Notes under the pieces: generated by a model | Told to the model about the DNA's origin: nothing | Databases searched by the model: none | What the model saw: the letters and a program-made list of their open reading frames with translations, nothing else | Program-made: the position numbers and the translations under genes | In this document: one piece after another, positions 1 through 64,000 of the stretch | How positions within the stretch are numbered: the stretch's first letter is position 1 | Layout: each line of letters begins with the position of its first letter | Sequence record: OP310983.1 | Direction: 5' to 3' (one strand) | Length of the DNA: 64,000 nucleotides

Positions 1-54
1 AGCTCAAGAGACTTGCTGAGCTATGCTGCAACACCAATACGAGGATCGTTAATT

Positions 55-552
55 ATGAACCGCATGATTCCTGCAAATGAGCGTGACAGTGAACTCAGTC
101 TCTATGGCTATTTGACCTCTGTTGTAACTGGTGGGGTTGCTTGGGATTATAACCCTATCGTTCTGCTGGAGAAGATGTGTAATCGTGATGATGAGGCCAT
201 CTGCATGGGTGAACCCAATTACGATCAATTACGTTTGATCGGTGCAAGGGGTATGTTCGAACAGATCTCTGAAAACATCCTGTCTCGCAATGAACAAATC
301 ATGGATGGTGTTCGTGATTTCTTCAAAGATGGTCTCCAGTTGAAAACCAATGTAGATGACATGTTGGTGAGACTGAATTATCAAACTGTGCATAACGGGA
401 CTGATATGGATGAGGTGATCATGGTAAACTTGTTCAAAAAAATTGATGGTGATTATGTGGTTGCTCATAAGTGCACATATGACCCTCAAGATTGGAAACA
501 TGCGTTATATTACTTCACCAATGCCTCCATGATCAGTCAAAAACAAAAATAA
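55..552 (+). CDS. hypothetical protein (accessory region)
   Basis: Track ORF 13..552; likely start ATG at 55 after GAGGA SD; no recognisable motif. Confidence 0.7.
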   Translation: MNRMIPANERDSELSLYGYLTSVVTGGVAWDYNPIVLLEKMCNRDDEAICMGEPNYDQLRLIGARGMFEQISENILSRNEQIMDGVRDFFKDGLQLKTNVDDMLVRLNYQTVHNGTDMDEVIMVNLFKKIDGDYVVAHKCTYDPQDWKHALYYFTNASMISQKQK

Positions 553-593
553 ATATCATGCATATCCCTTCAGGTAATTTTAGAGAGGTTATT

Positions 594-869
594 ATGAGCA
601 ATAAAGATGTATCAATGATCCCAGTTTATGAAAATCACTTTGTCACTACTGGTGCTACTCCACGACATGAAGCAATTGTGGTATGTCGTGAATATGGTAT
701 TAATCCATTAGATGATGCACCATTTCGGGGTTCATGGGTGATGCGCTACCGAGAGACTGGCAAATTCATTGATTGTTCCAGGGATATTGATGATTTAGCT
801 AAGAAATATAATCTGACCATTCATAAACCAACCATTGAATTATACACCAGCACGTATATTGGTCAATAG
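594..869 (+). CDS. hypothetical protein
   Basis: Track ORF 492..869; start moved to ATG 594 (MSNKDV) after GAGAGG SD; followed by hairpin. Confidence 0.7.
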   Translation: MSNKDVSMIPVYENHFVTTGATPRHEAIVVCREYGINPLDDAPFRGSWVMRYRETGKFIDCSRDIDDLAKKYNLTIHKPTIELYTSTYIGQ

Positions 870-900
870 AAAAAAAACCACCCTTATATAGGGTGGTTTA
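870..900. terminator. hairpin/terminator
   Basis: AAACCACCCT-tatat-AGGGTGGTTT (875-899) with A-tract upstream. Confidence 0.6.
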
Positions 901-915
901 TAAAAGAGGTGAAAT

Positions 916-1179
916 ATGCATAAACTTAATCCTGGTTGTTATCCATTAACTATAAATCCTAATGGTAAGTTTCTGAATAAAGACGATTTACGGAATCTTC
1001 CCAATGGGATTTATGTAACTTCTCCGTTACATGGTCCTAGGGTATATAGCCATGATCGACGCGTTATGGTTGATGGTGATTATTGTTATCTAATCACTGC
1101 ACCGAACATAAAATTCAAGGTAAGTGATTTCTTTAAATATAATGTAGTTTATTATCCGAGCATTTACCTCAAGAGGTAA
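916..1179 (+). CDS. small hypothetical protein, paralogue of 1535..1762
   Basis: GAGGTG SD; shares NLPxGxYxxxPxHGP...xDR motif with 1535..1762. Confidence 0.7.
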   Translation: MHKLNPGCYPLTINPNGKFLNKDDLRNLPNGIYVTSPLHGPRVYSHDRRVMVDGDYCYLITAPNIKFKVSDFFKYNVVYYPSIYLKR

Positions 1180-1186
1180 TAAATAA

Positions 1187-1471
1187 ATGGCAAACGAATG
1201 CACTCCCGGTGTCTGGGATACACTAGTTGACTCGACAAAAGAAACTGAAAACCTACGTATCCGTTCCCAACTCATGCGGGCTCTCACCCGTACTATAAAG
1301 GGCTGGGATCTTCCGCAAAAAGACGCTGCTGCTCGCCTACATGTTACGCAACCGAGATTGAATGATCTTCTCAAAGGCAAGATTGACAAGTTCTCTCTGG
1401 ACGCCCTGGTAAACCTACTGGACGCGGCTGATCTGACTCTTGAGATATCAGTGATCCCACGTGCAGTATAA
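1187..1471 (+). CDS. XRE-family HTH protein, HigA-like antitoxin type (HTH_37-like)
   Basis: QKDAAARLHVTQPRLNDLLKGKIDKFSLDALV is a typical XRE/HigA-type antitoxin HTH; visibly more GC-rich than neighbours. Confidence 0.8.
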   Translation: MANECTPGVWDTLVDSTKETENLRIRSQLMRALTRTIKGWDLPQKDAAARLHVTQPRLNDLLKGKIDKFSLDALVNLLDAADLTLEISVIPRAV

Positions 1472-1534
1472 ACCATGGGGACGCAGCTTGATACGGCCAC
1501 CGGGTGGTTTCATGACAGCAAGGAAATAAAGAAA

Positions 1535-1762
1535 ATGACAACTGATAAAAAGTTTAGTATTAAAGAACTCGGATGGGAAAAAGCCACTAATCTACCCGAT
1601 GGTGAATACTACACTATTCCTAAACATGGACCACAAAACTGGCGGTATGATCGCAAGATTATCAAAACCAAGAACAGTGTAAAACTGGTAAATGAACCAG
1701 ATTATAGCTGGTCAGCCCCATTCTTTTTCGAGGCAAATAACTTGTTAATCGAAGAACCATGA
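1535..1762 (+). CDS. small hypothetical protein, paralogue of 916..1179
   Basis: Track ORF 1475..1762; likely start MTTDKK at 1535 after AAGGA; NLPDGEYYTIPKHGPQNWRYDRK. Confidence 0.65.
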   Translation: MTTDKKFSIKELGWEKATNLPDGEYYTIPKHGPQNWRYDRKIIKTKNSVKLVNEPDYSWSAPFFFEANNLLIEEP

Positions 1763-1920
1763 CTATGAAACGATCACCAGGTTATTTTAAAAGAGTAGTA
1801 AAAGAACTAACTGAGCGAGAGAACATTATACATCAGAAAGTTCTTAAATACATCAATGATAATCCGAATATTTCTTATAAAGAAGCACGTCAGATAGTAA
1901 CTAAGGAGATTATAAAGTGA
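1759..1920 (+). CDS. 53-aa hypothetical protein (not in ORF track)
   Basis: ATGA overlap with upstream stop and GTGA overlap with downstream start; MTMKRSPGYFKRVVKELTERE...KEIIK. Confidence 0.65.
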   Translation: MTMKRSPGYFKRVVKELTERENIIHQKVLKYINDNPNISYKEARQIVTKEIIK

Positions 1921-2129
1921 CTATTTCAATTCCTGCATCAGTTCGTGGTGAGTTTGGAATTTATTACAAAAATAATAAGAATCTTCGACTGGGTCAGGCA
2001 TGGCATAATTACATGCGTCTTGAAAATATCCAAAATGAAATGGATAAAGAATGGGCTGATAAACTCTGGAATGCTTCTGATAAAGAAGCAGCTGATATGG
2101 TTGATGAAGCCACTAATTGGACTATGTAA
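1917..2129 (+). CDS. small hypothetical protein
   Basis: GTG start overlapping upstream TGA, AAGGAG SD. Confidence 0.7.
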   Translation: MTISIPASVRGEFGIYYKNNKNLRLGQAWHNYMRLENIQNEMDKEWADKLWNASDKEAADMVDEATNWTM

Positions 2130-2168
2130 CTAAACAATATTCAATATAGTAAATAAGGAGAAATACAA

Positions 2169-2312
2169 ATGACCAATGAAGAAATTATCGCAGATGAAAG
2201 TAAATGGGCCGATGACAGTGAGGCGGTCGGCTGTGAACCAGTTGATCTGTTTATTGATTTTTACTGGGTAGAGCCCGCTCATCATACCCAAGAAGGAAAA
2301 GAGGATAATTAA
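2169..2312 (+). CDS. 47-aa acidic hypothetical protein (not in ORF track)
   Basis: AAGGAG SD at 2155-2160; MTNEEIIADESKWADDSEAVGCEPVDLFIDFYWVEPAHHTQEGKEDN; stop abuts next start. Confidence 0.6.
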   Translation: MTNEEIIADESKWADDSEAVGCEPVDLFIDFYWVEPAHHTQEGKEDN

Positions 2313-2313
2313 C

Positions 2314-2589
2314 ATGGGTGAATATACACAGAATGGTATTCGTTATTTTCGTCCGGATGATACCGAAGATACCTTTTATGTCTTGGGTGATTGTTATGTG
2401 GCCAATACTATCGCCGATATTATCAAGATGGCAACTAAGAAATGGGGTGATGGTATTACTCTTGATATGATTAATATCAGTACTGAATATATCCATACAA
2501 GTTGTCTAGGGTATGATGAGTACGACCCTAGCGATTATAGTAATTATCTATGCATCTCTCGTATTAGGGAACCATCGCTGGTTAAATAA
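2314..2589 (+). CDS. hypothetical protein
   Basis: GAGGA SD; followed by terminator. Confidence 0.7.
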   Translation: MGEYTQNGIRYFRPDDTEDTFYVLGDCYVANTIADIIKMATKKWGDGITLDMINISTEYIHTSCLGYDEYDPSDYSNYLCISRIREPSLVK

Positions 2590-2597
2590 ATCAACGA

Positions 2598-2631
2598 CAT
2601 AAGCCCTCTCCTTCGGGAGAGGGCATTTATT
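2598..2631 (+). terminator. intrinsic terminator (phiKZ-type hairpin family)
   Basis: CATAA-GCCCTCTCC-ttcg-GGAGAGGGC-ATTTATT. Confidence 0.8.
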
Positions 2632-2754
2632 CAGTTAAACATTTAAGAATAAAAGAATTAGCCCTACTGCTGCAACAGTAGGGCTATATGCCGTTGAGTA
2701 AAAAATACTCAACATTTTCGCCCAAATGGGCTTGGATTAACAAGAGGAACCATC

Positions 2755-3060
2755 ATGTTAATTCCAGTTACCGCTAACAATGTTAGCCCTGACCTGCACA
2801 GAATGCAGGATGTGGGTTTCTTTTTCAAGAGACCCGATGGATCAACCCATAGCATGTCAGTTGCGAAAATACACGCTGATAATGTTATCCAATGTCGAGA
2901 TCGTAAAGGTCACTTCATTGGTTATTGGGCTGGTCCTACGATAGGATACGTCAACAACGCAAGTTTAGCCGTATCCATCAACCCCTTCGACAATTTCATA
3001 GTAACGGACACTGACATGGATCAGAAGAAGTTCTATGTAACCGAAAGGAGAAGCCTATGA
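2755..3060 (+). CDS. hypothetical protein
   Basis: GAGGA SD; standalone unit bounded by hairpins. Confidence 0.7.
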   Translation: MLIPVTANNVSPDLHRMQDVGFFFKRPDGSTHSMSVAKIHADNVIQCRDRKGHFIGYWAGPTIGYVNNASLAVSINPFDNFIVTDTDMDQKKFYVTERRSL

Positions 3061-3067
3061 TAAACAA

Positions 3068-3110
3068 CCCCTCTCCTTCAGGAGAGGGACTTATCTGAAT
3101 TCTTTTTTTG
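3068..3110 (+). terminator. intrinsic terminator
   Basis: CCCTCTCC-ttca-GGAGAGGG followed by T-rich tract. Confidence 0.7.
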
Positions 3111-3117
3111 TTTAAGT

Positions 3118-3595
3118 GAGAGCCGCCCGCTAAAGCGGCTCCCAAGTGGAGTTAAGTCTCCCGCTAAAGAGACACTCCAGTATACATGGGGTAGCGACTC
3201 CTCATGTAGATATCCTAATTAATCTCTTTAGCTAGTAATCAATACCAGTTATCACTCGTTGATAATTGATTTGTTTATTAACTAATTTGACTTAATCAGA
3301 ATAATCAATACATATTGTTAATAACCTAGTATATTATTACCAGTATCATTGAGTAATACTGGTAATCAAATATTACTCATGAATATTACCTAATGTGGAA
3401 CTGATGAATCGGATCGCCCCGTAGGGGCTTTTATTTCATAATAAACTATACCGAAGGTATATCCTTATTCTAATAATAAACAATATTAGCATTATTCTAA
3501 TAGCGTTAGCTAATACATACTGTCTCCCTAAAAGGAGACACAGTGTAGATTATATTTTTTTAATTAAAAATAATAAGTCTAGAGATAGACTTTCT
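3118..3595. other. gene-free, hairpin-dense AT-rich region (candidate origin or ncRNA locus)
   Basis: At least 7 inverted repeats; two share the identical loop CCGCTAAA (3127-3134, 3161-3168); lies between convergent transcription units. Confidence 0.5.
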
Positions 3596-3667
3596 TTATG
3601 CCTTTAATACCTTCTAATTTGCTCTATAATCGATTTTATTCATTATTCACTAGCATATTAGCCATAC

Positions 3668-3698
3668 GACATAAAAGCCCTCCTAAGAGGGCTAAAAT
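3668..3698 (-). terminator. terminator for leftward unit
   Basis: AGCCCTC-ctaa-GAGGGCT (3676-3693) immediately past stop of 3702..3938. Confidence 0.65.
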
Positions 3699-3701
3699 GC
3701 T

Positions 3702-3938
3702 TTATTTTTCATTAGTTGGATATAGGAGTACAATAGACTCTGCGCATACTTTAATAACTTGGATATTTTCACTGTCATTATTTTTTGATTGTTTATTTTT
3801 AACGCAGTATTCAAATTGTTGGGATTTGAGTTTATATACGTTATTGTTCTCTTCTCCCAGTATTCCTCCAAATACCAATCCTAGGATAAATATTAATAAA
3901 CCACCAATAAAGATAATATAAACATTACCATAGTACAT
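3702..3938 (-). CDS. small membrane protein (N-terminal TM helix)
   Basis: VYIIFIGGLLIFILGLVFGGIL hydrophobic segment; abuts 3940..4308. Confidence 0.65.
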   Translation of the reverse strand: MYYGNVYIIFIGGLLIFILGLVFGGILGEENNNVYKLKSQQFEYCVKNKQSKNNDSENIQVIKVCAESIVLLYPTNEK

Positions 3939-3939
3939 A

Positions 3940-4308
3940 TTACATTAACTCCTTTACATCATCTGGAATAGATTCACACCGATCTAAATCCCAGTAGATG
4001 TGTGTATAGTGATCTTGGTTTACGATACTGATAAAATCCCCATTAGGATCGGGTAATGGTTTACGGATAATATCAACGTAAATAGTGTAATATAAATAAA
4101 GATCACTGATGAGTTCATCAATGTTTAAATTATTACCCTCTGCATATTTCCCATATTTAAAATAATGGGCTTCTTCTGCTACAGCATAACGGATTTTATC
4201 GTAATTTTGTGATGCGGCATATACACGTGCAAATAGAGGGCGATTAAACTTTCTACATTCACTAATATTTTTTCTTAAAGTATTTACTAAATTATCAATT
4301 GCACTCAT
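3940..4308 (-). CDS. hypothetical protein
   Basis: ORF with TAGGT SD, phage-like codon usage. Confidence 0.7.
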   Translation of the reverse strand: MSAIDNLVNTLRKNISECRKFNRPLFARVYAASQNYDKIRYAVAEEAHYFKYGKYAEGNNLNIDELISDLYLYYTIYVDIIRKPLPDPNGDFISIVNQDHYTHIYWDLDRCESIPDDVKELM

Positions 4309-4333
4309 TTAGATTACCTATTAAAATTATAGT

Positions 4334-4360
4334 GCTCTCCCCGAAGGGAGAGCTTTATGT
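4334..4360 (-). terminator. terminator after helicase
   Basis: GCTCTCCC-cgaa-GGGAGAGC (UUCG loop on minus strand). Confidence 0.7.
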
Positions 4361-4362
4361 TG

Positions 4363-5910
4363 TTAATATCCCCAGTCATCTCCACCAGTGGCTTGCATAT
4401 TGCTAAGACTTGGTACAAAGTCCATGTAATTGTTTTCTTCTTTATCGATATCCCATCTAATACCACCAATACGGTCTGGATCAAACGGCATAACAAAATA
4501 GTGATGCTTACTATCACTTACAACGTTACGGTGTTTACCACGTTGTACGGTTAGATAATACTTACCACTTACTTTAACAATGTGGAAGAAGAATTCCAGA
4601 TCAGGTTCTTGTCCAAGTCGGCGACAACCGTCATAGTAACCTTTGTTAGCAACTTGTTTAACAAAGTCTTCTGGTGGGATATTATCCCTGATTAGTTCTA
4701 ATGCCTGAGAACTTAACTGATGCGGACTAAAGAATGTGATACCACGTGGTGCAGTATAGTTACGCATTCGCCTAAATAGGAGACGAACGTCATCACCTGC
4801 TACACTGGTCACTAATCCAGTTTTAGGCAACATGTTTAGATAATCTACGCAGAGATATTGTAGTTCATAACCACGTGCTTGATATGTATCTAGGTAGTTA
4901 ACTAAACCAGCAATCGTAAATTCAGTTGGGTCAAAACGATACATTACTGGTTCAAAACCATTTTCACGGAGACGAGCTGATACATATTCAGCTGCTTCAG
5001 CTTTACTAATAGAACTACGATCTACCTTGATACCTGTTTCATTTTCGTAAATATACTCATAAATGAAAATAAGGTTATCCGGAATCTCATTCTCAAGAGT
5101 AATAAACATTACTAATGGTTTCTTATTGATATCACGCATGTATGGTTTATTAAATAGACACACATGGCAAAATAGACTCATAGAAACGCCAGATTTATAT
5201 TGATGTTGTAGGCCACCACCGATAATAAATTCACCACGTTTTAATGCACCCAGATCACCAAGCATCCTGTTAAAACCTTTCCATCCAGTACGGAAAGCAC
5301 CATTTGGGGAAAGAATAGTTTTAGCTTCCTCAAAGAAGCCTTCAATAGAATCTAAATTACCAAAATCAAGTGCACCCATTTCAGCTGGGTGTTTCTCTTC
5401 AGCACGCGCTCGAATATATGGGTCAGCTCTGGTTGCCATTTCATTAATGATTGCCGGAATATCAGCAGAGCCTCTATTGAAAAGAATTTTTGATGAACAT
5501 TCTTTTACAATAGCTTTTACCTTCTCATCAGCTAAGTAGCTATTTAGATCACGACGATATGAAGTTACACGCATGGCTAATGCCATGCCATTTGGAAATT
5601 CTTCTTCTACTGCATTTTTAACAGCATCGTATAGATAACTTTCTTCACGACAACATACTTGTAGTGATTGTAATACCTGTTGGGTAGCTGGGAAATATGC
5701 TTTCTGTTTCTTATTTAGATCCACTAGTAGATTACGAAGATCTAAAAATGTTTGTCGACCATGATCTACATCTAATGTACCACCCTTATCATTTAGAGTA
5801 TCAAGAATCTCAGTAACCAATTCATTGGATGGTTCCACTGGAGAATCTTCTCGATTTTCTAAACATAATAGAGTGATACATGAAACGAGTAATTGTTTTG
5901 GACTTGACAT
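4363..5910 (-). CDS. dnaB: DnaB-like replicative helicase (phiKZ gp118)
   Basis: RecA-fold: RGEFIIGGGLQHQYKS (Walker A variant), FITLEN, LCVDYLNML (Walker B), SPHQLS, KHR arginine finger. Confidence 0.9.
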   Translation of the reverse strand: MSSPKQLLVSCITLLCLENREDSPVEPSNELVTEILDTLNDKGGTLDVDHGRQTFLDLRNLLVDLNKKQKAYFPATQQVLQSLQVCCREESYLYDAVKNAVEEEFPNGMALAMRVTSYRRDLNSYLADEKVKAIVKECSSKILFNRGSADIPAIINEMATRADPYIRARAEEKHPAEMGALDFGNLDSIEGFFEEAKTILSPNGAFRTGWKGFNRMLGDLGALKRGEFIIGGGLQHQYKSGVSMSLFCHVCLFNKPYMRDINKKPLVMFITLENEIPDNLIFIYEYIYENETGIKVDRSSISKAEAAEYVSARLRENGFEPVMYRFDPTEFTIAGLVNYLDTYQARGYELQYLCVDYLNMLPKTGLVTSVAGDDVRLLFRRMRNYTAPRGITFFSPHQLSSQALELIRDNIPPEDFVKQVANKGYYDGCRRLGQEPDLEFFFHIVKVSGKYYLTVQRGKHRNVVSDSKHHYFVMPFDPDRIGGIRWDIDKEENNYMDFVPSLSNMQATGGDDWGY

Positions 5911-5999
5911 TTTTATAGATTTCCAATTGTGAAATTAAGAGATGTACAGTGTATCATTTAGATAGCTAGTAATTTTAGTGAATGTATTTGCTATATTGC

Positions 6000-6003
6000 T
6001 ATG
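6000..6003 (+). promoter_or_regulatory. candidate late promoter (TATG core)
   Basis: TATG in AT-rich divergent gap upstream of head genes; matches the phiKZ nvRNAP late consensus, but the motif has low information. Confidence 0.3.
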
Positions 6004-6049
6004 TAGACAGTTCCCAAAAGCCTAAAGTTACAATATAGGTACTTTCACA

Positions 6050-6583
6050 ATGACCCAAGTTCTGGTTATGCCAAAAGCTGTTTTTGAATCATATAAAACA
6101 GCAGGTGTACAATTTAACAAATTGTTAGACACCAACTATATAGTTTCCGAAACCTCCGTAAATGATCTTGCGGAGATACATCAGGCTTTAACTGCTTTCC
6201 CCTTTCTATTACCAGAAAAACTAGATATTAAGTTAGCAGTAAGCCCGATAATCAAAGTTGCTGAGTTAGGTGAAATAGACGGTCCTGAACAATTTAAGAT
6301 GAAGGATTTACACAATCGTTTAGAGAGCCGCCTAGCGACTAATGAACTTAGGGATGCAGGTAACCGTAATTTAGTGTACGATTATTACCTATATCCTGTA
6401 GATGAGAATCTGTGGGTTGCGGTGCAGCAGAGTGCGCACATTGCAAGTAGCGATCCTAGACGTGTCTCAATTCAACTTAACCATACTTTCTTTGATAGTA
6501 TGATAAATGAAATGTTGAACACCCGCCCACGTGAATCCGTGGCGTCAACACAAATTTTTACCTATTATTTGGAGAGCTGCTAG
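6050..6583 (+). CDS. gp119: head/capsid-associated protein (gp119)
   Basis: Directly upstream of the major capsid gene; recalled as a phiKZ head protein. Confidence 0.7.
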   Translation: MTQVLVMPKAVFESYKTAGVQFNKLLDTNYIVSETSVNDLAEIHQALTAFPFLLPEKLDIKLAVSPIIKVAELGEIDGPEQFKMKDLHNRLESRLATNELRDAGNRNLVYDYYLYPVDENLWVAVQQSAHIASSDPRRVSIQLNHTFFDSMINEMLNTRPRESVASTQIFTYYLESC

Positions 6584-6655
6584 GTTGATTCCGGAAAAGA
6601 TGCTTAGTAGACCCAAATTTTTAAACCAAAAACTCATCCTACGTAGGAATAAAAA

Positions 6656-8899
6656 ATGAGCGTACATGCCCTAAGAGAACTGTTTAAACACAAAGGCGAA
6701 AAGAATTACGAAGTCTTCTCAATGGAAGATTTCATTGGCCGCCTAGAAAGTGAAATTGGTCTAAATGACAGCGTTGTTAGTCAAGGTCGTTCCCTTATTA
6801 GCAGCATTTCACATGAAAACTTCGGTACCGTGCAAGCTACCGACATTCAAGATGCCGCTGCAATTTATAACAAAATGCAAATGCTCGTTAACGACTATGG
6901 TTTCGAACGAGTAAGTTCCAGTGATCCTCAAGTACGTGCTCGTGAAGAACGTGTCCGTGAGAACCAAATCACTGCTGCTACCATGGCTGCTATCGCCTGT
7001 GCTGATGAAACTAAATATATCCGTGCACTACGTGGTATTACCAAAGCTAAAGCTTCTAATGAAGATCATGTTAAGGTTGTACAGCATCAGTTCAATGGCC
7101 CTGCTGGTGGCATTCAAGTATTCGAAAATGGTGTTGGCCTAGAGAACTATAACGAGAAGTCACAGCGTGATTTCCGTGTTGTAACTATTGGTTATAACCT
7201 AGCTGCTAGCCGTCAGGATGAATTCGCTGAGCGTATCTATCCGACCACCGTTATCAACCCGATTGAAGGTGGTGTTGTTCAGGTTCTTCCTTACATCGCT
7301 GTAATGAAAGACGTTTACCACGAAGTATCCGGCGTTAAGATGGATAACGAAGAAGTGAACATGGTAGAAGCCTATCGTGATCCTTCCATCCTCGACGACG
7401 AAAGCATTGCACTAATTCCTGCCCTAGATCCGGCTGGTTCCAATGCTGACTTCTTCGTAGACCCGGCTCTTGTTCCTCCGTACACCATCAAGAACGAGCA
7501 GAACCTAACTATCACTACTGCTCCGCTAAAAGCGAACGTACGTCTTGATCTAATGGGTAACTCCAATGCTAACCTACTCATCCAGCGTGGCATGCTTGAA
7601 GTTTCTGACACCATTGATCCGGCTGGTCGTCTAAAGAACCTATTCGTTCTACTCGGTGGTAAAGTTGTTAAGTTCAAGGTTGACCGTCTACCTCGCGCTG
7701 TGTTCCAGCCCGATCTAGTTGGTGATACCCGGAACGCTGTTATCCGTTTCGATAGCGACGATCTAGTTGTTAGTGGCGATACCACTTTCATCGATGGTTC
7801 AGCTGACGGTGTTATCAATGATCTTAAGACCGCTAAACTAAGCCTACGTCTAAGCGTTGGTTTTGGTGGTACAATCAGCCTATCCAAAGGCGATTCTAAG
7901 TTTGGTGCTACCGACACTTACGTCGATAAAGTTCTAAACGAAGATGGTCAGGTAATGGATAATGCTGACCCGGCTGTTAAAGCTATTCTAGATCAGCTAA
8001 CTGACCTAGCGGTTATCGGTTTCGAACTAGACACTCGCTTCACCAACACTAACCGTCGTCAGCGTGGTCACCTACTACAGACCCGTGCGCTACAGTTCCG
8101 TCATCCGATCCCGATGCACGCTCCTGTAACTCTACCGATGGACACCATGACCGATGAAGGTCCGGGTGAGGTTGTTAAAGCTCTAACTGTTAACACCAAC
8201 ATCCGTAACAGCAACAACGCTGTTAAGCGCATGCTTAACTACCTTGCTCAACTACGTGAAGTTGTACACAATGGTTACAACCGTCCGAAGTTTGGTATCA
8301 TCGAAGGTGCACTATCCGCTGTAATGCGTCCGACCTATCGTTACAAAGAACTAGATCTTGAGAAAGTCATCGACACCATCAAGTCTAAAGATCGTTGGGA
8401 CGACGTTTGCGCTGCGATCCTAAACTGTGTTAAAGCTGAGCTATTCCCGGCTCACCGTGATTCCAACATTGAAGCTGCCTTCCGTGTTATCTCCGGTAAC
8501 CAGGATGAAACTCCGATGTATCTCTTCTGCTCCGACAAAGAGATTGCTAACTATCTAATGACTAAAGGTGACGACCGTACTCTAGGTGCTTATCTCAAGT
8601 ACGATATCGTTTCCACCAACAACCAGCTATTTGATGGTAAGCTAGTTGTAATTCCGACCCGCGCAGTACAACAAGAAAACGACATCCTCTCCTGGGGCCA
8701 GTTCTTCTACGTATCTACTGTTATCGCTGACCTACCGATCACTCGTGGTGGTCACCAGGTTACTCGCGAAATCGCGGCCATTCCGTTCAACCTACACGTC
8801 AACAACATTCCGTTCGCGCTAGAGTTCAAGATCACTGGCTTCCAGAAAGTCATGGGCGAAACTCAGTTCAACGGTAAGCTTGCTGATCTTAAGCCGTGA
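6656..8899 (+). CDS. gp120: major capsid protein (747 aa), propeptide removed at ...GVGLE|NYNEK
   Basis: Length and sequence recognised as phiKZ gp120; strongly biased codon usage; S/A/G-x-E protease sites in N-terminal part. Confidence 0.95.
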   Translation: MSVHALRELFKHKGEKNYEVFSMEDFIGRLESEIGLNDSVVSQGRSLISSISHENFGTVQATDIQDAAAIYNKMQMLVNDYGFERVSSSDPQVRAREERVRENQITAATMAAIACADETKYIRALRGITKAKASNEDHVKVVQHQFNGPAGGIQVFENGVGLENYNEKSQRDFRVVTIGYNLAASRQDEFAERIYPTTVINPIEGGVVQVLPYIAVMKDVYHEVSGVKMDNEEVNMVEAYRDPSILDDESIALIPALDPAGSNADFFVDPALVPPYTIKNEQNLTITTAPLKANVRLDLMGNSNANLLIQRGMLEVSDTIDPAGRLKNLFVLLGGKVVKFKVDRLPRAVFQPDLVGDTRNAVIRFDSDDLVVSGDTTFIDGSADGVINDLKTAKLSLRLSVGFGGTISLSKGDSKFGATDTYVDKVLNEDGQVMDNADPAVKAILDQLTDLAVIGFELDTRFTNTNRRQRGHLLQTRALQFRHPIPMHAPVTLPMDTMTDEGPGEVVKALTVNTNIRNSNNAVKRMLNYLAQLREVVHNGYNRPKFGIIEGALSAVMRPTYRYKELDLEKVIDTIKSKDRWDDVCAAILNCVKAELFPAHRDSNIEAAFRVISGNQDETPMYLFCSDKEIANYLMTKGDDRTLGAYLKYDIVSTNNQLFDGKLVVIPTRAVQQENDILSWGQFFYVSTVIADLPITRGGHQVTREIAAIPFNLHVNNIPFALEFKITGFQKVMGETQFNGKLADLKP

Positions 8900-8980
8900 G
8901 CTGGAAAGGGTTACCGTTATCTAGAAAATGGGACTATCCGTTATTTGGAAGACGGTAATGCCCGGAAGTTAGAAGAGTAA
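8900..8980 (+). other. in-frame 26-codon extension after capsid UGA (candidate readthrough tail)
   Basis: AGKGYRYLENGTIRYLEDGNARKLEE*; same frame as gp120; no own start or SD; terminator only after the TAA. Confidence 0.7.
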
Positions 8981-8984
8981 CAGA

Positions 8985-9015
8985 CATAGGCCCTCCCTTC
9001 GGGGAGGGCTTTATG
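8985..9015 (+). terminator. intrinsic terminator after capsid extension
   Basis: CATAG-GCCCTCCC-ttcg-GGGAGGGC-TTTATG. Confidence 0.85.
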
Positions 9016-9020
9016 TTGTA

Positions 9021-9054
9021 TTACATTAAAAAAAGTTTAAGATCTATATTACAG
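9021..9054 (+). promoter_or_regulatory. early (vRNAP) promoter
   Basis: TATATTAC at 9045-9052 (phiKZ early consensus) with upstream A-tract; 33/34 identical to 60736-60769. Confidence 0.8.
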
Positions 9055-9095
9055 TAATGATCATGATCTTCTAATTTAAAAATAGGTTAATCCAA

Positions 9096-9548
9096 ATGAA
9101 CGTTCAATTATTTCCAGAAGTCATCGAAAGATGGCAAGATGCCCTAAGGGTATCTCTTATAGAAAAAAATACCATGGTAGATAATAAGATGTCTACCGTA
9201 GATGATGATAAATACATTAATACTTTCTTTGAAGAATTCCATCCTGTTCAGGATGCCTTTATGCCCAAAGGGCTAGAGGACTTTATTACTGATTATGCCA
9301 AGAAAAACATTGAGGAGATCCTTCAAGAAAAACAGTTTAAGCGGGCCACCGAAAAGTTATATTGTTCGAGTGACCCGCATAAATGGCAGAAATCAAGTAA
9401 TAAGGAAAAGAGTGAATCCTTTAAGGGAAGGTCCGTACATCAAACTAAAAAGAGGCTCCCCAACATTGTAGATTTGGAGGCCGTTGTGATTAAGGTAGAT
9501 TTCAATGGTAATACTAAAAATTGCGGGGCTTACTCAAGTATCAGTTAA
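9096..9548 (+). CDS. hypothetical protein (gp121)
   Basis: TAGG SD, downstream of early promoter. Confidence 0.7.
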   Translation: MNVQLFPEVIERWQDALRVSLIEKNTMVDNKMSTVDDDKYINTFFEEFHPVQDAFMPKGLEDFITDYAKKNIEEILQEKQFKRATEKLYCSSDPHKWQKSSNKEKSESFKGRSVHQTKKRLPNIVDLEAVVIKVDFNGNTKNCGAYSSIS

Positions 9549-10587
9549 GCCTACTATCGATCACCCGTATGATAAGAAATCGGGAACTGCATACACTAAG
9601 GGTGATCCATACGCTAATTGGAATCTCCCTGTCTCACGTTTTGTTGAGTATCGGAATGAATCATTTCATCGTATTACTGTAGTCGATTCATCTGGTCACG
9701 CTATCAATATTGGGACATCCCGTAAGTATGTAATGTCTAATAGACTAGTAGTTAAGGTCATTTACCGATGGAGTGGTGATGATAGTTTTAACTATGAAGT
9801 TATGGCTAAATCTATTCCAGGTTTTACACCTGAGGAAATGTTAGAATATATTCAGTCATTTAGTCGACAGACATTCGATCAGTTTAATAACCAGCTATCT
9901 GAGATTACTATTTGGTATTCAATTGACTTATCAAAACTAGTAGATCAGTATCATGGTGGTTGGATTCAGAGTTTAGGTATCCAAGTATTTAAAACTGAGT
10001 ATAGTCAGTATTTTGAATTTTATCCAAATAGAAATATTAGTCCTCCTGGTTACAGCGGACTTAGTCCAGAAGAAGAAGCACTTTCTAATCAAGTATGGAA
10101 TGAAACATATTCTTTAACGTATAATACTGACATCAATAAACCAGATAAATTGTTTTATGTAATGGCTGGCAGAATTATGGCCATTGAGTCAATCTACAAT
10201 CCATCATTAGATCCTGGTCTTATTGTTAATATCCGTGGTAAGCATGGATGTATTAGTCATAATGGCGAAAAGAGATATGTAATACCTCCTGAACAGTTCC
10301 ATGAAAATGGTTTCTTTAGAACACATGAAGAAGCTGCTGCAATGGTTGGAATTAAAGATAAGAAAGTTATTGAACGTCTTAAGACTGCACTCTTAACAGC
10401 GGCTGATATTAAGGAAAGGGAAGCCCAGGAAAAAGCAGCTGGTACGTTTGATAAAGAATTCAAACCAAAAGATGTTGTATTGATTCATGGTCTAAAATGG
10501 GGTGATCTAAACTCCATTGCCTCTGATCTAGTATCATCCATTAAAATTGTAGGTTCACTGATGGATTTAATTTTGCCAAAAGTTTAG
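9505..10587 (+). CDS. hypothetical protein (gp122)
   Basis: 360-aa ORF, AAGGT SD, cotranscribed with gp123. Confidence 0.8.
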   Translation: MVILKIAGLTQVSVKPTIDHPYDKKSGTAYTKGDPYANWNLPVSRFVEYRNESFHRITVVDSSGHAINIGTSRKYVMSNRLVVKVIYRWSGDDSFNYEVMAKSIPGFTPEEMLEYIQSFSRQTFDQFNNQLSEITIWYSIDLSKLVDQYHGGWIQSLGIQVFKTEYSQYFEFYPNRNISPPGYSGLSPEEEALSNQVWNETYSLTYNTDINKPDKLFYVMAGRIMAIESIYNPSLDPGLIVNIRGKHGCISHNGEKRYVIPPEQFHENGFFRTHEEAAAMVGIKDKKVIERLKTALLTAADIKEREAQEKAAGTFDKEFKPKDVVLIHGLKWGDLNSIASDLVSSIKIVGSLMDLILPKV

Positions 10588-10596
10588 GAGTTTATA

Positions 10597-12228
10597 ATGC
10601 CGGATCCATTTCTAATTGAAAAGATTCGTGAAAATACGCCTTGCATGAATCCAACACTAGCAAATGGTATCACAGTCGAACACACCATGACTCGTGATCC
10701 AAATACTGGTGTTAATATGACCAGGCGTTATATTGATTCTTTATTTGATATCAGTTCAGTTCTATTTCCCGATGGCTTCAAATATGAAGGCAATCGTGCA
10801 TGTACACCGCTTAAGCATTTTGAAGAGATTACTCGGGAATATAATGCTAAGCGTATTGCCAATATTGCTCCAACTGACATGTACATGATTGACCTAATGT
10901 TTAGTTATAAAGGGGAAATGCTTTATCCTCGTCCAATGTTGTTACCAGCTTTTAAGAGAGGCAATATGGTAACTATCAATGGTGCGAAATATATCGGTTC
11001 ACCAGTATTAACTGATGTTGGGTTCTCTGTACTTAATGATAGCATCTTCATCCCGTTTCGTCGTACTAAGCTAACCTTTAAACAAACTGACCACCATTAC
11101 ATGTGCAATGGTCAGCGTAAAATCATGTATGTGATCTGGTCACAGATTCACAATGAAATGGCTAAGCGTACTAAACGAGATCTGGATAATCGACCACATA
11201 TTGAGTCATGTTTAGCTCATTATTTCTTCTGTCAGTTTGGAGTAACTCAAACTTTCAAACAATGGGCTAATGTAGATGTTAAGTGTGGACTACTGTCTGA
11301 TTTTCCTGAAGAAGAATATCCACGTGAAAAGTGGAATATTTATTCCAGTGCAACATTAAAAGGCAAACACCCAACCGGCGAAATGGTTCTTGTTATGCCT
11401 CGTCACCAAGAATCTATTTTTGCCACACGACTTATCGCTGGTTTCTGGTATGTAGTCGATGCATTTCCAATGCGATTCACTCGACCTGAATATGTAGATA
11501 GTACCAACTTATGGCGTGTTATCCTAGGTCACATGGTGTTTGGTGATTTTGAACACCAAGGTAAGGTAGAGGAAAACATTGATTCACACCTACACAGTTT
11601 CTGTAATTCACTAGACGAAATGACTATTGAAGAACTTAAAACAGTTGGTGTCAATGTAAGTACTATTTGGGAACTTCTTTACGAGATCATGACTAGTTTG
11701 GCTCACCATCTTTATGCTACTGATATTGATGAAACTAGTATGTATGGTAAAAGGTTAACAGTACTGCATTACTTGATGTCAGAGTTTAACTATGCTGTAA
11801 GTATGTTTGGCTATATGTTCCAGTCTAGGCGTGATCGTGAATGGACTGTACAAGAGCTAAATGAAGGTTTAAAGCGTTCCTTTAAACTACAGACAGCTAT
11901 TAAACGATTAACAGTGGATCATGGTGAACTCGATACAATGAGTAATCCAAACTCTAGTATGCTGATTAAAGGGACATCTATCCTAGTTACACAGGACCGA
12001 GCTAAAACAGCTAAGGCGCATAATAAGTCTCTAATCAATGACTCATCTAGGATTATTCACGCATCTATTGCTGAGGTAGGTCAATATAAAAACCAACCCA
12101 AGAACAACCCGGATGGTCGAGGTAGGCTTAACATGTATACCAAAGTGGGTCCAACTGGACTAGTTGAACGTCGTGAAGAAGTACGTGAAATAATTGATAA
12201 TGCTCAATTAATGTTCCGTGCAAAATAA
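10597..12228 (+). CDS. gp123: non-virion RNA polymerase beta subunit, N-terminal part
   Basis: 543 aa; fork-loop-like QPKNNPDGRGRLN near C-terminus; position matches phiKZ gp123. Confidence 0.85.
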   Translation: MPDPFLIEKIRENTPCMNPTLANGITVEHTMTRDPNTGVNMTRRYIDSLFDISSVLFPDGFKYEGNRACTPLKHFEEITREYNAKRIANIAPTDMYMIDLMFSYKGEMLYPRPMLLPAFKRGNMVTINGAKYIGSPVLTDVGFSVLNDSIFIPFRRTKLTFKQTDHHYMCNGQRKIMYVIWSQIHNEMAKRTKRDLDNRPHIESCLAHYFFCQFGVTQTFKQWANVDVKCGLLSDFPEEEYPREKWNIYSSATLKGKHPTGEMVLVMPRHQESIFATRLIAGFWYVVDAFPMRFTRPEYVDSTNLWRVILGHMVFGDFEHQGKVEENIDSHLHSFCNSLDEMTIEELKTVGVNVSTIWELLYEIMTSLAHHLYATDIDETSMYGKRLTVLHYLMSEFNYAVSMFGYMFQSRRDREWTVQELNEGLKRSFKLQTAIKRLTVDHGELDTMSNPNSSMLIKGTSILVTQDRAKTAKAHNKSLINDSSRIIHASIAEVGQYKNQPKNNPDGRGRLNMYTKVGPTGLVERREEVREIIDNAQLMFRAK

Positions 12229-12263
12229 ATTAAATCTTTAACTACTTAATAGGTAATATTCAC

Positions 12264-14429
12264 ATGAACTATGCACAGTACAATCTACCTGTCGATTTTG
12301 AGAGTGTAGATACCAGTACTTTCGATCCTAACCTACCCAATGGAAATTATCTGTTTAGCCTACCGCTACAGTTATCACCACATCAACAGCATCCTCAACT
12401 ACAACCATATTTCAATGGCGTAATTGGGTTGTTCCGGCTGAATGCTCAAAATGCTGCTACTACCACCCAGCTTCATGCATTTGCGTATAATCTGCTATCT
12501 AGTAATGGTTTCCAGAATAACTATTATCAACAGTGGGCTCAGAAAGTTATTGACTTTCTAGAGTTTCTATTTGTTCATCGCCAGATGGTGAATAACCCAC
12601 AGCAGGCAATGCAACAAGCTGCATCTTTAGTATGGTCTGGTTTTGTTGGTAAATGTGCTCAAACCTACCCACAGCTACAAAGTCTAGTTCAACATCTAAT
12701 GCCGAATATCCAACAGGCACTTGGTGTAATCGGGCAGATTGAATCAGATATCCAAAAGATGCGTATGGGTGGTAATACCATGATGCAGGGTGGATATCAA
12801 CAACCTGGTGTGCAGCCTGGAGGTTTTCCTGGGATGGGTGCAGCAATGGGTCGTCCTGGCATGGGTTCACAACTACCTCCAATTAATGCTGGTATCCAAC
12901 AGACTTATGGTCAACCGGCTACCATGGCTAATCCACAGCTGAACATTCCAGGGGCATATACACCAACAACTAATCATGACACTGGTGCATCAATTGCAAA
13001 TGCTGCATATGACGTACCTGGTTCTTCTCCTTTCCTGGAAAATAAACCAGTCATGCAACCTAAAGACTCTTGGGGCGCTACTGTTGAAGTATCTCCAAAT
13101 AGCAGTTATGATACAATCCCTGGTGGAGGTGATGTAATGATTCTACCTGAACTACAACAAAATGCAAATACTGTAACTAATGATAATACGGATCTACCCA
13201 TCCCTCAAGATGTGAAAGAACTCGTATTCGATCCGAACTATTATGTACCCAACGGATTTGTAATTAATAAAGATCGTCCGATGGATGTTATCTATAATCC
13301 GGGCGGTATTGAAATCCGACCTGCTCATCTAGTTGCAGATAAACCTGATTGGGTACGTACGGCTAGTTCAGCTAATCCATACAGCATCCTAATGGACCCG
13401 GCAGTATATTGTCGCTTCCTTGCTAAATGGCCTGATAACACTGTACATGAAGTATATCGTAAGTGGGAGAATCACATGGAAATGGATTATCTAAAGCATG
13501 AGCTTCAAGATGATCTTCGTCGTCAAGCACATCGTGGTGGCGGTGCACGCACTGTAACTAGTTATAAGCTATCTACCATTATGGGTGATGCCAAACCGGT
13601 TAAAGAAGTAGCCGAAGAGTTTTCACCAAATGATGCTGGGTTAACTGATAATCGTGAACATGATCCAGTTATCCTAGAAGGTTATATTGCTTGTGCAAAT
13701 AATCTTGAAGCAGAAGCTGGTGCACTCAATGCAGTTCGTGAAGCACTTGAGCTAAGCGAAGATGATGTAGTTCCAGCACATGAGTATCGCGCAGCATCAT
13801 CCCATCCATTTGATGCTTCAACTGAAGTCATGTATGAGATCGAGGATATTCGAAAAGAACCCGATCCGCATCTAATTGCAAAGCGCCTTAAGCAACTAAT
13901 GCTAGATGGTAAGCTGGCTCAACGCTACTATCGGTTCCTAGTTGAAAGGCTCACCAGTGCAGTTAATGAGTTCCTGGCTGATTCAATGAGTCAGAAGGTA
14001 ACCATTGATGACTTCTGTGAAGATATCGGTGACCTTATCGCATATCTGATCGGTAAGAAGGGTAAGTCAGTAGCTGATAAATTTACCGCTAGTATTCCGT
14101 TTATTGTTGGACGGAGTATGTGTGTTAATATTGATCCAGAAGAAGGTAATTCTATTCTAGATCTATCAGTGCGTTTCCAAACTGGCTGGCGCCTTGAGGA
14201 ACTATCCTGCCTAAATATTTATACCGAGAAAGCAGTGCTTATCAGTAAACTTACTGAACCTAAGATTACTCAAGTAATCATGGGAATGGCAAAGCGTCTA
14301 AATAGCTCTAAAGATTCAGATGATGCACGTACCCACAAAATGTACATTATCACTGCTGATGGATCTTATCTACAAGTTATTCGTGGCGCTCTTGTTGATA
14401 ATGCTGTTCTACTTAAGCTTATCAAATAA
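12264..14429 (+). CDS. large hypothetical protein with Q/G/P/M low-complexity region (gp124)
   Basis: 721-aa ORF; MRMGGNTMMQGGYQQPGVQPGGFPGMG... segment. Confidence 0.8.
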   Translation: MNYAQYNLPVDFESVDTSTFDPNLPNGNYLFSLPLQLSPHQQHPQLQPYFNGVIGLFRLNAQNAATTTQLHAFAYNLLSSNGFQNNYYQQWAQKVIDFLEFLFVHRQMVNNPQQAMQQAASLVWSGFVGKCAQTYPQLQSLVQHLMPNIQQALGVIGQIESDIQKMRMGGNTMMQGGYQQPGVQPGGFPGMGAAMGRPGMGSQLPPINAGIQQTYGQPATMANPQLNIPGAYTPTTNHDTGASIANAAYDVPGSSPFLENKPVMQPKDSWGATVEVSPNSSYDTIPGGGDVMILPELQQNANTVTNDNTDLPIPQDVKELVFDPNYYVPNGFVINKDRPMDVIYNPGGIEIRPAHLVADKPDWVRTASSANPYSILMDPAVYCRFLAKWPDNTVHEVYRKWENHMEMDYLKHELQDDLRRQAHRGGGARTVTSYKLSTIMGDAKPVKEVAEEFSPNDAGLTDNREHDPVILEGYIACANNLEAEAGALNAVREALELSEDDVVPAHEYRAASSHPFDASTEVMYEIEDIRKEPDPHLIAKRLKQLMLDGKLAQRYYRFLVERLTSAVNEFLADSMSQKVTIDDFCEDIGDLIAYLIGKKGKSVADKFTASIPFIVGRSMCVNIDPEEGNSILDLSVRFQTGWRLEELSCLNIYTEKAVLISKLTEPKITQVIMGMAKRLNSSKDSDDARTHKMYIITADGSYLQVIRGALVDNAVLLKLIK

Positions 14430-14430
14430 G

Positions 14431-14462
14431 CATGAAAGCCCCTCTTCGGAGGGGCTTATTTA
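14431..14462 (+). terminator. intrinsic terminator
   Basis: AAGCCCCTC-ttcg-GAGGGGCTT-ATTT. Confidence 0.8.
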
Positions 14463-14509
14463 TGAGTAATGTATAGTTTAATCAAATATTGTAAAAAAGG
14501 AGTAATACA

Positions 14510-15142
14510 ATGCTAGCTAAAATGAATAAATTCTTTAAAGAATTACTAAACAAAAATACGGTGAATATGGCAGGACTATTCGATGATGTGGTATTGATGA
14601 ATAGTTATAGTAACTATAAACCAGATTTTAATGACACTGTAGAAGTAAATACAAAATGTGATCTACCGGCAAATGGTAAAGTTCTAGTTCTATATGTCGT
14701 TCAAGATACAATGGATATGTATATTTGGGATGGCCAACAATATCTTTCTTATAATCCATATTCCACTGAGCAATTAGCACCAATGATTGATGACCCATCA
14801 GCATTTATTCCATCAACCAAAGCTAATACTTCTCTAAAAGTAACTTATGGTATCTGGGCGCTTAAGAAAGATCTAGAAACTATCCAGAAGTATTCAATTG
14901 GAATGCACACTCTTCTTGATAAACATTCACTAGCACGAGTTAATGATAAGAATCCTATTAATAAGGTATTCTTCGAAACATGTCATAAAGCCCTATATAC
15001 TGCACTTCGTGAATCATACAAAAACAATATGGTTAAACCACAAATCGCAGATGCAGTTACCAAGGAAGGATGTTGGTTTGGGCGAGATCATCGATCTAAT
15101 AAACTGTCATTTAAATGCGGTGAATTTAAGGTTGAATGGTAA
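14510..15142 (+). CDS. hypothetical protein (gp125)
   Basis: AAGGAG SD; 210-aa ORF. Confidence 0.8.
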   Translation: MLAKMNKFFKELLNKNTVNMAGLFDDVVLMNSYSNYKPDFNDTVEVNTKCDLPANGKVLVLYVVQDTMDMYIWDGQQYLSYNPYSTEQLAPMIDDPSAFIPSTKANTSLKVTYGIWALKKDLETIQKYSIGMHTLLDKHSLARVNDKNPINKVFFETCHKALYTALRESYKNNMVKPQIADAVTKEGCWFGRDHRSNKLSFKCGEFKVEW

Positions 15143-15155
15143 TAATTAAGTAATG

Positions 15156-15191
15156 GCATAAACCCCTCTCCGCATGGAGAGGGGCTATGTC
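15156..15191. terminator. bidirectional terminator
   Basis: CCCCTCTCC-gcat-GGAGAGGGG between convergent genes. Confidence 0.75.
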
Positions 15192-15206
15192 TTTATTTTT
15201 TTTTAT

Positions 15207-15650
15207 TTAACTGCTTTCAAATTCAAGAGTTACTGGTATTGTTGGTATCCACGACAAGTTATTAAAGTATGGATGTATCGTAACCGTATTCCCAGTAATA
15301 GGTTGCGGTTGTATCTCATCTATAATAAATGGAATACCGTAAACATCTCTTAATTTTTCAGCTACTTCTAAATTATCAGTATAGTCAGTTGGTTTACCCG
15401 GTACTTTTATACCAAGACAGTACTCTGGTAAAGAGCGTCTATTAAAGTAAATAACTGTCTCACCTTTAAAATAAAGTGAACTGGTCTTCGCTCTCATTGT
15501 TGTTTTGGCATTTGTACCAGTTGCTAAGAATGTATCAGTCCCTATAAATTCAACATCATCAACAGTTAAATCCCTAGGCTTACCATTATTATCTTTAGGT
15601 TTATTAGCCACATTCCAAGCAGCTACTAATTCAGCTCTTGTATCAGCCAT
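15207..15650 (-). CDS. virion structural protein, YxRL-family paralogue (gp126)
   Basis: VIYFNRRSL motif similar to gp127/gp143/gp158; in structural operon. Confidence 0.65.
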   Translation of the reverse strand: MADTRAELVAAWNVANKPKDNNGKPRDLTVDDVEFIGTDTFLATGTNAKTTMRAKTSSLYFKGETVIYFNRRSLPEYCLGIKVPGKPTDYTDNLEVAEKLRDVYGIPFIIDEIQPQPITGNTVTIHPYFNNLSWIPTIPVTLEFESS

Positions 15651-15658
15651 TACACACC

Positions 15659-16534
<876 letters not shown>

Positions 16535-16541
16535 TCGCTCC

Positions 16542-18722
<2,181 letters not shown>

Positions 18723-18742
18723 TTACTCACTTTAAAATTTAG

Positions 18743-21442
<2,700 letters not shown>

Positions 21443-21453
21443 TTTCTAAACAA

Positions 21454-21486
21454 CATAATGCCCTCCCATTACGGGAGGGCATTATG
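21454..21486. terminator. bidirectional terminator
   Basis: Perfect 14-bp stem CATAATGCCCTCCC-attac-GGGAGGGCATTATG between convergent genes. Confidence 0.85.
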
Positions 21487-21489
21487 ACG

Positions 21490-22773
<1,284 letters not shown>

Positions 22774-22870
22774 CTATTAGTCTCCATGGAATGATTGGAC
22801 AATCCTATGTGAATTTCACATCATTACGCTAACAAATTGCGCAATAGCGTTTTATTAAAGGAGGGCAACC

Positions 22871-25186
22871 ATGGCCCACGGTGAAACTGGGTTATATCCA
22901 TTCGACCCCAATGGAACAAATCCCCAGAACTTTATTAAAGGTGAGCGCCAAACTCTCCAGGTACCAGATGGTGATGATTATTATTTCATTATACCATTTG
23001 CTGCACCTTTCTTTGTAGATTCATTACGACTATTTAACCCACTGACCAATCAGACTTATGTAGAAGGTGTTGATTACCTTATTGGGCATTGGTTTATTGA
23101 AGCTATGGAATCGATAGGTAGACCTATCGCTGGATCTATACGTATCATGAAGCGTTCGATAAACGCTATGATTGGTATGGATTATCGTACAATAGGTGGG
23201 CAATGGGGATTTAGTAATCAGCAGATCCTGGCTGAGCTTGCACGCAAACAGTATAACCCCTTGATTCGGTCATGGGGTGCAATTGGTCCATTACCTGCTT
23301 CTTTCCCACCTTTAGAACACAATCAACCTATTGATTCATTAGTAGGTAGTAAAGAGATTCTTGAAGGTATCGAAGGGATTATAGAAGCTATCCGTGCTGC
23401 GGCTGCCGGTACAACTGACCAACATATTCATGATTATAATAACCCACACAGGGTAACTAAAGCACAAGTTGGCTTGTCACTAGTTCCAAACTATGCAATG
23501 GCAAGTGATCAACAGCATTTAGATGCTAATCGTAATGATCTATTTACGAACCCACGTGGTACATTAGCATTAGTTAATAAGTTTGCCGTAAATCCGCTTA
23601 ATGCCCACATAGCGGCTAGGGGTAACGTACACGGTCTAACAGCAGCTGATATTAATTTAGGTAATGTTCCTAACTACCCAGCTGCAACACCAACTACTGC
23701 GGTAGACGTAACTAATGATTCGGTATTATTAACACCTTATACTGCATCTATTCTCTATAGTCAGATTGGTGATGCTTCTAGAATTAATGAACTAGAAGAG
23801 AAACTTAATCAACATATTAGTAATGAAAATAACCCACACGTTGTAACTGCCGACCAGGTTAATGCATATACTAAAACACAAGTTGATCAACTACTGGCAG
23901 GACTAGGTGGTGGTGATGCTTCTACCTTTGGTGGATTAACACCTGAGCAATGGAAAGATGAATTCCCATCATTCGGTGATATTGAAAGGATGGCAGCCGG
24001 CTATAACGCTAACTGGGATGATGTACAATTAAAGATAGATACATTACCAGTTATTGTGGATGATACTAGTGAATATGACCGAATGGAATTAATTCAAGGT
24101 GTCACGGCAGGTTTCCATGCTTATGCTGGATTTAATAGTTGGTGGGATTGTACAATTGTCAGAGATGACTGTGTAGTTCATCCTAAATCGCCAGCTAACC
24201 CTTATGCTGTTATACCAGAGCGTTTAGGATATGCTCAGGAATCCTGGGTATCTCACCGATATGGTCAGTATTGGGTAGAGAATGGTGTAGCCAAGTCAGC
24301 ATGTATCGATGAAACTAAAGTCGATGAGATGATACCAATTCCAGTAGAATGGACTGCACCTATAGATGGAAATATTCCTTCAAGTATCTGGGCGAATAAA
24401 ACATCTCTGTATATGTTAACAGGTAAGTTCATCTTTAGTTCAACAGGTGAATCAGCAATCTTTGAGCACCAAGATCTTTATCGTTGTGTTAAAGGTGGTA
24501 CATCTGAACTATTAGTACCTGCTGCTAATAAACCATGGGCTATATTTACCAATACTGAAGACACCTATCCTGGTGAAATGACAGTTGTTGTAAACATAGG
24601 TCCAGCTAGCAGTGCTGACTATGTATATACAGCTTATGGTATCCCAAGCTTCATTAGTGCTTTTAATGATTTTGTTAACAACACAATTAAACCATTGAAT
24701 CATGTTATTGATTCAATGTCAATTGGTTGCACCCACATCATCATGCATTCAATAGATCCATTAGTTGCTCCTGAAGATTATACATCTGAATCTAGTAAAG
24801 TACATGTCATGGAAATCATCCGCAATGGTAATGATACATCCTTTATGGTTATCTCGCCATTATGGTTTGATGGACGTGGTAACGATGTAACTGCTAATGT
24901 AAATAGTAACCCAATTGGTGGTGTATCAGGATTGTACACACATTACACAGTGATGTATGGTGATGGCCAAATCGCTTTCTTCGGAAATAACGATAATGGA
25001 CAATGTGACGTAGATGACCATGCTGGACCATATATTCAATTGGCAGCAGGGCATAATTTCACTGTGACAGTAAATACTTTGAATCAAGTCATGTTCTGGG
25101 GAGATTCACCTGATAACTCCTTATTATGGAATGGCAGGGGTACACGTGTGAAACATATTGAACCAACTCCACCCACTGGTCCATAA
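22871..25186 (+). CDS. gp131: baseplate/tail-fibre-tip protein with NPH repeats and C-terminal beta-propeller
   Basis: 771 aa; N-terminal PFDPxGTNP anchor, HxxxxxNPHxVTxxQVGL repeats, RCC1-like C-terminal blades. Confidence 0.85.
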   Translation: MAHGETGLYPFDPNGTNPQNFIKGERQTLQVPDGDDYYFIIPFAAPFFVDSLRLFNPLTNQTYVEGVDYLIGHWFIEAMESIGRPIAGSIRIMKRSINAMIGMDYRTIGGQWGFSNQQILAELARKQYNPLIRSWGAIGPLPASFPPLEHNQPIDSLVGSKEILEGIEGIIEAIRAAAAGTTDQHIHDYNNPHRVTKAQVGLSLVPNYAMASDQQHLDANRNDLFTNPRGTLALVNKFAVNPLNAHIAARGNVHGLTAADINLGNVPNYPAATPTTAVDVTNDSVLLTPYTASILYSQIGDASRINELEEKLNQHISNENNPHVVTADQVNAYTKTQVDQLLAGLGGGDASTFGGLTPEQWKDEFPSFGDIERMAAGYNANWDDVQLKIDTLPVIVDDTSEYDRMELIQGVTAGFHAYAGFNSWWDCTIVRDDCVVHPKSPANPYAVIPERLGYAQESWVSHRYGQYWVENGVAKSACIDETKVDEMIPIPVEWTAPIDGNIPSSIWANKTSLYMLTGKFIFSSTGESAIFEHQDLYRCVKGGTSELLVPAANKPWAIFTNTEDTYPGEMTVVVNIGPASSADYVYTAYGIPSFISAFNDFVNNTIKPLNHVIDSMSIGCTHIIMHSIDPLVAPEDYTSESSKVHVMEIIRNGNDTSFMVISPLWFDGRGNDVTANVNSNPIGGVSGLYTHYTVMYGDGQIAFFGNNDNGQCDVDDHAGPYIQLAAGHNFTVTVNTLNQVMFWGDSPDNSLLWNGRGTRVKHIEPTPPTGP

Positions 25187-25198
25187 GAGGATTTAAAA

Positions 25199-25531
25199 AT
25201 GGCAGAAGTTACACGTCAAGAGATGGATGCTCAAATAAATGCTTCTATTAGTAATCAAGGCTTATTTACTAAGGCAGTCCTTAATAAATTCATAGCCGTT
25301 ATTAATAGGATCAATGGGCATATTGCAGCTAGAGGTAACCCACATAATCTGCAACCATCGGATATTGGTCTTGGTAATGTGGCTAACTATCGTCCAGCTA
25401 CTAAGAAGCGTGCACAAGAAGGTTTCAATAACACTACGTACATGACTCCTAAACGGACAGATGATTATAATCGAGTGCACATATACGGTCCACTTGCGAA
25501 ATTATTTAATGACGCAGCAGACCGTCTATAA
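25199..25531 (+). CDS. short NPH-repeat tail protein (gp132)
   Basis: HIAARGNPHNLQPSDIGLGNVANY repeat as in gp131. Confidence 0.75.
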   Translation: MAEVTRQEMDAQINASISNQGLFTKAVLNKFIAVINRINGHIAARGNPHNLQPSDIGLGNVANYRPATKKRAQEGFNNTTYMTPKRTDDYNRVHIYGPLAKLFNDAADRL

Positions 25532-25544
25532 ACATCTGACCCGG

Positions 25545-25580
25545 CATAAGAGACACAGCCAAAAGCTGTGTCTCTTTTTG
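25545..25580 (+). terminator. intrinsic terminator
   Basis: AAGAGACACAGC-caaaa-GCTGTGTCTCTT-TTT. Confidence 0.8.
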
Positions 25581-25605
25581 CTGTTTCAGTTAAAAGGTAT
25601 TTCTT

Positions 25606-26994
25606 ATGTATAATCCTATTTTACAATTACCATTTGATCCATTAGGTACAAATCCAGATTGTTTCATTGGTAGCGAGCCTCATACTCTAGTTCAGTATCA
25701 GGGATTCGACTATAGAATCATCAAGTTATATCATGGTGGATTCTATACAAAAGGGTTAGAAGTTTATGATGGTAAATATAATCGTTTAGTTAAAGATATT
25801 GATTATATTGTTACTTATTATCACAAAGATGCTAGTGCGTATGTCGGTCAAGAAATATGTTCAGCAATTGTTTTCTTAAAAACACCTAGTACACCAATAG
25901 TGTATACTTCAGCTCACATGGTAGGCGGTGATCTAGCGTTTAGTTTCACAGTTATCGACGATTATATTAACTGGTGGAAAACAAATGGTAAGCCAAAGCC
26001 AAAAGATCTCGACTACACTGGTAACGAACCATATTGGAAAGACGGTGAGTTAGTTGGCGAACGATGGCATCTTGATACGTATCAGCCTTATAATAACGAG
26101 ATGGAGTGGATAACACAGGCACTCATGGCTGGTGATACAAGCGGTGAAGATGAATACCGTAGTAAAGTTAAAGAGATTTATGATGAGTTCTTAAAGAAAT
26201 TTAATGATCGCCTAGAAAAACATATTCAAGATAAAGCTAATCCACACAAGATTACCCCAACTAATGTTGAACTAGGTTTAGTTAATAACTTTCCATTGGC
26301 TACTCCAGCCATTGCTCAACTAGGTCAATCTAATGCACATTATCTAACACCGCAGTTAGCATATGGCGTATTAGATGAAATAGCTATAAAACCACTTAAT
26401 GCCCACATAGCTCGCCGTGATAATCCACATAAAGTCAAAAATACGCATGTACAGTCGTATTTGAAAAGTGATTTTGATTCACGAATTACTGGTAAATATT
26501 TAAAGACTGATACAGTAGCTAATACTAATATGGTTTATTATAAACCTAAAGGGCAACCAACTGCTACTTTAATGGGTTATAGCGATCTTATTTGGTGGAT
26601 GCGTAAGAACTTTGACACAGACGTGAACTTTACAGCTGGCGATGGCCAGAGTAATGTCATCAATATAAATCGGATTGGTTCCGGGGCAATGGGACAATGG
26701 AAAGCACCACTCCGTGGGAATGGTATTTTTACACACTTTGATCAATTAGCCACAGAGTATTCATTTCCGGTTAAGTTAAAGTTTTATGCACTAGGATTAC
26801 AACCATCCGTGCAGGCAGCATTAGATTTCTGTAGAACTAACTTTACTAATCTAGATACATGGCCTATTGGATCTACTGTATTCTTTACTATTAAAGAACA
26901 GAAAATCCAGGCAGCTGGTAACGGATTGATTTTCGTTGATTATACTCCTAACTACGTGTGTTTCCGTTCACAAGGTGGCTGGGTAATTCCATAA
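25606..26994 (+). CDS. tail fibre/baseplate paralogue (gp133)
   Basis: LPFDPLGTNP N-terminus; NPH repeats; paralogue of gp131/134/135. Confidence 0.8.
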   Translation: MYNPILQLPFDPLGTNPDCFIGSEPHTLVQYQGFDYRIIKLYHGGFYTKGLEVYDGKYNRLVKDIDYIVTYYHKDASAYVGQEICSAIVFLKTPSTPIVYTSAHMVGGDLAFSFTVIDDYINWWKTNGKPKPKDLDYTGNEPYWKDGELVGERWHLDTYQPYNNEMEWITQALMAGDTSGEDEYRSKVKEIYDEFLKKFNDRLEKHIQDKANPHKITPTNVELGLVNNFPLATPAIAQLGQSNAHYLTPQLAYGVLDEIAIKPLNAHIARRDNPHKVKNTHVQSYLKSDFDSRITGKYLKTDTVANTNMVYYKPKGQPTATLMGYSDLIWWMRKNFDTDVNFTAGDGQSNVININRIGSGAMGQWKAPLRGNGIFTHFDQLATEYSFPVKLKFYALGLQPSVQAALDFCRTNFTNLDTWPIGSTVFFTIKEQKIQAAGNGLIFVDYTPNYVCFRSQGGWVIP

Positions 26995-27005
26995 GGATAG
27001 TTTAG

Positions 27006-28379
27006 ATGAATCCATTACTTTTACCTCTTCCATTTGATGAAACTGGAGAGAGTTATAGTAACCGAACAAAGGGTGAATACCATTCACTAGCAAAACAGAA
27101 AGGATTCCCCTATCGCATCATCGTGATGGATAAGGGTTACTTTTATACTAAAGGAATGGTTATCAGAGATGGTAGGCAAAATGAGTTAAATCCAGAGATG
27201 GATTATCAGTGCACTGGTATTAATCCGGAGGTAATCGAGAAGACTGGACTTGAAGCTTGTTCAGTAATTGTCATTACAAAACAAGATGTCCACGAGGATA
27301 TTTACATTGATGCTCAGATGTGCGGTGGTATATACTGTAACCTTGCCCCTTCCATATCTGAGCATGCTAACGCTCTTTTAAATAATACCCGTAAACCACA
27401 TTGGTCTAATATTTTAGATATTCCTGACCAATTTAAACCTAATGGACATATGCATGCCTATTGGGAACTTTATGGTTTTACGCCTAGAGTTGTTAAGTTA
27501 AAAGAAATAACTGACTTATTAAAGAAAAGCTCATCAGACTCATATGACTCCATTTTAGATGAGTTTAAATATCAGTTAAGTCTAATAGAAGCTGATCTTA
27601 ATACAATTGAAGCACGACTTACTACACACATCAATGATACCACCACTAACCCACACCAGACACGTAAAGGGCAAGTGGCATTAGGTAATGTTTATAATGC
27701 TGGCATTGCAACTGAAACACAAGCCAAACAGCCAAATGGTGCTATCATGAATGTCTATGCTACGCCATGGTCAATGAAGTTATCAGTTGATACCAATTAT
27801 ACAGTTCAATACCTGGCACACGTTAATGATGTCACCACTAACCCACACAGGGTAACGGCTGAACAATTAAATACGTATACTGTTACTCAAGCTAATATTT
27901 TACTAAATCAAAAATTAGATAAAGGTAAAACAGCCAATACGTCTAAACTTTTATTTGGTCAAGATGTTTATAGCATGGGTGAAACAGTACGTGCTAAAAT
28001 GCCTTTAAGTGTATTGACGACTGGTCGACTAGCACCTGGTAGGATTGGTAATTCAGCTACCTGGCCAGGCCGTGATTGGACATTGATGCCTAATGGTCAA
28101 TGGACTCATTTCGGTTTTATATTTAATCGCTTCCAAAAAACAGGAACGATGGTCCACTGGAATAACACCAACTTTAAGTCTATTCAAGAAGCAATTGCTT
28201 TCCATAACACATACTTCTCAGATCCTGAACAATGGTGGCCTGGTTCGTTAGCTATTTGCCATTACGATCAAGAATTCGTTATTGGACATGGCAATGGTAC
28301 AACAGCTACTTCCTATAGGAATACTCTATTCCTACGTAAAGTTGGATCAACGTGGACTAATATAGGGGAACCGGCATAA
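27006..28379 (+). CDS. tail fibre/baseplate paralogue (gp134)
   Basis: LPFDETG N-terminus; two NDxTTNPH repeats. Confidence 0.8.
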   Translation: MNPLLLPLPFDETGESYSNRTKGEYHSLAKQKGFPYRIIVMDKGYFYTKGMVIRDGRQNELNPEMDYQCTGINPEVIEKTGLEACSVIVITKQDVHEDIYIDAQMCGGIYCNLAPSISEHANALLNNTRKPHWSNILDIPDQFKPNGHMHAYWELYGFTPRVVKLKEITDLLKKSSSDSYDSILDEFKYQLSLIEADLNTIEARLTTHINDTTTNPHQTRKGQVALGNVYNAGIATETQAKQPNGAIMNVYATPWSMKLSVDTNYTVQYLAHVNDVTTNPHRVTAEQLNTYTVTQANILLNQKLDKGKTANTSKLLFGQDVYSMGETVRAKMPLSVLTTGRLAPGRIGNSATWPGRDWTLMPNGQWTHFGFIFNRFQKTGTMVHWNNTNFKSIQEAIAFHNTYFSDPEQWWPGSLAICHYDQEFVIGHGNGTTATSYRNTLFLRKVGSTWTNIGEPA

Positions 28380-29770
28380 TGATTACTTTTTTACCATTAG
28401 ATCTAAAAGCTAAATTAGCATCTAATTACATTGTAGATGAGGATCACACACTTATTCAAGTCAATAATAAAACACATCGCGTACTTATGTGTACACATGG
28501 TGGTTTTTATACTAAGGACTTTAATCTACGTGATAAGAAGACTGGTTTATCTTTAAACAAAGATCAATATAAAACAACCTATCTTTATTCACAGTTATCT
28601 GAAATGACTGGCTTAGAAGTAATGGGTATTGTTGTAGTAACTGATCCTAATGTTAGTCCTAATGTCCAAGTTACATATAGAGCAGTTGGTGGTTTCTTTA
28701 GTATTTCAGCATTAGAACTTAAAGCTGTTTTTGATAAACTTGAATTAGATGAATTAAGTTTCACTTGGGATGATATTATTGGTAAACCCGATGCATATCC
28801 GCCTGCACCTCACGGCCATGAATATTGGCAGATTTATGGCACAGATACAATGGTAACTGAATTAAACCGAATAGCACACGCTTATCGGGTCGGTAGAAGT
28901 GCCATGGATAATGCTGCCGATGATTATTATAAAGTTTATCTCACTGATGCAAAAACCGCTGTGGACGATTATAGAGATCGAGTTACAGCACACTTAACTG
29001 ATTATAATAATCCGCATGCTGATGATCGATTCAAGTTAATTCCACCGCTTGATAAGATATCCAACTGGGGTTTTGCTACTGAAGCTGAGTCAGTTAATAG
29101 AAACGTAAATAATAAATACATGCCAATTGGTGGTATTTATCGTATTCTTAATATTGATACGTTGGCTAAACTTGCAGCACATATTAAAAACTTTAATAAC
29201 CCACATGCTGTCACAGCTGACCAAGTTGGATCATATACCAAACCAGTGATGGATTCTAAAATAACTCCATTATTAGGTATTAATGAACAAGCTGCTAATG
29301 CGACCACTATTGGTGCTACTACTAATAGTCAGGGTTATCCAGTTACTGGAACAGGTAAGGTATATCAGAATTTCTGGAATGATGTTCGAAAAGATATTCC
29401 AGCTGAAGAAGTAACTAGTGGCGTATTTAAATGGAATGCATTAGGTAAAGGTAATGCATCAATATTAAATGACCCTGAGAGATATTATCTAGCGAGCGAT
29501 GGTACTTGGCAAGACTGGGTTGAAGCTTTTAAAGAGTGGAACAAAGATAAGATTAAAGCCATTACCTTAGGTCAGGTAAATAGTGAAGCAGAAGCATTAA
29601 ACACGTTAAATACGATGTTTACAGATAATACCAAATATCCTGAAGGCACTTACGCTGTTGTAGGTGTTAGAACTAATACCCCCTTTGAAGCCTATTATTA
29701 CCAGCAATATGTAGCAGTTAGAAATAATGGTACATGGCGTTGGATGATTCGAGCTGGAGCACTTGTATAA
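28379..29770 (+). CDS. tail fibre/baseplate paralogue (gp135)
   Basis: TAATG coupling; FLPLDL N-terminus; NNPH repeats. Confidence 0.8.
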   Translation: MITFLPLDLKAKLASNYIVDEDHTLIQVNNKTHRVLMCTHGGFYTKDFNLRDKKTGLSLNKDQYKTTYLYSQLSEMTGLEVMGIVVVTDPNVSPNVQVTYRAVGGFFSISALELKAVFDKLELDELSFTWDDIIGKPDAYPPAPHGHEYWQIYGTDTMVTELNRIAHAYRVGRSAMDNAADDYYKVYLTDAKTAVDDYRDRVTAHLTDYNNPHADDRFKLIPPLDKISNWGFATEAESVNRNVNNKYMPIGGIYRILNIDTLAKLAAHIKNFNNPHAVTADQVGSYTKPVMDSKITPLLGINEQAANATTIGATTNSQGYPVTGTGKVYQNFWNDVRKDIPAEEVTSGVFKWNALGKGNASILNDPERYYLASDGTWQDWVEAFKEWNKDKIKAITLGQVNSEAEALNTLNTMFTDNTKYPEGTYAVVGVRTNTPFEAYYYQQYVAVRNNGTWRWMIRAGALV

Positions 29771-30372
29771 TGAATAATCCGTTATCACTCCAAGAACTAT
29801 CTTTAGCTACTGCACCTACTGAAGATAAAGTAAAAGTACTATTAATGTTTAACCGTACTTCTGAGGTATTCCTACAAAGCGTGGGCTATCTACCTTTAGA
29901 TGCATTTGATGCTAAGTCACGTGAGCACACCATTTTTGTTGAAGCAGAAATGGGTACTTATGATGTAGTCGTAAGTAATACACCTGGTAAACAACCTACC
30001 CTTTCTGATTGGAAGATTGTTCCTAAAGAAGAAGCGCCACAAGTGATTACTGAAGATCACTTAAATAGTAAAGTGGCCTACAAAATTACTGAACGCTATC
30101 CAGTGGCTGAGCAAATTAATATCCTTGCACGTGCAATTAAACAGCTAGCTGAAAAATATGGTCAAGAGTTAGATGAACTAGAAGAAATGCTTGATTATAT
30201 TGATCTTGTTAAACGAACTAATCGCGCGCATAAGGAGGCCCTAATTGAGAGCCCAGACGTTATCTATAAATCCAGGGAAGATCTCGACGCTGAGAAAGCA
30301 CATCGATATGCAGGTGGCCTGCATGAGCTTATCGGCCCACGAAAGATCGACCAGGGACGTGTTTTCAGCTGA
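29770..30372 (+). CDS. putative tail-fibre assembly protein (gp136)
   Basis: TAATG-coupled start at 29770 (MNNPLS); ITERYPVAEQINI resembles fibre-chaperone motifs; function inferred from position. Confidence 0.5.
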   Translation: MNNPLSLQELSLATAPTEDKVKVLLMFNRTSEVFLQSVGYLPLDAFDAKSREHTIFVEAEMGTYDVVVSNTPGKQPTLSDWKIVPKEEAPQVITEDHLNSKVAYKITERYPVAEQINILARAIKQLAEKYGQELDELEEMLDYIDLVKRTNRAHKEALIESPDVIYKSREDLDAEKAHRYAGGLHELIGPRKIDQGRVFS

Positions 30373-30805
30373 ATTTGCAGCTGACCTTGTATCTTATCTG
30401 GATACACTGGGTGATTCCTGGTGGTTTAATCGGAAAAAAATTAATAGTATCCCAACCAAAGGTATCACTGAATGTGATTATTGGTTTTTAGGTCATAACC
30501 AAATGCCAGTGGAATTACGGGAATTACTATTTCATATTGCACCTAAGGTAGAAGGTGCTTGGTTAGGCGAAGTTCTAATCAACCGATATGAAATTGGTAC
30601 AGGTATGCCTGAACACATCGACCAAGCTGTTTATCGTTACAACATGGTTATTGCATTAAATGACAATGGCGATGGTATAACGATCAATGGTGAGTTTTAT
30701 CAGGATGTACCAGGTAGGGCTACTATTTTTCCAATCCGTTCAGAGCCACATGAAGTCCCTCCAGTTAAAAATAAAAGATACGTCCTTATATATCTCTACG
30801 AGTAG
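30323..30805 (+). CDS. 2OG-Fe(II) dioxygenase (prolyl-hydroxylase-like fold) (gp137)
   Basis: H-x-D (EHID)...H (PHEV)...R (KNKRY) facial triad plus 2OG-binding Arg; start moved to ATG 30323 after AGGTGG. Confidence 0.75.
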   Translation: MSLSAHERSTRDVFSAEFAADLVSYLDTLGDSWWFNRKKINSIPTKGITECDYWFLGHNQMPVELRELLFHIAPKVEGAWLGEVLINRYEIGTGMPEHIDQAVYRYNMVIALNDNGDGITINGEFYQDVPGRATIFPIRSEPHEVPPVKNKRYVLIYLYE

Positions 30806-30813
30806 GGTACAAC

Positions 30814-31302
30814 ATGGCAATTAAACTTAAGACTCTATCTAAGGCAGAACTAAAAACATTAACAAAGCTTAAAGGCGAAGTTTCATTTAGAGACTCATAT
30901 GGCCACCGTATGCGAGTTGGCACTAATGGCCTTAAAGCATGTAGTGTTTATAATACTTCAAAATGGTTTAATTGGACTGCTAAACAGCGTAAAGAAATTA
31001 AACCAATTTTAGGCGAAGAACTATTTAACAAAGCATTACAAGTATGGTTTTTAGATTTCCCCAAAATAGATGGATTTCTAGATGAGATGAATTATTGGGT
31101 AGATAAACCCGAGTCCGGTACTATTCTTGCTTGGAATATTGGACCTGATGCTAAGTTCATTTTAGATGGCGAAGAACTATTAATTGGAAAAGGTGAAGGA
31201 TTAGTATTTCATCTATCCCAATTACATGAAGTAAAACGTTCCCATAATGGACAATCATGGATCTGTGTAATGGTACGTGGTGCTCCTGAAAAATTTGCTT
31301 AA
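30814..31302 (+). CDS. degenerate 2OG-Fe(II)/cupin-like paralogue (gp138)
   Basis: GEGLVFHLSQLHEV matches the distal His strand but HxD is replaced (FLDEM). Confidence 0.55.
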   Translation: MAIKLKTLSKAELKTLTKLKGEVSFRDSYGHRMRVGTNGLKACSVYNTSKWFNWTAKQRKEIKPILGEELFNKALQVWFLDFPKIDGFLDEMNYWVDKPESGTILAWNIGPDAKFILDGEELLIGKGEGLVFHLSQLHEVKRSHNGQSWICVMVRGAPEKFA

Positions 31303-31304
31303 CA

Positions 31305-31335
31305 GCATAAATCCCCTCCATGTGGAGGGGAACTC
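31305..31335 (+). terminator. hairpin/terminator
   Basis: GCATAAA-TCCCCTCC-atgt-GGAGGGGA. Confidence 0.65.
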
Positions 31336-31367
31336 TTACAAATTTACTCAATAGTACAGTGTACTAA

Positions 31368-32294
<927 letters not shown>

Positions 32295-32296
32295 AT

Positions 32297-32860
32297 ATGC
32301 TTAAGCTTCCAGCGAGTGATGAGCCATTTCGGGTACTAGCATTAGACCCTGGTTCACAAAACCTCGGCATAGCTATTCTGGAAGATAAGTTGGATGGAAG
32401 TAATAAGGTGGTACGTAATGCATTTACCTGCCACCTTAAAGATACAAATCCGGCATATGCTGCCATCTCCGAGGTTCATGGTAGTAGATTTACTAGAATG
32501 CAGCAAATGAGTGATGTGGTACTAAATATACTACATACTGAAAAACCACATGCAGTTATTGTAGAGTCTAACTATCTTGGTAAGTTTGCCCAAAGCTTCG
32601 CTGTACTTGTAGAATGTGTGACCTATGTACATAGAGCATTATACGAGTATGATAGATTTATACCTTTATACATGATTGATCCTACTACAGTTAAAATCAA
32701 TGCGGGTATGAAAAAAGTAAAGGGTACTACTAAAGATGATGTTAAAGAAGCAATGCGTTCTCGTACTGACATCACATGGAACATCGATATAGATAGTCTA
32801 GATGACCACTCTATGGATGCTTGTGCGATAGCTTACTACTACCTTACTAGGATTGTTTAA
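32297..32860 (+). CDS. ruvC: RuvC-like Holliday junction resolvase (gp140)
   Basis: VLALDPGSQNLG, VIVES, IDPTTVK, DDHSMDACAIA catalytic acidic motifs. Confidence 0.85.
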   Translation: MLKLPASDEPFRVLALDPGSQNLGIAILEDKLDGSNKVVRNAFTCHLKDTNPAYAAISEVHGSRFTRMQQMSDVVLNILHTEKPHAVIVESNYLGKFAQSFAVLVECVTYVHRALYEYDRFIPLYMIDPTTVKINAGMKKVKGTTKDDVKEAMRSRTDITWNIDIDSLDDHSMDACAIAYYYLTRIV

Positions 32861-32875
32861 CAATTCGAGGTAACA

Positions 32876-33382
32876 ATGTTCCTATTAGCAGGTATACGAA
32901 AAATAATTGGTAGCGTGCCATTGCATATATGGTTACTATTAGTTATTCTGATAGGTGCCTTAATTGGTATCATATATTACAAAAATAGTTATGAGACGGA
33001 ACTTGTTCGCTCTACAGATTTAATTGGAAAAATTAAATCTTATGAAGCGGCAGAAAAGGTTAGGATTGAATCAGATCGTATCTCCGATAAAATTCAAGCT
33101 GAACTAATTACTAAAAAGAAAGAGATACAAAAAGAGCAGGCGCAATCACGCACTGAGGTGATTGATGAGTACATTAGTTTATCAGGTCGTGGATATACTC
33201 CACCTGTATGGCCTGAGGTTAAAGCTAAAACAACTAATGGGGAAAGCACCACTACTGAGATTAAACATGAAACTGACACAAAAAAAGATAACATTAATAA
33301 GTCTATTAATGCTATTGCTAAACGGATGTACGAGCACTACTGTGCCGCCTCCCGTGAAAATACCAGTTGCAATCCCAAGTAG
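32876..33382 (+). CDS. inner-membrane spanin (Rz-like)
   Basis: N-terminal TM (IWLLLVILIGALIGIIYY), periplasmic coiled coil, distal Cys; overlaps a lipoprotein gene. Confidence 0.75.
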   Translation: MFLLAGIRKIIGSVPLHIWLLLVILIGALIGIIYYKNSYETELVRSTDLIGKIKSYEAAEKVRIESDRISDKIQAELITKKKEIQKEQAQSRTEVIDEYISLSGRGYTPPVWPEVKAKTTNGESTTTEIKHETDTKKDNINKSINAIAKRMYEHYCAASRENTSCNPK

Positions 33383-33629
33383 TTTACTTCTCCCTTGCGA
33401 TGTGGAAGCCCCACCTACAGCTAATGAGATCATCAATGCATTAGATAGATATAAAGCTGTTGGGGTTACTGATGAGAATGAAGCACGTTTCTTACTTATG
33501 ACCGAACATTGGCTTTTACAAACTGATGCACTTGGACTATGTAATATCCAAGTAGACAAATTGCGTGAATGGAACGAACGTCAACGTAATTTGGAGAATA
33601 GTCATGACCCTAGAGGACGTTCTGATTGA
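33267..33629 (+). CDS. outer-membrane spanin lipoprotein (Rz1-like)
   Basis: Start ATG 33267: MKLTQKKITLISLLMLLLNG|C lipobox, Pro-rich PPPVKIP, SLLLPC, helical C-terminus; alternate frame inside the i-spanin 3' end. Confidence 0.8.
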   Translation: MKLTQKKITLISLLMLLLNGCTSTTVPPPVKIPVAIPSSLLLPCDVEAPPTANEIINALDRYKAVGVTDENEARFLLMTEHWLLQTDALGLCNIQVDKLREWNERQRNLENSHDPRGRSD

Positions 33630-33999
33630 GATCGATGGTAATCCTTTATCTTCTTCTAAAGACTATGGAAAGAAGATACGTACCTATTTGAATAGTGTAT
33701 TGGAAAAGGAACAACGTATAAATCTAAGTATAACTGGTGAGGAAGTACTTAGTCTAATTTATGCTATTACCGATTCAGATCTTCAATATAAAATTCTCAG
33801 CCGGGAAATTGCTGAAGTGAAGGCTAAAGATTCTTACCGTAATGCGGTATTGGTATTAGCTGGTGGCGTTACTCTTATTGGGGCATCAGTATCTACTATG
33901 GTAGTTTTATCTGGTGCACCTATGTCAGAAGAAAGTGCCAATGTGTTAAAGACTATTGTGCAAGGTACCTTTGAATTAATAAAGATGCTTATGCAATAA
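33604..33999 (+). CDS. membrane protein, candidate holin-like (gp142)
   Basis: Track ORF 33565; likely start MTLEDV after GGAG; hydrophobic AVLVLAGGVTLIGASVSTMVVLSG; lies in the lysis cassette. Confidence 0.45.
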   Translation: MTLEDVLIEIDGNPLSSSKDYGKKIRTYLNSVLEKEQRINLSITGEEVLSLIYAITDSDLQYKILSREIAEVKAKDSYRNAVLVLAGGVTLIGASVSTMVVLSGAPMSEESANVLKTIVQGTFELIKMLMQ

Positions 34000-34003
34000 A
34001 AAC

Positions 34004-34040
34004 TATAATAGCCTTCCTCTTCAAGAGGAAGGCTTTATAA
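34004..34040 (+). terminator. intrinsic terminator
   Basis: AGCCTTCCTCT-tca-AGAGGAAGGCT-TTAT. Confidence 0.75.
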
Positions 34041-34081
34041 TGCTATGTGGATTAAACATTTTACCACTATAGAGGTTTGAC

Positions 34082-34615
34082 ATGCAGGATATCTTTCCGT
34101 ATGACATGGCATCGAGGAATGCGCTAGTAAAACTTGCGCGGGATGATTTAAAAATAAACTTCAAACCAGAAACAGTTACATTTGAAGATATGTTTTTTAG
34201 TCCAACCACGATTGAGCCTGGACGTACATTTATTGAAATGATCGACATCACTACTGACATTAAGTACATGTTAACTTACCGTCGGTTAGATTTTGCTGAT
34301 CCACGTGCTATTGGTGAAGGATCTATCCTTAAGATAGTTGGTACTTTAACACCTAAAGCAATTGCTGAAGAAATTAACCGTTCACGAGGTTGGAAGCTTG
34401 GTCCAGATGATGTTTCATTTGATACAACACCAATCAATGCAACTACGGATGTTGTTCCATACACGATAGTAGCTATGTCGAGTAGCTATGCTTACTATGG
34501 TGAATGTAATATACTAATCCAACGTATTGATGATACGTCAGATACTATCCGACTATTAGAGAATGGTGCAGCACGTTATCTAGAAAATGGTCAAATCCGT
34601 TATCTAGAAAGTTAA
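34082..34615 (+). CDS. virion-type protein with YxRLD motif and C-terminal RxLENG repeats (gp143)
   Basis: LTYRRLDF; ends RLLENGAARYLENGQIRYLES. Confidence 0.75.
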   Translation: MQDIFPYDMASRNALVKLARDDLKINFKPETVTFEDMFFSPTTIEPGRTFIEMIDITTDIKYMLTYRRLDFADPRAIGEGSILKIVGTLTPKAIAEEINRSRGWKLGPDDVSFDTTPINATTDVVPYTIVAMSSSYAYYGECNILIQRIDDTSDTIRLLENGAARYLENGQIRYLES

Positions 34616-34637
34616 GTAATACCCTCAATGAACCTAA

Positions 34638-35459
<822 letters not shown>

Positions 35460-35542
35460 GATGTAGCAATAGAATGGAGTCTATGGCATCATGTGAAACT
35501 TCCCCTCATGATAAACCACATCTTGTGTCAATGTAACTTTTT

Positions 35543-35570
35543 GAGAGTCCTTCGGGACTCTCTTATGTTG
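35543..35570 (+). terminator. intrinsic terminator
   Basis: GAGAGTCC-ttcg-GGACTCTC-TTATGTT. Confidence 0.8.
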
Positions 35571-35664
35571 TTAAAATATTACTCATTAGCAATAGTACAT
35601 TACTGTATGAGTCTTCTTCGAAAGACTAACATGTTAGTGTTTCTTATACAGCAAGGAAATAAAA

Positions 35665-38034
35665 ATGGCAAATGCTACAGACAAAGGCAAGATCAGTCAA
35701 CTGCCGGATCTAGCTACTCTTAACGATAGCGAGTATATTGAATTAATTCATACCGATGCAGCTGGTCAAGTCGATAACTATAAGTTTCTGCTGTCAAAAC
35801 TACAGACTGGAGCACCCGGTCTTAGTGCGTACGAGATTGCCGTTAAAAATGGTTTCCAGGGAACTGAAACCGAATGGCTTGATTCGCTTAAAGGTAAATC
35901 TTCTTATCAAATCGCAGTCGATCTAGGTTTCGTTGGTACTGAAGAAGAGTTTATAGCATCCCTTAAAGGTGATGCTGGTAAGAGTGCATATGAAGTAGCT
36001 GTGGAAAACGGTTTCCAAGGTACTGAACAGGAATGGTTAACATCACTGCATGCAACCATGACTGCTGAACTACTCCAGTCGCTCTTAAATCAACAAGGTT
36101 ACACAGTTAAAGATGTACTGCGTGTAACTGGCAAGAATGGTGGATTATCATCCAACGCTGCTTTCCATAACTTTGCTTTCCTGTTTGATAAGCGTCTAAA
36201 TCAAGACGACTTAACTGCTGGTGATAAAATACCTCAGCGTATGATGGAACAAGGTCGTATGGAAGCAGAAGGTTATTCTTATCTAAAGAACGCTTCTGCG
36301 CCCACTACGCAAGGTGCATTACCCGAATTACCTGAGTCTGAAATTCGTATTTATGACAATGGTGAATTCCAGATTGGTAGTTTAACTGATTACATTGCAT
36401 TCAAGAATGACGGTAATATCCGTATTGTTGAAGGCGTTGATGAAACGACCGTTGATCTTAAGAACCTTCCTAAAAATGAAGGTATTAGTGGCGGTGTATT
36501 CGTCAAAGATGTACAAGCAACTGATCCCAGTCAGAACGTAGGTAGTATTGTGCGTACCCCTGATGGACACAGCGTACAGTCATGCCTATCGACCACTAGT
36601 AATGTTCGGGTTATCGTTGATGCAATAACTGGACATTCTAGTTATGTACCTAGTGTTAAAATCAATAACGTAGATGCAGTTGTAACTCCTGGCGTTAATC
36701 CACCCATGTGGATTGCTACCGCCGATATTGATCTTGGTGCACCTACTACTGAAGGTTATGCTGATATTGTTGTAGAACACGCCGATGGGGCTAAATTCAC
36801 TACTAAGGTATTAGCCGATACTCCCGCTAATATTACCAGTGCTGTATTTACTGGCGGTTATCCGTTAGGTCAAACAGAACTTAAAGAAGATGACCTTGTT
36901 GCAATTAAAGTTGTTACTGATGAAAATATAGTAGCATACGAAATTGCTGACTTTGGTGCACTGAAAGAAAGTAGTGGCACTGTTGCACCTACTAAAGAAC
37001 TAGAGGTTACTGGTCTTTACGTAGCTGATCGTGGTAATACTACTAAGGCATATGGTTTCCGTGTACGTGTTCAGAAATCAACTGGGTCATGGTCAGAATG
37101 GTTTACTTCCAGTGATGCTGGTTCCGAAGATAAAATTAACACCATGCAGTTAAACGATCTTCGCCCAGTTGTTAATATTGGTCAAGTAACTTATCCGTCT
37201 GGTCAAAGTGCTATTAAAGTAGGTGAAACTGCTACTGTAGCCAATACAGTATCTAATGCTGATAGTGTGGTTTATTCCTCACCAAATGATCAGCTCACTA
37301 TAACCAGTGCAAATGAAGCAGAAATTGCTAAGGTAGTTACTTATAAGTCTGGTACTTATAACGACAGCACTAATAACCTATTAATTACTGCTAAACGTGC
37401 AGCTAATGGTAGTGTAGCTACGGCTACTGCTGTTGTAGCTATTGCAAATGCGGTACCTACTGCGACGGTTACCTACCCTGCTGCTCGCCTTCGTTCAGGT
37501 GGTAACTTTGGAACCCAAGTACAAAGTCATGTCATTACTTTAACCTCTACTCAGAAACTAAGTGCAGCTCCGGCCATGAATGCGCCTGGCGGTAAGTGGG
37601 CTACTGAGGATTGGAAATCTGATGCCACTGGTAAGGTATGGACACGTGCATTACTAGTACATGACGATGATCCTAAAGGAACCTACGATTTTAACAGTGT
37701 GGTTCTAAAAGGTTTAGCTGGTGTTGAAGCTAATAGTGTAAATGGTGGTACTTACGTACTAGGTGGATTTGTATTCCGCACTCTAAGTGTGGCTGCTTGG
37801 CCGAACCGTGAAACTGATATTGGTACTGAAGTAACCAATACTGGTAAACTACGTTGCAGTAACCTATCTAAAGGTTCTACTGGTAGCTTAAACTTCACTT
37901 ATAAGGCGGACGATGCAAATCAAGTTGACACCTACACCATCAAGGATGGCAATAAGTGGTATAACTGTGACTCAGCAAATGCTGTATCCAACACCACTGG
38001 ACTGATGAAAATCGAACTTGAGGAAGTAGTATAA
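35665..38034 (+). CDS. fibre-like structural protein (gp145)
   Basis: KISQLP N-terminus; three SAY(E/Q)IAVxxGFxGTExEWLxSL repeats; Ig-like beta-rich C-terminal domains. Confidence 0.75.
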   Translation: MANATDKGKISQLPDLATLNDSEYIELIHTDAAGQVDNYKFLLSKLQTGAPGLSAYEIAVKNGFQGTETEWLDSLKGKSSYQIAVDLGFVGTEEEFIASLKGDAGKSAYEVAVENGFQGTEQEWLTSLHATMTAELLQSLLNQQGYTVKDVLRVTGKNGGLSSNAAFHNFAFLFDKRLNQDDLTAGDKIPQRMMEQGRMEAEGYSYLKNASAPTTQGALPELPESEIRIYDNGEFQIGSLTDYIAFKNDGNIRIVEGVDETTVDLKNLPKNEGISGGVFVKDVQATDPSQNVGSIVRTPDGHSVQSCLSTTSNVRVIVDAITGHSSYVPSVKINNVDAVVTPGVNPPMWIATADIDLGAPTTEGYADIVVEHADGAKFTTKVLADTPANITSAVFTGGYPLGQTELKEDDLVAIKVVTDENIVAYEIADFGALKESSGTVAPTKELEVTGLYVADRGNTTKAYGFRVRVQKSTGSWSEWFTSSDAGSEDKINTMQLNDLRPVVNIGQVTYPSGQSAIKVGETATVANTVSNADSVVYSSPNDQLTITSANEAEIAKVVTYKSGTYNDSTNNLLITAKRAANGSVATATAVVAIANAVPTATVTYPAARLRSGGNFGTQVQSHVITLTSTQKLSAAPAMNAPGGKWATEDWKSDATGKVWTRALLVHDDDPKGTYDFNSVVLKGLAGVEANSVNGGTYVLGGFVFRTLSVAAWPNRETDIGTEVTNTGKLRCSNLSKGSTGSLNFTYKADDANQVDTYTIKDGNKWYNCDSANAVSNTTGLMKIELEEVV

Positions 38035-41000
38035 TGGCTTCTGCATTTGAAGATTATGTAAACGGGGAACTCCCCAAACGGGTATCATCAATTGATGAAC
38101 CCACTTCTGTAGTTAATGGACACATCCCGGTTTCTACCGGGGTGGGTCTTAATACCACTTTCGTTGATCCTGTTACTATACCTGGATTAAAGGGTGAAGA
38201 TGGTCAGCCGGGTAAAGATGGCGATCAAGGTCCCCCTGGCCCAGTTGGTCCGGCTATTAACATTATCGCTAATGTTGATCTAGCAACATTCGAACAAGAT
38301 ATTAAACCATTAGATACGCATAATGTCGGTGATGCTTGGTTCGTTGAAGATCGGCTATGGGTATGGGAATCACCGCTAGGTAATGAAGATCCCCCTGTAA
38401 AAGGTCGTTGGGTTGAAACAGGTTCACTTCGTGGTCCAGATGGTACTGGTCTGGTTATCCGTGGTCGTTGGCCTAATAACTTAGAATTACCTAAGACTGA
38501 AAGTAATAAACCTGGAGATGCTTACTCATGGAATAATCAACTCTGGGCGTGGATGCTTATCTCAGGTAATAATCCGCCAGAGAATCCAACTATTGATGAC
38601 TATGATTGGTTCCCAGTTACACCACAGGGTGAACGTGGACCTGAGGGCCCTGAGGGTCCGCAAGGTAAAGATGGTGAAATTGGTCCTGAAGGTCCTCAGG
38701 GTGAACCAGCAATGCCGTTTACCATTAAGGATTCACTACCATCACCAGCTGATTTACCTGATCCATCTGTAGCTAAAGAATCAGAAGCATACTTAGTTAC
38801 TATGGAAGCTGGTAAACCAGAACATCTATTCATCTTTGTAAAAGGGGCATGGTCAGACCTAGGTACTTTCCAAGGCCCTGAGGGCCCACAAGGTAAACCA
38901 GGTAATACAGGTGATCCGGGTCCCGATGGTAAACAAGGTGAACCTGGTCCACAAGGTCGTAACTTAGAAGTAGTTAAAGCAGTTGAAACTGCTGATGATC
39001 TATTAACCACCACTGGTGTAGAACAATACCAAGGTGTTTCAGTACGTTCCACCAATACGGTTTATGTACTGACTGGCCAAGATCCGACTGTTGATATCTC
39101 ATGGACAGCCATGGGTTCATTCCGTGGCCCGCAGGGCCCTGAAGGTCCGCAAGGTGAAGATGGCGAACAAGGTCTACCTGGTGAACCAGGGGCACAAGGT
39201 AAATCGGCTTTCCAAGTAGCATTGGACAATGGCTTCACTGGTACTGAGGGTGAATGGTTAATCAGTCTACATGGTAAGAACGTAGTTATTACTGGTGCTG
39301 TTGCCAATGAGGCAGCCCTGCCGGCAGATGCTCCTGATCAGGCAGCGTACTTCACACAAGACACATCTACCTTATTTGTTAAGATAGATGGTAATTGGGT
39401 AAATAGTGGTACACATCGAGGTCCTAAAGGTGAAGATGGCGCACCTGGTAAAGACGGTGATCAGGGACCAGAAGGACCCGAGGGACCAGAAGGCCCACAA
39501 GGTCCCGCTGGTGAACCTATCCAGATCATCGCAGCGATTGACACTCCTGAAGATACCCCACCAGAAGCACTTGCCGATAACCAATGGAAAGCATATACTG
39601 TTAAGTCCACGGGCGAAGTATTTGTTAACATGGACGGTAGTCGCTGGACTAGCATTGGTATTATGGCAGGTCCGCAAGGTAAACCGGGTGAAGGTTTAAA
39701 CATTAAAGGTGTTTTAACCGATGCTTCACAACTACCAAAGAAAGACACTGATCCTGACTTAGTAACTGGTGATTCATACTGGGTTGAAACTAACGAAGGT
39801 ACAATGCTCTATACTTACCAAGGTCAGGAAATTGATGGCTATATCGGCCCAATTAATCTAAATGGTGAGCAGGGTATCCAGGGTGTCGAAGGCCCACAAG
39901 GTCCTGAAGGTAAACAAGGTGGTGGTCTATTAATTATCTATGTTGGTGATGATGCTGGTAAACCAGTAGCATCTGCTGATAACGTAGGTAAAGGTATTGC
40001 CATTCGCACCAATACTGAAGGACAAGTAGAAGTATTTGTAAGTATCGATACTGAAGGTACATTTACTTGGGAAAGCCTAGGTGTCTTAGCCATGGGTCCG
40101 CAGGGTCCTGAAGGTCCTGAGGGCAAACAAGGTGTTCCAGGTATCCCTGGTAAAACCGGTCAGAAAGGTGAACGTGGATCCTCTTGGGTAATTCTACCTG
40201 AAGGTCAAACTGCACCCACTTCTATCGATGGTAATCGTGGTGACTGGTGTATCGACAAAACTGGTACCGTTTGGTATAAAGATGCTAACTGGGTTGTATT
40301 CTACAAATTAATGTCAGTTCCAGTTAGTGAAGTCGATCCAGAAGATGTCGATAAGAAAATGGTTCGGTACAAACTCGGTTGGACTGAACTACCTGTTGAT
40401 GAGGTGGTAGATGCTGAAGTAGGTGTCTTCTATGGTCGCCGTAAAGCAACCGCTGACGGGGCTGTTGAATGGACTGCTATTGAATTACCAACACCTGCCA
40501 TTGATGCTGTACCTAGTCCAGTTGTTAATGCACAATACGTTCGTAAAGGTATTGCAGGGGGTGAAACTGAATGGGCTACCATTACATTCCCAGAAATTCC
40601 TTCAGATGTAGTACGCGATACTGCACAAGCTACTAAGCCTCAAGGTCGTGTAGCTGGTAACTGGGTTGATGTAGCACCTCTGCAAACCGATGATACTCTA
40701 ATGGGTATGCAAAATGGTGAATGGGTAGCTGTACCAGCCGCAGTTATTGGTGAAGTACCTAGTGAAGGTGCTAATGGCACTAACTATGTACGTGAGAAAA
40801 CAGCTAGTGGTTCTAAATGGACACCTGTAACTATTATAGTTGATCAAGCTGATGCTACTAGTGGACAACTATTCCTACGTAATGCTGCGGCTAAATCATG
40901 GACTCTATTCCAAGGTCCGAATAATGATGTAACCGCTGATGGTGATTGGCTACGTAGCCGTACTGGTACTAATATTACTTGGAAGAAGCTAGATAAATCA

Positions 41001-41315
41001 TTCGATGCATATAGCCTAAAATCAAGTACATTCACTGGTACAGCTCTGACTATAACACCTGCTAACCAGCAGTGCTATAGGGTTCAAACTGCTGCTAACC
41101 AAACCATTACACTAGAGAATGGACCTGTTGATCGCATGATCACAGCTGTTCTTGTATTGCTTGGTAAGGTAGCTATGCCAACACTGTCTAGTGCAGTGCT
41201 ACAGTGGAACAATGGTACTCCAGTAATAGTAGATGACCTAGGTGATACTAAAACAGTTCTCACCCTCTTATGGGATGGTACTAACTGGATAGTTTCCAAA
41301 GGTGCTGTTATTTAA
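38034..41315 (+). CDS. gp146: collagen-like tail/head fibre protein
   Basis: 1093 aa; several Gly-X-Y runs (GPEGPQG) interrupted by small globular modules; TAATG coupling to gp145. Confidence 0.85.
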   Translation: MASAFEDYVNGELPKRVSSIDEPTSVVNGHIPVSTGVGLNTTFVDPVTIPGLKGEDGQPGKDGDQGPPGPVGPAINIIANVDLATFEQDIKPLDTHNVGDAWFVEDRLWVWESPLGNEDPPVKGRWVETGSLRGPDGTGLVIRGRWPNNLELPKTESNKPGDAYSWNNQLWAWMLISGNNPPENPTIDDYDWFPVTPQGERGPEGPEGPQGKDGEIGPEGPQGEPAMPFTIKDSLPSPADLPDPSVAKESEAYLVTMEAGKPEHLFIFVKGAWSDLGTFQGPEGPQGKPGNTGDPGPDGKQGEPGPQGRNLEVVKAVETADDLLTTTGVEQYQGVSVRSTNTVYVLTGQDPTVDISWTAMGSFRGPQGPEGPQGEDGEQGLPGEPGAQGKSAFQVALDNGFTGTEGEWLISLHGKNVVITGAVANEAALPADAPDQAAYFTQDTSTLFVKIDGNWVNSGTHRGPKGEDGAPGKDGDQGPEGPEGPEGPQGPAGEPIQIIAAIDTPEDTPPEALADNQWKAYTVKSTGEVFVNMDGSRWTSIGIMAGPQGKPGEGLNIKGVLTDASQLPKKDTDPDLVTGDSYWVETNEGTMLYTYQGQEIDGYIGPINLNGEQGIQGVEGPQGPEGKQGGGLLIIYVGDDAGKPVASADNVGKGIAIRTNTEGQVEVFVSIDTEGTFTWESLGVLAMGPQGPEGPEGKQGVPGIPGKTGQKGERGSSWVILPEGQTAPTSIDGNRGDWCIDKTGTVWYKDANWVVFYKLMSVPVSEVDPEDVDKKMVRYKLGWTELPVDEVVDAEVGVFYGRRKATADGAVEWTAIELPTPAIDAVPSPVVNAQYVRKGIAGGETEWATITFPEIPSDVVRDTAQATKPQGRVAGNWVDVAPLQTDDTLMGMQNGEWVAVPAAVIGEVPSEGANGTNYVREKTASGSKWTPVTIIVDQADATSGQLFLRNAAAKSWTLFQGPNNDVTADGDWLRSRTGTNITWKKLDKSFDAYSLKSSTFTGTALTITPANQQCYRVQTAANQTITLENGPVDRMITAVLVLLGKVAMPTLSSAVLQWNNGTPVIVDDLGDTKTVLTLLWDGTNWIVSKGAVI

Positions 41316-41319
41316 AATG

Positions 41320-41355
41320 ACATATTGCCCTCCCTTCGGGGAGGGCTTTATTTTG
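41320..41355 (+). terminator. intrinsic terminator
   Basis: GCCCTCCC-ttcg-GGGAGGGC-TTTATTTT. Confidence 0.85.
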
Positions 41356-41405
41356 TCTTTTAAGATTGATTCATTATTAACCATACCATCGTACCAGTTA
41401 TATCT

Positions 41406-41441
41406 AAAAAAAGCATAGAAAGCCCTAATAGGGCTTTCTAT
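41406..41441 (-). terminator. terminator for leftward unit
   Basis: ATAGAAAGCCCT-aat-AGGGCTTTCTAT with A-tract on plus strand. Confidence 0.75.
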
Positions 41442-41447
41442 TGGGTA

Positions 41448-42164
41448 TCATGGCTTAAACATGGAAAAGTATTCAGCATCGATGAAATCAAAGTCGATAT
41501 TAAGTTTATGCTTTAACTGGAAATCCATGATAATAAACTGTTTATCTTCAACAGCTAATTCACTTACATCTTTCTCAAATAGTTTTGGACCAATAATAGT
41601 AAAGTCAGGCATCAACACTTGTCCTAATTCAAGAACATGGGTTTTACACCATTCTCCAAAATTATACATAATCGCCATTGAATAGATAGAGTTTAATCTA
41701 GAACAAGTAAGGTCTGTTAATGGAGTATTAATCAGGGTGATCTGAATATGATCACCAATGTACTTATGTAAGCAGTATAGTAATTCATCTTGAGCATCTG
41801 GTGTTAATTCATATGGCCAGATATTAACTTCAAGACATGTTTCAAAATTAGCATTAACTATACCGTCTAATCTATTCAAATCTGATTGAGCTATTAATTG
41901 AATAATAAATGGAATGATACCAGTGAATATAGAACTATTGATAGTATCAGCAGTATTTTCGCCACCACGTTTAGAATAAGCTTCGACAAATTGTTCATTA
42001 GTTACTAAACCATCTGTTAGTTTAGTCCAATCATCCATTTCCCTATGCCAATAAACTTGACCATTGGTAACAAGCTTATTAGCCGCATCTTTATTTAGTA
42101 ACCTAATGGTCCCTAACCGTGTATCTAATAGTGAATCAAGATCAATTAAGATTTTACGAAACAT
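41448..42164 (-). CDS. HAD-like protein (gp147)
   Basis: N-terminal ILIDLDSLL (DxD) HAD motif I. Confidence 0.5.
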   Translation of the reverse strand: MFRKILIDLDSLLDTRLGTIRLLNKDAANKLVTNGQVYWHREMDDWTKLTDGLVTNEQFVEAYSKRGGENTADTINSSIFTGIIPFIIQLIAQSDLNRLDGIVNANFETCLEVNIWPYELTPDAQDELLYCLHKYIGDHIQITLINTPLTDLTCSRLNSIYSMAIMYNFGEWCKTHVLELGQVLMPDFTIIGPKLFEKDVSELAVEDKQFIIMDFQLKHKLNIDFDFIDAEYFSMFKP

Positions 42165-42660
42165 TATTATTTACCGCCTTCTTTTTAGATGGCTTAGCTT
42201 GAACTGGGATAGATTCAACTAGATTAGTAATATAACGGATATTTAAACATTGACAAATAATCCAAACTAACCAATCATTTTGGTATAAAATGTCAGTTAA
42301 TTCTTTTCGTGGAATTAATCGCGCTAACATCTCTTGGTCAACAATAGTTGAATTAGGTTGATAAGGATAAATAGAATTAGCTAGTAATTCCACCACACCA
42401 TCCCAATCAGTAACAGCCATCTTAAATCGACTAACTAAACTTAAGATGGGTTGAAGACGATTACCTTTGTTACGGAATAAATTCCAGATATCCCTAATAA
42501 CTGTTTTATCAGCAATGTGATACCAATGGGTATTAGTACTCCAGTTATTTAGTAAATCCAAAATATCCGCAATGATTTCAGCACTGTATCCATTTACTAA
42601 CTCAGTATTAGATACAATTAAAGCTTCACACATATCTTCGTAAATCTGGCGATTATTCAT
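42154..42660 (-). CDS. hypothetical protein (gp148)
   Basis: 168-aa ORF coupled to gp149 and gp147. Confidence 0.75.
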   Translation of the reverse strand: MNNRQIYEDMCEALIVSNTELVNGYSAEIIADILDLLNNWSTNTHWYHIADKTVIRDIWNLFRNKGNRLQPILSLVSRFKMAVTDWDGVVELLANSIYPYQPNSTIVDQEMLARLIPRKELTDILYQNDWLVWIICQCLNIRYITNLVESIPVQAKPSKKKAVNNNVS

Positions 42661-42662
42661 AG

Positions 42663-43337
42663 TTACACCAAGTTATTTTGTAACATCATGCCTTTTAGAT
42701 AACATGCAAATGTTTTATTAGATTGCACAGTAGTATCATAAGTAGACATGATGGAATCAACAGAAGCACTACCAGTTTCGATAATAGAGCGGTTCATTGC
42801 ATTATATGCTTTCTGGTCACCACCACGTAGTTTCATGAATTCAATCATGGAATAACGGAGACCTTTTGAAGCGTTAACCTGAATCTCTGGTGCAGACATA
42901 CGTGATCCTTTAGAATCACCAGTTACTTGCCCTGACCTCTGGTCAATCACATGACTAGAACCTGGAATACTTTTCTTTTTCTCAAGCATTTGTACTTGAC
43001 GACGGATTGGTATTAAACCAACTAAATGTTTATTAGCAGTTCGATATACCTGGCCAGTACCTGGGTCAGTTAAAATGATGTGTTGGAATAAATTATGACC
43101 AATCGCTTTAGCAACTTTATAATTTCGCTTAATAGTTAATTTAGGCTTAGCGCATAAGTTAGGGGCATATAACGCCAACATCTCTTCACCAGAATCTAAC
43201 TTATTAATCCACTCCTCAAATTCCTCATCATTCATTCGTGCAAACATTTCTTTATAGATATCAACATTACTACTACCAGGTAGAAACATGTCAATAATCC
43301 ATAGGCATTCTTTTTCTACCAATTCTCGTTTAGTCAT
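42663..43337 (-). CDS. gp149: virion RNA polymerase beta subunit, C-terminal fragment
   Basis: DQRSGQVTGDSKGSRMSAPE...EFMKLRGGD corresponds to the RpoB C-terminal switch region; position matches phiKZ gp149. Confidence 0.85.
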   Translation of the reverse strand: MTKRELVEKECLWIIDMFLPGSSNVDIYKEMFARMNDEEFEEWINKLDSGEEMLALYAPNLCAKPKLTIKRNYKVAKAIGHNLFQHIILTDPGTGQVYRTANKHLVGLIPIRRQVQMLEKKKSIPGSSHVIDQRSGQVTGDSKGSRMSAPEIQVNASKGLRYSMIEFMKLRGGDQKAYNAMNRSIIETGSASVDSIMSTYDTTVQSNKTFACYLKGMMLQNNLV

Positions 43338-43369
43338 GGTAATTTCCTTTAAGGTTGTTTAACATACCA

Positions 43370-43690
43370 TTAGCTTGAGCGAGATACCCCTTGATAGACA
43401 GGTATTGAATTCTGGTCAGTACATGGAGGCAACCTATGCCTCTTAAGAATTGGTAATATGTTGGCTAGAAAATTAGCATACCATACTTCAAAGGTGACTG
43501 AATCATCAATGGTAGTTCTAGCTGTCAACGTCTGACTAGGGTATTGAGCTAATAGTTGTTGAAAGCAAGCTGATAAAGTGGGTACATCTGTACACACTGG
43601 TAATCGACGTAATAGATCTTCTGATAGTTCAACATCAAACATTCGTAGACGTTGACAAAGTGTTAAACGATAATCTTCTGTAGTTTTCAT
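43370..43690 (-). CDS. hypothetical protein (gp150)
   Basis: AAGGA SD; 106 aa. Confidence 0.7.
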   Translation of the reverse strand: MKTTEDYRLTLCQRLRMFDVELSEDLLRRLPVCTDVPTLSACFQQLLAQYPSQTLTARTTIDDSVTFEVWYANFLANILPILKRHRLPPCTDQNSIPVYQGVSRSS

Positions 43691-43713
43691 TATAGTTCCT
43701 TAGGGTCTTTATT

Positions 43714-44064
43714 TTACTTTGATATCTCACCACAGTAAATGACCTCTGTTTTTGTTTCAAGCCATTCTACTAATAAATGCCGGTGACAGAAATTACCAGC
43801 ACGACAATAACAACCTAATGCTACTTCCTCTAATTGGAAGAACCATTTAAAGAATTCTGGATTATCAATCAATGATTGCTCTAACATACTGAGATATGCT
43901 TCAGTGTATTCATCATCTGATATAATTCCTTTCTTATGTCCCATAACCATTAACCAAGTAGGTGCGAGTTGATACGCACCTGATTTAACAGTTATGTCTA
44001 GAGGTTTTATTCCTTTCTCTATAACTAACTTATATTTAGCTATCTGATAAGTGTAAACATTCAT
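43714..44064 (-). CDS. DUF488-like protein (gp151)
   Basis: LAPTWxMV...EYTEAY...VALGCYCRAGNFCHRHLLVEWL. Confidence 0.6.
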   Translation of the reverse strand: MNVYTYQIAKYKLVIEKGIKPLDITVKSGAYQLAPTWLMVMGHKKGIISDDEYTEAYLSMLEQSLIDNPEFFKWFFQLEEVALGCYCRAGNFCHRHLLVEWLETKTEVIYCGEISK

Positions 44065-44076
44065 ATACCAAACCTG

Positions 44077-44112
44077 ACATAACTAGGGATCTTATTGACC
44101 CCTAGTTATTTT
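44077..44112 (-). terminator. terminator after uvsX
   Basis: ATAACTAGGG...CCCTAGTTAT 10-bp stem. Confidence 0.65.
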
Positions 44113-44140
44113 GAAACTGGCGATAACATCTATACTAACA

Positions 44141-45580
44141 TTAAGCTTTTGCTTTAGCTAGTTCAAGAGGTACAATTTTAGCTTTTTCTTCGTCAGTCAT
44201 CCAGTATGGTTTATATTCACTTTTACGCATACGTAGTAGGTCATACGTGGATAGGAATTTTTTATCACTAAACTGTTCGTCTTCTTCGAACATCCAATAG
44301 CCACGAGTATTATTAAGAATAATATCCCAATCATAACCCATTACTTTAAGATCAGCATATAGCTCAGCTGGCGTTACTACATAATCTCCAAGATTCCAAC
44401 GTTGGAATTGAATTAATTGTAGCATTTCAGATTGGATTTCAACAGCTCGTTGTAGAGCAGGGTTATCCATCAATTTCTTACGAACAGTGGTCCGACTTAG
44501 TTTGATATCAGGACATAGCTCAACGAAGTAGTTAATGTTATTACCACCAATCCCCCAATCATTTTCACGGCAATAATGGAATTCTGATAGTGATGGAAGA
44601 ATACCTTCAGTTTGTGAAACAATGAGATGGAATGGTAGACCAGTAATTCCACCTTTACCACGTAAGTTAATAACTTCTAGAATACGTAGATCTGTATCGC
44701 CTTCAATAGCAGTTGAATTGTCAATTGGATATAAAGGCATTTTTTCTTTATTGACTAACGGTTTATTAGATTCAATAGAAAACACATTATTCGGTAGAGA
44801 GTAGAAACCACCTGACACCCCTTTAAGAACCGTATCCTTCTTCATATGCGATAGATTACGTTTATCAGTAGGGTACATCTCAATTTGAATGATATCTCCA
44901 ACGTGTGCAGTGAGAATCATGTATGTACTGGTTTTAGCACAGATCTGCGGTAGCTGGTTAAATAACTGATTCTTAGCTTTACCATTAGTCATTGCATCAG
45001 TGTTTACTTTAGAATCACCGATAGCATTTTTAGCATACATTTCAGACACAGCTGAGACAATGAACTTTGAGAAACTATCAATGAACCCGCCAGTTGGGTA
45101 CAGTGCTTTCTTATTATTACCATTCACATCAAGAAATGGGGTAGTACGTAGATAATCTTTTTCAGCCTTTTCTTTTTCAGATAATGCATCGCGGAAGATT
45201 TTGAACCACTCATCCCCAGTATAACGAGATAAGTCAGTAAACATGTATTGCTCATCATTTTCCCAATCGATAGCAGCTAGCTCAGGATAAGCTTGTGCTA
45301 AAGATGTAAATCGAGCACCTGGGTTTAATGTACCTTCTGTATCGTAAGTCATTGCATGTGCACCGGGGAAAGCACGGCGCATCATTGCCATGAGGTAGAT
45401 ACCTAATGCAGTTTTAAAATTGTTAGGTCGTGAAGCAATACCAGTTAGTGATCCCATACCACCATTTAGAATCATTTCACCATGCTTACCTTGTTCATAC
45501 TTACCAGTTGAAATGTCCATAAGGCATCCGATGTTAAGAGCCGGTCGGAAAGCTGGACGTTCGAAATGTTTACCAAACAT
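44141..45580 (-). CDS. uvsX: UvsX/RecA-like recombinase (gp152)
   Basis: LTGIASRPNNFKT (Walker A variant), YDTEG, FIDSFS (Walker B), ILTAHVG. Confidence 0.85.
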   Translation of the reverse strand: MFGKHFERPAFRPALNIGCLMDISTGKYEQGKHGEMILNGGMGSLTGIASRPNNFKTALGIYLMAMMRRAFPGAHAMTYDTEGTLNPGARFTSLAQAYPELAAIDWENDEQYMFTDLSRYTGDEWFKIFRDALSEKEKAEKDYLRTTPFLDVNGNNKKALYPTGGFIDSFSKFIVSAVSEMYAKNAIGDSKVNTDAMTNGKAKNQLFNQLPQICAKTSTYMILTAHVGDIIQIEMYPTDKRNLSHMKKDTVLKGVSGGFYSLPNNVFSIESNKPLVNKEKMPLYPIDNSTAIEGDTDLRILEVINLRGKGGITGLPFHLIVSQTEGILPSLSEFHYCRENDWGIGGNNINYFVELCPDIKLSRTTVRKKLMDNPALQRAVEIQSEMLQLIQFQRWNLGDYVVTPAELYADLKVMGYDWDIILNNTRGYWMFEEDEQFSDKKFLSTYDLLRMRKSEYKPYWMTDEEKAKIVPLELAKAKA

Positions 45581-45677
45581 GTTGACTCCATTTTTTAAGT
45601 TAAACAGTCAATTAATTGATTTGGAGAGTAATTTTATGTCTACATATTCAACAATCCTTGCGCAAGGAAATTAAGAC

Positions 45678-46592
45678 ATGTTTAACATCCATAAATACGC
45701 TAAAAGTATTTCACTAGAAAATGATTGTCAGGATCTAATTGAATCTGACAATATTGTTAATGATGATATTAGTTTAGTACAAGTTGATCCAAAGCAACAG
45801 CTTGTAGATATTACTGAGACTATTTCTCAAGAAGCTAATTTCGCAACAAACGCTATTAACATTATCAATAAACGCGGTGCTAATTTTGCTATCGCTGCTC
45901 GTAATGCATTTACGTCAATGACTAACTGGAGTAATCAAATTATTCCTGAGTTCCATCCAGCGCAGATGCGCCATTTGGTTTCACACATTGATTATTTAGA
46001 AGTAGCAAATACAATCGTGCCACAACCAGTTGGTTTTAATGGTGAGATTCCAGACTATGTTGATTATCTATTAACAGAAGCTAAGGAAATGGCCACTATT
46101 ATTCCAGCAGTATTAGACCCGGTTAAAGCACAACTTGGGTATTACCTACAACAGCGTGCTGATCGAATGGATAAGCGTGGCTTTGCTAATTCATTTGCAA
46201 TGGCATCGATCAATGACCTTGCTAAAGATGCTTCCTTCTATGACAGTGACAACCGGTCAAGTACAGCTGAGTTTGGTAAGCTTTACCCATCATTAAATTC
46301 ATTTGTTGATGCAACAAAGAAAATGAACGATATTCGTAGCATTTTATCACGTGTTCGTCCAAATGATGTAAAACGTGCTTCAGAAGCGCTTAGTCAATTA
46401 ATTGATAGCTTTATGGAGGATGTTAAGGATAGTAACTCTGACACCTCTCCAGAGCTGTTACAGACATTAATTGAAGGGGTTACATGGGCAGCAGACCATG
46501 TTGAACGTTATTCAACACTCTTTACTAAGATTGTTGAGACTGCGAACACAATGAAAGCTACTGAAGATATTCTTCGTGAAATCATTGGATAA
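45678..46592 (+). CDS. inner head protein (gp153)
   Basis: SISLE/ISQE processing-type motifs near N-terminus; similar character to gp162/163. Confidence 0.7.
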   Translation: MFNIHKYAKSISLENDCQDLIESDNIVNDDISLVQVDPKQQLVDITETISQEANFATNAINIINKRGANFAIAARNAFTSMTNWSNQIIPEFHPAQMRHLVSHIDYLEVANTIVPQPVGFNGEIPDYVDYLLTEAKEMATIIPAVLDPVKAQLGYYLQQRADRMDKRGFANSFAMASINDLAKDASFYDSDNRSSTAEFGKLYPSLNSFVDATKKMNDIRSILSRVRPNDVKRASEALSQLIDSFMEDVKDSNSDTSPELLQTLIEGVTWAADHVERYSTLFTKIVETANTMKATEDILREIIG

Positions 46593-46594
46593 CA

Positions 46595-46631
46595 GCATAA
46601 GCCCTCTCCCAAAAGGAGAGGGCATTATGTC
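46595..46631. terminator. bidirectional terminator
   Basis: GCATAA-GCCCTCTCC-caaaa-GGAGAGGGC-ATTATG. Confidence 0.8.
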
Positions 46632-46638
46632 GTACCAA

Positions 46639-47058
46639 TCAATTTGGAATACACTTCTCATGTAAACTTAATTTAAAGAGGGTTTTCAAATCCTTTAAAA
46701 AAGTTGCATCATCAGCATATTTCATCCAACACGGAGTCTTACGAATAAGCCTCATGAAAAATTGATCAGTGGTTAGATCTGCTTTATCAATCTTATCGAT
46801 TGCTATCACGCCTTTCCATACGTACGGCCCATAATGAATAGGGAGTCGTAAGGCAGCTTCATCGCGTACTAGTTTCATGTTAGAATTCAAATGAGAGATC
46901 TTTTCACACTCATTTGTCTTACACTGTACTATAACGGAGTACAGTGACGCCATGACGCACATCCGCTTTAGTTCGGGATCAGCATAGTCCCAGAGCTTAA
47001 TCCAAATTGCCCTGAAACCATTCTTAACCGACTTTTTGAATCTGCTAATAAGGTTCAT
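46639..47058 (-). CDS. hypothetical protein (gp154)
   Basis: Track ORF to 47124; likely start MNLISR at 47058, avoiding overlap with RNase H. Confidence 0.65.
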   Translation of the reverse strand: MNLISRFKKSVKNGFRAIWIKLWDYADPELKRMCVMASLYSVIVQCKTNECEKISHLNSNMKLVRDEAALRLPIHYGPYVWKGVIAIDKIDKADLTTDQFFMRLIRKTPCWMKYADDATFLKDLKTLFKLSLHEKCIPN

Positions 47059-47068
47059 GGAATACCCA

Positions 47069-48517
47069 CTATTTTGGGAGAATAAATTGTGTATAGGGTG
47101 ATTGATAGATAGCTGAGCCATCATCCGTCACGAACACAATTGAATATGAATAAGAATATGGGCCTTCAGCTACTACAAGAATTTCCATTTTAACTTTATT
47201 AGCTCCAATGCGAGCTAATTGGTTTCTACTTGGAATATCGATATTTAATACAAGCTTTAATTTTATCTTACGATCTTTAAATGTGATCGGAACTTCTACA
47301 AAGCCTGTATTAGATGTAATCGTCTTAAGTAGTTGATAGCCAACTTTCTTACCCTTTGCGACTTCCTCGAAGAAGTGCTCGGTAATATTAATAATACCAA
47401 CCGACTCTCCAAGTTTACCAGCCAAGTAATCTTCAAGACGACTGCGCATAACATTAAATGTAGCTACAGCATCATTTGCCATACGTGGTGGATTAAGAGT
47501 CCGACTAATGAGTTCATCTGTTGGCGTCGACAAAACATTGATATCTTTCCATACGACTAGAGCAGGTAGCCCCATGGATTCAATTTTCTGTCGAATGGTT
47601 GCACGATATGCGTTTGCCAAATTGATGATACCCAGTTCTGGATTTTCAGTACCCAGTGCTTCTGTATGCATATTAATTAGTAACTGGAGATACTCATCTG
47701 GTTCATTTGCCTTATATACACTGAAGGTTGCTTCAGAGATACGACGCCCTAAAATTAAATCAGCTTTAGCTAATTTATCTTTAGCAGTGTCTTTTGGTTT
47801 ATGACCATAGTTATGCATACGACCTAAGTTATAGGTGTAATAGAACCCATCTGGTTCTTCTCCAGAGTTAATGGCGAAGAGTAACCTACTTTCGAGGATA
47901 AGTGGATTAACAACTTGTTTTTTAAGTTTGTTAATTTCCTCGCCTTTAACCGAAACCATCACTGGCTTATCATTATTCTGTCCCGAACCAAGCTTAGCGT
48001 TAGCATCAGCTTTTTCATTACCAATGTCTCCGTTATGTCCACGGACCCATTGGATGCTTAATGGTTTATTAGTTTCTTCCCATTTAGCTTTTAGTTCGAC
48101 CATCTGTTTCCATAGGTCCTGGTTTGCTACCGGCGTGCCGTCTGATTTAATCCAATTAGACTTAATCCATTTGGGTAAATATGCGGTCATACCTTTTCTA
48201 ACGTATTCACTATCCATGAGCATCGTTAGTCTAGGAGCATCTGCTTCATGAGCTATTTTGAAAGCCTCAATTGCAGCGGTTAGCTCACCTGTATTATTAG
48301 TAGGGTTATTAGTTACACTACCAAATGCATCAATATAATTTAAAACAGTGCATGTCTCATCTGCACCTACATCTAAGTATCCCTTAGCTGTTGGTTGCTG
48401 TTTGGTGGCTGCTTTAGATTTCATTGCAACATTTTCATAGGTATAACCATGAATACCCCAACCAGCTTTACCCTGTCGGAATGATCCGTCAGTGTATAAA
48501 ACCATACCGTCTGCCAT
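47069..48517 (-). CDS. rnhA: ribonuclease HI with long C-terminal extension (gp155)
   Basis: YTDGS, TNNTGEL, DSEYV, NQDLW, WVRGHNGDIGNEKAD RNase H motifs. Confidence 0.92.
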   Translation of the reverse strand: MADGMVLYTDGSFRQGKAGWGIHGYTYENVAMKSKAATKQQPTAKGYLDVGADETCTVLNYIDAFGSVTNNPTNNTGELTAAIEAFKIAHEADAPRLTMLMDSEYVRKGMTAYLPKWIKSNWIKSDGTPVANQDLWKQMVELKAKWEETNKPLSIQWVRGHNGDIGNEKADANAKLGSGQNNDKPVMVSVKGEEINKLKKQVVNPLILESRLLFAINSGEEPDGFYYTYNLGRMHNYGHKPKDTAKDKLAKADLILGRRISEATFSVYKANEPDEYLQLLINMHTEALGTENPELGIINLANAYRATIRQKIESMGLPALVVWKDINVLSTPTDELISRTLNPPRMANDAVATFNVMRSRLEDYLAGKLGESVGIINITEHFFEEVAKGKKVGYQLLKTITSNTGFVEVPITFKDRKIKLKLVLNIDIPSRNQLARIGANKVKMEILVVAEGPYSYSYSIVFVTDDGSAIYQSPYTQFILPK

Positions 48518-48572
48518 TATTGTTTCCTCATGTGATCGATTACTAAACTAGATAATAATTCTAGCAAGTAAA

Positions 48573-48974
48573 TTACTCATCACACTTTGCACGCCATTCT
48601 TCATATGCTTGCTCAATTTTAGCGCGCTCAGATACAATATGTGACTTTAATTCTTTTATATAGTCAGTCAACAAGATATCGATTTGTTCCGGAGTTTCTA
48701 TAAACTCTGTAATAATCGGTGTTGGCGGTACCGGTTTCTTTCTTGGTAGTTCGAAAACCATACACTTCTTACTAGTATCCTTACTATATTTTTTAGGTGT
48801 AGGCAGAACTTTTTGTATTACCTCTTCTTTAGTTGTAACAACAGATGTATGATCATCTGTAGAAGAGGAGTGTTCATATTGGACCACAGTCGTGTTGTGC
48901 GTGTGGTACTCATGTGGCGTATAAACACAGCCACTTATAAGTGGTAGGAGTATTAGAAAGAACTTTCTTGACAT
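48573..48974 (-). CDS. lipoprotein (gp156)
   Basis: MSRKFFLILLPLISG|C lipobox; Pro-rich middle; helical C-terminus with Cys. Confidence 0.7.
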   Translation of the reverse strand: MSRKFFLILLPLISGCVYTPHEYHTHNTTVVQYEHSSSTDDHTSVVTTKEEVIQKVLPTPKKYSKDTSKKCMVFELPRKKPVPPTPIITEFIETPEQIDILLTDYIKELKSHIVSERAKIEQAYEEWRAKCDE

Positions 48975-48994
48975 GTGATCCACCAATTTGGTAC

Positions 48995-49285
48995 TTACTT
49001 TAGCAAGTCATTTAAACGACGGCGGCGCTCAAGCATTTCAGCCTTCTCAGGCGTCATTTTCTTGAGTCGATCCATTTCGGCTTTAACGGCCCAGTTGCTT
49101 GCTTTAACTGACTTCAACTCACTAGTCACTATGAATAAGGTACCTAGTAATATTACGACTAGGATCAACATCGCCGTGACGTGTTTGTTTTCCAGCAACA
49201 CTTCCTTAATAGTTCTATCACCAAAGATAGCCCTCTTAAGGAATGGCCAAACGAAGAGCAAGGCTTTAATAGTCAAACCGAGCAT
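48995..49285 (-). CDS. small inner-membrane protein with coiled-coil tail
   Basis: TM VTAMLILVVILLGTLFIVT; GAGG SD; directly upstream of the lipoprotein. Confidence 0.7.
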   Translation of the reverse strand: MLGLTIKALLFVWPFLKRAIFGDRTIKEVLLENKHVTAMLILVVILLGTLFIVTSELKSVKASNWAVKAEMDRLKKMTPEKAEMLERRRRLNDLLK

Positions 49286-49460
49286 GATGACCTCTGTTAG
49301 TACTATGCCTACCCATAAAAGCCAGTATTGGCATTTCTATCAATAGACTGTTACAAGGGTATTACGTAAAGCTCATAATACCAGACTTTTTATTTTAACA
49401 CAACTAGAACAGACTGATTTTATAGATGGAAACCCATCGCGCTCTAATTATGAGGATTAA

Positions 49461-50801
<1,341 letters not shown>

Positions 50802-50802
50802 T

Positions 50803-50838
50803 GCATAAATGAGAGAGGGCAAAGGCCCTCTCTTATAT
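50803..50838 (+). terminator. hairpin/terminator
   Basis: GCATAAAT-AGAGAGGGC-aaag-GCCCTCTCT-TATAT. Confidence 0.65.
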
Positions 50839-50856
50839 TAATCTAAAGGTGGTGCA

Positions 50857-51807
50857 ATGCGTAGATTCACTCTTAATCTGGCGGATAACCCGCGTGGACA
50901 AGATCCACGAATAGGTTTCTTCAAAGCAGTTACAACAGCATATCCGGATTTAGGTTTATCTGAAGATAAGTCCATTATCGTAATGGTAATGGATAGTGCA
51001 ACTATCGATGAGCCTAATAGGGCATTTGTTCGTATTCAAAAAGATGCAACTAATAGTGCTGTTTATTACGACTTTCTTTATAATCGTTTTAATGTTAATG
51101 ATTATATTAAAAATCCATATTGGACAGCATCGGAAGTAACGGTTGTTCAAGGATTAAAAAATAGCGAAGCTTTAGTTGCGTATGTTGCTAATAAAGCTAA
51201 ATTAAATTTTACTGCTAGTGACATATGGTTAGAAATATCTAATATAACGTATACCGGTGGTAAGAAACAACCAAACTTTTTATTTAAAGCTATTGATTCA
51301 TCACTATGGTGGAGAGGATGGTTAAATCTATGGTTACATTCAGGTGGTGATGTTGACCCTGATCCGCCGGACCCAGATCCTGATCCTGATCCAGAACCAA
51401 CAGATGGCTATCAGATATTCCCGCAATTGCTTGTACCATTTACAATTACAGTTGATAATGAAACAGGTAAATTTGGTAATTGGATTTGTCCGCCTTATGA
51501 TCAAGCTATAGGTAGGCTATTGGTACTAATGCCTAAACCAGATGATGCTCAAATAGAAGAGTCACCTAAAGGTGTTATACTACCTTCTGGCAATAGCGAG
51601 AAACTTAAGGCTGGTGCTGAATATCGAATACTGAATTTAACTAATGAAGATGTCGATATAGCTACTGCTTATCAACAGAGTATCATTAGGCCAATGTATA
51701 CAAGTACTGGTTTCTTACCTAATAATGGCTATACTCGATTTATCTGTTATAATGAAACAACTAAAGCGATGTATACACTTGGTCTGTCATGGTGGATGCA
51801 ATCATGA
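50857..51807 (+). CDS. two-domain structural-type protein with DP-repeat linker (gp158)
   Basis: FLYNRFNV motif; GGDVDPDPPDPDPDPDPEP linker. Confidence 0.7.
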   Translation: MRRFTLNLADNPRGQDPRIGFFKAVTTAYPDLGLSEDKSIIVMVMDSATIDEPNRAFVRIQKDATNSAVYYDFLYNRFNVNDYIKNPYWTASEVTVVQGLKNSEALVAYVANKAKLNFTASDIWLEISNITYTGGKKQPNFLFKAIDSSLWWRGWLNLWLHSGGDVDPDPPDPDPDPDPEPTDGYQIFPQLLVPFTITVDNETGKFGNWICPPYDQAIGRLLVLMPKPDDAQIEESPKGVILPSGNSEKLKAGAEYRILNLTNEDVDIATAYQQSIIRPMYTSTGFLPNNGYTRFICYNETTKAMYTLGLSWWMQS

Positions 51808-52208
51808 GCGAATTCTGTTATATCTACCCACCTATGAAAGTAATTGACACGTCTAAAGCAACTGGACGTAAGTTTGATATTGACTCAACTTATCTTAATG
51901 CGCACATTATCGTTGAAGATCCTAATTATACTGATAATGATAATTCAGATAGTCCATTTATAGTAAATTTACCAGCTACTGCCTATGATACTAAAAAAGG
52001 TAAATATGTATTTACTATTGCCAATAAGACAAATGGATTATTGGTGATTCGTGCTTATGGTAATCGTTTAGTTGGTAACCGTGTATTCAAAGTTGACTGT
52101 CAATTAAACAAAGGTGAGGCATGTGAATATAGAACGGTTTATGATTCATTAGAAAATGAATTATACTGGTCTATCGAAGGACGTGTAATGACGGATGTAC
52201 AGGAGTAA
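51804..52208 (+). CDS. hypothetical protein resembling gp158 C-terminal domain (gp159)
   Basis: ATGA-coupled start MSEFCY; LP...YxIxNxT motif similar to gp158 C-terminus. Confidence 0.65.
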   Translation: MSEFCYIYPPMKVIDTSKATGRKFDIDSTYLNAHIIVEDPNYTDNDNSDSPFIVNLPATAYDTKKGKYVFTIANKTNGLLVIRAYGNRLVGNRVFKVDCQLNKGEACEYRTVYDSLENELYWSIEGRVMTDVQE

Positions 52209-52211
52209 ATC

Positions 52212-52685
52212 ATGGCAGATACATCAAAATGTGATAATTTCATTCCTGGTGCATTTTACACAACAATAAATAAATATCCATTAAAAATGAAACACCCTCT
52301 TTATGGAGATGATGTTATTTATAATCTGTTAGATGTTAAAGATTATTTTGATACTAACATTATCTTTAAAGAAGAAGATGGATATGTATCATCACCAACA
52401 ACACCTACATTTATTGGCACTGTTATTAAATATAATACATCATTGCCAAATGGATTTACTTTCGTATTGAGTTTCTATGAAAAAGATCCTATTAATGGCA
52501 AAGAGACTAGGGACTCATTAAGTTTTTGGGCACAAGACAAAGATGGTAAATTAGTTATACCTAGAGGTTTTCCATTTGAAGATGCTTCTGTGCGCGGTAC
52601 GGTTGGACAACGATTTATATTAGTCAGACCTAATGGCCAAACAACTGGTGATTATATTTGGGTTTGTCCTGGTCAAGCATTTTAA
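52212..52685 (+). CDS. hypothetical protein (gp160)
   Basis: AGGAG SD; 157 aa. Confidence 0.75.
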   Translation: MADTSKCDNFIPGAFYTTINKYPLKMKHPLYGDDVIYNLLDVKDYFDTNIIFKEEDGYVSSPTTPTFIGTVIKYNTSLPNGFTFVLSFYEKDPINGKETRDSLSFWAQDKDGKLVIPRGFPFEDASVRGTVGQRFILVRPNGQTTGDYIWVCPGQAF

Positions 52686-52688
52686 TTT

Positions 52689-52725
52689 AAAGCGGATCTG
52701 CTTTAAAGTGGATCCGCTATTATTT
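52689..52725 (+). terminator. hairpin/terminator
   Basis: AGCGGATC...GATCCGCT-ATTATTT. Confidence 0.6.
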
Positions 52726-52759
52726 CGTCTTAAAGTAACTATAGTGCTCAATTGAATGA

Positions 52760-53419
<660 letters not shown>

Positions 53420-53454
53420 CAACCTTATGAACTTTAATACTCCGGAGTTTTAAA

Positions 53455-55023
53455 ATGGCTAAGAAAAAAACAGTTCCCGCAATGGATTTCTTTGCAAGTC
53501 TTGAGCGCGTTTCTGATGCTGAAGATAAGAATGTCAATCTTGATGTTGGTAAAGAATTACCAGAACAATTAAAAGATGATGAAGATGGTAAAGTAAATCC
53601 ATGTGATGAAGTTACCAATGTCGTTACCAATACCCCAATTGACGTATGCAAAGGTCCAGATGTTGATGGAACTGCTGATAAGATCAATGATAAGAAGATT
53701 CATGTTAGTCAAGGGCTAAAAGAATTCCAAGTAGCTAAAGGTGATCGTGTTGAAAACGAAATCACTGAAACAGCTGATGAAATGATCACTAAAGTAAGTG
53801 ATACTAAAGATCTTAATGTTAGTACCAAAAAACCACACCAAATTGCAGATGTCCCATCGAATGAAGACATTTCTATTATGGAAGCCAATGAGACTGAGCA
53901 GCTAGACCATGGCTATGATGCCACCGCACTACTGGAAACTACTGAAGATATCATCACTGGTGAACTAGATGATCATCTAGAATCATTATCAGTTGAAATG
54001 TTTACAATTGTAAATGAACTGACTAAAGTAGAATCTGTTCAAACTGCATTAGAAAACTATATTGGTTTAGTTAGTAACCGCCATCATCGCGGGCATGATG
54101 TCGATCATGATCTAGCTAAAGCTATTAGCATCGCGCTAGAGTCATTTGACTATAAATATTTTAATAACACTGTGCCATCAATGGAATCCTTTATATCACC
54201 GCTAACTCGGCCTAAAGCTTCTATTGAAGTATTAGATAATCTACAAGCTAAAGCAAAAGAAGTATCTACTGTTGCATTAGATTTCATTAAGAAGCTAATT
54301 CGCATTGTTGTAGAAACTTATCAACGTATTCGCCAGAATGTCAGTAATCAAATAGAACGCGTTAATAAGATCATGAAACGCGTTAAAGAGAATGAACTAC
54401 CCGATGAAGTTCGTACTATCGCAATTCCACGCGATCTGATTCTAGGTGACACTGGTGAGAGTTGGGTTGGTGTAGACCCTGTTCAGGGGGTTACTGTAAT
54501 CCGTAATCTATTTGACAGCATTGAAAAGAATGGACTGCGTGCTCTTAAAGCAGCCTTAGCTGGAAAAACAACTGATGATAAAGCACTGGCTTTAGCTAAA
54601 GGTATGTTTGGAACAGCTACCAAAATTAATGCTAATGGTGTCCGATATGCTAGCCCGGTTGTGCCCGGTAATCGTGTTTATACCTTTGGTAAAGACAAAG
54701 CTGCGGTAGACTTCTCCATTCTTGATGCACCGGGTAAACCCAACTATGGAATTACTGTTGAACTATTAGTTGATAAGAATGTTGTTATGGCTCAGCTAAA
54801 AGCAGTTCATAACCTCCTAAATCATCTAAATAATATTCGCGGTATCTCTAAAGAGTCAACTGCTGAAATCATTGCACAGATGACTGATAAAGAAGCAACC
54901 AATGTTGGTAAGGCTTATCTAACTGGCACCACTGAAGCTAGTAATGATCTGTTTAAATGTGTGATGATCTGGATCACCGTACTTGAGAAACTAGTTGATA
55001 GTGAAATCAAGGAAACTGAATAG
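53455..55023 (+). CDS. gp162: inner head/inner-body protein with acidic propeptide
   Basis: 522 aa; multiple S/A-x-E sites (ASLE, SVE, ALE, SME). Confidence 0.8.
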   Translation: MAKKKTVPAMDFFASLERVSDAEDKNVNLDVGKELPEQLKDDEDGKVNPCDEVTNVVTNTPIDVCKGPDVDGTADKINDKKIHVSQGLKEFQVAKGDRVENEITETADEMITKVSDTKDLNVSTKKPHQIADVPSNEDISIMEANETEQLDHGYDATALLETTEDIITGELDDHLESLSVEMFTIVNELTKVESVQTALENYIGLVSNRHHRGHDVDHDLAKAISIALESFDYKYFNNTVPSMESFISPLTRPKASIEVLDNLQAKAKEVSTVALDFIKKLIRIVVETYQRIRQNVSNQIERVNKIMKRVKENELPDEVRTIAIPRDLILGDTGESWVGVDPVQGVTVIRNLFDSIEKNGLRALKAALAGKTTDDKALALAKGMFGTATKINANGVRYASPVVPGNRVYTFGKDKAAVDFSILDAPGKPNYGITVELLVDKNVVMAQLKAVHNLLNHLNNIRGISKESTAEIIAQMTDKEATNVGKAYLTGTTEASNDLFKCVMIWITVLEKLVDSEIKETE

Positions 55024-55032
55024 GTAAACATA

Positions 55033-56220
55033 ATGTCCACATATGCAGAACTATTAATTACCAATAATGAACTCAAAGAGGCTATTGTTTCTGTTGAAGC
55101 ATATCGCCATCGATTAGCTCGTTATCAAGATCTGCTAGATGGACGTGACGTAGCATCTGAAGACCTGTCTAAAGCGATGTCATTTGCTTTAGAAAGTATC
55201 GATCCCGCCTTCTCCATAAAAGAAGGCGGTATAATTACACTACGTGCTTTAAAAGATGCATTAGTTCGAGCTGCTAAGGCTGCACGAGATATTGTGCGGA
55301 TGGTAATCGAAACACTCACGGCATTCTACGTCAAGTTTACTGGCAGTATTTCACATGTGCGTAAAACACAGCAAAAATTATCTAGGCGACTTGCAAAACT
55401 AGGTAATCGTACGACTAATACTCGATTGACTGTTTCTGGTTTACAGCGATTATCTATTAACGGTGAATTCATTGGTGATCGACCAGATAATCTTTTAGAT
55501 ATCAAAGAAGTCACTAATTATATTTTAATGACTTATCCTAAAATGACTTCTAATATTGCTCGAAATATTAGTAGACAAGCATTGAATATCTTAGATAATC
55601 AAGGCGAAGATACCACTACAGAAATCATTGATGAGTTATTACAATCTTTTGCCGATATAGTGCGTCGTGATTTTAAAGCGCCGCCAGGGGATGAGCCATT
55701 AAAGAAAGGTGAGACTACTTCTACTGGTACCCATAGAAGTTATATTTTACCAGCTAATCGTGCATTTGTTTATACTGATGCTGACCATATAGCTACATCA
55801 GTTACTAATAAACAATCTGCACTAGAAATGGTTCGCAATACATTTACAATGGAATTTACAGAGTTACAAATCAATGCAATTGATAGCACTGAACGAGATA
55901 TAGAAGTACCTTCTGTAACTACGCTAAGTGATATTGTAACTGGTATTGCTAATATTTTAACGATCGCTGAACGTGCTAAACAAGGCGAAGTAGAATATAA
56001 AACAGTTAAGGTAGTTGTAGATGATTCAATTCGACAGCTAGCTGAACGTAGTGAGTTATTGGGAAGGGCAAATGGCGAGGCAATTAATATGCTCGCTGAG
56101 ATATCCCGAAAATTAGCAGAACCTGTTGGTAACTACACCCATTGGTTAGCAGTAACTCTTAAAGTCTGGTTAACATTTGTTAGTCACTGCATTACTCATT
56201 ATGAGAATGAAGGTATTTAA
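55033..56220 (+). CDS. gp163: inner head protein, paralogue of gp162
   Basis: LSKAMSFALES vs LAKAISIALES in gp162; RSYILPANRAF vs ASPVVPGNRVY. Confidence 0.8.
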   Translation: MSTYAELLITNNELKEAIVSVEAYRHRLARYQDLLDGRDVASEDLSKAMSFALESIDPAFSIKEGGIITLRALKDALVRAAKAARDIVRMVIETLTAFYVKFTGSISHVRKTQQKLSRRLAKLGNRTTNTRLTVSGLQRLSINGEFIGDRPDNLLDIKEVTNYILMTYPKMTSNIARNISRQALNILDNQGEDTTTEIIDELLQSFADIVRRDFKAPPGDEPLKKGETTSTGTHRSYILPANRAFVYTDADHIATSVTNKQSALEMVRNTFTMEFTELQINAIDSTERDIEVPSVTTLSDIVTGIANILTIAERAKQGEVEYKTVKVVVDDSIRQLAERSELLGRANGEAINMLAEISRKLAEPVGNYTHWLAVTLKVWLTFVSHCITHYENEGI

Positions 56221-56222
56221 CA

Positions 56223-56256
56223 GCATAAGCCCTCCCATAGTGGGAGGGCATTATGT
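56223..56256. terminator. bidirectional terminator
   Basis: GCATAA-GCCCTCCCA-tag-TGGGAGGGC-ATTATG. Confidence 0.8.
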
Positions 56257-56259
56257 TCT

Positions 56260-57432
<1,173 letters not shown>

Positions 57433-57481
57433 TTACTAGGGTTATTAACTCTATAGAGTAAGACATTATTAAGGGTTAATC

Positions 57482-59974
57482 ATGCAGATCAAGCTACTTA
57501 AGCTAATTGGCTATACTAGGTTGATGGCCAATAATACACATTATTTTGAATGGACTCCAAGCAAACAGATGATGGTTATACTTGGTAGTAATGGTTCTGG
57601 CAAATCATCTATTATTAGTGAACTGACACCTGTTGTATCTAGCAGTTCAAACTTCAAGCAAGGTGGCGAGAAACATTTCCATTGTCATGCAAATGGTAAA
57701 GACTATAAATTAATTTCTAAATATAACCGTGGCACTGGACATCATTCCTTTTTATGTAATGATGAAGAATTAAATAGTGGTCATACCTTTAAAGAACAAG
57801 AAGAACTTGTAATGGCGCATTTCGGGTTAAACCGAGAACTGCATGAAATGTTGACAGGTAAGATGCGTTTTACAAAGTTAAAACCTAATGAACGTAAAGC
57901 ATGGTTAACTAGAATGTCTGTAGTTAACCTTGATTATGCATTTAATGTTTATAACAAAGTACGTAAAGAATTATCTAACCAGCAAGGTACTGTTAAAACA
58001 ATTAATAAGCGATTGGTCACAGAACACCATGGGGTATTGAATGATTCAGAAATGACACAGTTGAAAGAAGTGAAACAACGGTTAGTTAGTCGTATTGATT
58101 TACTTTATAAAACACGTGATAAGAAAGGTGTCCTTCATTTTAGAGATGAAACCACTGCACGTAAAGAATTAGATTCTATCTTAGATGAAGCTCGTTCATT
58201 GTTAATGTCATTTCCAATGTTACCTATTCAAGTTAAAGTAGATGGGTATGAATCTTTCTTAGAACTAAATAATAAGAAGATTGAAGAATATAAATCTATA
58301 CAAGCAGTTATTGCACGTTTAGTTGAAGAATTAGAAGAATTAAAAAGCTCTAATCCGAATACAGCTGAACGTATGTCTCCAGAAGAAATACAAGAACTTA
58401 AGGACAGACATGAACATCATACACGCATTGCTGAAGAAGCTATTAGTAAATATAAGAAGTATACCGGTAGATTTCCTTTGGTTGACATTTCTGTTAACGG
58501 TGATCCATCTGGTAAACTTACTGATCTCTCAGATCGTTGGATCAAACTTCTCACTACATTTCCTAATAATGAGAATGGTTACTTAAGTAAAGAAACTGCT
58601 ATTAAAAATGCAGAAAGGCTAAAAGAATTAAAAAGTAAATACTCAACCATGGAAGGCATGTATTTACAAATTAATCAACGCCTAAATTCATTTAAGGAAT
58701 GCGCATCTATTACTTGCCCATCATGCACTCATTCATTTAAACCTGGTGTTAGTGAACAAGATATCACAATAGCAGAAGAGCGCAAAGCTAAGTTAGATGA
58801 AGCGATGGATAGCTGTTCAAATGAGATCAAGGTTCTTGAACAGTACATGACTGACTTCAATGAATATGTAAGTTATGTACATGGCTACGTTCAATTAACG
58901 AAAGAGTATAACGAATTTGATACATTATGGAACTATGTAGCTGAACATGTCGTAATGTATCGCACACCAGCAAAATATATAAATGATGCATTAGACTGGC
59001 GAGATGCAATGCAGCAACTCATTGTCTCTAAGCAAGCTCATGCGGAAGCTACTTTATTAGCTCAACGACTACGTGTTATTGCTGAGATGGATCAAGATGC
59101 ATTAGGGTTCATTAAGGCACGTACAACTGCACTAGAAACTGAAATTAATAATAAAACACATGTAGCAGCTGACTTACAAAGAAAAGCATCTCATTTCAAT
59201 AAAGCTGGTAATGCTATTCGTGAATGGGAAGATAAGTATCATTCTTTTATTGAACGATGGGAGCAGTTTATTAAAAAGATAGTGGATACAGCTGATAACT
59301 TTGTAGATAAGGCATACCAAGCAGAGATTGATGCTGTTAACTTAGAACTATCTAGTGTGCATAGTCGTTTAAGTGAAATGGAACGTCATGAAGAACGTAT
59401 TAAAGTTTTAGAATCAGAAGTTAACCATGCACAACAAATGGCTACTGATTTAGCTATTCTTGAAAAAGCATTATCACCAAAAAGTGGTATTCTTGGTCGC
59501 TATTTATTAGGTTTCTTACAAGGAGTAGTTAAACTAGTAAATGCATACATCAATGAGATTTGGACTTATAGGTTAGAAGTATTACCTTCTAATGTTGACA
59601 AAGATGGCATGGATTATAAGTTCCCAATGCATATTGCAGGTGGTGACGTTCAGCCACCGGACATTGAATACGGGTCTGACTCACAATTAGAGATTGTTGA
59701 TTTTGCTTTTAGAATGGCTATCTTGAAATTTTTACATCTAGATGACATGCCCCTTTTCTTAGATGAATTTAGCAGGACTTTTGATGAACAACATCGAGCC
59801 AATGCTATTCCATTCATTAACAGGTTAATTGAAAATGGCATTGTTAATCAAGTGTTCTTCATCAGCCACTTTGAATCAACACACGGTGCATTTAACCAAG
59901 CTGAATTTATTGTACTTGATCCAGCTAATATTAGTACTCCAGAAGTATTTAATAAAAATCTAGTATTAAAATAA
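57482..59974 (+). CDS. sbcC: SbcC/Rad50-like ABC ATPase (gp165)
   Basis: GSNGSGKS Walker A, long coiled coils, CPSC zinc hook, LFLDE Walker B, FFISH H-loop. Confidence 0.9.
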   Translation: MQIKLLKLIGYTRLMANNTHYFEWTPSKQMMVILGSNGSGKSSIISELTPVVSSSSNFKQGGEKHFHCHANGKDYKLISKYNRGTGHHSFLCNDEELNSGHTFKEQEELVMAHFGLNRELHEMLTGKMRFTKLKPNERKAWLTRMSVVNLDYAFNVYNKVRKELSNQQGTVKTINKRLVTEHHGVLNDSEMTQLKEVKQRLVSRIDLLYKTRDKKGVLHFRDETTARKELDSILDEARSLLMSFPMLPIQVKVDGYESFLELNNKKIEEYKSIQAVIARLVEELEELKSSNPNTAERMSPEEIQELKDRHEHHTRIAEEAISKYKKYTGRFPLVDISVNGDPSGKLTDLSDRWIKLLTTFPNNENGYLSKETAIKNAERLKELKSKYSTMEGMYLQINQRLNSFKECASITCPSCTHSFKPGVSEQDITIAEERKAKLDEAMDSCSNEIKVLEQYMTDFNEYVSYVHGYVQLTKEYNEFDTLWNYVAEHVVMYRTPAKYINDALDWRDAMQQLIVSKQAHAEATLLAQRLRVIAEMDQDALGFIKARTTALETEINNKTHVAADLQRKASHFNKAGNAIREWEDKYHSFIERWEQFIKKIVDTADNFVDKAYQAEIDAVNLELSSVHSRLSEMERHEERIKVLESEVNHAQQMATDLAILEKALSPKSGILGRYLLGFLQGVVKLVNAYINEIWTYRLEVLPSNVDKDGMDYKFPMHIAGGDVQPPDIEYGSDSQLEIVDFAFRMAILKFLHLDDMPLFLDEFSRTFDEQHRANAIPFINRLIENGIVNQVFFISHFESTHGAFNQAEFIVLDPANISTPEVFNKNLVLK

Positions 59975-59983
59975 TTATAAGCA

Positions 59984-60016
59984 ACATAAGCCCTCCCGCA
60001 ATGGGAGGGCATTATA
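59984..60016. terminator. bidirectional terminator
   Basis: ACATAA-GCCCTCCC-gcaat-GGGAGGGC-ATTATA. Confidence 0.8.
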
Positions 60017-60193
60017 TTAGTAACTATCTTTATAAGTGCTATTAAGTGAAACACTTTCAAAACTCTTTTTATTTTTATCAGCCTCAACAAAGTCTTTACC
60101 AACTGATTGTGGTACACCAACTTTCTTAGCAAACTTCTTATCATTGGCTACAGCAGCCATGAAGTTATGTTGTTTTTTACTTTTACTAGGCAT
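60017..60193 (-). CDS. 58-aa basic protein, MPSxSKKQHNFMAAVA family (not in ORF track)
   Basis: MPSKSKKQHNFMAAVANDKKFAKKVGVPQSVGKDFVEADKNKKSFESVSLNSTYKDSY*; GAGGA SD; motif recalled from many phages. Confidence 0.8.
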   Translation of the reverse strand: MPSKSKKQHNFMAAVANDKKFAKKVGVPQSVGKDFVEADKNKKSFESVSLNSTYKDSY

Positions 60194-60224
60194 CGTATAT
60201 TCCTCTAAGTTTTCACAACTATAC

Positions 60225-60255
60225 TAAAAAATAATTAAGATATATATTACTACTA
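60225..60255 (+). promoter_or_regulatory. early promoter
   Basis: TATATTAC at 60243-60250 with upstream A-tract. Confidence 0.7.
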
Positions 60256-60284
60256 TGCATACAATATCTTAAGAGGTTAATGAC

Positions 60285-60680
60285 ATGTTTAATCAACAAT
60301 ATAATCCAAATAGTTCAGCTAAGGTAATGGAGACATTACATGCCTGTGCTAAACTTATTAAGGAAATGTTTTATTATAATGATCAATATGTTCAAGTAGA
60401 ATCGGCTTATACAGATGATCCAATCCAAGCATCCATTGAAACAGTAAATGATGGGTATTACAGATTAGTTATTCAAGACACCACACCAGATAGTACGTGG
60501 CCAGTGTGGGCAGTTGTTTTTATCAGACAACGTGGTGGAGATATTAAGTGTCTCCATATTATCAATCGTATTACTGGAGTATCTGCAAATATAGATACGC
60601 AATTCAACTGTGATTCTTTTTACTCTGTTATTGATTTACTATTAGATCATTATCGAGTATTAACTTCGATGGAATACTGA
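60285..60680 (+). CDS. early hypothetical protein
   Basis: GAGGT SD; downstream of early promoter. Confidence 0.75.
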   Translation: MFNQQYNPNSSAKVMETLHACAKLIKEMFYYNDQYVQVESAYTDDPIQASIETVNDGYYRLVIQDTTPDSTWPVWAVVFIRQRGGDIKCLHIINRITGVSANIDTQFNCDSFYSVIDLLLDHYRVLTSMEY

Positions 60681-60683
60681 TAT

Positions 60684-60720
60684 ACATATTACCCTCTCCT
60701 TCGGGAGGGGGTTTATATCG
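60684..60720 (+). terminator. intrinsic terminator
   Basis: ACCCTCTCC-ttcg-GGAGGGGGT-TTAT. Confidence 0.75.
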
Positions 60721-60735
60721 CATTAATTTTTTTTA

Positions 60736-60769
60736 TTACACTAAAAAAAGTTTAAGATCTATATTACAG
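60736..60769 (+). promoter_or_regulatory. early promoter (near-duplicate of 9021-9054)
   Basis: TTACACTAAAAAAAGTTTAAGATCTATATTACAG; TATATTAC at 60760-60767. Confidence 0.8.
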
Positions 60770-60822
60770 ACATGTATCTATATTGGATACTTATTAAAAC
60801 TTAATGATTAGGAAAATAGAAA

Positions 60823-61029
60823 ATGAAAGTACTAAAGATCGCAGCTGCAATTATCTCAACTGGTGCCCTCGCTGTTGCCGCTATTAATCTATATAAGGCC
60901 GTTTCTAAATCAACCGTTATTGATGACACCGTAGCTGATGATGATACGGTACTAGACAGTGAAGTAGATATTCTAACTGATGAGCTAGATAAAATCGATA
61001 TTGATGATAGTGCTCAACAAGTCGATTAA
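60823..61029 (+). CDS. small early protein, N-terminal hydrophobic anchor plus acidic tail
   Basis: IAAAIISTGALAVAAINLY; D-rich C-terminus. Confidence 0.75.
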   Translation: MKVLKIAAAIISTGALAVAAINLYKAVSKSTVIDDTVADDDTVLDSEVDILTDELDKIDIDDSAQQVD

Positions 61030-61047
61030 ATAATAGGGTTATCGCTA

Positions 61048-61476
61048 ATGGCGGCATTCACTTTAGCAAACTTAATGGGTGAGCTAAAGAAGAGTTCCGT
61101 CATTGACTTATTCAACGATGGAAAGGTCAAGGCAGAACTCTATCCAGCTCATATGACATATATGGGTAGTGTGGTTGACTTACATCGTGTAGGCGATACA
61201 TTCAGCTTCTATGTTGCAGATGGACATGGAGGCGTCACACGCTATCCATGTAGTAATCAGATTCTTGAATCGATAACATTAGAACCAGATGTTTATTATA
61301 AGTTAACTGGTAAAAAAGTTATTGAGAAAAGAATTGAATTACCAGCTGTTACAGTACCAATTGAAGAACCCGCTAAGCGCATGCCGCTGGAAACAATCAC
61401 ATCAGTTGCTGTTATTGGCGGGTTTATTTTGTACGTTGGTACACGGTTTTATAAAGCATGTAAAAAATTAAAATAA
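61048..61476 (+). CDS. early protein with C-terminal TM helix
   Basis: ITSVAVIGGFILYVGTRFYKACKKLK. Confidence 0.75.
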   Translation: MAAFTLANLMGELKKSSVIDLFNDGKVKAELYPAHMTYMGSVVDLHRVGDTFSFYVADGHGGVTRYPCSNQILESITLEPDVYYKLTGKKVIEKRIELPAVTVPIEEPAKRMPLETITSVAVIGGFILYVGTRFYKACKKLK

Positions 61477-61483
61477 TACGGTC

Positions 61484-62182
61484 ATGCAGTATACTTTAGG
61501 TACAATAACCCTAGAGGAAACTGCAATGGCCGTATTAGACCGTCAATTTAATATTCGTTTAAATGGTGCTGATTTAGATAAACAAAAGCGAATTATTAAA
61601 GAAATTTATACCAGGATTGCAAATGTGAATAACACAGTAATCAATGGTACTACTGTAAGACTGATTTTATTTGTTAAAGCTAATGGCCAAGTGGCTACTG
61701 GAAGCGATGCTATTAAACTAATCAACGATGCAGAAACTAATCTACAGGCGTGGGTTCTTTCTAATCGCTTTATCTTTAAATGGATGTTTAGCCATGCTAG
61801 TGATTTTGGTGCAATCTCTTCCAATTTTGAAGAAGTTTCACCAGGTGTTTATGATTGGAGTAAACGCCGTAGCTTTAATAAAGAATTTGATGATGAGCTA
61901 GCTAAAGCAAAAGAACGAAAACTAATTCGTCAAAATAAACCTACTCTATTTAAAACTATTAAGAAAGTAGGTAAAGCTGCATATGAAACTATTTCAGATA
62001 ACTCAACTGCAATCGTAAGTTTAACTGCTATTGGACTATTAGCTCTTAAAGTAACATCTGATCATAATCAAGTTATTAACCAAATGAATGTTATTAAGAA
62101 ATCAATTGGTAATATTGAGCTACCACCTGTTGAAGTAATCGTAAATACAGTTGGTGATGTATTAGATATCGATTTGTATTAA
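61484..62182 (+). CDS. early protein with C-proximal hydrophobic segment
   Basis: STAIVSLTAIGLLALKV; start may be MAVLDR after GAGGA. Confidence 0.7.
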   Translation: MQYTLGTITLEETAMAVLDRQFNIRLNGADLDKQKRIIKEIYTRIANVNNTVINGTTVRLILFVKANGQVATGSDAIKLINDAETNLQAWVLSNRFIFKWMFSHASDFGAISSNFEEVSPGVYDWSKRRSFNKEFDDELAKAKERKLIRQNKPTLFKTIKKVGKAAYETISDNSTAIVSLTAIGLLALKVTSDHNQVINQMNVIKKSIGNIELPPVEVIVNTVGDVLDIDLY

Positions 62183-62184
62183 GT

Positions 62185-62220
62185 GCATAACGCCCTCCCA
62201 TTACGGGAGGGCTATATGTC
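62185..62220. terminator. bidirectional terminator
   Basis: GCATAAC-GCCCTCCC-attac-GGGAGGGC-TATATG. Confidence 0.8.
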
Positions 62221-62227
62221 GTTAATA

Positions 62228-62743
62228 TCAATCGTTTTCTAATTCTTTTTCTCGTGCAGCATCCATCCGCTCCATAAATGCATTGGATTCCTCCATGATG
62301 ATACCGATTTCAGTTTCACCTTCTTCAATAGTGTAATTCTCAAATTCCTCATCAGGAATATCTGGAATCTCACGTGGTGTTGCAGGGACATCATTCGGAT
62401 CACGTATTAATGGATTACGGTTCATTTGCATCTTAACGAATTCAGCAAAGCCTTCAGCAAGTTCACGGTTAGAGCGTGCACCCTCAGAATCAACTTGAAT
62501 ACGACGGTTAGCAATTGTTGTCTTATCCATTGAATCTGTTAATTTAAGAATCATATCAACTGATTCTTTATCAGTAGGTACTTTACCAGTTGTATTTTCT
62601 AATACAGCTTTTAGTACTTTCTCTTTAACTGATTGTGTATACCGTATCTGCTGCTCATATTCTAGATCAGCATATACCTTTTCTTCTGTAGTTGATGATT
62701 TCTTTTCTAAAGGCTCATCAGATAAATCTGCACCATGGAACAT
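62228..62743 (-). CDS. hypothetical acidic protein
   Basis: GAGGA SD; 171 aa. Confidence 0.75.
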   Translation of the reverse strand: MFHGADLSDEPLEKKSSTTEEKVYADLEYEQQIRYTQSVKEKVLKAVLENTTGKVPTDKESVDMILKLTDSMDKTTIANRRIQVDSEGARSNRELAEGFAEFVKMQMNRNPLIRDPNDVPATPREIPDIPDEEFENYTIEEGETEIGIIMEESNAFMERMDAAREKELEND

Positions 62744-62822
62744 TTTATTATCCTCTAATTAGTAATAGTAATACCTAACATACTTACCATATGCTAAGTA
62801 TCTGAAAAATAGGTCCTATATC

Positions 62823-63347
62823 ATGTTTAAGAAACTTATTCAATATTTCCGGGGCTTCCAAAAGGAAGTTGGTAAAGAACAACTTCTAACTGAATTAGAA
62901 CGGATAGATAAAGATATTATTTCAGGTGAAGAACGATTAAAAGCTATTAATAATTTCTGGCAATTAATTAATCTGGATGAATTAAAAACTCTGACCATCA
63001 GGAAGATGATAGGTGTTCCTGTCTATCTAAGACATTACAGTATTGGTTATTTATTAGATGCTCTAACTAGGTTAAATGATCATATTGCAAATGAAGATGA
63101 TCTAAAGATTAGTGAAATGTGTCGTACTGAGTTTATCGACAGGAAATCAATTGACCTTGATGAATATTTTATAAACAGTAATGATAGTTTTATTGATGTA
63201 TGTAAATCTATTGAAACTATGCGTGACTTAATTTGGCAACAAACTGAATATCTTGAACAGATTAACCATCAAGCATATCAGCGCCAGATGGATAGAATGT
63301 ACTATGATATTATTGAACTATCAAGAGCAATTATTAAGTTACTATGA
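62823..63347 (+). CDS. hypothetical protein
   Basis: TAGGT SD; 174 aa helical. Confidence 0.75.
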   Translation: MFKKLIQYFRGFQKEVGKEQLLTELERIDKDIISGEERLKAINNFWQLINLDELKTLTIRKMIGVPVYLRHYSIGYLLDALTRLNDHIANEDDLKISEMCRTEFIDRKSIDLDEYFINSNDSFIDVCKSIETMRDLIWQQTEYLEQINHQAYQRQMDRMYYDIIELSRAIIKLL

Positions 63348-63418
63348 GGTGCAGACTATACAAGTATAAATTAATATAAAGTGTGTTTATTATCAATTCA
63401 CCGTAGGTGTAAAAAAAG

Positions 63419-64000
63419 ATGGAATCTGTAAAAGACTTATTAAGCGATCCTCAAAAAGGATTAAGGCAGGCAGAAGGGGTTTTGTGTTATGTTTTCCGGG
63501 AAGTACTACTGTGGCGTAATATGACACAGTTTGCTTGGGATAAACGTTTGAATGCATACTTTCAAAAACCACATAACAAGAATAACCCAGATAAAGGTAA
63601 TCTTAATAAAGCACTTAAAGCTGATACAATGAGTTGGGATGGCTTTAAGAAAGCTATTGATTTCTTATCACCTGTTAAAGCAACATTAGAGGTACGTCTG
63701 ATTTGGGGTACATCAAAACCTGATTCAGTTTATACGATCAATATCGATCCAACTGAAGATGAGGTAACTTGCTCTGCAAATGATTTCCCCTATGAAGAAT
63801 GTGAAATTTTTAAGAATCAAAAACCAGCTACAACTACAATGGCCCATCTGTATAGGCATATTCTCTGGAAAGAAGGAATTAACCAGGAGAAGTGGGATAA
63901 GCTATGGGAAGAGTTTTTAAATAATCCAGTCAACCTTGTAGGATTGGATAAAAAGAAACTTACCTCATTGGCTAATACACAAAGGCGTGGTTTACTATCG
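63419..64000 (+). CDS. hypothetical protein, truncated by window end, with internal two-fold repeat
   Basis: MESVKDLLSDPQKG... open to 64000; segments LCYVFREVLLWRNMTQFAWDKRL and MAHLYRHILWKEGINQEKWDKLW. Confidence 0.7.
   Translation, partial: MESVKDLLSDPQKGLRQAEGVLCYVFREVLLWRNMTQFAWDKRLNAYFQKPHNKNNPDKGNLNKALKADTMSWDGFKKAIDFLSPVKATLEVRLIWGTSKPDSVYTINIDPTEDEVTCSANDFPYEECEIFKNQKPATTTMAHLYRHILWKEGINQEKWDKLWEEFLNNPVNLVGLDKKKLTSLANTQRRGLLS

Follow-up and report, generated by a model that had tools for sequence, protein, structure and literature searches.

phiKZ is a model jumbo, nucleus-forming phage whose capsid has been solved near-atomically and whose virion proteome has been catalogued. Its major capsid gene, gp120, ends in UGA, and the same reading frame then stays open up to a second stop, which raises the question of whether some ribosomes pass the first stop and produce a longer capsid subunit. 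Recoding of this kind has precedents in other phages. The Qbeta coat gene ends in a leaky UGA followed by a start-less in-frame extension, and the extended form is a minor component of the virion. T7 (10A/10B) and Listeria, lactococcal, and SPP1-type phages have capsid or tail proteins that are extended by frameshifting, which is the familiar recoding route in dsDNA phage structural genes. Readthrough in gp120, if true, would add a surface-exposed minor capsid isoform to the known virion components, show clearly that stop-codon readthrough can be conserved in a structural gene of a dsDNA phage, and alter the annotation of capsid-gene ends in this phage family.

The gene end and the open frame behind it

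The window analyzed here is a stretch of 64,000 nt from sequence record OP310983.1 (Table 1), of which positions 8500-9300 are 100% identical to positions 120112-120912 of phiKZ AF399011. The gp120 product matches the Pfam family PF25620 (PhiKZ_MCP; E=5e-228) and is 100% identical to phiKZ records labelled "major head protein." A first-pass annotation, made from the sequence alone, had proposed that programmed readthrough of its UGA adds a repeat tail to a minority of the capsid subunits. The anatomy on which it relied was found as described: the gene ends in TGA, the frame continues for 26 codons up to a TAA, and this stretch has neither a start codon nor a Shine-Dalgarno sequence. No ATG or GTG occurs within the phiKZ stretch, relatives do not share its single in-frame TTG (codon 16), and the phiKZ-type tails have neither a common start codon (ATG, GTG, or TTG) nor anything resembling a Shine-Dalgarno sequence. 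The 8-residue repeats of the tail (hereafter octads) carry Arg at position 1, Glu at position 4, and Gly at position 6.

Table 1. Positions in the window of the capsid-gene end, its downstream elements, and the second gene carrying the repeat
Feature	Position	Strand	Basis and remarks
gp120, major capsid protein CDS up to the leaky stop	6656..8896	+	ORF list, 747 codons; Pfam
Proposed low-frequency readthrough stop, UGA	8897..8899	+	gp120 ORF 6656-8899, 747 aa
In-frame extension, 26 codons	8900..8977	+	Frame 0 open; short Gly-rich linker, then three 8-residue repeats, the last truncated
Predicted RNA hairpin inside the extension	8908..8963	+	Folding; starts about 9-11 nt after the UGA
Second stop, TAA, end of the extended product	8978..8980	+	Same frame as gp120
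Intrinsic-terminator-like hairpin	8988..9011	+	10 pairs, 7 of them GC, then a T-rich run
gp143, DUF7941-fold protein, annotated as virion structural protein	34082..34615	+	ORF, 177 aa; fold match
gp143 C-terminal three-octad module	34550..34612	+	Motif scan

The extension is the same in 47 phiKZ-species records, the last codon excepted, and none of the 47 annotates an extended product. A Pfam search with the 26 residues gave no match, and the Big_2 domain (PF02368) is thus absent from the phiKZ tail. Literature searches for gp120 readthrough, for the two tryptic peptides of the extension, and for readthrough in jumbo phages returned nothing relevant, in agreement with the view of the first-pass annotation that the extension had not been described. 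The annotation had also placed an intrinsic terminator (at 8990-9009) right behind the second stop; a GC-rich hairpin with a T-rich run behind it is present there, and every relative examined has an equivalent hairpin past its second stop.

Within a single genome, the open frame carries little weight. Among the 58 ORFs in the window that reach 100 aa and do not overlap, TAA is indeed the commonest stop (41 ORFs, against 10 with TGA and 7 with TAG), and 13 of these 58 ORFs also have a frame that remains open for at least 26 codons past the stop. We therefore dropped single-genome statistics as evidence; the phiKZ extension taken alone is not beyond chance, and its significance comes from comparative data only.

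The gp120 model in the solved capsid reaches residue 747, with the C-terminus on the outer surface and the C-arm in contact with the outer decoration protein gp244 at the pentons; the published models end at this residue, and no extra density is reported (PMC11297242). Low occupancy or disorder would equally explain missing density past residue 747. Trimming of the tail by the prohead protease was judged unlikely, as the C-terminus is external and no tail Glu has a small residue two positions before it, which we take to be the consensus of this protease. A phage suppressor tRNA was also looked for: in the part of the genome scanned, namely the window and the phiKZ tRNA cluster with its 7 tRNAs, no tRNA has a UCA anticodon.

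Stop identity and coding-type selection in relatives

We compared the capsid-gene ends of 44 distinct relatives. The stop in front of the extension is TGA in 28 of the 29 extension-bearing relatives and TAA in the remaining one (i.e., the metagenomic relative L115), whereas all 15 tail-less genes end in TAA and none in TGA (Fisher p=7e-11, uncorrected for phylogeny; owing to shared ancestry, the counts are not independent). Tail-less TAA lineages occur at least five times within, or as sister groups of, lineages with TGA and a tail, and several tail-less relatives have a low-complexity, linker-like end followed immediately by TAA. A TGA followed by an in-frame tail of 24 to 30 codons with the same repeat was found in PhiPA3, PS119XW, HPP-Temi, Phabio, Psa21, D6, 201phi2-1, Viktualia, Noxifer, and RVTF4, as well as in 16 further IMG/VR or metagenome sequences. 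The first-pass annotation had staked its proposal in advance on the conservation of an in-frame tail or of its motif. The outcome clearly favors the proposal: 27 distinct relatives share the TGA, the continuous frame, and the repeat motif, even where the capsid C-terminus is only about 58% identical.

The two stops of the octad-tailed genes behave differently. The second stop is variable (TAA in 16, TGA in 6, and TAG in 4), and the first is not. The base that follows the first stop in extension-bearing sequences is A in 20, G in 6, C in 2, and never T, the phiKZ base being G; among tail-less TAA stops, A is the next base in 0 of 16. The major coat gene thus ends in a UGA in a weak termination context, as expected for readthrough of the Qbeta A1 type.

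Variation within the tail follows the pattern of a coding sequence. Length differences between relatives always amount to whole codons, and six columns are invariant or nearly so (Arg, 27/27; Glu, 27/27; Gly, 27/27; Arg, 26/27; Glu, 26/27; and Gly, 27/27), with two to five synonymous codons in use at these Arg, Glu, and Gly columns, including switches between CGN and AGR. In the first nine genomes, the pooled tail gave a pS of 0.53 vs a pN of 0.28. Over all pairs, the pooled pN/pS ratio is lowest in frame 0 (0.63 vs 0.81 and 1.03 in the other frames); this modest contrast is due to saturation of synonymous sites and to free variation at half of the tail positions, and the ratio was replaced by counts in close pairs together with codon diversity at the invariant columns. 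Between the tails of PS119XW and HPP-Temi there are four synonymous differences and no non-synonymous ones. The first-pass annotation had suggested examining the post-stop region of relatives for frame conservation and synonymous bias, and both were observed: frame 0 is open across the tail in 27 of 27 relatives, as opposed to 3 for the +1 frame and 5 for the +2 frame, and the close pairs sum to 24 synonymous vs 13 non-synonymous codon differences. The stretch is a start-less, in-frame downstream coding sequence under purifying selection. In HPP-Temi and Viktualia, small out-of-frame ORFs have been annotated across the tail; we rejected these gene calls because their frames are closed in most relatives. 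At columns 6 and 23 of a 20-sequence tail alignment, the third codon position is invariant across different amino acids, and a constraint at the RNA level therefore coexists with the coding one.

The octad module in gp143 and Ig-like domains behind the capsid stop

The repeat units had been noticed in a second gene of the window, which proved to be the C-terminus of gp143. Its module aligns with positions 8912-8985 without gaps at the DNA level, with the stop codons in register; the gp120 extension and the gp143 C-terminus share the same three-octad module. In gp143, every copy receives the module by ordinary translation, after a DUF7941 domain, whereas in gp120 its presence would depend on readthrough. 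Nearly all of 47 gp143 homologues end in the octad module, and each octad keeps its Arg and Glu without exception in 42 members of the family. The homologues retain the module in phages whose capsid gene is tail-less; the two tails are therefore not strictly interdependent.

gp143 itself scores 18.3 bits against DUF7941 (PF25613), below the cut-off of 27, and 16 of its homologues carry PF25613. Its AF2 model (pLDDT 91) has as best Foldseek match phiKZ gp127 (chain 9xqd_0; E=1.3e-6; TM 0.60/0.70). On the basis of these homologues and the predicted fold, we assign gp143 to DUF7941. The other two DUF7941 proteins of phiKZ, gp126 and gp127, pass the Pfam cut-off and are without an octad tail. A PDB profile search with the gp143 family returned weak matches only, none of them covering the tail.

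The role of gp143, in a fibre network or as a lysis regulator, is actively debated. It has been reported as a lysis regulator (PMC12894885; 10.64898/2026.04.21.720040), and DUF7941 proteins are described as joining to one another head-to-tail by means of a flexible C-terminal part, which docks on the N-terminal domain of another protomer (10.64898/2026.04.21.720040). Because the gp143 family naturally ends in the octad module, this module is plausibly a small protein-binding element, in line with the docking tag that the first-pass annotation had suggested for the capsid tail, and readthrough in gp120 would define a short, portable C-terminal module common to the capsid extension and this DUF7941 protein.

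Two metagenomic relatives, L106 and L115, carry a Big_2 Ig-like domain (PF02368) in the frame behind the capsid stop. The scores are 36.7 bits for L106 (TGA) and 30.1 bits for L115 (TAA), against a cut-off of 22.8, and the domain begins at residue 2 to 4 after the stop. In L106, there is an ATG at the third codon past the stop, and a purine-rich run ends one base before it. In L115, the Big_2 domain is followed by an octad module at the end, and no possible start codon is present. Ig-like domains are the typical cargo of frameshift recoding in phage structural genes, and these phiKZ relatives add such a domain at this position. L115 counts against readthrough, in that a TAA, a poorly suppressed stop, precedes a well-formed extension.

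Proposed readthrough and competing explanations

These observations point to a conserved leaky UGA from which a minor form of the capsid protein, carrying an exposed and presumably docking tail, is probably made. The proposal of programmed UGA readthrough is thereby supported by the conserved frame, by the coding-type pattern, and by the replacement of TGA with TAA where the tail is missing. Most ribosomes would stop at the UGA and release the 747-residue gp120. A small share would insert an amino acid, most simply tryptophan through a near-cognate host tRNA, read the 26 further codons, and end at the TAA ahead of the terminator, so that the C-terminus of the extended subunit would consist of the short linker and the three octads. 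Of the 1620 capsid subunits, a few tens may display the putative docking module in this way.

The arrangement resembles that of the Qbeta coat and A1 proteins (Leviviricetes), in that a major coat gene ends in UGA and is followed by a start-less in-frame extension; the predicted extended form would, like A1, make up a small part of the virion. phiKZ differs from Qbeta in being a 280-kb dsDNA jumbo phage with a T=27 capsid of the HK97 fold, and there is no sequence relationship between the two systems; its extension comprises 26 residues of octad repeats, whereas that of Qbeta is a folded domain of about 200 residues. With T7 10A/10B and the Listeria, lactococcal, and SPP1-type phages, phiKZ would share the production of a minor, C-terminally extended subunit through recoding where an abundantly expressed structural gene ends. 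A programmed frameshift of the T7 type was rejected. In contrast to 10A/10B, the phiKZ extension lies in frame 0 behind a stop, and the +1 and +2 frames are stopped in 24 and 22 of the 27 relatives, respectively, which argues for readthrough rather than frameshifting.

It is very unlikely that the stretch is an untranslated RNA or DNA element (e.g., a 3'-UTR hairpin that stabilizes the abundant capsid mRNA or aids termination) whose open frame is incidental, although the RNA has features that would suit such a role. The phiKZ extension is predicted to form a stable hairpin, with a minimum free energy of -32.3 kcal/mol (z=-3.05; z=-4.4 for a shorter piece). When the structure was specified by hand, two short stems proved to be conserved among 20 relatives (in 91% and 95% of cells), and two of the pairs changed in a compensatory way. 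The third positions that stay invariant while the amino acid varies also fit an RNA element, as does the abundance of conserved, regulatory-looking motifs just downstream. On the other hand, the RNAalifold consensus over relatives is a weak fold, consisting only of a 5-bp stem (-4.2 kcal/mol). An RNA element would not account for variation that is phased by codon and freely synonymous at the Arg, Glu, and Gly columns, nor for frame 0 alone being open in all 27 sequences. The encoded peptide, moreover, is a genuine C-terminus in the gp143 family, relatives encode a Pfam domain (Big_2) at the same place, and such an element gives no reason for the change from TGA to TAA upon loss of the stretch. 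Under the readthrough reading, the hairpin is a possible modulator of termination; support for this role is modest because the stems fall in codons that are also conserved as protein.

Translation of the stretch as a separate small peptide, by termination-reinitiation or from a non-canonical start just past the UGA, is highly improbable. The ATG of L106 would suit it, and a gene beyond the phiKZ terminator marks a transcriptionally busy region. However, the purine-rich run in L106 is too near this ATG for a normal ribosome-binding site, and the phiKZ-type tails offer no conserved start or Shine-Dalgarno-like sequence. The Big_2 domain of L115 starts at the second residue past the stop, and therefore no internal start could yield the whole domain. 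A free 26-residue product would also leave the strict in-frame position and the tie to TGA unexplained.

We give hardly any credence to the idea that the tail is a decaying relic, in which a longer ancestral C-terminus was cut by a nonsense mutation and its codons now drift without function. The linker-like stumps followed by TAA in tail-less relatives resemble a lost extension, and losses of the extension therefore do occur. Decay would be expected to bring stops and frameshifts, but the frame is still open in 27 distinct lineages, at 100% to about 58% identity in the capsid C-terminus, where indels span whole codons and synonymous changes are in excess, and the first stop is constantly TGA while the second turns over. 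Least credible is decoding of the UGA as selenocysteine, with the hairpin as a bacterial SECIS element. P. aeruginosa has selenocysteine machinery and the phiKZ hairpin begins about 11 nt past the UGA, but an Rfam scan of 8600-9300 found no significant family (best E 0.34, for unrelated families). The conserved stems, which have about 35 nt between their arms and vary in detail from clade to clade, do not resemble a compact SECIS. The hosts, moreover, are several Pseudomonas species, and one relative has its extension behind TAA.

Beyond readthrough in phiKZ itself, a broader reading is tentative, and we consider it rather doubtful. The capsid-gene stop of phiKZ-like chimalliviruses might serve as a modular "recoding port" through which different display modules (i.e., the octad tail, an Ig-like domain with an octad tail, or an Ig-like domain with another domain) are each placed on a few per cent of the subunits. 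As part of the same reading, the octad would act as a portable address tag tying a set number of subunits to the partner of gp143. If so, one candidate partner would be the DUF7941 fibre network that has been proposed in the literature for host finding. gp143 also tunes the holin, and a second candidate would therefore be a link between capsid production and the timing of lysis.

The capsid gene end in phiKZ and its relatives

Window positions 8500 to 9300 are 100% identical to positions 120112 to 120912 of AF399011, identifying the sequence as phiKZ. The first-pass annotation had proposed that UGA readthrough adds a repeat tail to gp120, the major capsid protein, from the observation of a start-less in-frame stretch, a terminator behind the second stop, repeat units in another gene and TAA as the prevailing stop. 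ORF, tail, hairpin, repeats and stop usage were each checked, and every element of the observation was right (see table): no ATG or GTG was found within the extension, its repeat units recur at the C terminus of gp143, and the 58 long ORFs of the window end in TAA (41), TGA (10) or TAG (7). At least 26 open codons follow the stop in 13 of these 58 ORFs; the open frame alone is thus statistically unremarkable. Elsewhere in the window, TGA-terminated ORFs with a further 18 to 40 or more open codons in frame lie at 60285-60680 (+), 46639-47124 (-), and 41448-42164 (-).

Features of the gp120 and gp143 gene ends (window coordinates)
Feature	Position	Strand	Basis or remark
gp120, 747-residue major capsid protein	6656-8899	+	ORF; Pfam PhiKZ_MCP, E=5e-228
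First stop of gp120, TGA	8897-8899	+	ORF reading
In-frame extension, 26 sense codons	8900-8977	+	Same frame as gp120, open
Predicted RNA hairpin in tail	~8908-8963	+	z=-3.05 and -4.4 in phiKZ
Second stop, TAA	8978-8980	+	Ends gp120-frame extension
Terminator-like hairpin	8988-9011	+	3' of second stop
Short T-rich motif with TATG	9008-9016		Directly 3' of terminator hairpin
AT-rich block	9037-9052		~30 nt past TATG motif
gp143	34082-34615		ORF
Three octads of gp143	34550-34612		C terminus, to the stop

DNA similarity between phiKZ and other genera extends beyond the gp120 stop. A capsid TGA, an in-frame repeat tail (26 to 30 codons), a second stop and a terminator hairpin follow one another in Phabio, PS119XW, Psa21, 201phi2-1, PhiPA3, Viktualia, D6, and HPP-Temi, and this arrangement also occurs in Noxifer, RVTF4, and many IMG/VR and metagenome contigs. 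The capsid gene of more distant chimalliviruses (Erwinia Deimos-Minion, DT01, OBP, and RSL2) ends in TAA without an extension. Across 47 phiKZ-species records the tail is identical except at its last codon (8975-8977), where 8 genomes (L037, L038, and six others) have a stop; no other tail polymorphism was seen within the species. The resulting tail, one residue shorter, has the ending found in several other genera. None of the records examined, including these 47, annotates the tail. Small "hypothetical protein" genes called over it in other frames in HPP-Temi (L008, 1057-1200) and Viktualia (L006, 1081-1179) look spurious, because most relatives have stops in those frames.

The T-rich motif behind the hairpin is common to all relatives, including the distant Deimos-Minion, DT01, and RSL2, and is followed by a shared AT-rich block ending TATATTAC; both occupy the same places in the relatives' loci L001 to L008 and most IMG/VR loci. 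In sequence the two are similar to promoter motifs, late and early, that have been reported for phiKZ.

Stop identity and coding signature of the tail

Among 44 distinct capsid gene ends, 28 combine TGA with an extension (27 with an octad tail and 1 with a longer extension), 15 combine TAA with its absence, 1 has TAA before an extension, and none has TGA without one (Fisher's exact P = 7e-11, uncorrected for shared ancestry). Neighbor joining of the capsid C-terminal region gives a tree with at least five cases (L124, L125, L135, L083, and L131/L132 beside L074) in which sequences with TAA and no tail either nest among TGA/tail sequences or are sister to them. The base 3' of the leaky stop is A in 20 cases, G in 6, C in 2, and T in none, whereas that behind tail-less TAA stops is never A; the second stop turns over (TAA, 16; TGA, 6; TAG, 4). 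Judged from these comparisons, the first-stop pattern agrees with the expectation under selection for a leaky stop, whereas an untranslated element would offer no reason for stop identity and context to track the extension.

Frame conservation and synonymous bias, which the first-pass annotation had named as a check, were both found in relatives. Frame 0 is open in all 27 distinct octad tails, compared with 3 for frame +1 and 5 for frame +2, and tail lengths (24 to 30 codons) differ by whole codons. The six near-invariant columns (Arg, Glu, and Gly, 27/27 each, then Arg, 26/27, Glu, 26/27, and Gly, 27/27) use two to five synonymous codons each, with switches between CGN and AGR and with every one of the four Gly codons represented. 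Six close pairs together show 24 synonymous and 13 non-synonymous tail differences, and PS119XW and HPP-Temi differ by 4 and 0, respectively. Pooled over nine genomes, tail pS was 0.53 and pN 0.28. With a pN/pS of 0.63 in frame 0 versus 0.81 and 1.03 when the frame is shifted (20 sequences) and 0.21 in the capsid body, the tail is less constrained than the body yet coding-like in a frame-specific manner.

Behind the capsid stop, the frame stays open for 203 codons in L106 (TGA) and 95 in L115 (TAA), and Pfam Big_2 begins there 2 to 4 residues past the stop (36.7 and 30.1 bits, respectively; curated cutoff, 22.8). In L115, Big_2 is followed by a terminal octad module, and the extension lacks a usable start codon. 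This locus (3640-3930; IMG/VR UViG_3300037502_002993) is the only extension-bearing relative with TAA at the capsid stop, which could reflect TAA readthrough, a recent change, or an assembly variant. Tail-less capsid ends often carry 10 to 15 linker-like residues rich in Thr, Pro, Glu, and Gly before TAA and the terminator (L075 to L077, L079, L032 to L034, L133, and L134); these may be stumps of deleted former extensions.

Proposed decoding and placement of the extension

No tRNA was found in the 64-kb window, and neither it nor the phiKZ tRNA cluster (Thr-TGT, two Asn-GTT, Asp-GTC, Met-CAT, Pro-TGG, and Leu-TAA) holds a UCA anticodon; by default, then, host tRNA-Trp is inferred to decode the UGA. 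Of the phage's two tRNA-Asn genes, one is unusually long, at 87 to 89 nt (L138, 43946-44032; phiKZ record, 269557-269645). The predicted tail hairpin matches no Rfam family. Across 20 relatives, 91% and 95% of the cells of its two short stems are conserved, and two pairs have changed in a compensatory manner. C occupies the third codon position in 19/20 sequences at alignment column 6 (8912-8914) and in 20/20 at column 23 (8960-8962) despite wide variation in the encoded amino acid, which suggests that the nucleotides themselves are constrained (by RNA pairing or codon-pair preference) in addition to the encoded peptide. A contribution of RNA structure to stop passage is possible.

The published capsid model contains 1,620 gp120 chains, modelled to residue 747, whose C-terminal arm touches gp244, the outer decoration protein, at pentons (PMC11297242). 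Given this contact, an extension would point outward, resembling Ig-like display domains, which also face outward. Leaky UGA readthrough in enterobacteria is on the order of 1 to 5%, a rate that would give some 16 to 80 extended copies per capsid. Literature searches found no paper describing gp120 readthrough or an extension, in agreement with the earlier remark that it is not known to have been described for phiKZ. Extended coat proteins made by recoding are a known kind of event; new would be the combination of a proposed readthrough in a double-stranded DNA jumbo phage, an octad tag that recurs on a DUF7941 protein, and modular alternatives among the relatives.

The octad module of gp143

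The C terminus of gp143 consists of the same three octads as the gp120 tail, in an identical register relative to its stop. The module ends nearly all of 47 gp143 homologs (down to 33% identity), and in an alignment of 42 family sequences every octad keeps its Arg and Glu without exception. In the confident AF2 model (pLDDT, 91), the octad tail (pLDDT, 75 to 86) has beta-bridges every eight residues, from which we infer a small three-stranded meander. The predicted fold matches phiKZ gp127 of the outer peripheral baseplate (9xqd_0; E = 1.3e-6), so gp143 is a DUF7941-fold protein; gp126 and gp127 of phiKZ lack the octad tail. Labels in circulation for gp143 are virion structural protein (RefSeq), holin-specific lysis regulator (PMC12894885), and, as stated in the Goslar preprint (10.64898/2026.04.21.720040), DUF7941 fiber-family member; a TnSeq preprint lists it as non-essential. 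No discussion of the conserved octad tail was found in the passages on gp143 from these sources. Octad-tailed gp143 homologs are kept in phages with a tail-less capsid gene on the same contig (L062/L076, L063/L077, L064/L078, L072/L080, and L061/L083), and the gp143 tail is thus wider in distribution and presumably older than the capsid tail.

What the first reader, a model, noticed from the sequence alone, without database searches (positions are those of the whole stretch)
8908..8963. Long RNA hairpin about 10 nt downstream of the capsid UGA, overlaid on the extension codons
Seen: 8910-8932 pairs with 8937-8959 over about 23 positions (TTACCGT/ACGGTAA core) with only two A-A mismatches, several G-U pairs and an ACUA loop. 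The sequence therefore encodes both the RYLENG repeats and a stable stem. Established: 3' stem-loops or pseudoknots a few nt after a stop stimulate readthrough in several viruses, and the bacterial SECIS lies just 3' of the Sec UGA. Inference: this is a readthrough stimulator. Selenocysteine insertion via host SelB is a less likely alternative because the loop lacks the usual G-rich SECIS features.
Basis: partly seen in the sequence, partly recalled or inferred. Interest (0 to 1): 0.75.

Follow-up and report, generated by a model that had tools for sequence, protein, structure and literature searches.

The report
Leaky-stop tail on phiKZ capsid
The hairpin is real, but it lies inside a short conserved coding stretch that phiKZ-type giant phages apparently translate by reading through the capsid gene's UGA stop, and its pairing comes mostly from the repeated peptide it encodes rather than from proven selection as a readthrough signal.

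Summary
The window is a phiKZ-type Pseudomonas jumbo phage. The gene is major capsid protein gp120 (6656-8899). The hairpin at 8908-8963 exists as described (-26.1 kcal/mol, z -4.5, among about a dozen most stable local folds in 64 kb).

The larger result is comparative. In 24 of 24 distinct relatives that carry it, the capsid stop is UGA, followed in frame by 26-30 codons encoding a conserved three-fold R-x-x-E-D-G repeat. Nine relatives without it all end in UAA. The same repeat forms the normally translated C-terminus of virion protein gp143 (profile match E 1.3e-9). A translated readthrough tail is therefore strongly supported.

Evidence that the hairpin stimulates readthrough is mixed.
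- **Against:** the repeat's codons are self-complementary, so random synonymous recodings fold as well as the native sequence (mean z -0.18). The fold topology also differs between the two clades.
- **For:** the stem starts 8 nt after UGA. It is stronger than the gp143 tail RNA in 14 of 15 genomes. Cognate arms pair about 4 kcal/mol better than swapped arms.

Selenocysteine insertion is unlikely. No report of this readthrough was found in the papers searched.

The parts
6656..8896 (+). Major capsid protein gene (phiKZ gp120, 747 codons)
   Evidence: ORF. 99-100% DNA identity to phiKZ-type genomes, annotated PHIKZ120 / major head protein. Pfam PhiKZ_MCP, E 5e-228.
8897..8899 (+). Capsid stop codon UGA, proposed to be leaky; followed by G here and by a purine in 23 of 24 homologues
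   Evidence: UGA in 24/24 distinct homologues that have the extension. UAA in 9/9 that lack it. One further relative (L086) has UAA followed by a longer in-frame extension. UGA ends only 9 of 55 annotated genes in this region of phiKZ.
8900..8977 (+). 26-codon in-frame extension encoding AGKG-YRYLENG-TIRYLEDG-NARKLEE, a three-fold R-x-x-E-D-G repeat
   Evidence: Peptide alignments. Only open frame in all 23 sequences, with pN/pS 0.64 against 0.83 and 1.03 in the other frames. hhalign to the gp143 family tail: probability 96.4%, E 1.3e-9.
8978..8980 (+). Second stop (UAA) ending the extension
   Evidence: In homologues the second stop varies among TAA, TGA and TAG.
8908..8963 (+). The RNA hairpin of the finding (about 22-23 pairs, loop 8932-8937)
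8988..9011 (+). Intrinsic terminator of the capsid transcript (G+C-rich stem, then a U-rich tail), placed after the extension rather than after the UGA
   Evidence: A similar G+C-rich hairpin-plus-U-tract sequence follows the extension in the six GenBank relatives (read from the sequences; not folded).
34541..34612 (+). Paralogous copy of the repeat module: the C-terminal 24 residues of gp143 (gene 34082-34615), translated conventionally
   Evidence: The module is conserved in the full-length members among 47 gp143 homologues. The RNA contains the same inner stem but is weaker overall.

Best explanation
The capsid mRNA of phiKZ-type phages ends in a leaky UGA. Most ribosomes terminate there and make the 747-residue gp120. 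A minority insert an amino acid, most likely Trp from the host's near-cognate tRNA, since phiKZ carries no suppressor tRNA. These ribosomes continue for 26 codons to a UAA that sits just before the transcription terminator. The product is a minor gp120 isoform with a C-terminal tail of three R-x-x-E-D-G repeats. This is the same module that ends virion protein gp143, a DUF7941-family protein. It would be displayed at the outward-facing capsid C-terminus on some tens of the 1620 subunits. The hairpin is mainly the RNA shadow of that peptide. The unit C-CGU-UAU-CUN-GAA-GAC-GG is self-complementary in 8 of 9 positions, so two tandem units must pair. Because the stem begins 8 nt after the UGA, it would abut the ribosome's mRNA entrance while the stop is being decoded and may raise readthrough. 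That step is inferred, not shown. Shown by comparison: the coupling of UGA to the extension, the coding-type conservation, the homology to the gp143 tail, and the existence of the hairpin. Inferred: the tRNA used, the level of readthrough, the display on the capsid, and any stimulatory role of the stem.
For: - **Stop codon coupled to the extension.** UGA plus extension in 24/24 distinct homologues across seven named genera. UAA and no such extension in 9/9, including two relatives from clades that otherwise have it, L033 and L088.
- **Coding-type conservation.** The frame is open in 23/23, the other frames are closed, and pN/pS is lowest in frame 0. Length changes are whole codons.
- **Homology to a translated tail.** Profile match to the gp143 tail, E 1.3e-9. 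That tail is conserved in the full-length members among 47 gp143 homologues.
- **Terminator position.** The terminator follows the extension.
- **No suppressor tRNA.** The seven tRNAs of phiKZ's tRNA cluster (the 50-kb end of the genome that was scanned) are Thr, Asn x2, Asp, Met, Pro and Leu; the 64-kb window has none.
- **Stop context.** A purine follows the UGA in 23/24, and a small residue (Pro, Ala, Gly or Val) precedes it.
- **Hairpin as by-product.** Synonymous recoding folds as well as the native sequence in 23/23 (mean z -0.18). The same inner stem appears in the gp143 tail RNA. Synonymous sites are not extra-conserved.
- **Possible extra RNA selection.** The extension RNA is more stable than the gp143 tail RNA in 14/15 genomes (-27.6 against -20.7 kcal/mol). 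Cognate arms beat swapped arms in 21/23. The basal stem in the phiKZ clade is 91.7% paired, with 12 double-change cells against 3.5 expected.
- **C-terminus location.** The capsid structure paper places the gp120 C-terminal arm in contact with the outer vertex protein gp244 (PMC11297242).
Against: - No protein or ribosome-footprint evidence for the extended isoform was available. Two cryo-EM papers model gp120 only to residue 747 and do not mention an extension.
- None of 120 capsid homologues has the tail fused without a stop.
- The tail alone gives a low-confidence structure model (pLDDT 59).
- On the hairpin, the more robust covariation measures are not significant (52/500 and 19/500 shuffles). 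The sequences are related, so the paired tests overstate independence.
- The extension has a higher G+C content than the gp143 tail in most genomes.
Confidence: 0.6

Rival explanations
1. One reading: the hairpin is a selected cis-acting readthrough stimulator. It acts like the 3' stem-loops and pseudoknots of eukaryotic viruses by resisting the ribosomal helicase while UGA is in the A site and so favouring a near-cognate tRNA over release factor 2.
For: The spacer is 8 nt in the phiKZ/201phi2-1 clade and 6 nt to the first conserved stem in the Psa21 clade. Every homologue folds to between -23 and -36 kcal/mol directly after the stop. The extension RNA is stronger than the paralogous gp143 tail RNA in 14/15 genomes. 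Arm-swapping costs about 4 kcal/mol. Compensatory pairs occur at variable amino-acid positions of the basal stem.
Against: There is no excess stability over synonymous recoding and no excess synonymous conservation. The family-wide consensus is only -3.65 kcal/mol. The Psa21 clade has a different topology built from invariant codons. A relative with a longer in-frame extension (L086) has no stem near its stop. From my own knowledge, the classic bacterial case, Q-beta, needs no such structure, and I know of no bacterial example of structure-stimulated readthrough.
Confidence: 0.3
2. The UGA encodes selenocysteine, and the hairpin is a bacterial SECIS element bound by host SelB.
For: A hairpin lies directly 3' of an in-frame UGA. 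The apical loop is about 33 nt from the UGA, which is within the range I recall for bacterial SECIS searches.
Against: Apical loops differ in size and sequence between homologues, with no conserved G/U feature. The Psa21 clade has another topology. No Rfam family matches at E up to 10. The 23-bp stem is much longer than SECIS upper stems. The UGA sits at a linker position with variable neighbouring residues.
Confidence: 0.03
3. The region is not translated. The hairpin is a 3'-UTR element, such as an RNase III site or an mRNA-stabilising stem ahead of the terminator, and the apparent peptide conservation reflects conservation of the RNA.
For: A long, nearly perfect duplex of about 22 bp sits just upstream of the terminator.
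Against: Invariant Glu codons are kept although their pairing partners are not (pairs 37-42 are only 26-65% paired). The frame-specific openness and pN/pS point to coding. The peptide matches a genuinely translated tail at E 1.3e-9. The perfect UGA/UAA split would be unexplained.
Confidence: 0.05

Closest known systems
Q-beta A1 (readthrough) protein: a leaky UGA at the end of the coat gene of an RNA coliphage
   Same: A UGA at the end of the major capsid gene is followed by a purine and an in-frame extension. A minor extended coat isoform would be built into the capsid, with the UGA decoded by host near-cognate tRNA (from my own knowledge of Q-beta).
   Different: This is a dsDNA jumbo phage of Pseudomonas. 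The extension is only 26-30 residues rather than about 195. It is a repeat module shared with another virion protein. A strong hairpin overlies it. No product has yet been demonstrated.
3' stem-loop or pseudoknot stimulated readthrough in eukaryotic viruses (MuLV gag-pol pseudoknot; extended stem-loops about 8 nt after UGA in alphaviruses and coltiviruses)
   Same: A UGA stop, an 8-nt spacer, and then a long stable stem that lies within the extension's coding sequence.
   Different: This would involve a bacterial ribosome and release factor 2. The covariation support is weak, the fold is not conserved in topology across clades, and its stability is explained by the encoded peptide.
C-terminally extended capsid or tail proteins made by programmed frameshifting in dsDNA phages (T7 10A/10B; Listeria phages A118 and PSA; Ig-like domains appended by frameshift)
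   Same: A fixed minority of a major structural protein receives an extra surface-exposed C-terminal piece by recoding. One relative here (L086) even carries an in-frame Big_2 Ig-like domain after the capsid stop.
   Different: The mechanism here is in-frame stop readthrough. No frameshift or slippery site is conserved.
C-terminal tail of phiKZ gp143 (DUF7941 family)
   Same: The same three-fold R-x-L-E-D-G module at the extreme C-terminus, and part of the same nucleotide stem.
   Different: The gp143 tail is translated conventionally and its RNA is less structured. Its function is unknown. gp143 has been proposed as a lysis regulator (PMC12894885). DUF7941 proteins have been proposed to form head-to-tail filaments (bioRxiv 10.64898/2026.04.21.720040).

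Membership tests
Programmed stop-codon readthrough (Q-beta A1 type) | In-frame open extension after the stop, with no start codon of its own | tested here: met
   26-30 open codons in 24/24 homologues. The other frames carry stops in 22/23 and 19/23. There is no conserved in-frame start.
Programmed stop-codon readthrough (Q-beta A1 type) | The leaky stop codon identity is conserved and tied to the presence of the extension | tested here: met
   UGA in 24/24 with the extension and UAA in 9/9 without it. The regional background is TAA 40, TGA 9, TAG 6.
Programmed stop-codon readthrough (Q-beta A1 type) | The extension is under protein-level selection | tested here: met
   pN/pS is 0.64 in frame 0 against 0.83 and 1.03 in the others. 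R, E and G positions are invariant with varying codons. hhalign to the gp143 tail gives E 1.3e-9.
Programmed stop-codon readthrough (Q-beta A1 type) | The extended protein is detected, and the amino acid inserted at the stop is known | not testable with these tools
   No proteomic or ribosome-profiling data were accessible. The papers searched do not mention it.
3' RNA-structure-stimulated readthrough | A stable structure begins about 6-9 nt after the stop | tested here: met
   The spacer is 8 nt in phiKZ and its clade, and 6 nt to the CCGG stem in the Psa21 clade.
3' RNA-structure-stimulated readthrough | The structure is conserved and supported by compensatory changes | tested here: inconclusive
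   In the phiKZ clade the basal stem is 91.7% paired, with 12 double-change cells against 3.5 expected. The robust measures are not significant. The whole-family consensus is -3.65 kcal/mol, and the Psa21 clade has a different topology.
3' RNA-structure-stimulated readthrough | Stability exceeds what the encoded peptide imposes | tested here: inconclusive
   Not met against synonymous recoding (mean z -0.18; 0/23 below -1.64). Partly met against the paralogous gp143 tail RNA (14/15 genomes) and in the arm-swap test (21/23).
3' RNA-structure-stimulated readthrough | Readthrough depends on the stem (disruptive and compensatory mutants) | not testable with these tools
   This needs a reporter assay.
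Bacterial SECIS / selenocysteine insertion | A conserved apical loop and bulge recognised by SelB | tested here: not met
   Loops vary in length and sequence across homologues. No Rfam match.
Intrinsic (rho-independent) terminator | A G+C-rich stem directly followed by a U tract | tested here: not met
   The 8908-8963 stem is followed by GGAAGUUAGAAG. The true terminator is at 8988-9011.
R-x-L-E-D-G terminal repeat module (gp143-type tail) | Two to three octad repeats R-x-x-E-(D/N/S)-G-x-x at a protein terminus | tested here: met
   Alignments. hhalign. 38 further proteins in a 1.84-billion-protein library match at E<=0.001, many of them at a terminus.

The most novel reading that the evidence does not exclude
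phiKZ-type phages use hairpin-assisted UGA readthrough. This would be the first RNA-structure-stimulated readthrough (other than selenocysteine insertion) that I know of on a bacterial ribosome. It would place a short docking tail on a few percent of capsid subunits. Because the tail is the same module that ends the DUF7941 protein gp143, it would tether gp143-type proteins or their filaments to the head. The peptide repeat and the RNA stem would then be two readings of one palindromic sequence that evolved together.
Probability: 0.15. Interest if true: 0.85.

Novelty: new member of a known kind. Interest (0 to 1): 0.7.

Why it matters
phiKZ is the model nucleus-forming jumbo phage, with near-atomic capsid and whole-virion structures and many proteomic surveys. 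Neither of the two structure papers read mentions a second, extended form of its major capsid protein, nor did the literature searches find one. If the readthrough is real, it has several consequences:

- Each head would carry some tens of subunits bearing a tail that icosahedral averaging cannot see. These could anchor still-unplaced virion proteins.
- Annotation of the seven named genera examined here would need a recoding feature.
- Bacterial recoding would gain a second natural capsid-readthrough system after Q-beta. This one is genetically tractable in Pseudomonas and has a built-in test of whether mRNA structure can modulate termination by release factor 2.
- It is a clear example of a peptide repeat and an RNA stem being encoded by the same palindromic sequence. 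That is a warning for structure-based inference inside coding repeats.

Tried and rejected
- **Rfam.** A scan of 8700-9200 at E<=10 gave only sub-threshold chance hits and no SECIS match.
- **Pfam and PDB sequence searches.** Pfam on five extension peptides found nothing. A PDB sequence search with the peptide found nothing.
- **Fused homologues.** I looked for capsid homologues with the tail fused without a stop. None of 120 has it. Relatives lacking the tail instead have acidic or Thr/Pro-rich C-termini.
- **Structure of the tail alone.** AlphaFold2 on the 30-residue tail with 20 sequences gave low confidence (pLDDT 59) and only a weak beta-hairpin.
- **Inverted-repeat scan.** A DNA-level scan of the window misses the stem because many pairs are G-U. 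I replaced it with a sliding RNA fold.
- **Frameshift or hopping.** No slippery or matching take-off and landing codons are conserved around the stop.
- **Phage suppressor tRNA.** None is present in phiKZ's tRNA cluster or in the window.
- **Contexts of small module-bearing ORFs.** Three small stand-alone ORFs carrying the module were looked up. Their neighbourhoods have no annotation and were uninformative.
- **Literature.** Seven searches found no report of readthrough in a phiKZ-type capsid gene.

Full report
**Identity of the locus**

The window is a phiKZ-type Pseudomonas aeruginosa jumbo phage. The segment 6656-9100 is 100% identical to one GenBank isolate and 99.2% identical to phiKZ itself. 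The ORF 6656-8899 is PHIKZ120, the 747-residue major capsid protein. It ends in TGA at 8897-8899. An intrinsic terminator lies at 8988-9011, and the next gene, gp121, starts at 9096.

**The observation**

The hairpin is as described. 8910-8932 pairs with 8937-8959 as 21 pairs, with two A-A mismatches and an ACUA loop. RNAfold adds GGG/CCC at the base, giving 8908-8963. The energy is -26.1 kcal/mol with z -4.5, and no dinucleotide shuffle folds as well. In a sliding 61-nt scan of the + strand (mean -9.6, sd 4.1), only about eleven other places are as stable, and several of those lie at annotated gene ends. The stem base is 8 nt after the UGA.

**What surrounds it**

In six GenBank relatives from other genera (Phabio, PS119XW, Psa21, 201phi2-1, phiPA3, PA1C), the capsid gene also ends in TGA. 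In each, 26-30 in-frame codons follow that encode a recognisably similar peptide.

IMG/VR, metagenome and further GenBank loci extend this to 24 distinct sequences, all with TGA. Their consensus is x-G-K/P-G-x-x-R-x-x-E-D-G-T-x-R-Y-x-E-D-G-x-x-x-R-x-L-E.

Nine distinct relatives lack this peptide, and every one ends in TAA. Two of them, L033 and L088, come from clades that otherwise have the extension (similar C-terminal sequences; no tree was built), so loss of the extension appears to go with a switch to the preferred stop. In 55 annotated phiKZ genes of this region the stops are TAA 40, TGA 9 and TAG 6.

Evidence that the extension frame is coding:
- It is open in 23/23 sequences, while the other frames have stops in 22/23 and 19/23.
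- Pooled pN/pS is 0.64 in frame, against 0.83 and 1.03 out of frame.
- Third codon positions vary most.
- Length differences are whole codons.
- The terminator follows the extension, not the UGA.

**A paralogous, normally translated copy**

A tblastn search with the 26-residue peptide found a second site in every phiKZ genome. In the window it is the C-terminus of gp143 (34082-34615), which ends ...IRLLENGAARYLENGQIRYLES. The full-length members among 47 gp143 homologues, down to 33% identity, end in the same three-fold repeat. A profile of the capsid extensions aligns to that tail with probability 96.4% and E 1.3e-9. The module is therefore a genuine protein element.

What is known about gp143:
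- It models confidently (pLDDT 90.9). The tail is at pLDDT 75-86 and shows beta-bridges with a period of eight residues.
- Its body resembles the baseplate protein gp127.
- A 2026 preprint groups gp126, gp127 and gp143 as DUF7941 proteins. It proposes that they polymerise head-to-tail, through a linker that docks on the next protomer's N-terminal domain.
- Another paper proposes that gp143 is a lysis regulator.

A profile search of 1.84 billion proteins found 38 further proteins with the module at E<=0.001. In many of them it sits at a terminus.

**Is the hairpin selected, or a by-product?**

The unit C-CGU-UAU-CUN-GAA-GAC-GG is self-complementary in 8 of 9 positions, counting G-U pairs. This can be read directly from the sequence. 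Two tandem units must therefore pair.

Evidence that it is a by-product of the peptide:
- I resampled synonymous codons by capsid codon usage, 500 times per sequence. This gave folds as stable as the native one in all 23 homologues (mean z -0.18, none below -1.64; phiKZ z -1.08).
- Synonymous sites in the extension are less conserved than in the capsid body, not more.
- RNAalifold over all 23 sequences keeps only the CCGU/ACGG and GG/CC pairs, at -3.65 kcal/mol.
- The phiKZ-derived structure is 71% paired family-wide, against 37-51% for slid controls.
- The two clades differ in topology. The phiKZ/201phi2-1 clade has a long-range basal stem. The Psa21 clade has nested local stems built from invariant codons, plus a second GGUACC hairpin.
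- The gp143 tail RNA contains the same inner stem.

Evidence for some RNA-level selection:
- In 15 genomes with both genes, the extension RNA is more stable than an equal length of gp143 tail RNA in 14 (-27.6 against -20.7 kcal/mol). G+C content is a confounder here.
- The 5' and 3' halves pair better with their own partner than with halves from divergent homologues in 21/23 cases (-26.9 against -23.0).
- In the phiKZ clade the basal stem is 91.7% paired, with 12 double-change cells against 3.5 expected. However, the two measures that are robust to relatedness are not significant.

I conclude that the stem is largely imposed by the peptide, with suggestive but unproven extra selection.

**Mechanism**

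The extension is in frame, so the event is stop readthrough rather than frameshifting. No slippery or hop-matching codons are conserved. phiKZ's tRNA cluster holds seven tRNAs (Thr, Asn x2, Asp, Met, Pro, Leu) with no suppressor among them, and the 64-kb window has none; the rest of the genome was not scanned. The base after UGA is a purine in 23/24 sequences, and the preceding residue is Pro, Ala, Gly or Val. From my own knowledge, UGA followed by A or G is the leakiest context in E. coli and is read by tRNA-Trp.

Selenocysteine is unlikely. The apical loops vary, the topology differs between clades, and Rfam finds nothing.

With UGA in the A site, a stem starting 8 nt later sits at the mRNA entrance. 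This is the same geometry as frameshift and eukaryotic readthrough stimulators, so a stimulatory role is plausible but untested.

The capsid structure paper models gp120 to residue 747. It shows the C-terminal arm reaching the outer protein gp244 at vertices, and it leaves 330 chains unidentified. An extension would therefore probably be external and sub-stoichiometric, and so invisible to icosahedral averaging.

**Wider hints**

One relative (L086) has TAA followed in frame by 95 open codons. These encode a Big_2 Ig-like domain (30.1 bits) plus the same repeat, then a stop and a terminator. There is no called gene, no obvious start, and no stem near the stop. Goslar and FLC9 capsid genes also end in TGA with 28 and 18 open codons of unrelated sequence, while four other outgroups end in TAA. 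I did not follow these up.

**Novelty**

Neither the two phiKZ structure papers nor seven full-text searches mention readthrough in a phiKZ-type capsid gene. The closest known system is the Q-beta A1 protein. I rate this a new member of programmed readthrough, with an open possibility that the stem makes it a new variant.

Noticed in passing
window 34082-34615 (+), tail at 34541-34612: gp143 (virion structural protein, DUF7941 family, proposed lysis regulator) ends in the same three-fold R-x-L-E-(D/N)-G repeat as the capsid extension. Part of the nucleotide sequence is identical (CGTTATCTAGAAAATGG at 8915-8931 and 34574-34590).
   Followed up: yes
L086:2660-2991: A capsid homologue (62% identical over the C-terminal 228 residues) ends in TAA and is followed in frame by 95 stop-free codons. 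These encode a Big_2 Ig-like domain plus the same repeat module, then TAA and a terminator. There is no called gene and no obvious start. This may be a larger recoded capsid extension behind a UAA stop.
   Followed up: partly
window 9030-9052 (core TCTATATTAC at 9043-9052): An A-rich stretch followed by TCTATATTAC, between the capsid terminator and gp121, is conserved in most of the six GenBank relatives read (201phi2-1 has a variant of the core). It explains why DNA alignments run past the capsid stop. It resembles the phiKZ early-promoter consensus as I remember it.
   Followed up: no
L080 (Goslar) and L084 (FLC9), capsid gene ends: Two distant chimallivirus capsid genes also end in TGA, followed by 28 and 18 open in-frame codons of unrelated sequence. 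Four other outgroups end in TAA. This could be chance or a wider habit of capsid readthrough.
   Followed up: no
P0168-P0205: The R-L-L-E-D-G octad repeat occurs in 38 further proteins from metagenomes. In many it sits at the extreme C- or N-terminus, for example after a tail-fibre-like protein (P0199) or an FN3-like domain (P0192). It also forms 48-60-residue stand-alone ORFs. No Pfam family matched the five capsid extension peptides tested.
   Followed up: partly
P0066-P0120 C-termini: Capsid homologues that lack the readthrough tail often carry acidic, Gly-rich or Thr/Pro-rich low-complexity C-terminal tails instead. The capsid C-terminus appears to be a variable site.
   Followed up: no
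L043:1072-1170 (Viktualia) and the HPP-Temi record (H198): Some GenBank records annotate a small hypothetical protein over the extension region. In Viktualia it is in a different frame from the capsid. Annotators appear to have noticed open sequence there without linking it to the capsid gene.
   Followed up: no
window 15207-16531 (-): gp126 and gp127, the other two phiKZ DUF7941 proteins, lack the R-x-L-E-D-G tail. Among phiKZ's three DUF7941 proteins, only gp143 carries the module.
   Followed up: yes

Follow-up and report, generated by a model that had tools for sequence, protein, structure and literature searches.

A leaky UGA at the end of a coat gene allows a minority of subunits to carry an exposed, in-frame C-terminal extension which is used for interaction, as is the case for A1 of Q-beta and for the coat readthrough domain of the luteovirids. 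Programmed frameshifting has the comparable outcome of a minor decorated form, and is known from T7 gp10B and from the Ig-like domains found on capsid and tail proteins. phiKZ and Goslar are model nucleus-forming jumbo phages whose virions have only just been solved, and thousands of DUF7941 copies per virion are still unplaced in them. The Goslar virion is reported to contain ~2,140 copies of gp23 and 580 of gp22, with AlphaFold docking the Goslar linker head-to-tail on the N-terminal domain in the next protomer; filaments of gp22 have been seen by EM, a fibre cloud anchored at the baseplate has been proposed, and a gp126-gp127 dimer has been placed at the outer baseplate (10.64898/2026.04.21.720040).

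Two competing roles can be found in the literature for gp143 of phiKZ. It has been described as a holin-binding lysis regulator which shifts the time of holin triggering, the predicted contact with the holin N-terminus being made through its first globular domain and not its tail (PMC12894885), and orf143 was found to be dispensable in a TnSeq preprint. It is also annotated as a virion structural protein, and it is not named among the modelled proteins of the phiKZ structure papers (PMC11297242, PMC13250141). For the major capsid protein, gp120, the C-terminal arm makes up the central six-helix bundle of a hexamer and, in a pentamer, touches the outer protein gp244 (PMC11297242), and the capsid product is given as 747 aa both in PDB 8y6v and in proteomic annotations. 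We found no published account of capsid readthrough in jumbo phages or of a peptide tag shared between gp143 and the capsid gene, a literature search on DUF7941 brought up no further accounts either, and neither the tail motif nor the capsid extension described below is mentioned in the Goslar preprint, PMC12894885 or the TnSeq preprint.

Results

The locus and its genes

The DNA studied here, referred to throughout as the window, is a 64-kb stretch of OP310983.1. Its origin is Pseudomonas phage phiKZ or an almost identical isolate (99.9-100% identity), and its counterpart in NC_004629 lies at about nt 111.6-175.6 kb; the features of the window are collected in Table 1. The offset to NC_004629 is 111612 at gp120 and 111611 at gp143, and this change of 1 nt between window positions 8899 and 33000 points to a single-base indel relative to that record. 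The gene order of the lysis cassette was confirmed as gp141-141.1-142-143-144. Beyond the cassette, gp145 (35665-38034) is called a 'tail sheath' by RefSeq and phrog_15433, its other family matches being to tail-fibre and collagen-like proteins, and the 'tail sheath' label looks doubtful. A TTATG(T/C)CGT-like motif (9008-9020), conserved across genera in most loci, abuts the terminator hairpin 3' of the capsid gene and may be the promoter of the gene downstream.

Table 1. Features of the window, with positions counted from its first nucleotide
Feature	Position	Strand	Remarks
gp120, major capsid protein gene	6656-8899	+	Stop TGA 8897-8899; PhiKZ_MCP Pfam match, E 5e-228; RefSeq
In-frame extension after the TGA	8900-8980	+	26 codons + TAA; AGKGY, then 2.6 R-x-L-E-x-G repeats
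Tag core of the capsid extension	8915-8977	+	R-x-L-E-x-G repeats in the gp120 frame
17-nt stretch identical to 34574-34590	8915-8931	+	Exact match within the window
Terminator-like hairpin	8988-9011	+	3' of the stop of the extension, not directly 3' of the capsid TGA
gp126	15207-15650	-	Tag-free DUF7941 paralogue; candidate N-terminal domain for binding the tag
gp127	15659-16531	-	DUF7941 paralogue without the tag; baseplate periphery
gp142, holin	33565-33999	+	Lysis cassette around gp143 (PMC12894885)
gp143	34082-34615	+	Short DUF7941-family virion protein; phrog_2935 and a weak DUF7941 match
C-terminal tag of gp143	34550-34612	+	8-residue repeats at 34550-34573, 34574-34597 and 34598-34612
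gp144, endolysin	34677-35459	+	Lysis cassette around gp143

A terminal peptide shared by gp143 and the capsid gene

gp143 ends in TI-RLLENGAA-RYLENGQI-RYLES, and the stretch that follows the TGA of gp120 translates as AGKGY-RYLENGTI-RYLEDGNA-RKLEE before it meets a stop of its own. Both tags are made of three 8-residue units, the last of which is cut after R-x-L-E, and both sit at the extreme C-terminus. A six-frame scan of the 64-kb window revealed no R.LE.G repeats at other sites, and no copies of the tag were found on gp126 or gp127. Searches for precedent returned chance matches only from the PDB and noise only from the literature when the peptide string was used as the query.

The initial annotation had drawn attention to this shared tag and to a 17-nt identity within it, and both were confirmed. 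The sequence CGTTATCTAGAAAATGG has two exact copies in the window, the first of them in the gp120 frame five codons past the TGA stop, and a pair of matches was not seen in any of 100 shuffles. All five RYLEN codons of the 17-mer are those preferred by phiKZ, and two RYLEN stretches written independently would share their five codons with a probability of ~0.02-0.06; several repeat registers could have matched. The identity can thus be attributed largely to identical residues being written in the preferred codons of phiKZ. It adds little by itself, and it is the repeat architecture at the peptide level that is the non-random part. Duplication or gene conversion at the DNA level was considered as the main cause of the 17-nt identity and rejected, given that preferred codons and identical residues suffice, and that within phiKZ-clade genomes the tag of gp143 and that of the capsid gene do not follow one another. 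The third repeat of gp143 is RYLES in phiKZ as opposed to RELEH in most close relatives, which brings the phiKZ tail unusually near to the version found in the capsid extension.

gp143 is a DUF7941 protein with a conserved tail

A search of 5.8 billion proteins returned 47 homologues of gp143, 45 of which are full-length. Every one of these 45, down to 33% identity, ends in the tag, with 0-4 residues separating it from the stop. R157, E160, R165, E168 and R173 are invariant in an alignment of 44 sequences and are among only 15 invariant columns.

DUF7941 (PF25613) is matched by 38 of 44 family members (best E 4e-12), with Goslar gp23, FLC9 gp72 and SPN3US gp183 being clear members; gp143 itself scores 18.3 bits, below the 27-bit cut-off. 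Comparison of gp127 with the gp143 family by hhalign gave an E of 0.0017. Whilst gp143 has no sequence match among the solved chains of the PDB, the AF2 model of the protein (pLDDT 89.9) has a sole significant Foldseek match in 9xqd_0, a chain of 150 residues in the phiKZ outer baseplate (E 7e-7, TM 0.59/0.69) which is presumably gp127. gp143 is a DUF7941 protein that shares the N-terminal fold of this baseplate protein. It had been cast earlier as an adaptor; it is not a neutral adaptor, being a member of a family that is reported to form filaments (10.64898/2026.04.21.720040).

In the model, the tail of gp143 (residues 151-177) has a pLDDT of 74-85 and contains periodic beta-bridges that flank each Arg. 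This is compatible with the beta-hairpin repeats previously proposed for the motif, without proving them. The appended tag (21-26 residues) contains no recognisable folded domain and no Pfam or PHROG model covers it.

The extension is conserved as a peptide across the phiKZ clade

Capsid genes of the phiKZ clade were gathered from Pseudomonas phages of six other genera (Phabio, PS119XW, Psa21, 201phi2-1, PhiPA3 and PA1C) together with 18 IMG/VR loci, Noxifer and Viktualia, giving 20 distinct sequences. All 20 show the same succession of TGA, in-frame tag of 26-30 codons, stop and hairpin, and the pattern holds at only ~70% DNA identity. Taken with the 45 of 45 gp143 tails, this supports the earlier idea of a modular C-terminal motif common to gp143 and the capsid extension; loss of the motif from homologous gp143 or capsid tails had been named as a test of that idea, and the motif is kept throughout both sets.

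Among the 20 sequences, R8, E11, G13 and G22 of the extension are invariant. The invariant Arg residues are encoded by both CGN and AGR, the Glu and Gly residues by all of their synonymous codons, and pairwise differences at codon positions 1-3 amount to 0.42, 0.38 and 0.52, the third position being the most variable. Conservation is not below that of the last 20 capsid codons. No conserved RNA structure was found after the capsid TGA by RNAalifold (-2.9 kcal/mol), and the 3' A/G context alone is common. The use of synonymous codons, the variable third position and the lack of a conserved RNA fold together argue for selection on the peptide in the capsid frame. Since the phiKZ extension has no usable in-frame start, its sole start-like codon being a TTG inside repeat 2, readthrough of the stop codon would be the simplest account of that selection. 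A conserved RNA structure of a SECIS-like or readthrough-stimulating kind was looked for 3' of the UGA and not found, and there are no tRNA genes within the 64-kb window which might serve as a candidate suppressor.

We also asked how the two tags relate within a genome. Across 11 phiKZ-clade genomes, a capsid extension shows no greater similarity to the gp143 tail of the phage that carries it than to the tails of other phages, so the sharing exists at the level of the tag class only.

Stop codon and tag class in the wider Chimalliviridae

Eighty chimallivirus capsid loci were collected, representing 74 distinct gene ends. TAA closes 44 of these and TGA 30, with none ending in TAG; among long ORFs of the window, TGA closes just ~19%. 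The tag extension is present after 29 of the 30 TGA ends compared with none of the 44 TAA ends (Fisher 1e-19, not corrected for phylogeny). It runs for 15-30 codons in the tagged ends, whereas TAA is followed by 0-20 unconserved in-frame codons (52 in one case) without a tag. The base 3' of the capsid TGA is A in 24 and G in 6, and mostly T after TAA.

Beyond the phiKZ clade the tags belong to a "DGF" class, found in Goslar, in RP12-like and FLC9-like phages and in two metagenomic lineages. The DGF tag is covered by the DUF7941 Pfam model, in the linker for which docking on the following protomer is predicted. Sequences of this second post-TGA class (D/G/N/S-G-F, then Y/P/G) were noted at loci L032, L034, L035, L126-L132, L138, L141 and L158. 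Each extension was compared by Smith-Waterman with every ORF found in 26-64 kb of its own genome, using 200 shuffles for reference. For phiKZ, Goslar and RP12 the best match was the extreme C-terminus of the phage's own short DUF7941 protein: gp143 in phiKZ by way of the R-x-L-E-x-G repeats, gp23 in Goslar through DNVADGF[IV].P (0/200 shuffles reaching the score in each) and ORF070 in RP12 through IGN....GFNE[FY].A (1/200). In FLC9 the extension resembles the tail of gp72 by eye only and the match is not significant. Goslar gp23 adjoins the endolysin, as gp143 does in phiKZ, and the Goslar extension shows likeness to the linker of gp34 too.

There are exceptions to this pattern. The capsid gene of SPN3US ends in TAA TAA without an extension, and yet gp183 of that phage keeps its DGF tail; RAY has TAA and no extension, and RSF1 also ends in TAA. 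SURPRISE13 has a TGA followed by seven codons without the tag, and in one metagenomic locus (L151) the TGA leads into an open frame of 97 codons that lacks the motif. The recoded capsid subunit put forward in the initial annotation draws strong comparative support as a prediction, from the conserved TGA, the in-frame conservation at the protein level and the matching of tag classes in other genera.

Related tags in other phages

A degenerate scan of IMG/VR for RLLEDG-type tags yielded 81 loci, and a few copies are also found in bacterial genomes. The tag is C-terminal in major tail tube proteins (Phage_tail_2), in large tail proteins (phrog_1101) and in unknowns of 45-680 residues, and N-terminal in some fibre-like proteins. 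No common receptor gene was found near the tagged genes of non-jumbo contigs, where BLAST clusters reflected lineage groups only. The occurrence of these tags in phages without DUF7941 indicates that the DUF7941 domain is not a universal receptor.

Several individual loci may be recorded here. RLLEDGxxRLLEDGxxRLLE ends diverse proteins in the non-jumbo viral contigs L042-L121 (for instance L060:3378-3869, L070:9135-11180 and L061:960-2168), including a PASTA/baseplate-like protein, and here too the tag has no model in Pfam or PHROG. An N-terminal tag is carried by tail-assembly-like and Ala/Gly/Ser-rich fibre-like proteins at L077:4053-4745 (-), L083:8543-9859 (+) and L209:2297-3613, the last of these lying in the bacterial genome of Blastomonas natatoria and being likely part of a prophage. 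At L104:4100-4202 the tag frame has no start and overlaps, in another frame, the end of a J-like tail-fibre fragment (upstream ORF L104:3726-4130), making this a candidate for a tag appended by frameshifting. Small tag ORFs of ~45-80 codons (L045, L046, L092 and L096) start at an ATGA that overlaps the stop of a ~130-residue ORF, which is conserved and of unknown function. The PHROG identity of genes upstream of the small tagged ORFs was uninformative except for the one J-like fragment.

Discussion

The comparative data suggest a programmed UGA readthrough of the capsid gene, and we infer from them both the translation of the extension and its binding to a partner. On balance, we think it probable that the threefold R-x-L-E-x-G peptide is a linker/tail module of the gp143 family, and that a readthrough copy on the capsid, behind a leaky UGA, anchors or seeds DUF7941 chains on the head. 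The module would belong to the C-termini of gp143-family short DUF7941 virion proteins, with the capsid gene holding a further copy in frame behind its conserved and putatively leaky UGA. Occasional readthrough would then place a 26-residue C-terminal extension on a minority of the ~1,600 capsid subunits, so that a readthrough rate of 1-5% might be expected to give tens of tagged subunits per head. These may display the module outward from the centre of the capsomer, which is made plausible by the location of the gp120 C-terminal arm at the centres of hexamers and its contact with gp244 in pentamers. Because the extension copies a DUF7941 linker/tail, the N-terminal domain of a DUF7941 protein, either gp143 or gp126/gp127, could dock there and start a chain. 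If this is the case, then gp143/DUF7941 chains would be anchored or seeded on the head by the tagged subunits, besides the sites already known at the baseplate. Anchoring on the head in this manner is consistent with the absence of gp143 and gp23 from symmetric reconstructions.

The identity of the partner deserves careful consideration. It was suggested previously that the nearby fibre gp145 might bind the tag. We found no support for this, since no test linked the N-terminus of gp145 to the tag, and the DUF7941 N-terminal domain is the better candidate in view of the reported formation of head-to-tail filaments by this family via the linker/tail. The possibility that the extension is read through and displayed for some other common partner, be it a host surface component or a virion protein such as the collagen-like fibres gp145 and gp146, is one that we regard as unlikely, though it deserves to be taken seriously. 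In the host case the tag would act as a weak adhesin, similar to the Ig-like decoration domains. The RLLEDG-type tags that end tail proteins and start fibre-like ones in many non-jumbo contigs without DUF7941 fit such a partner, as does the failure to find a shared receptor gene family near these genes, and the lack of fine-scale co-variation between extension and tail is what a conserved external ligand would produce. Set against this, the capsid extension and the DUF7941 tail switch tag class together between genera, and the DGF tag lies within the DUF7941 model, at the linker where docking is predicted.

It is rather improbable, in our estimation, that the tags bind each other, with the beta-meanders of gp143 and the extended capsid protein co-assembling through intermolecular beta-structure. 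The AF2 model does place periodic beta-bridges in the tail at moderate confidence, and other phages carry tags at the N- and C-termini of different virion proteins. Self-association of this kind fits less well with the finding of one tagged gene only in most ~10-kb loci of other phages, or with a PA7 contig, near-identical to phiKZ, that has just two strict-pattern sites, and a structural precedent was not found in the PDB. Given that RLLEDG-type tags extend beyond the chimalliviruses and that no common receptor gene was found near them there, a partner outside DUF7941 and self-assembly of the tag both stay live as rivals to docking on DUF7941.

We consider it very unlikely that gp143 is mainly a cytoplasmic lysis regulator whose tag is used in that function, with the capsid copy titrating gp143 or its partner in such a way that accumulation of heads is coupled to the timing of lysis. 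The position of gp143 between holin and endolysin, its non-essential nature, and the effect on holin triggering together with the predicted binding to the holin N-terminus (PMC12894885) would all accord with this. However, the predicted holin contact is made by the first globular domain and not by the tail (PMC12894885), the corresponding protein of Goslar is very abundant in the virion, and gp143 carries the annotation of a structural one. We give hardly any credence to the extension being untranslated, whether as a relic or as a nucleic-acid element with which the capsid mRNA ends, for although it sits between stop and terminator, its amino acids are conserved in frame with synonymous codons and codon-family switches, its frame always closes within a few codons of the third repeat, its association with TGA is strict, it matches a protein tail in three tag classes, and no conserved RNA fold was found.

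Returning to the anchoring of DUF7941 chains on the head, a broader version of it can be offered tentatively, and we consider it more doubtful than probable. In the chimalliviruses and, by way of RLLEDG-type tags, in many unrelated tailed phages, short terminal peptides of this type might act as a portable plug that selects the virion protein on which accessory filaments are carried. In several jumbo-phage lineages, conserved programmed UGA readthrough would put the plug on the major capsid protein, such that the head itself, and not the baseplate alone, nucleates the DUF7941 fibre cloud. Since the holin is tuned by gp143 as well, head assembly and the timing of lysis could be linked through this one tag.

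Were these proposals to be borne out, capsid recoding would add a protein species for which no structure or proteome has yet been searched, and the unplaced DUF7941 filaments would gain a concrete anchoring site. It would also be the first example, among those we could find, of a large dsDNA phage whose capsid gene undergoes conserved readthrough of its stop codon, and the RLLEDG repeats would represent a widespread and previously undescribed terminal peptide module on phage tail and head proteins.

Placed beside the systems already described, this locus shares some features with each. The work on holin regulators concerns the same gene, gp143, whose position in the lysis cassette we confirm; it does not include the C-terminal repeats, which are the most conserved part of the gp143 family, or an association with the virion (PMC12894885). 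The DUF7941 'fibre cloud', comprising gp22 and gp23 in Goslar and gp126, gp127 and gp143 in phiKZ, counts gp143 as a member, and the tag corresponds to its proposed docking linker/tail; in that preprint the filaments are anchored at the baseplate only, and neither the conserved tail motif nor the stop-hidden copy in the capsid gene is mentioned (10.64898/2026.04.21.720040). With T7 gp10B and the Ig-like domains, phiKZ would have in common that a major structural gene is recoded at its 3' end, but this would take place through readthrough of an in-frame stop and not by a frameshift, and it would add no Ig or other Pfam domain. The closest likeness in gene layout is to Q-beta A1 and the luteovirids, in that the phiKZ coat gene also ends in a UGA with an in-frame extension behind it which may be expressed. 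phiKZ differs from these in that it is a jumbo phage with dsDNA and has a T=27 capsid of the HK97 fold, and the jumbo-phage extension is not a domain: at 15-30 residues, it is a copy of the tail peptide of another family of virion proteins.
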